11,701 nt of DNA from an uncultured bacterium. GTDB lineage: Bacteria; Zixibacteria; MSB-5A5; JAABVY01; JAHJOQ01. This document shows positions 1 to 11,701 of the stretch, piece after piece. How positions within the stretch are numbered: position 1 is the stretch's first letter; every line of letters begins with the position of its first letter. The notes under the pieces were generated by a model. That model searched no databases and had not been told where the DNA came from. It was given only the letters and a program-made list of their open reading frames with translations. The DNA lies in NCBI GenBank assembly GCA_965369655.1, contig CBDUQR010000064.1:1-11701 (forward strand). The letters are read 5' to 3'. Made by a program: the position numbers and the translations under genes.

Positions 1-325
1 CTTCAACGAGTTCCTTCGGAAGTTTGACCTGCTTGTCGTATTCGCGGCGGATCTCCCTGACATTCGCGGCGGCATCCGACTCGGCATCCTTGATCAGATC
101 GCTTTCCTCGACTGCTGAAAGCAATTCACCGACTTTCTTGTCCGTGAATTTTTCATGGACTAATCCCGACAGCAATGCAACCTGTCGCGAACGGCCCTCG
201 GCTCCGCCACGCGGCATATAGGTTCGTTCATCCCATCCGAGAAGCGACTCGCAGGAACCGAGTATCGCGATCTCGCGGTATGTTGTTATCAACTCGTTGT
301 AAGCCTGCTCGGCTGAAATAGTCAT
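1..325 (-). CDS. M32 family (Taq-type) metallocarboxypeptidase, N-terminal part; runs off the left edge
   Basis: Manual translation from ATG at 325 (AAGGAG upstream): MTISAEQAYNELITTYREIAILGSCESLLGWDERTYMPRGGAEGRSRQVALLSGLVHEKFTDKKVGELL...AANVREIRREYDKQVKLPKELVE, open to base 1. LLGWDxxTYMPxGG and REIRRxYD..KLPxELV are typical of the M32 N-terminus. Not in the ORF track because there is no stop inside the window. Confidence 0.9.
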   Translation of the reverse strand, partial: MTISAEQAYNELITTYREIAILGSCESLLGWDERTYMPRGGAEGRSRQVALLSGLVHEKFTDKKVGELLSAVEESDLIKDAESDAAANVREIRREYDKQVKLPKELVE

Positions 326-356
326 GTGCGGAATCTCCTTAGTTTTGTTTGCAGTA

Positions 357-385
357 GATATAATCTGCAATATGTCTAATGGCAA
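357..385 (-). promoter_or_regulatory. Possible sigma70 promoter for the carboxypeptidase gene
   Basis: Minus strand TTGCCA (385-380), 17-nt spacer, TATATC (362-357), about 30 nt upstream of the ATG. It overlaps a TTGCAG-N10-CTGCAA inverted repeat (349..370). The -10 match is imperfect. Confidence 0.3.
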
Positions 386-508
386 GCGCTTTCGGTTGAT
401 CGGTTTTTCTCCTGCCGTTGTACTCTCGACAGTTTGCGTTGATTGTTGCGTCACCGAGCGGGTTCAAATAACTTGACAAATGCCGATAATTACATTAATT
501 CCGCGATG

Positions 509-525
509 GTTTGACAGTGTCAAAC
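509..525. repeat. Perfect 17-bp palindrome upstream of tRNA-Met
   Basis: GTTTGACA-G-TGTCAAAC, which contains TTGACA on both strands. Confidence 0.8.
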
Positions 526-554
526 TGCCAAGACGCTTCGCGTATAGACATAAT

Positions 555-628
555 GGCGGTGTAGCTCAGCTGGTTAGAGCAGCGGAATCATAATCCGCGT
601 GTCCGGGGTTCAAGTCCCTGCACCGCTA
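555..628 (+). tRNA. tRNA-Met(CAT), elongator type; CCA not encoded
   Basis: Cloverleaf: acceptor GGCGGTG/CACCGCT, D stem GCTC/GAGC, anticodon stem GCGGA/TCCGC with loop ATCATAA (CAT at 589-591), T arm CGGGG-TTCAAGT-CCCTG, discriminator A628. G1 pairs with position 72 and there is no GGG/CCC anticodon stem, so it is not initiator. The sequence resembles elongator Met more than Ile2. Confidence 0.95.
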
Positions 629-631
629 TTT
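611..631 (+). repeat. att core, copy 1 (attL-like, tRNA 3' end)
   Basis: CAAGTCCCTGCACCGCTATTT, identical (21/21) to 7440..7460. Confidence 0.93.
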
Positions 632-939
632 GATGAATTTGCCTGTAATGAAACCACTTATAATATTGCTGTCGCTGTCCATGATGGGCTTGTGATAGAT
701 CTGTGTCCACACGAGATCCCTAGTAACAGACATTACTTCCCCTGACGAGCTGGACTGTCCCGGAAAGGAGAACCCTAAGTACGGAGCCCTTTTCGGGAAT
801 GCAGCAAAAGGATCGATATTATTATCAGTCCCTTGCAGCAATTATGCTGCTTACTATCATTCCAAATCTACTAAAACTCAGTTCAATTTCAAGCCCATTG
901 TGTCTGGATTAAGCTGAAGAAAAACAACAGGGTTTTGTA

Positions 940-967
940 TTGAAAAACGTGCGTAAGCGTGTATCTT
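940..967 (+). promoter_or_regulatory. Putative sigma70 promoter of the cargo operon
   Basis: TTGAAA (940-945), 16-nt spacer, TATCTT (962-967), preceded by A/T tracts. Confidence 0.4.
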
Positions 968-996
968 CCGTTTATTGGTTGGGGAGGATTACAACT

Positions 997-1071
997 ATGT
1001 TCTATTGGATTCCAGGTCCTGTTCCTGCTCATCTGCCGAGAAGGCGACTGAAGTATGTTGCAGACGGTTGA
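997..1071 (+). CDS. Putative 24-aa upstream ORF / leader peptide
   Basis: Strong SD GGGGAGGA (981-988) 8 nt before ATG 997. Encodes MFYWIPGPVPAHLPRRRLKYVADG* and sits between the putative promoter and the barrel gene. Confidence 0.35.
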   Translation: MFYWIPGPVPAHLPRRRLKYVADG

Positions 1072-1118
1072 TAAATACCAGATTTCCGGTAAGCACCGAT
1101 TGGAAGGATAGGAGCGTT

Positions 1119-3065
1119 ATGTTGAAGCGATTGATATTACTATCACTGTTGATGGCCATGTTGTTTCAAAGTTTTGCATCCGGCTCTAGTGTCAACATAT
1201 ACCAACAATTCGACAACCTCTCGCAACAGGTTAACCGATCGCGAGGATTAGCGCTCGCTGTCCTTAAACAGATCAAGCAGATTGACGCCGATTGTTTGAG
1301 TGACGGTGACATCCCTGTTCCGGGCAGGACCGGCGAAGCCAGGAGCCGTCTGGGTGGAGTTAGACTTCTGGTAAGATCTTTTGAAACGATCTCGGATGAT
1401 GCTGAAAAACTCTCGAAGCAACTCGAAAGAGATCTGATGTCGTCGGCATACAGGGCTACACTTGCTGCGGAGTTGACCCCGGGTATCAAAAAACTAAAGA
1501 TAGAAATTGCCAGGTTTCGACAATATGTAAATCAGCATTACAACCGAGCGATCAACAATTACGGTGAACCGATTATTGGAGCACCCCGAGCAGCAGGATT
1601 GGCGCCAGGAAAGAAGCTCTCCATAAGCGGTGAGGTTGCAACCGGTCTTGGTAGTTCCCAGTATAAACGTCCGCATGCCAATCCAGCATTCAAATCATCT
1701 TCGACCGACTTCCTGTTTGGAGTAAAGGGCTTGTTTATCCCTTCCAAAAACACAACGGTACTGATGAATCTGAATCACAAGAAGACTGTCCAGCGAAGAG
1801 AAATTGCGCTGACAAAGCTGGGAGCGTCTGTCGTTCAGAACTTCACTCCAAATTTCACCGGATCAGCAGGTCTCGATTATTCCAGGTATTCGGATAAGAC
1901 AATCGATATCGCCAGCTATGGCGATTTGGGAATGTTCGGACGGGTTGCGTTCCAGAAAAAGGGTATGCGTCTGGATGGCCAGGTTCGGCGCACTTCGCGT
2001 GGTTATTCCGATCTCGATAACGCAGATTACAGCACGACAACATTGTCCGGAGGAGCCACATTGCCCGTAGGATTGGGCAATGTCAAACTGAGAATGAATT
2101 ACCTGTCAAAATCAAATGATATTGATGCGTTGAATCATACTGAGTTCAGCCCAGGCGCGATCTGGCAATTTGTTCCGTGCGGGTCTGAGGTCGGCGTCAA
2201 GTATCAGCAATTCTCTCACCCTGAGGTTGACGACAGCCCTCTCGACAACAATCGAATCAAGGCGCATCTACATCTTGTCAAAAAATCTGGACCCGGTACA
2301 TCGCGATGGGGTCCTGAAGTGATGATCTACAAGTTCCCAAACGATGAAGCGCGAGACTATATCGATTTCAAGCTCTTTCTTCAGTCAAACAAACGAACGA
2401 CCAGCTTCAAGACTTTACGATTGGAAGCGGCGTATCGCATGTATTCTGATACGAGTCAGTATGATTTTGCACAGTTACAGTTTCGGAGCAACAGCCGCCC
2501 GATCGGCTCAGGGTATTACTCCAATCTGAATCTTGCAGCTCGATATTATACAGAATCTTCCAACGATGACGATGCTCTGCGTTTCTCCAACGTTCACCCT
2601 CCCCATACCGTAGATTGCTACTGGAATCTCGGATGGAACTGGATCGGAGGAAGTTGGTTCCAGGGCTTTTCGGCGGGGCCGATCTTTGGCACCAGGGTCT
2701 ATCTCGATACTGAACGATCCGATGCGTTCGACGAAGATCTTATTGATACTGACTTTCTTCTTAGAAACCCACAGAACACAGCTCGTGCTGGTCTGAAAGT
2801 CGGTATTTCCGGGACGAGTTCTCAGACCGTCACATGGAGAACCGATCTGAGTTACGTGTATTCGATTCTTTACAATGCAGACCCGATGCGCACAACTAAC
2901 ATTCTCGAATTGAGCACACGCCTGAATTATCCGATCGACGATAAATGGCTCGTGGAGGGGTATGCGAAAATACACCGAACCCGGGTAGAAATTGAATCCG
3001 TGGCAGACCTTAACAAATCGAATGTTGGAGTGCAAGTCAAGTATCTCTTTGGCACCGGACTGTAA
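1119..3065 (+). CDS. Predicted outer-membrane beta-barrel protein with signal peptide and N-terminal helical domain (648 aa)
   Basis: Start moved from 975 to ATG 1119 (AGGAG SD upstream). MLKRLILLSLLMAMLFQSFASG is a Sec signal peptide. About 140 aa of helical-looking sequence follow, then many amphipathic alternating strands (e.g. GSAGLDYSRY, TLRLEAAYRMY, WLVEGYAKIH). The last strand VGVQVKYLF resembles a beta-signal. Family not recognised. Confidence 0.75.
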   Translation: MLKRLILLSLLMAMLFQSFASGSSVNIYQQFDNLSQQVNRSRGLALAVLKQIKQIDADCLSDGDIPVPGRTGEARSRLGGVRLLVRSFETISDDAEKLSKQLERDLMSSAYRATLAAELTPGIKKLKIEIARFRQYVNQHYNRAINNYGEPIIGAPRAAGLAPGKKLSISGEVATGLGSSQYKRPHANPAFKSSSTDFLFGVKGLFIPSKNTTVLMNLNHKKTVQRREIALTKLGASVVQNFTPNFTGSAGLDYSRYSDKTIDIASYGDLGMFGRVAFQKKGMRLDGQVRRTSRGYSDLDNADYSTTTLSGGATLPVGLGNVKLRMNYLSKSNDIDALNHTEFSPGAIWQFVPCGSEVGVKYQQFSHPEVDDSPLDNNRIKAHLHLVKKSGPGTSRWGPEVMIYKFPNDEARDYIDFKLFLQSNKRTTSFKTLRLEAAYRMYSDTSQYDFAQLQFRSNSRPIGSGYYSNLNLAARYYTESSNDDDALRFSNVHPPHTVDCYWNLGWNWIGGSWFQGFSAGPIFGTRVYLDTERSDAFDEDLIDTDFLLRNPQNTARAGLKVGISGTSSQTVTWRTDLSYVYSILYNADPMRTTNILELSTRLNYPIDDKWLVEGYAKIHRTRVEIESVADLNKSNVGVQVKYLFGTGL

Positions 3066-3091
3066 TCGAAAAATCGGGAGAGGCAAATAAA

Positions 3092-6000
3092 ATGATACAG
3101 ACAAACTGGAATTCTATCACTGTCAGAAAACTGTTATCGGTGACCCTGCTTATTATAGCTCTGATGGCTCCGATGACAACGACATATGGCGACTCCGAGT
3201 ATGATGAGGCTTTGCAGCAAACTGAGGATCAGTGGAATGCTGTTCGCCAAACGATGCAGGAGAGCAAGACCAAGTTCGATACGTTCAAGGATAAGTATCA
3301 GGAATACGAAGATGCTGTGTTCAGCCAGGATGCAGAGCGAGGCATAGAACTGGCTCGCAAGCTGTTCAATCTTGACAAGAGCCAGACAGCAGAAGCGAAA
3401 AAGAAACTCGCATCCCTCCGCGAGATGTTCAATGAACTCGACAAGAGCGGTATCAAGACCAAATTGGAGAAGGCATCCAAGGGACTCGAATTCGCTGACA
3501 ATGTTGCAGGCGAAGTTACGAACGTATGGGAATTCTCCAAGAAGTTCGATCCTAAGCATGCCAAAGACAACCCGACATATGGGCTGAGATTGATCGGGGA
3601 TCTCCTCAAGGAAAGCGCCAGCAAAATGGAGAAAATCCCGCTGGTTGGACAGATACTCGGCAAATGGATCGGAGCTTATGGCGAAGTAGCGGGTGATTTT
3701 GCAAACGCTCTTGACCGACTCGGCAAGAAAATCGATGATTTCAGAGGCGGGTCGCTGTGCGGACAGCTCGGTTACAGAACTGACCAGCAGAGCGCCTTCA
3801 AGTCCGCCTCAGAAAAAGGTGAGAGCTGTCTGACCTATTTCGCAGTTGGCATTTTTCCGCGTATGCGAGGTGAAACCTATGAGGGCAATAACTCATATTT
3901 CCTTTATGATCCGAGCAGCAAGAGAGGATATTTTTCTCCGACCGGCACAACAGAGAAAGTTTATAACTGGCACGAGCGGTTGCTCGACAGAGTTGCTCTC
4001 GATCCTGACTGGCTGGCCAGCAGGTCCAACTCTCTCAAGGCGGAGACAGAGAGCAAAGCACGGGAATACTACGCAAGTTTCTCAGGATGGAAGGACAAGA
4101 CCGACCCAGGCTGGATCATCATAGAAAAATTGGGACTCTATCAGGACGCATATTTCTATGGTCGTCTCGACGAAGACACTTTTGTCGCCAACTATATTCT
4201 GGCCGAGAAACATCATAAGGCCATAGAAGCGATAATGAAGGAATATGAGAAACACGTTCTTATCGCTGGAACCGTGTATGAGACTGAAGAGGATGACAAG
4301 AAGCCATCAGCCGGAGCTCAAGTTGAGTTTACCATCTCCGGAAAAAACTACAAGATGGATACTGATCAGAACGGCCAATACGAGATATTGATGAAAGGCA
4401 AAGTCAACGACGCCATCCACGAAAAGGTTACAAAAGAGGGGTTTGAGCCGATCGAGCATGATGGACACATGATCGAGAGAGCAATTCAGGGGCAAGACTA
4501 CACTCTTCTCAAGAAGGCAATGACCGTTGTAATCAGCGGGACTGTTTACATCAAAGAGAAGAAAGATGAACCAGCGGTGACTGTCGATGGAGCAACCGTT
4601 GCGGCGACCGCGCAAAAGGCAGGGGAACTTGGAAGCGCTACCAGTGCTGGAGATGGTTCCTATCGCTTGACTGTGAAGACAATCGAGGGCGTTACAGTAA
4701 CATGCACCGCTACAAAGGATGCCGCATCCGGTGCCGCAACTGTAACCGTAACAGGCGAAGCTCATTCTGGCGTTGATATAACGCTTTCGAAAACTGGTGA
4801 GGATAAAGACGATGATGATGGACCTTCATGGATCATCAATGTCATAGTATTCGATGACGCAGGCCAGCCATTGCCCGGCGCCATAGTCACATGCACCCAC
4901 GATGTTTCAGCGGTCACGACAGGCGCTGATGGAGCAGCGACAATCGGGCCAATCGAGATACCTGACACATGGCCCGATGAGGCATTCACTGTAACCCTGA
5001 CTCCATCGATTGTTGCCGAGGGAGGCGTGAAAGTCGGCGGCAGTTCTAAAAGTGTATCCTACGAAGGCGAATCTCCGAGTGCGGCGACATTGACTATCCC
5101 CGTTCTGATTCCGCAGTCTGTGACGATCAGCGGGAAAGTTCTCGATGCAAACGGCGTCGGCCTTGGCGGCACAGTTGTAACAGGTGCCGGCCAATCAGCC
5201 ACAACTTCAGGTTCCGGGGCATTTTCAATCGGACCATTCATGATGGTTAAGGATTCTTCAATCGCCCTGATGGCTACACTGAAGGAGGGGTCGCATACAT
5301 TCTCTGGTGGGCCAGTCACAGCAACTTTTGACGGTGCGAACAAGAGCATTTCGGGAGTGGTGATCACTCTCGATATAGAGACAGTGACCGACGTGACAAT
5401 ATCCGGATTAGTGACGGACTTAGACGGCAAGCCAATCGAGGGTGCCGCTGTCACTGGTGGGGGAGGCGCATCCACTACTAATGGCGCCGGCAAGTATACT
5501 CTCCCCGCATTCGAACACAAACTCGGAACATCGGTATCCATCTCGGCTACGATTACGGACATGAACGGAGTCGCGGTAGGCGGGCAGGTCGATGTCAAGC
5601 CGATGAGCGATGCTGCCACAGCTCCGACGATTGTTCTCGATGTTACCCAGGAAGATGTCCATGATGTCACTATTTCCGGGACTGTGATCGACGAGAATGG
5701 CGCCGGTGTCTCTGGCGCGATAGTCACGGCTGGATCAGCATCTACCACGAGCGCAGCATCCGGAGAGTTCTCTCTGCCGCCGATCGAAATGGTCAAAGAC
5801 GAGGTTGTTGCGGTAAGTGCCGCGTATACCGATGGTCAGGACACCTATGCCGGTGGACCCGTCTCGGCGACATTTGATGGCACGAATACATCGATCGGAG
5901 GTATCACGCTTGTTGTGAAGAAAGACAAGACTGCTGCGGTGACTGTATCTGGAACAGTTATCGGTACTGATGGCAATGGGATCGGTGGAGCATCTGTATC

Positions 6001-7165
6001 CGGCGGCGGTCAAACCGCACTGACGGATGGCGCGGGTAGTTTTTCGCTCGGGCCTGTGCAGCATGAACTCGGCACGCCGCTCAGCATATCCGCATCGGTC
6101 ATGAAGGCCGACGGTAGTACTGCGGGCGGAACCGCAAGTGTCACGTCGACTAACGATGTTGCCAGTATTGCCATTGTAATAGACCTTGCTGCCGATGCAA
6201 CCGACGATCTCGATAGTCTCATCAATGACCTTAAAGACGATCTCGATAGCACCGGGATGGATTCCGACGCCATGCTGGCTGGATTCTACGCACTGATTTC
6301 GGATCTGGATGGAATCGCGGGAAAATTCTACTCACAGGCAGACTTCGCCGATCAGCGAATCCGTGAACTGGGACCGGAAGTTTGTATGAGCGGGGATGTA
6401 GCTTCTGCAATCACTGCCGCTGGAACCCAGACCGATATTTATGACTTCACTCTGAGCGCTGTGCCCGGCCTTTATGCTGAACTTATTGTACTACAAGCAA
6501 TCGATCCGACGATTGATCTCTCCACAGCCGATGCTGAATTTGCTCGAGTGGCGGGCCAGATGGAGACGCTCGATGTGAAGTATGCTCAAGTGATTGGAGC
6601 TTACAATTCGTACGAGTGTGATGAGGACGCCGCCGATATGAACTCAGGTGATAAAGCCGAGACTGACGCTGATCCGGATGATGTCGAGTCTGGAGCGGAC
6701 GCAGGAGGCGGAGTCGAGGTCTGTGGCGACGGTATTGACAACGACAAGGATGGTGAAATCGATGAGTGCGACGCCGGATGCTGTGATAAGAATGTACAGG
6801 TGACTGTGAGCGACTGCGGAACCGCAGCCGACGATATTTTCCTTGTGTCAGTCGATGGAGGAGATGTCGGAGTTACTCCCAAGGGAGCAGCCAATACGTT
6901 TAACATAGAGCTTTCTCCCGGCCTCCACACCGTCAGGGTCACATGTCTCGATGACGGTGGAGATCCGCTCGGATCAGACATCGGCACAGCGTGCGTATCG
7001 ATTATAGTCTACGGCACTGATGCGGGCATCGGCGGAGGAGAATTAAGCATTGCATACGGGGGGTCCGATACTGTGTCATTTACAGTTCCGGAGGGACCGG
7101 CAGAGACAACAGTCCAACAGATATTTGATGGCACAACTCTGCAGGGTCTCGAAGGAGGGAACTGA
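3092..7165 (+). CDS. Large secreted multidomain protein (1357 aa): signal peptide, helical N-domain, 7 carboxypeptidase-regulatory-like beta-sandwich repeats, helical linker, MopE-like CxDGxDNDxDGxxDE motif, PEGA-like C-terminal domain
   Basis: SD GGGAGAGG upstream and a hydrophobic N-terminus. Repeats start near 4256, 4526, 4829, 5120, 5393, 5666 and 5939 with consensus VTISGxVxDxxGxPxxGAxV...TxxxGxF/Y. EVCGDGIDNDKDGEIDEC lies near 6716. VSVDGGDVGVTP...IELSPGLHTVRV resembles PEGA. Confidence 0.85.
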   Translation: MIQTNWNSITVRKLLSVTLLIIALMAPMTTTYGDSEYDEALQQTEDQWNAVRQTMQESKTKFDTFKDKYQEYEDAVFSQDAERGIELARKLFNLDKSQTAEAKKKLASLREMFNELDKSGIKTKLEKASKGLEFADNVAGEVTNVWEFSKKFDPKHAKDNPTYGLRLIGDLLKESASKMEKIPLVGQILGKWIGAYGEVAGDFANALDRLGKKIDDFRGGSLCGQLGYRTDQQSAFKSASEKGESCLTYFAVGIFPRMRGETYEGNNSYFLYDPSSKRGYFSPTGTTEKVYNWHERLLDRVALDPDWLASRSNSLKAETESKAREYYASFSGWKDKTDPGWIIIEKLGLYQDAYFYGRLDEDTFVANYILAEKHHKAIEAIMKEYEKHVLIAGTVYETEEDDKKPSAGAQVEFTISGKNYKMDTDQNGQYEILMKGKVNDAIHEKVTKEGFEPIEHDGHMIERAIQGQDYTLLKKAMTVVISGTVYIKEKKDEPAVTVDGATVAATAQKAGELGSATSAGDGSYRLTVKTIEGVTVTCTATKDAASGAATVTVTGEAHSGVDITLSKTGEDKDDDDGPSWIINVIVFDDAGQPLPGAIVTCTHDVSAVTTGADGAATIGPIEIPDTWPDEAFTVTLTPSIVAEGGVKVGGSSKSVSYEGESPSAATLTIPVLIPQSVTISGKVLDANGVGLGGTVVTGAGQSATTSGSGAFSIGPFMMVKDSSIALMATLKEGSHTFSGGPVTATFDGANKSISGVVITLDIETVTDVTISGLVTDLDGKPIEGAAVTGGGGASTTNGAGKYTLPAFEHKLGTSVSISATITDMNGVAVGGQVDVKPMSDAATAPTIVLDVTQEDVHDVTISGTVIDENGAGVSGAIVTAGSASTTSAASGEFSLPPIEMVKDEVVAVSAAYTDGQDTYAGGPVSATFDGTNTSIGGITLVVKKDKTAAVTVSGTVIGTDGNGIGGASVSGGGQTALTDGAGSFSLGPVQHELGTPLSISASVMKADGSTAGGTASVTSTNDVASIAIVIDLAADATDDLDSLINDLKDDLDSTGMDSDAMLAGFYALISDLDGIAGKFYSQADFADQRIRELGPEVCMSGDVASAITAAGTQTDIYDFTLSAVPGLYAELIVLQAIDPTIDLSTADAEFARVAGQMETLDVKYAQVIGAYNSYECDEDAADMNSGDKAETDADPDDVESGADAGGGVEVCGDGIDNDKDGEIDECDAGCCDKNVQVTVSDCGTAADDIFLVSVDGGDVGVTPKGAANTFNIELSPGLHTVRVTCLDDGGDPLGSDIGTACVSIIVYGTDAGIGGGELSIAYGGSDTVSFTVPEGPAETTVQQIFDGTTLQGLEGGN
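5120..6190 (+). repeat. Four intragenic beta-sandwich repeats with an exact 273-nt (91-aa) period, A-B-A-B arrangement
   Basis: VTISGKVLD (5120), VTISGLVTD (5393), VTISGTVID (5666), VTVSGTVIG (5939). Units 1 and 3 share MVKD...GGPVxATFDGxNxSI. Units 2 and 4 share HxLGTxxSISA...GG. Confidence 0.85.
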
Positions 7166-7237
7166 GACAGGCAAAGCGTCAGGTTCTAAGTCTGTAAGGT
7201 TGCGTTACAGTCAATGCTGCTGTAGATCGGTAGAGAT

Positions 7238-7311
7238 CGCGGGGTGGAGTAGTCCGGCAACTCGTTGGGCTAATAACCCGAAGGTCGGTGGTCAATATCC
7301 ATCCGGTGCTC
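7238..7311 (+). pseudogene. Degenerate initiator tRNA-fMet-like sequence with anticodon AAT
   Basis: CGCGGGG TG GAGT AGTCCGGCA ACTC G TTGGG CTAATAA CCCGA AGGTC GGTGG TCAATAT CCATC CGGTGCT C aligns arm by arm with bacterial tRNA-fMet (5' CGCGGGGTGGAG, GGG/CCC anticodon stem, CCCGAAGGTC). The anticodon reads AAT instead of CAT, the T-loop lacks TTC, and the acceptor stem has two G-G mismatches. Confidence 0.85.
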
Positions 7312-7375
7312 TATACCACCAGGTGCCAGTTGTGCTGGAAGAAATTTGACGGTGTTCGCGCGTGTATAGTTGTCA

Positions 7376-9082
7376 TCAAGCTGCTCTTCTTTTTGAAACT
7401 ACGATCACTTCAAACGGGATGGAGACTCCAATAGCGTTGCAAGTCCCTGCACCGCTATTTATAGCTATTGGAAGTCCACTTTCACCAAGCGCATTCAACG
7501 GCATCGCATTGCCGCTTATTCTGAAGACTGTACGGCCATCCTTCTCTTCTGTCTTTACTGTGAGCTTATCCGGAAAGATATTCCTCAAAGTAGCGCGAAA
7601 CACGCTCATCGACTCGGTGTGCCTCTGCAATAGATCGCCCAGACTGGAGAGTTTTTTCTTCACCCATTCGGCGTCGACATTGGTCGGAATCGATTTCCTG
7701 TTGGAAAGACTCGCCAGTTCACGCTTCACAGACTGGAGTCGAGACTCCTTGGCCAGAAGCCTCTCTTTGAGTGATTCTGTGAGATTTCCCTTCTCGGCGA
7801 GATCAAGCAGGTTCTGTACTACAGCGGTCAGGGATTCTTTCTCTTTCTTCAGTTTCGCTTTCATGTTTCGAGGCGTTTGAGCCGTTGCCTTCAGCATCGA
7901 GTTGACATTCTTGGCAAGCAGCTGACACGTCTCCTCGGACAGCAGCAATTCAGACAGCTTTCCGAACACGGCATCCTCGACCGACTTCCTGTTGATGCGA
8001 TGATTACATACGCAGACTGTAGTACCTCTGCTCCAGTATCCATTACAGATGAAGGCCGAGTAGCTCTTCGATGATGTGACAATGTAAGACGATCCACATT
8101 CGGCGCAGACAAGTAAGCCCGATAGCGGGTACTTGCCGTTTGCCGGACGTGAGCGGGATCGTTTGGGCGCATTCTGTGGATTCGACTCGCCGTGAACTGC
8201 ATCCCACAATCGCTGTGGTACAATCCTCAGCGATTTGTCCTTGTGAACGATCCATTTATCCGGCGAGTTATCAATCTTAAGTCTCTTGCCGGTGATATTC
8301 TTCTTGAACCACTTCGTCTTGTTCCATGTCCAGTCGCCGATATACTTCTCTCGATTCAGCATCGATTTAATTGTGCCCGAACACCAATGCCCGCTCCTGC
8401 TGCCGTTGCCGGCGTGAGGTGAAGGGATTCCCTTTGCATTCAATTCATGGGCTATCGCTCTGTAACCCATGCCCAGTTTGCGCATCTCGAACATCTTTCG
8501 AACGACCTCAGCTTCCCTGTCGTTGATCTTTATGTGCACACCATGTCGCCTCGGCCTACCGAACTTGTCTTGTTCTCCACTCTCGAACAAATCAGGAACA
8601 GCGTCATAACCATACACCCGGCCGCCTGCGGAGTAACCACGAGAGACCTGTCCCTTCATTCCACGAACTATCTTAGCCTTGAGATCATCGAGGAAGAGTT
8701 CGTTTGCGATACTCTTGAAGTAGTAAGGAATCTTGGCAGACTGAGACAGCGTTTCGATCCCATCAGATACGGAAGCGATGCCGATCCCGAACATCGTGAG
8801 TTCCTGGAATATATGGATGGATTCTCCGGCATCTCTACCAAGCCGAGATAGATCATCTACGACGACGCAATCAAACAGCCTGTCAAACGCATACTTCTTG
8901 AGATTCACATATCCCGGTCGGTTGACTTCGGCTCCGCTGACTGCCTTATCGGAGTGGATATGATCCTCACATACCTGCCAGCCTTTGTGAGAAATGAACT
9001 GCCTGCATTCCCGAATCTGATCGTCGATAGAGGTCTGCTTCTGCATATCGCTGGAGTACCTGGCGTAGATGGCGCATCTCAT
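7376..9082 (-). CDS. Large serine recombinase / serine integrase (568 aa from ATG 9082)
   Basis: Catalytic YARYSS and DDLSRLGR motifs, a recombinase domain (YGY...EAEVVRKMFE...IAHELN...W...YIG), a zinc ribbon (LSGLLVCAECG...FIC...C) and a coiled coil. ATG 9082 has AAGGTGG upstream and is preferred over GTG 9097. Ends with tandem TGA TGA (7378-7373). Confidence 0.95.
   Translation of the reverse strand: MRCAIYARYSSDMQKQTSIDDQIRECRQFISHKGWQVCEDHIHSDKAVSGAEVNRPGYVNLKKYAFDRLFDCVVVDDLSRLGRDAGESIHIFQELTMFGIGIASVSDGIETLSQSAKIPYYFKSIANELFLDDLKAKIVRGMKGQVSRGYSAGGRVYGYDAVPDLFESGEQDKFGRPRRHGVHIKINDREAEVVRKMFEMRKLGMGYRAIAHELNAKGIPSPHAGNGSRSGHWCSGTIKSMLNREKYIGDWTWNKTKWFKKNITGKRLKIDNSPDKWIVHKDKSLRIVPQRLWDAVHGESNPQNAPKRSRSRPANGKYPLSGLLVCAECGSSYIVTSSKSYSAFICNGYWSRGTTVCVCNHRINRKSVEDAVFGKLSELLLSEETCQLLAKNVNSMLKATAQTPRNMKAKLKKEKESLTAVVQNLLDLAEKGNLTESLKERLLAKESRLQSVKRELASLSNRKSIPTNVDAEWVKKKLSSLGDLLQRHTESMSVFRATLRNIFPDKLTVKTEEKDGRTVFRISGNAMPLNALGESGLPIAINSGAGTCNAIGVSIPFEVIVVSKRRAA
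7430..7460. repeat. attP-like site inside the LSR coding sequence (att core copy 2 plus inverted repeat)
   Basis: AATAGCGTTGCA-AGTCCC-TGCACCGCTATT has 12-bp arms matching 11/12, centred on TC 7444-7445. The equivalent left arm in the tRNA matches only 6/12. An outer inverted repeat TCCAATAGC (7427-7435) / GCTATTGGA (7464-7472) is also present. Confidence 0.85.
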
Positions 9083-9220
9083 ACTACTCGTCACCACCTT
9101 CGATCATGCTCCTGATCTTCTCGGCTTCATCTGTCATGTGAATCCTACAGCTGTTCATAGAATGCCTGCGAGCCTTAATCCTGCCGAGCTTCTGTGACCG
9201 TCCTATGTCTATGCATTCCT

Positions 9221-9358
9221 TTATCTTACGTCTCCTTCAGCTAACACAATGCTCCACATCGCGGCACCTATCAAGAGAATTCCTGCGAAGACCTTGTTTT
9301 TCTTGGGCTGATACACAAACCAATAGCACCATATGTAAAGGCCAGTCAGGAGAGTCAT
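9221..9358 (-). CDS. Possible 45-aa membrane peptide or remnant of a membrane-protein gene
   Basis: MTLLTGLYIWCYWFVYQPKKNKVFAGILLIGAAMWSIVLAEGDVR* has two hydrophobic segments separated by KKNK. There is no clear SD, and an in-frame TAG lies two codons upstream. Confidence 0.3.
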   Translation of the reverse strand: MTLLTGLYIWCYWFVYQPKKNKVFAGILLIGAAMWSIVLAEGDVR

Positions 9359-9451
9359 TGGCTATTGGGCGAGTTTCGAAACGCTGCCGATGAATCGCAG
9401 TATTCATGTTACATCCTCGCCGTCCTGACAGACCCACGACCCGATGAATCT

Positions 9452-9728
9452 GTGAATTTTCACGCCCCAATGTGAAACCTGATCTCCTTGCAGTTCATAG
9501 CGTTACACCTATAATTCACGTTTCACACTTCACACTTACCCTATCCCTAGAATCGGAAATCCAATCGCGGTGCGTAGAGACAAGTTGAAATGGTGAATTT
9601 GTAGTATATATTATATGTATTTATATATACCATAGATTTACTCCCTCCTTGACGTTTCACACCACCCTGTGAAATCTCGTGAAGTTCCGTCATAATCCTA
9701 TGTCCCATAATCTGTTGTAACCCGTGAA
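9452..9728. other. Putative replication origin (iterons flanking an AT-rich palindromic tract)
   Basis: 11 copies of GTGAA/TTCAC (9452, 9459, 9472, 9515, 9522, 9529, 9593, 9656, 9669, 9679, 9724), a direct repeat ACGTTTCACAC (9518, 9652), and the AT tract GTATATATTATATGTATTTATATATAC (9604-9630). It lies immediately downstream of, and slightly overlaps, the DUF3987 gene. Confidence 0.65.
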
Positions 9729-10924
9729 TTTTGTGGATGGAAGTGAGTAGCTTTCTTCTTGCTGTCCACTCGAATATCTTCCCGATCAACAAGGGTTGCC
9801 ACAGCATCATCGAGTCTCATCTTGCCGTGTCTGAATTTCCGCAGAAGCGAAGAACGATCAATGCCAGGTTCCTGTTTAATGATCTTCAGAGCTTTCTGCA
9901 CATCCCGTTCTTCTTGGCTGAAGACAAGCCCCGTATCCAGCAGACAACGAATGTTCACGCGCAGCATTTCCACTAAGTCACGAGCCATTTTCATGTTGTG
10001 TACTTGAATTTCGCAGGAGTGATCTTCAGAAATCTGATACAACATTGCGAATTTCAATAGATACGTTTCGAGTCGCGACAAGAACGGTGCTATACGTTCG
10101 AAATCCTGTTCCTTCTCGGTTGCTGTCTTGTGCTGCGTGTACCAATCCTCGTACATTTCCTTTGCTTCTTGCGAGAGTGTTACTTCGCCTTCAACACGAG
10201 AAATCTGCTCTAACTGCGAGACAAGTTCAGATTGGACAGCTGGATCAGGGACAGGCGGAATCGGCAATAACTTTGACGGCTCTGTTCCGCTGACATAGAC
10301 GAACCGTGCCAGAAAGCCCGACATGATGTCGTCTTCACGCAGCTTCGAATTGAGCCATGCGACTGTAGAGGCAGAGAGGATAGAGATACAGGGATTCTCT
10401 ATGGTGATGATGTCCTTCTTCAGATGACGTGTATGTCGTTGCGGACAGTCATACAGATCAGTCAACATCTCCTTGGTCCCGATCATATAGCTACGGTTGA
10501 ATTGTTCAAGCACACCGCCAAATTCAGACCAACAAAACAATCCTTGAGGACGCTCTTGCAGCAGTTCGAGCAGAGCTTCACTGGAGAATTCGTTTGGATA
10601 GACGTAGTCGTTCTCAAGCTTCCACAGCAGCGACCTGCCCATGTTGACCGCTGTTGTCTTGCGGCAGCGTGACGAGGGCGCAACGAGTAGAATCCAAATA
10701 TTCGGATAGATCACCTGAGGACCAAGTCTGAAGAAGACATTCCTGCTGCACACTGCAGCCGCCAGAGCGAATGCAACAAACAGATGAAACGATTCAGGTG
10801 CCTCAGTAAGAGGACAGGCATAGCTGTAGTAGTCCTTGATGAATCCCTTTTCCGGGATCACCAGATCGGTTCGTGCACACGTCTCCCTTGCATAGATATC
10901 ACTGATCGCTGCGTTGTTAGACAT
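9698..10924 (-). CDS. DUF3987/YfjI-like P-loop helicase-like replication protein with a likely C-terminal winged helix (408 aa)
   Basis: Motifs EAPESF, YPNIWILLVAPSSRCRKTT (P-loop-like), SSEALLELL, SEFGGVL, LTDLYD, IENPCISILSAST and GFLARF. ATG 10924 is preferred over 10933 because it has an AGGGGA SD and overlaps the upstream gene's TAA (ATGTCTAA). Confidence 0.85.
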   Translation of the reverse strand: MSNNAAISDIYARETCARTDLVIPEKGFIKDYYSYACPLTEAPESFHLFVAFALAAAVCSRNVFFRLGPQVIYPNIWILLVAPSSRCRKTTAVNMGRSLLWKLENDYVYPNEFSSEALLELLQERPQGLFCWSEFGGVLEQFNRSYMIGTKEMLTDLYDCPQRHTRHLKKDIITIENPCISILSASTVAWLNSKLREDDIMSGFLARFVYVSGTEPSKLLPIPPVPDPAVQSELVSQLEQISRVEGEVTLSQEAKEMYEDWYTQHKTATEKEQDFERIAPFLSRLETYLLKFAMLYQISEDHSCEIQVHNMKMARDLVEMLRVNIRCLLDTGLVFSQEERDVQKALKIIKQEPGIDRSSLLRKFRHGKMRLDDAVATLVDREDIRVDSKKKATHFHPQNSRVTTDYGT

Positions 10925-11483
10925 TGCGATCATCCCCTGCTGCGAAACTGAGGTGCTTAATCTTATAATTCAGCAGTACCAATTCGAAGTCTGTTTCGTA
11001 CAGCCACCATTCCAGTTTCTGCTCCCAGGCGTAATAGCAGCTCAAGCCAATCACTCCTTTCTCCAGCCGATTGGTCAAACGAATCAACTGCTCAGTGAGT
11101 AGCTCTGATAACTGCTACACTTCACGGAATCTGCTCTTCAGACAGGATAATTCAATGGGTTCCCATTTCGGAGTTCTGCCGATTCTGGGCGGCTGGCGTA
11201 CGGACGTTGAACGAGGTACAGACCTCGTTGATTGGAAGTTACTTCCAAGATACCCCAGGACCCCCCTGAAATCCGTGTTCAGCAAATGTTTGAGCAGAGT
11301 GATCGTGTTGCCACTGCAACCACGCGTATGGCAGTAGAAAACCTGATCCGTAAACGAGAATGCTGTAGGGTTATCACCCCCGTGAATTGGACAAGCACAA
11401 CGATTTCGTCTGTGCGGTATGCCGAATCTATCCAGAATATCAGCGATCGAGAGTTGATTAGTCAGTCCGATCTGGTTCAGCAT
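10917..11483 (-). pseudogene. CHC2 zinc-finger (primase Zn-binding domain) protein interrupted by one in-frame TAG at 11117-11115
   Basis: CPIHGGDNPTAFSF...FYCHTRGCSGNTITLL is a zf-CHC2 motif. After the TAG the frame stays open for 65 codons (QLSELLTEQLIRLTNRLEKG...KHLSFAAGDDRNV) to TAA 10919-10917, which overlaps the DUF3987 start. The full length would be 188 aa. Confidence 0.75.
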
Positions 11484-11646
11484 AATCGGTTCCTACATTC
11501 TTATCTGATTTCATCTCATTGGCGAGTCCTTTGAGGGACTTGAGAACACTGATAAACTCAAGCGGCTCAACTCTTCCCTTGCTGTTGAAGAAGTCGAGAA
11601 CTAGAGCTTGTCGCTGCTTGGTATCACGGAACACGAATGAGGACAT
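11458..11646 (-). CDS. Small hypothetical protein (62 aa), possibly a 5'-degraded gene
   Basis: Co-oriented with the CHC2 gene and overlapping its start. It has no clear SD. A strong GGAGG at the window edge precedes ATG 11692, which stops after 4 codons (MKAR*). Confidence 0.4.
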   Translation of the reverse strand: MSSFVFRDTKQRQALVLDFFNSKGRVEPLEFISVLKSLKGLANEMKSDKNVGTDYAEPDRTD

Positions 11647-11701
11647 AGCTAGTGGTGTGATGCATAATTAACGGGCATTATCTTGCTTTCATTAGTCCTC
11701 C

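Follow-up and report, generated by a model that had tools for sequence, protein, structure and literature searches.

The window, that is, the whole stretch of 11,701 nt that was analyzed, is an entire contig (C64) of a draft genome of 100 contigs, and it holds a tandem stack at a tRNA-Met gene. As had been proposed from the sequence alone, copies of an attachment core lie at 611 and 7440, the cargo between them is recombinase-free, and the gene of a large serine recombinase (LSR) runs across the second core. The features are summarized in Table 1. The 6.8 kb between the cores (unit A) carry two genes for putative surface proteins, and unit B, which begins with the LSR body, runs beyond the window. 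The M32 carboxypeptidase flank adjoins the tRNA in G001, too, a genome of the same genus. At the other end, the Zn_ribbon_DnaG match of the CHC2 protein scored 24.0 bits, just below the family cut-off of 24.9, and the terminal repeat also has a 95% match inside another contig (C68).

Table 1. Features identified in the window (coordinates in nt; strand "." where a feature has no orientation).
Feature	Position	Strand	Evidence or remark
M32 carboxypeptidase gene, 5' part; chromosomal left flank	2..454	-	Pfam Peptidase_M32, E 9e-17
tRNA-Met(CAT), intact; B-type arm of the attachment site	555..628	+	Rfam tRNA 64.2 bits, full model; ARAGORN gives 554-629
Core copy S1, 21 bp	611..631	+	tRNA 3' end + TTT; left boundary of unit A
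Unit A left end	632..974	.	No LSR remnant (tblastn), no P'-type half-site (PWM -15.0)
Cargo ORF1, 696 aa as listed	975..3065	+	No Pfam family
Cargo ORF2, 1357 aa	3092..7165	+	Pfam PF13620, E 5e-28, 3 stretches
Degenerate initiator-type tRNA-Met fragment	7238..7304	+	Rfam tRNA 29.4 bits, model positions 7-64
Unit A P arm	7376..7439	-	LSR stop codon + codons for residues 553-573
LSR, 573 aa, intact	7376..9097	-	Pfam Resolvase, Recombinase, Zn_ribbon_recom
attP-type site S2	7427..7472	.	Perfect 9-nt inverted repeat around core copy 7440-7460
DUF3987 primase/helicase-like protein, unit B	9698..10933	-	Pfam DUF3987 E 2e-20; PHROG DNA primase E 3e-37
CHC2 zinc-finger (primase-type) protein, unit B	11115..11483	-	Pfam Zn_ribbon_DnaG E 3e-5; PHROG DNA primase E 5e-9
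Multi-copy repeat ending the contig	11649..11701	.	53 nt identical at ends of C5, C12, C33, C67

The 18-mer CAAGTCCCTGCACCGCTA had exact matches at 611-628 and 7440-7457 when the whole window was searched; 0.01 matches were expected by chance, and at least two matches occurred in 0 of 200 shuffles. Read from the sequence, the identity extends to 21 bp (611-631 = 7440-7460), and the core spacing is therefore 6829 bp. At S2 the repeat arms are TCCAATAGC (7427-7435) and GCTATTGGA (7464-7472), with the dyad centre at 7449/7450, and no comparable inverted repeat surrounds S1. With a P arm, the core and a P' arm in this order, the second junction is an attP-type site, in agreement with the earlier proposal. 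A half-site PWM was built from 12 real half-sites, which share a register at +/-15..23 in the underlying alignment, and 20-mers served as background. In the relative G003, a half core breaks after core position 11, beside the dyad centre. The tRNA side of the site is well kept: in the 41 genomes searched, 21 tRNA copies were found, all ending in CCGCTA, and the 18-nt core was exact in 16 of them, the other five having one mismatch further upstream. The arms downstream of the tRNA were not conserved among relatives, so the LSR may need little more than the tRNA half and the core.

The resolvase catalytic domain of the LSR (PF00239, E 2.6e-21) spans residues 9-154, and R13 and S15 fall at alignment positions with at least 90% conservation among 66 homologs. 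The protein also has PF07508 and PF13408, with invariant cysteines at C331, C334, C351 and C362, and a long coiled coil is predicted at residues 388-465 in an AlphaFold2 model with a mean pLDDT of 82.2. Both the catalytic domain and the combination of Recombinase domain, zinc ribbon and coiled coil that characterize large serine recombinases are thus present, and the LSR may be active. Residues 553-573 and two stop codons are encoded to the left of the second core; the codon for residue 553, the first in the unit A P arm, straddles the core boundary, and the double stop (minus-strand TGATGA) occupies 7373-7378 of the plus strand, the stop of the ORF itself being 7376-7378. The end of the left unit therefore supplies the last 21 codons, as had been claimed, and the protein has 573 aa here versus 552 aa if the gene abutted the tRNA, where a TGA read off the tRNA would end it at about residue 552. 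This short isoform, which had likewise been predicted, was found in relatives. In G003 (contig C115) and G005 (contig C97), tRNA, core and LSR follow one another directly, with the TGA at residue ~552, and three database proteins (P0004-P0006), 85-92% identical to the LSR, end in ..SGAGT. Conversely, the protein P0003 from an independent database contig is 98% identical to the LSR, has 573 aa with the tail of unit A, and ends in ..VVSKRRAA.

The 21-residue tail is evidently conserved as protein, judging from its codons. The reading frame is open to the same stop in six of the seven close P arms, which share the motif C[NS][AT]IG..IPFEV.V..KR.AA. Between units A and B, tail codons 7-21 gave a pS of 0.59 and a pN of 0.09, and pS exceeded pN in 15 of the 15 pairs compared. 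The AlphaFold2 model places a strand at residues 560-567 (mean pLDDT 82 for residues 561-570), and the tail is thus predicted to form a beta-strand. Furthermore, 51 of 120 LSR homologs end in peptides that resemble translated tRNA antisense by a motif of our own. At four of the seven more distant loci examined, the 3' end of the LSR gene adjoins a tRNA gene encoded on the other strand (Met twice, Glu and Asn). The close homologs are labelled Zixiibacteriota by their sources.

In unit A, no recombinase was found by Pfam in 600-7378 (two large and two small ORFs), and tblastn with the LSR returned tail residues 547-573 only, all other matches having E values of about 1 or more. The sequence-only reading had named integrase remnants in 632-940 as the mark of simple decay of an autonomous element, and tblastn with the LSR found none there. 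ORF1 probably starts at a Met at ~1119, which is followed by a signal-peptide-like stretch; from composition alone, our guess is that it encodes an outer-membrane or secreted protein. Judged by its domains, ORF2 encodes a large secreted or surface protein; CarboxypepD_reg (Ig-like) repeats occur three times in it, and its C-terminal region is rich in Cys and Asp. No homologs were detected in 40 relatives for ORF1 (E ≤ 1e-5) or for ORF2 (same-genus genome included), and by this gene content unit A is accessory DNA. The tRNA-Met fragment corresponds to the 5' three quarters of a tRNA with a mutated anticodon loop and no acceptor 3' strand; it is 83% identical over 72 nt (blastn) to a tRNA of the same genome on contig C46, and ARAGORN called no tRNA there.

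The two ends of unit A differ. On the right is a full attP-type site, and on the left are the tRNA half and core only. The left arm scored -15.0, a value reached by 25% of background 20-mers, against 19.3-24.4 for real half-sites. A circle of 6829 bp would thus have no more than half an attP, and, judging by its ends, unit A is not a self-contained attP cassette. The P arm at its right end has a homolog in the P arm on contig C16 of the same genome, and five further homologous P arms come from G003 and metagenome loci.

A third core lies on C16 at 5450. Its left arm is identical to the unit A P arm at 38 of 39 nt, and its right arm encodes LSR residues 533-552, a 20-codon remnant. To the right of this site are LysE and Aldedh genes, which are kept in five of five family genomes, while C16:1-5449 is not conserved among them. 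The C16 site may close the same array, although C64 and C16 are separate contigs without a physical join in the assembly, which counts against a single stack. In the comparison of the unit A and unit B P arms, 38 of the 39 core-adjacent nucleotides are identical, whereas the next 24 nt contain about 10 differences; under tandem accretion, this pattern calls for gene conversion, or for selection on the arm to fit the resident LSR, and so counts against that reading.

Stacks were also found in relatives, and the occupancy between the tRNA and the orthologous LSR differs among G001, G003, G005 and database homologs, as had been anticipated. The GTDB family of the source genome comprises 6 genomes only. 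Three cores occur in the source genome and five in G003, where one contig (C52) contains, in order, a P arm with a half core followed by a 2.4-kb unit; a P arm and core followed by an 8.5-kb integrase-less unit with a sigma-54 activator, a radical SAM protein, a CAAX protease and an ABC transporter; and a P arm and core followed by an LSR remnant (residues 405-573) and the chromosome. Only a 37-codon LSR remnant stands at the tRNA of G001, followed by an unrelated Big_9 surface-protein gene; LysE in this genome follows an apparent tRNA-Leu gene (judged by eye). No clean empty site was found, G001, the sole same-genus genome, being occupied. Decayed units other than A keep LSR remnants of 20 (C16), 37 (G001), 164 (G005) and 169 codons (G003), and in both the source genome and G003 remnant decay is greatest farthest from the tRNA. 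Wider searches gave no relatives in a viral contig collection, by LSR protein or by P-arm pattern, one locus at 44% identity in a genome contig collection searched with the LSR, and seven loci with the P-arm and core pattern in metagenome contigs, five of them from one metagenome matching G003.

We consider it rather probable that the locus arose by tandem accretion at an elongator-type tRNA-Met and that unit A is an integrase-less, CIME-like derivative. The elements would belong to an LSR clade in which the 3' end of the recombinase gene itself contains the attachment site, each element having the LSR body at its tRNA-proximal end and the last 21 LSR codons, in the P arm, at its far end. Since the LSR gene is split over the two ends of the element, the 573-aa form can exist only on the circle or behind another P arm. 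The array would read tRNA-core, unit A, core and unit B (LSR and primase module), and would continue on C16 with a core, the 20-codon LSR remnant and the chromosome (LysE). Unit A, which keeps a P arm and lacks a P' half-site, would by position donate the tail to the LSR of unit B. Most likely, unit A is the remainder of a sister element whose integration and replication module has been lost; it could still move, either as a composite with B or by recombination between its flanking sites.

Two observations on the left ends of integrase-less units fit tandem accretion less well. First, nothing of an LSR is left at this end in unit A, unlike in the other decayed units. Second, in unit A and in the integrase-less unit U2 of G003, divergence begins directly after CGCTATTT, and a shared divergence point is somewhat odd for random deletions. 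The left-arm half-site of U2 scored -20.8 in register and -7.3 after a 2-nt shift; the latter value is reached by 5% of background, and the shifted half-site is suggestive only.

In the sequence-only reading, unit A was a cassette with its own attP, a 6.8-kb integrase-less circle inserted in trans by the resident LSR at the regenerated tRNA site, which would then act as a reusable docking platform. We consider this unlikely, and the alternative given in the same reading, that A is an older relative whose integrase was deleted, has at least the same likelihood. The left arm at background level speaks against an attP of its own, and the missing inverted repeat at S1 points the same way. Known serine integrases, moreover, act on attP x attB and not on hybrid sites unless a directionality factor is present. 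Insertion in trans would nevertheless account for several features. Unit A adjoins the tRNA and the oldest-looking remnants are the farthest off; if new units enter at the tRNA, unit A is the newest, which fits trans insertion better than old decay. The missing LSR remnant is also in its favor, as is the P half-site that matches that of B at 38 of 39 nt while the remaining tail has diverged. In addition, if the LSR needs little beyond the tRNA half and core, the regenerated site would be reusable. Published analogues exist in ACME, which is mobilised by the ccrAB of SCCmec (PMC7029739), and in 15 ssrA islands without an integration module (PMC3146451).

Excision was sought in the assembled contigs of four public runs (X1-X4), aligned to the whole window. 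No credible circle, excision or empty-site junction was seen, so the predicted excision product did not materialize in these contigs; assembly into contigs drops rare forms, and the lack of such junctions is therefore not evidence against circles and weighs little against insertion in trans. A joint 617->7291 was rejected as an excision product because it is a repeat artefact, its short side of 21 letters falling where the T arm resembles the pseudo-tRNA at 7238..7304. The depth of unit A in run X1 (9.9) equals that of its flanks (10.5 and 9.25), which supports the junction as real and also speaks against a trans-inserted circle. Over the LSR, depth in this run is doubled by a second LSR variant.

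The same contigs bear on a second alternative, in which A and B form one composite, with A as cargo moving via the outermost sites (S1 and the C16 site) and the inner attP-type site as a fossil joint. The A-B junction occurs in assemblies of three runs, all of one study, and, with the tail variant of A, in the independent contig that encodes P0003, and joint excision is documented for SCCmec and ACME (PMC7029739). In run X4, from another study, the unit A genes occur at ~95% identity while the LSR body is almost uncovered, which hints that A and B are separable, with the caution that this cover is patchy and that a gap in contigs is no proof; the circle junction of a composite would likewise have no P' half-site. 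We regard the composite as improbable.

An assembly chimera at the A-B joint, or an origin of A as native DNA downstream of the tRNA, is far more remote. The genome is a 100-contig draft and the contig ends in a repeat, which leaves room for misassembly. However, no exact stretch shared between sites exceeds 34 nt, which falls short of the 55 nt by which contigs overlap, an independent contig of run X3 bridges S2 (6999-8699), and an independent protein record has the same joint. Native DNA is contradicted by the absence of the A genes from 40 relatives, including the same-genus genome, and by the right end of A, an LSR-tail homolog that evolved as coding sequence.

The closest architecture known to us is that of the ssrA islands of Dehalococcoides, tandem islands with the serine recombinase DsiB (McMurdie et al., 2011, PMC3146451). 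As in the locus, these islands form a tandem array behind a single-copy small-RNA gene, the 3' end of which recurs as a repeat of ~20 bp at the boundary of each island, a conserved motif precedes each repeat, and a ~540-aa reverse-strand recombinase beside attL always overlaps attL with its 3' end (PMC3146451). The locus has the tandem repeats and the LSR position of these islands, and the likeness is one of architecture. The target is ssrA rather than tRNA-Met, the host lineage differs, and the island module includes the second, small serine recombinase DsiA and RecF-like, ParB and Mom proteins (PMC3146451), whereas the part of unit B within the window has primase/helicase families only and no DsiA, ParB or Mom homolog. 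The C-terminal overlap is described as divergent in length and sequence in the islands (PMC3146451), while the tail is conserved as protein here. The same paper proposes that the 15 islands without an integration module are cis-mobilisable elements, and that full function of the integrase is perhaps confined to the circle and to positions behind a neighbour island that carries the 3' fragment (PMC3146451). Such an island stack, together with the idea that a neighbour completes the integrase, is thus already published, and of the docking platform proposed for the present locus, the completion of the integrase by the neighbour stands by anatomy and the novelty does not.

Staphylococcal SCC composites (SCCmec with ACME, COMER or pseudo-SCC) likewise stack by serine recombinases (CcrAB or CcrC) at the 3' end of one essential gene, as units flanked by short direct repeats, and there a neighbour's recombinase mobilises recombinase-less units and a composite can excise as a whole (PMC7029739). 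SCC elements insert at rlmH/orfX, and mostly a CcrA/CcrB pair acts, in contrast to the one LSR gene at a tRNA here; the likeness is of arrangement, and sequence kinship is evident only at the level of the LSR superfamily. To our knowledge, the ccr genes lie inside the SCC element and do not span its attachment site. The classic examples of CIMEs and of ICE/IME accretion involve tyrosine integrases. A CIME resembles unit A in that it has no integrase, is flanked by att repeats and shares its insertion site with an adjacent element that does have one (PMC3146451), and unit A, too, is free of recombination and transfer genes. By definition, a CIME has functional att sites on both sides, whereas the left site of unit A lacks an element-type half-site.

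Integrases that extend across attP are described for the myxophage Mx8 and the fusellovirus SSV (PMC4383910), and the same Islander paper cites Tojo et al. (1996) for an altered C-terminal region of IntP. In Mx8 (IntP/IntX) and SSV1, the coding sequence of the integrase is itself altered or split upon integration (PMC4383910), as it is here; these are tyrosine recombinases, an unrelated family with another mechanism, and the part of that paper used here describes no tail restoration by a stacked neighbour for Mx8 or SSV. The LSR shares the Resolvase-Recombinase-zinc ribbon order and the coiled-coil insertion with the integrases of A118/LI, TP901-1, SPbeta (SprA), Bxb1 and phiC31, has weak sequence matches to the structures of the TP901-1 catalytic domain and SPbeta SprA (YokA), and its attP-type site has inverted half-sites, as in the attP of about 50 bp with a 2-bp crossover that such enzymes use. 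Phage-type large serine integrases mostly use protein-coding or intergenic targets, and we know of none whose gene spans attP. The description of the locus as integron-like holds only as an analogy: unlike an integron with the tyrosine recombinase IntI, attI and cassettes ending in folded attC, it has a serine-family recombinase, and its repeated site is the 3' end of a tRNA gene, with an attP-type inverted repeat in double-stranded form. None of the papers listed in our literature searches concerned a serine integrase at tRNA-Met whose gene spans attP.

tRNA genes are classic targets of tyrosine integrases. In 2015, a database paper stated that serine integrases were not known to use tRNA genes (PMC4383910). 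This locus and its homologs show a clade of serine integrases that targets them. Because the LSR gene spans its own attachment site, the protein differs among the free, the solitary integrated and the stacked element, and the conserved tail gives a firmer footing to an idea that was only speculative in Dehalococcoides. Stacks of this kind account for blocks of genes that vary between strains next to tRNA genes in metagenome-assembled genomes. Database sequences of such integrases often have a false C-terminus, which matters for the mining of genome-engineering tools. A bolder reading, which we consider doubtful, is that the 21-residue tail is a state sensor and unit A a tail donor. The C-terminal strand of the 573-aa LSR would complete a small beta-sheet, and LSR activity or directionality would depend on the occupancy of the upstream site; unit A would be kept, or inserted in trans, keeping the LSR whole and the tRNA site open. 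If this were true, the locus would represent a serine-recombinase gene-collecting platform widespread in uncultivated bacteria.

The window is the whole of contig C64 (11,701 bp), one of the 100 contigs of the draft genome G000, and its features are listed below. The 18-mer noticed in the sequence-only reading occurs at two positions, against a chance expectation of 0.01, and exact identity between the two copies extends to 21 bp (the core, a copy of the 3' end of tRNA-Met), with a spacing of 6829 bp. A perfect 9-nt inverted repeat, TCCAATAGC / GCTATTGGA, brackets the second core, and none was found around the first. The reading frame of the large serine recombinase (LSR) crosses the second core, and the codons for residues 553–573, followed by two stops in succession, lie to its left, in what we call the P arm. 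Within the 6.8 kb between the cores (unit A), Pfam detected no recombinase, and tblastn with the LSR matched the tail only. The 18-mer positions, Pfam, tblastn and the inverted repeat thus bore out in every particular what had been described from the sequence, namely repeated cores, cargo lacking an integrase and an LSR that ends left of the core; the feature is real and was correctly observed. Among the 41 genomes searched, 21 copies of the tRNA were found; the 18-nt core was exact in 16, and five had one difference further upstream. Because all 21 copies end in CCGCTA, the tRNA of the window is correctly regenerated.

Features of the tRNA-Met locus on contig C64
Feature	Position	Strand	Source
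M32 carboxypeptidase gene, start only	left end of window	minus	Pfam
tRNA-Met(CAT), intact	555-628		ARAGORN, Rfam
First core	611		
Unit A cargo, two large ORFs	within 6.8 kb	plus	
Second core	7440		
LSR, 573 aa	7376-9097	minus	
DUF3987 primase/helicase-like gene and CHC2 zinc-finger gene	right of LSR		Pfam, PHROG

A degenerate initiator-type tRNA-Met fragment (7238–7304) lies towards the right end of unit A; over 72 nt it has 83% identity to the gene on contig C46 of the same genome, including 6 nt upstream of that gene. Its anticodon loop is mutated, its 3' acceptor strand is absent and ARAGORN made no call; it may be a relic of former residence at a different tRNA gene.

A third core of G000 is located at position 5450 of contig C16. 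Its left arm shares 38 of 39 nt with the arm that lies left of the second core and diverges further out. The arm directly to its right still encodes LSR residues 533–552, and in it the TATTGGAA motif stands in the register seen in the LSR-side arm of the window. The genes beyond this arm are LysE, aldehyde dehydrogenase and MTTB. The first two are conserved in all five remaining genomes of the family, in which the 5.4 kb to the left of the core shows no conservation. We infer that C64 and C16 are linked, and the order of the array would then be tRNA-core, unit A, core, unit B (the island containing the LSR and the primase module), core, a short residual piece of an older LSR gene and the chromosome. 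Unit B is interrupted by the contig break at a multi-copy repeat. The last 53 nt of the contig (11649–11701) also end contigs C5, C12, C33 and C67, with a 95% match inside C68, and probably represent one end of an insertion sequence interrupting unit B.

C16 also carries a repeat of 125–230 bp (6645–6880, locus L004), located between LysE and the aldehyde dehydrogenase gene. Dozens of copies, at 70–92% identity, are present in G001, a genome of the same genus, and the repeat resembles a miniature mobile element. In G001 (contig C208; L074, about 1240–1330), LysE is preceded by what appears by eye to be a tRNA-Leu-like gene, not tRNA-Met, and the tRNA calls for G000 include no tRNA-Leu(TAA). 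Either the region downstream of the array has been rearranged between the two species, or it is incompletely assembled.

How unit A came to lack an integrase was considered next to the proposal that it is a 6829-bp circle with its own attP, inserted in trans. Unit A is accessory DNA, neither gene of which has a homolog in 40 relatives; it lies closest to the tRNA, with the most decayed remnants farthest away; it holds no integrase remnant; and its P half-site almost equals that of unit B, all of which would suit such a cassette. Against this, the left arm of unit A scores −15.0 on a matrix built from 12 half-sites, a value reached by 25% of background 20-mers, compared with 19.3–24.4 for the real half-sites (self-included). 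The left arm therefore has no half-site, and the circle would carry only half an attP. In the contigs of four public runs, which cannot reveal rare forms, the depth of unit A equals that of its flanks, and no credible excision, circle or empty-site junction was found. Insertion in trans is considered unlikely, and we judge it likelier, with some confidence, that unit A is a sister element minus its integrase module, resembling a cis-mobilisable element. That units A and B instead form one composite element seems more doubtful still.

Public run X1 may be from the source sample. Its contig depth was 19–26 across the LSR (7430–9384), about twice the 9.9 of unit A, and variant letters (7461 A>T, 7462 T>G, 8315, 8645, 8669, 9003 and 9023) occurred at about half the depth. 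An additional LSR copy or strain, closely related and missing from the assembly, is therefore present.

We also compared the LSR forms predicted by joining the parts in silico. The LSR has 573 aa both in the window (C-terminus ..IPFEVIVVSKRRAA) and on the predicted unit B circle (..IPFEVIVTLKRRAA). With unit B placed directly against the tRNA it has 552 aa, as the T arm of the tRNA, read in antisense, supplies TGA. The tRNA-core-LSR arrangement with TGA at that place was found in G003 (C115) and G005 (C97), and database homologs of 85–92% identity end in ..SGAGT; the short form is thus the one found in nature where no unit precedes the LSR. A database protein of 98% identity from an independent contig is the long form and carries the tail variant of unit A.

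The frame is open to the same stop, with a common motif, in six of seven close P arms. Dropping the arm with a premature stop, we compared the remaining six over tail codons 7–21, outside a plausible DNA half-site: pS exceeded pN in all 15 pairs (0.59 and 0.09 for unit A versus unit B). AlphaFold2 (66 aligned homologs) predicted a strand at residues 560–567, preceded by a disordered linker and beside the hairpin 512–531, with a mean pLDDT of 82 for residues 561–570; as the true tail is present in only 3 of the 66 sequences, this strand is a hint. Judging from sequence comparison and modelling, the tail is not junk.

The GTDB family comprises six genomes, four of which (G000, G001, G003 and G005) have an LSR or its remnant at tRNA-Met. 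The G002 contig stops 6 nt beyond the core, and these 6 nt equal the LSR-side arm of G005; no LSR trace was found at tRNA-Met in G004. G003 has five cores. In tRNA orientation, the stack on its contig C52 begins with a P arm and half core followed by a 2.4-kb unit that contains a HEAT-repeat gene, and continues with a P arm-core and an 8.5-kb integrase-less unit (sigma-54 activator, radical SAM enzyme, CAAX protease, ABC transporter and Yip1). It ends with a P arm-core, an LSR remnant (residues 405–573) and chromosomal molybdopterin oxidoreductase and NrfD genes. Only the first 11 core nt remain in the half core (L025, about 17200–17300, minus strand) before unrelated DNA begins; the break follows CAAGTCCCTGC and adjoins the dyad centre of the inverted repeat, consistent with a crossover near core positions 10–11. 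The half core looks like a product of recombination with a non-cognate site. For LSR homologs at 29–42% identity, the 3' end lies against a tRNA in four of seven loci examined (tRNA-Met twice, tRNA-Glu and tRNA-Asn). In genomes of another family within the order (G010, G009 and G008; L034, L037 and L039), tRNA-Met is accompanied by a second copy of a longer 3' fragment, starting at TCCGGGGTT, with a different left arm; another element type uses the same tRNA-Met there, probably with a different integrase.

The tRNA-Met locus works like the ssrA islands of Dehalococcoides. As described in sections of McMurdie et al. (2011; PMC3146451), these tandem islands are bounded by a 20-bp repeat, have a serine recombinase on the reverse strand adjoining attL, and include 15 islands without an integration module that are possible cis-mobilisable elements. 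The 3' end of dsiB always overlaps attL, and the authors suggest that full function of dsiB may be confined to the circle, or to a position downstream of a neighbouring island that supplies the 3' fragment needed. In contrast, the target here is tRNA-Met, the lineage is different, their accessory module is absent from the part of unit B seen, and the integrase tail is conserved. The other serine-recombinase stacks are the SCCmec/ACME composites (PMC7029739). Mx8 and SSV encode integrases that span attP, tyrosine recombinases in each case, and serine integrases were stated not to be known to target tRNA genes (PMC4383910). Our literature search, supplements aside, found no paper on such a design at tRNA-Met.

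Many database LSR homologs (P0008–P0064; loci L008, L009, L010 and L023) end in peptides such as GLEPRT, GIRTPV, GNRTPV or GTRTPD, which we read as the translated antisense of tRNA T arms; a motif for such ends, our own heuristic, matched the C-terminus of 51 of 120 homologs. If this reading is true, the annotated C-termini of this LSR clade would often be artefacts of the integrated state.

Follow-up and report, generated by a model that had tools for sequence, protein, structure and literature searches.

The attachment site (attP) of a large serine recombinase (LSR) probably lies within the last codons of the LSR's own gene, in such a way that integration would exchange the C-terminus of the protein. 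This degree of confidence applies to the best explanation taken as a whole, which combines an attP located in the gene, a composite-island junction and a putatively functional C-terminal tail. The window analysed, one entire 11.7-kb contig (C64) of a 100-contig metagenome-assembled genome, displayed two copies of a core sequence at positions 611-631 and 7440-7460 (plus strand), and a repeat search identified them as the sole 21-nt direct repeat with 100% identity in the window (family D3). The chance expectation for an identical pair of this length in 11.7 kb is about 1e-5. The first copy is composed of the last 18 nt of a tRNA-Met gene plus 3 nt, and the second is located within the LSR gene (7376-9097, minus strand), which is present here in its full-length, attP-type form.

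Host flank precedes the first core. It includes the 5' part of an M32 carboxypeptidase gene (2-454, minus strand; Pfam Peptidase_M32, E 9e-17) and an intact tRNA-Met(CAT) gene (554-629, plus strand; ARAGORN, and Rfam RF00005 with 64.2 bits) that forms, as B arm plus core, an attB-type left half. The 6.8 kb between both cores (unit E1, 632-7439, plus strand) was delimited from its ORFs and Pfam matches and ends in a tail-coding P arm. It carries ORF696 (975-3065, plus strand; 696 aa), for which neither Pfam nor PHROGs provided a match or a family, and a 1357-aa ORF with CarboxypepD_reg repeats (3092-7165, plus strand); the ORF list and Pfam revealed no recombinase among the ORFs of this unit. 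Further right lies a decayed initiator-tRNA-like sequence (7239-7310, plus strand; Rfam tRNA, 29.4 bits at 7244-7304) with AAT at the anticodon position. It shares 83% identity with the tRNA that the genome itself carries on contig C46, and a 24-nt piece of it recurs near a core site on contig C16. Beyond the LSR gene, unit E2 comprises a DUF3987/primase-helicase replication gene (9698-10933, minus strand; Pfam DUF3987, E 2e-20; PHROGs DNA primase, E 3e-37) and a CHC2 primase zinc-finger protein (11115-11483, minus strand; Pfam Zn_ribbon_DnaG below cut-off, PHROGs primase families). Unit E2 continues past the contig end. GC content ranged from 0.46 to 0.55 and did not separate E1, E2 and host flank.

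The LSR measures 573 aa from the GTG at 9097 and 568 aa from the ATG at 9082. Pfam recognized Resolvase (residues 9-154, E 3e-21), Recombinase and Zn_ribbon_recom domains, and the protein has both domain hallmarks of a phage-type large serine recombinase. In an alignment of 75 sequences, catalytic residues R13 and S15 were conserved in at least 90%, and zinc-ribbon cysteines C331, C334, C351 and C362 were invariant. The AF2 model (mean pLDDT 85) displayed long helices at residues 388-435 and 441-466 that match the inserted coiled coil, and its best Foldseek matches were the SPbeta, Bxb1 and PhiC31 integrases (E 1e-17 to 1e-19). The SPbeta integrase SprA/YokA (PDB 9dxd, 9dxh and 9y66) was the best match by both sequence and fold, at 18-19% identity, and the LSR family could be aligned colinearly with it up to about residue 520.

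Translation confirmed what an earlier note had read from the letters of this region. On the minus strand, the second core encodes N-S-G-A-G-T within the LSR ORF, and past the core the frame continues as CNAIGVSIPFEVIVVSKRRAA, a tail of 21 residues (7379-7441), to a TGA at 7376-7378 and a second TGA at 7373-7375. Tail and double stop make up the P arm (7373-7441, minus strand). A single base decides between two protein ends: g 7439 yields TGC (Cys), whereas t 610, from the tRNA T-loop, yields TGA and a 547-aa form, the length given by the note for a joint with the tRNA and also found in two natural homologues. Alignments to the tRNA-side junctions of relatives all ended exactly at 7440. The core is flanked by an attP-like imperfect inverted repeat (7428-7471, no strand assigned) read from the sequence, with CCAATAGC at 7428-7435 and GCTATTGG at 7464-7471, symmetric about 7449/7450; judging from this symmetry, crossover is expected near 7449/7450. 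The right-hand motif GCTATTGG recurred at the C16 site and in the P' arms of three relatives, G200, G198 and G201. The inverted-repeat motif was absent from the own P and P' arms of G011, another relative.

The comparison set comprised 29 distinct LSR loci out of 285 genomes of the phylum. The LSR ORF ended within an antisense tRNA in 21 of the 29 (13 Met, 4 Glu, 2 Thr and 2 His). Both protein forms occur in nature. Tail-bearing ones are P0002 (98% identical) and P0006 (56%), and short ones, which end in ...NSGAGT as the earlier note had predicted for homologues at tRNA-Met, are P0003 (92%, 547 aa), P0005 (86%, 547 aa) and P0004 (85%, 550 aa). In P0009, P0012, P0015 and P0019 the frame runs on into the antisense tRNA-Met. 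Likewise, the conserved IPFEV-like tail that had been anticipated at the far end of such elements was recovered: a second copy of the tRNA core was followed by 21-31 further codons of LSR frame in 8 of the 10 genomes tested, on the LSR's own contig and 14-32 kb away in G011, G089, G004 and G012. An IP-x-hydrophobic strand was observed in about 11 of 14 tails, a basic cluster in about 12 and a terminal alanine in about 9, and most far-end tails displayed the strand together with a KRR-x-A end. The motif recurred in relatives with 41-56% identical enzymes and was also present in a tRNA-Thr-targeting relative. Tails of G012 and G098 fitted it poorly, and one G200 copy had an internal stop. For G013 and G151, the search yielded no far end, as their contigs stop 8.3 and 4.9 kb past the LSR. 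Contig C52 of G200 carried arrays of T-core sites (tail arm plus core), one of them adjoining an LSR fragment. The shared block is located in the ORF and the missing codons at the element's other end, which is the organization of an integrase gene that spans attP.

Over 58 nt, the tail arm of the window displayed 98% identity to C16:5411-5468. For tail codons 6-21, pS and pN were 0.62 and 0.09 against the C16 copy, and 0.72 and 0.37 or 0.88 and 0.24 against the two G200 copies. The first five to six tail codons overlap the presumed P half-site, and part of their conservation may be at the DNA level. In the AF2 model, residues 539-555 and the last three residues had pLDDT below 50, and a strand was predicted at 560-567 within a block of mean pLDDT 81, in an alignment where only 3 of 75 rows carry the tail. 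We infer that the tail is a functional appendage of the second DNA-binding domain: a flexible linker specified by the core would lead to a beta-strand (IPFEVIVV) that docks, and past this strand to an exposed tip, basic in character and ending in alanine. A possible but doubtful alternative accepts the layout as real and regards the tail as a by-product of a site overlapping the gene end, the P arm being kept as protein-binding DNA and both isoforms behaving alike. It agrees with codons 1-6 lying no more than about 25 nt from the symmetry centre, with the variable tails of G012 and G098, with the predicted disorder of the stretch joining tail and body, and with the G011-G006 tail pair, where pN (0.33) exceeded pS (0.18). 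Yet, seven synonymous and two replacement codon changes separate the window tail from the C16 tail, mostly outside the half-site, and neither these, nor the predicted strand, nor the recurrence of the motif beside diverged enzymes and at a different tRNA target is what such a by-product would display.

An assembly artefact, with the repeat as the bridge that falsely links an episomal element and its free attP to the chromosome, appeared highly improbable. The window is a whole contig of a fragmented metagenome-assembled genome, and the tRNA body is common to many organisms in the samples (bin depth 77-159), both of which would favour such an error. However, the exact repeat is just 21 nt long, a 6853-nt Logan contig spans 602-7454 with 0 mismatches, and a contig from a second sample spans 6999-8699. 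Depth in run X1 was equally even (host flank 10.5, E1 9.9, E2 9.25). Bridged junctions and equal depths do not correspond to a free episomal attP. Since the junction is single-copy and contiguous with the chromosome, with an intact tRNA-Met 6.8 kb upstream, the long LSR form of the window is no evidence of a free attP. The earlier note had equated the long form with an intact attP and the short one with integration. The natural long, short and separated-tail forms bear out the existence of the two states, but the long form of the window is chromosomal, and "integrated" does not strictly mean "short", since the P arm of a neighbouring unit can supply the tail. Among the Logan contigs of four public runs, none led from the tRNA straight into the LSR body (611 to 7440); Logan contigs omit rare variants, and the missing joint is uninformative on activity. 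A single long joint was among those listed (617 to 7291, side 21), and it looked like another organism's tRNA.

Most likely, the full-length gene is a P-core-P' junction in the interior of a composite island that occupies tRNA-Met. Only three core copies were found in the genome: B-core-X at the tRNA, T-core-LSR, and, on C16, a T-core with host-type genes after it, which may, we infer, be the outer right end of the island. At the site beside the tRNA, X, the arm to the right of the core, is devoid of the GCTATTGG motif (4 of 8 positions by eye). This speaks against the composite island, which does not account for the position of E1 between tRNA and LSR; canonical LSRs are not known to recombine attP with either attL or attR. 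The start of E1 (632-975) yielded two weak matches only in blastn against the DNA of the compared genomes, and a tblastx search of the G199 and G200 flanks against the genome itself returned nothing usable as right-hand host flank; for this flank, G201 pointed to contig C39 and not to C16.

Two other arrangements were weighed against the composite island. The first is a single element with two direct attP copies, which would have integrated by a spare tail-core (now on C16, and joined to X in the circular form) and left the LSR full length. It would account for the pair of T-core modules, which share 98% identity over 58 nt and both have an initiator-tRNA-like piece upstream. Yet, the two end copies were the only ones, with no spare, where a single contig holds the element from end to end (G011 and G089, scanned in full, and G004, scanned in part), and X is devoid of the P' motif; we consider this arrangement rather unlikely. 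The second, which seems very unlikely, views the tRNA-Met as an unoccupied attB and the 6.8 kb as resident DNA that the LSR could delete in the manner of programmed excision. The segment is indeed bounded by direct repeats, and X begins with TTTGAT, somewhat like the TTAGAT flank of the LSR-free relative G199. However, ORF696 had no relative in the 11 further genomes searched within the order, nor in a wider genome-contig search. Moreover, the sister species G201 keeps the M32 - tRNA-Met synteny (78% nucleotide identity over window positions 20-631), but its tRNA leads into an LSR relic and then into a homologue of another contig. In the excision elements known to us, the recombinase is inside the excised segment, which also counts against this reading.

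As the sequences show, the P' arm to the right of the core is the LSR gene body and the P arm to its left encodes the 21-residue tail. Recombination with the tRNA gene would keep residues 1-547 beside the tRNA, with a stop from the antisense T-loop, and would move the tail codons to the far end of the element; excision would rejoin them. In the proposed composite island of the window, the gene would have been rejoined within the chromosome, where it is full length because the DNA adjoining its 3' side is the P arm of the neighbouring recombinase-less 6.8-kb unit.

Comparable arrays and gene-end exchanges exist elsewhere. SCCmec composite islands and ccr-less pseudo-SCC elements at rlmH are tandem units bounded by repeats of the target 3'-end. 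SCC arrays are likewise built by large serine recombinases and include units devoid of a recombinase, but subfamily and target differ from those described here, and we know of no gene-end swapping in SCCmec. In SSV-type archaeal elements, the integrase gene is split on integration and not just clipped at its end. These integrases share with the LSR a gene lying across attP and a tRNA target, but are tyrosine recombinases, according to the available text of the source (PMC4383910). IntP of Myxococcus phage Mx8 is a tyrosine recombinase as well, for which the accessible passages describe an attP in the integrase gene, replacement of 112 C-terminal residues by 13 and a less active modified form (PMC4701971, PMC4383910). 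Here, 21 residues would be lost or replaced by 0-12 tRNA-derived ones. For the streptococcal ICEs inserted in rumA, an att site within a serine integrase gene is already published: as far as the sections available describe, excised and integrated integrases differ in length and C-terminus (PMC4701971, Ambroset et al. 2016). Those ICEs differ by their protein-gene target and Firmicutes hosts, in contrast to the tRNA gene found here, and the same sections mention neither a functional comparison of the two forms, nor a conserved tail motif, nor an antisense-tRNA read-out (PMC4701971). In mycobacteriophage BPs, attP lies within a gene that loses a C-terminal segment with a proteolysis tag on integration, so that the stability of the gene product reports integration state; the integrase also carries a C-terminal degradation signal. 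There, however, it is the repressor gene that is clipped, and a tyrosine recombinase acts as integrase (available text of PMC4557955).

The SPbeta integrase shares the domain order of the LSR, including the C-terminal part of the second DNA-binding domain that follows the coiled coil, but relies on a separate recombination directionality factor (RDF), SprB. To our knowledge, the SPbeta attP does not lie in the integrase gene. Its target is spsM, and its C-terminus contacts the RDF and was termed part of a directionality "molecular toggle switch", in the portions available of the two sources (PMC5499854 and 10.1101/2025.01.03.631226, respectively). In the window, as stated in the earlier note, no RDF was recognizable, the small ORFs at 9237-9470 and 9547-9810 being devoid of Pfam or PHROGs matches. 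RDFs are very diverse, and the lack of a profile match does not amount to the absence of an RDF. Purifying selection on part of the tail, the predicted docking strand and the role of the SPbeta C-terminus in directionality together hint indirectly that long and short proteins may differ in stability or in preferred reaction direction. By analogy with BPs, the KRRAA end could hypothetically act as a degron.

A bolder proposal, which we regard as distinctly unlikely, is that the tail serves as an intrinsic switch of direction or stability and that these integrases read their own integration state and need no separate RDF. If so, the long form expressed from the free element would integrate and be short-lived, and the short form expressed from the tRNA junction would serve maintenance or excision. 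Recombinase-less cassettes such as the 6.8-kb unit E1, whose only att arm is a P arm with tail codons, would re-arm an integrated integrase by returning its tail, resulting in an integron-like stacking of cargo cassettes at tRNA-Met.

A literature search revealed no account of a tRNA-targeting LSR clade or of its tail; supplementary tables of Integrase-On-Demand/TIGER (PMC12884075) could include serine integrases located at tRNA genes. A reference paper of 2015 stated that serine integrases were not known in tRNA genes, and the present finding revises that statement, since a whole LSR clade, in one phylum and in viral contigs, targets tRNA-Met, Thr, Glu and His. Genome engineering values large serine integrases for their unidirectional action. 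What determines this direction is under active structural study. A natural clade whose C-terminus is swapped by its own reaction offers, with the 547-aa and 568-aa forms, a direct test of a possible influence that the final part of the second DNA-binding domain has on direction or lifetime. The composite island further implies that, where a neighbouring unit can supply the tail, integration does not always clip the integrase.

The window comprises all 11.7 kb of contig C64, from a 2.99-Mb genome of 100 contigs, which the names attached to database homologues assign to Zixibacteria. On its left lie the start only of a gene for an M32 carboxypeptidase (2-454, minus strand) and a tRNA-Met(CAT) gene (554-629, plus strand), separated from the large serine recombinase (LSR) gene (7376-9097, minus strand) by a 6.8-kb stretch with two large plus-strand ORFs. 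The first (975-3065, 696 aa, ORF696) belongs to no family and the second (3092-7165, 1357 aa) displays three CarboxypepD_reg repeats and a CooC_C-like stretch; both look like cargo of unassigned role. To the right of the LSR gene, also on the minus strand, follow two small ORFs and the genes for a DUF3987 primase/helicase and a CHC2 primase zinc-finger protein.

The 21-nt core formed by the tRNA-Met 3' end (611-631) recurs at 7440-7460 and is the sole 21-nt perfect direct repeat of the window. In the LSR frame (minus strand), the copy at 7440-7460 encodes N-S-G-A-G-T, followed by a tail of 21 residues, CNAIGVSIPFEVIVVSKRRAA, and two TGA codons. The base left of the repeat sets the outcome: g at 7439 yields Cys and t at 610, in the tRNA gene, yields TGA. 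The earlier note had described this arrangement, and all its sequence statements (repeat, NSGAGT frame, tail, double TGA and Cys/TGA base) proved correct. The site at 7440 displayed an attP-like symmetry, with CCAATAGC at 7428-7435, GCTATTGG at 7464-7471 and a centre at about 7449/7450, near which crossover would occur. The right-hand motif GCTATTGG was also encountered in the P' arms (the LSR gene body side) of the closest relatives and is absent from the DNA right of the core copy at 611-631. Just right of the core, at 7461-7462, about half of the depth in sequencing run X1 (8.6 of 18.3) consisted of two other letters, as in the P' arm of genome G198; a sibling element probably coexisted in the sample.

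Exactly three core copies occur in the genome: one at 611 (tRNA-core-flanking DNA), one at 7440 (tail-core-LSR) and one on contig C16 (5411-5468), where tail and core occur without an LSR body, with genes for LysE and aldehyde dehydrogenase on the right. A decayed initiator-tRNA-like sequence (7239-7310, plus strand) was observed some 70 nt past the stop codon of the LSR gene, with 83% identity to the genome's own tRNA on contig C46 and AAT at the anticodon position. A 24-nt piece of it is repeated at C16:5277-5300, equally far from the tail arm there, and LSRs of the clade at three loci (L024, L026 and L027) are seated in tRNA genes matching the decayed sequence.

The protein is a bona fide LSR. 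It contains the Pfam domains Resolvase, Recombinase and Zn_ribbon_recom, with conservation of the Arg/Ser motif and of four zinc-binding Cys. The top structural matches of its AF2 model (mean pLDDT 85) were the SPbeta, Bxb1 and PhiC31 integrases, and the family profile gave a colinear alignment to SPbeta integrase over residues 186 to about 520. In the model, the C-terminal part consists of two helices (476-507) and a beta-hairpin (512-531). Residues 539-555, which include the core-encoded SGAGT, displayed pLDDT below 50, which places the tRNA-constrained codons in a linker. Beyond it, a strand at 560-567 (block mean pLDDT 81) precedes three disordered last residues; the tail would thus dock by adding a strand to the terminal hairpin, as predicted from an alignment where it was present in only three rows. 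Differences between the LSR (P0001) and its 98% identical homologue P0002 were almost confined to one cluster (residues ~395-425) at the start of a predicted coiled coil (helix 388-435), which could reflect either a patch of local recombination or a frameshift that was compensated. Immediately upstream of the LSR start, a 185-nt segment (9098-9282) is 98.9% identical to positions 1810-1994 of locus L087 (G200:C76), from a genome of another genus, against about 85% for the LSR coding region; this looks like a mosaic and suggests that the promoter-proximal part was exchanged recently.

Within the top 120 homologues from the database, the tail was present in P0002 and in P0006 (56% identical), which ends in CSTFGFFIPFEVTVTSKRGAA. 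P0003, P0004 and P0005 (92, 85 and 86% identical; 547-550 aa) end exactly after NSGAGT, as the earlier note had anticipated for forms on the tRNA-Met side, and P0009, P0012, P0015 and P0019 read through as ...SGAGTRTPDTRIMIPLL, i.e. antisense tRNA-Met without the T-loop stop. Homologues at an E-value of 1e-30 or better occurred in 38 of the 285 genomes of the phylum. At 21 of 29 distinct loci the LSR ORF terminated within a tRNA gene read antisense (13 Met, 4 Glu, 2 Thr and 2 His); of the other eight, one had a tRNA-His 5 nt downstream, three were cut by contig ends, one was masked and three lacked a full tRNA. Two of these last three, L007 (G124:C42) and L019 (G072:C1, ~279.7 kb), adjoin a ~30-nt 3' tRNA-Met fragment whose kept part covers about 20 nt left of the presumed centre; either these LSRs inserted into a fragment that another island had displaced, or the tRNA decayed.

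In eight of ten genomes tested, the tRNA end occurred a second time, with the LSR frame continuing for 21-31 codons; the comparable far-end tail expected by the earlier note is thus conserved in the excised form of the gene. On the same contig, it reads CNLADTTIPLQLRIEIKPKRRCA in G011 (31.7 kb away), KVILEIPIEFNIMSDGKRRKQTG in G089 (14 kb) and AHINALSIPLSIKIVSKRRIA in G004, a tRNA-Thr element (14 kb); that of G012 (22 kb) fits the motif more poorly, and those of G006, G107, G098 and G200 are on other contigs. No far-end copy was found before the contig end in G013 and G151. The tails combine a short hydrophobic strand, in most cases opening with IP, and a basic cluster, and many of them end in Ala. 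Of 80 more distantly related LSR loci on viral contigs, 13 overlap a tRNA, 29 are at a contig end and 38 are neither, at least several of the latter displaying alternative tails beyond a shared ...VAGAGF junction (e.g. ...KKRYRVA). Together, these comparisons show that the att site lies inside the LSR gene, that both isoforms and the detached tail occur in nature and that the tail is conserved. Three tRNA-Met 3' ends were also recorded within 4.3 kb at L080 (G035:C2:778957-783298) and within 13.4 kb at L072 (G159:C1); their left arms are not tail-like, and they look like remnants left in tandem at that tRNA by other families of elements.

Because the initial five or six codons of the tail are no more than about 25 nt from the symmetry centre, they could be constrained as a binding site. 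Past this half-site, nine codons differ between the window and C16 tails, seven of them synonymously, and all five KRRAA codons are changed at the DNA level. Nei-Gojobori-type counts over codons 6-21 gave pS 0.62 and pN 0.09 for this pair, and pS/pN of 0.72/0.37 and 0.88/0.24 for the window against two G200 tail copies, one of which contains an internal stop; the values of the G011-G006 pair (0.18/0.33) do not indicate purifying selection. The codon-change pattern indicates that the tail as a whole is constrained at the protein level in this subfamily, with few positions kept family-wide.

The site at 7440 is not a free attP, as contigs across both junctions and even depth show. In Logan coverage from three runs, all of one study, a 6853-nt contig covers 602-7454 with zero mismatches and, in another sample, a 1701-nt contig covers 6999-8699; in X1, possibly the source sample, depths were 10.5 for the host flank, 9.9 for the 6.8-kb unit and 9.25 for the LSR unit. 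The isoform reading of the earlier note stands for the site within the gene and the clipped forms at tRNAs, but its equation of integrated with short is not strict, as the long form occurs here in chromosomal DNA. ORF696 had no relatives in 11 other genomes of the order nor in the wider contig database, which marks the 6.8 kb as accessory DNA. At the same M32 - tRNA-Met locus of sister species G201 (L040, G201:C69 600-720), the final ~36 codons of an LSR persist as a relic (57% identical) that ends in NSGAGT-stop, making this tRNA a recurrent target. We read the window as a composite island at tRNA-Met, where the LSR gene adjoins the P arm of a neighbouring recombinase-less unit and would thereby keep or regain its tail. 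Canonical LSRs are not known to carry out recombination between attP and attL or attR. The order may have arisen via a co-integrate of two circles, via homologous recombination at the P-arm module in common (60-100 nt) or from one element with two attP copies; a comparable array, with three tail-core sites, one next to an LSR fragment, occurs on contig C52 of G200.

We hypothesize that the long and short isoforms differ in function, which is plausible because C-terminus repositioning in SPbeta and tag removal in BPs are published. The C-terminus of SPbeta integrase is described as repositioned upon binding of the recombination directionality factor and as part of a directionality 'molecular toggle switch' (10.1101/2025.01.03.631226, citing Abe et al. 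2021). For mycobacteriophage BPs, a passage places attP in the repressor gene, integration stripping a C-terminal ssrA-like degradation tag (PMC4557955). By conjecture, the basic, Ala-ended and disordered tail tip would suit a degradation tag. The tip may resemble ClpX recognition motifs.

The feature is thus real and its earlier interpretation largely right. Genes crossing attP are a textbook case for the Mx8 and SSV integrases (PMC4383910), which are tyrosine enzymes. Since Ambroset et al. (PMC4701971) report the att-in-gene layout for the serine integrases of streptococcal ICEs in rumA, it is not new in this class either. In 2015 a reference paper stated that no use of tRNA genes by serine integrases was known, and our literature searches found no later published account of the tRNA-targeting LSR clade or its conserved tail. 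What is new here is that a large branch of serine integrases targets tRNA genes and has a conserved tail that recombination swaps. The window adds that an integrated copy can get its tail from a neighbouring unit.
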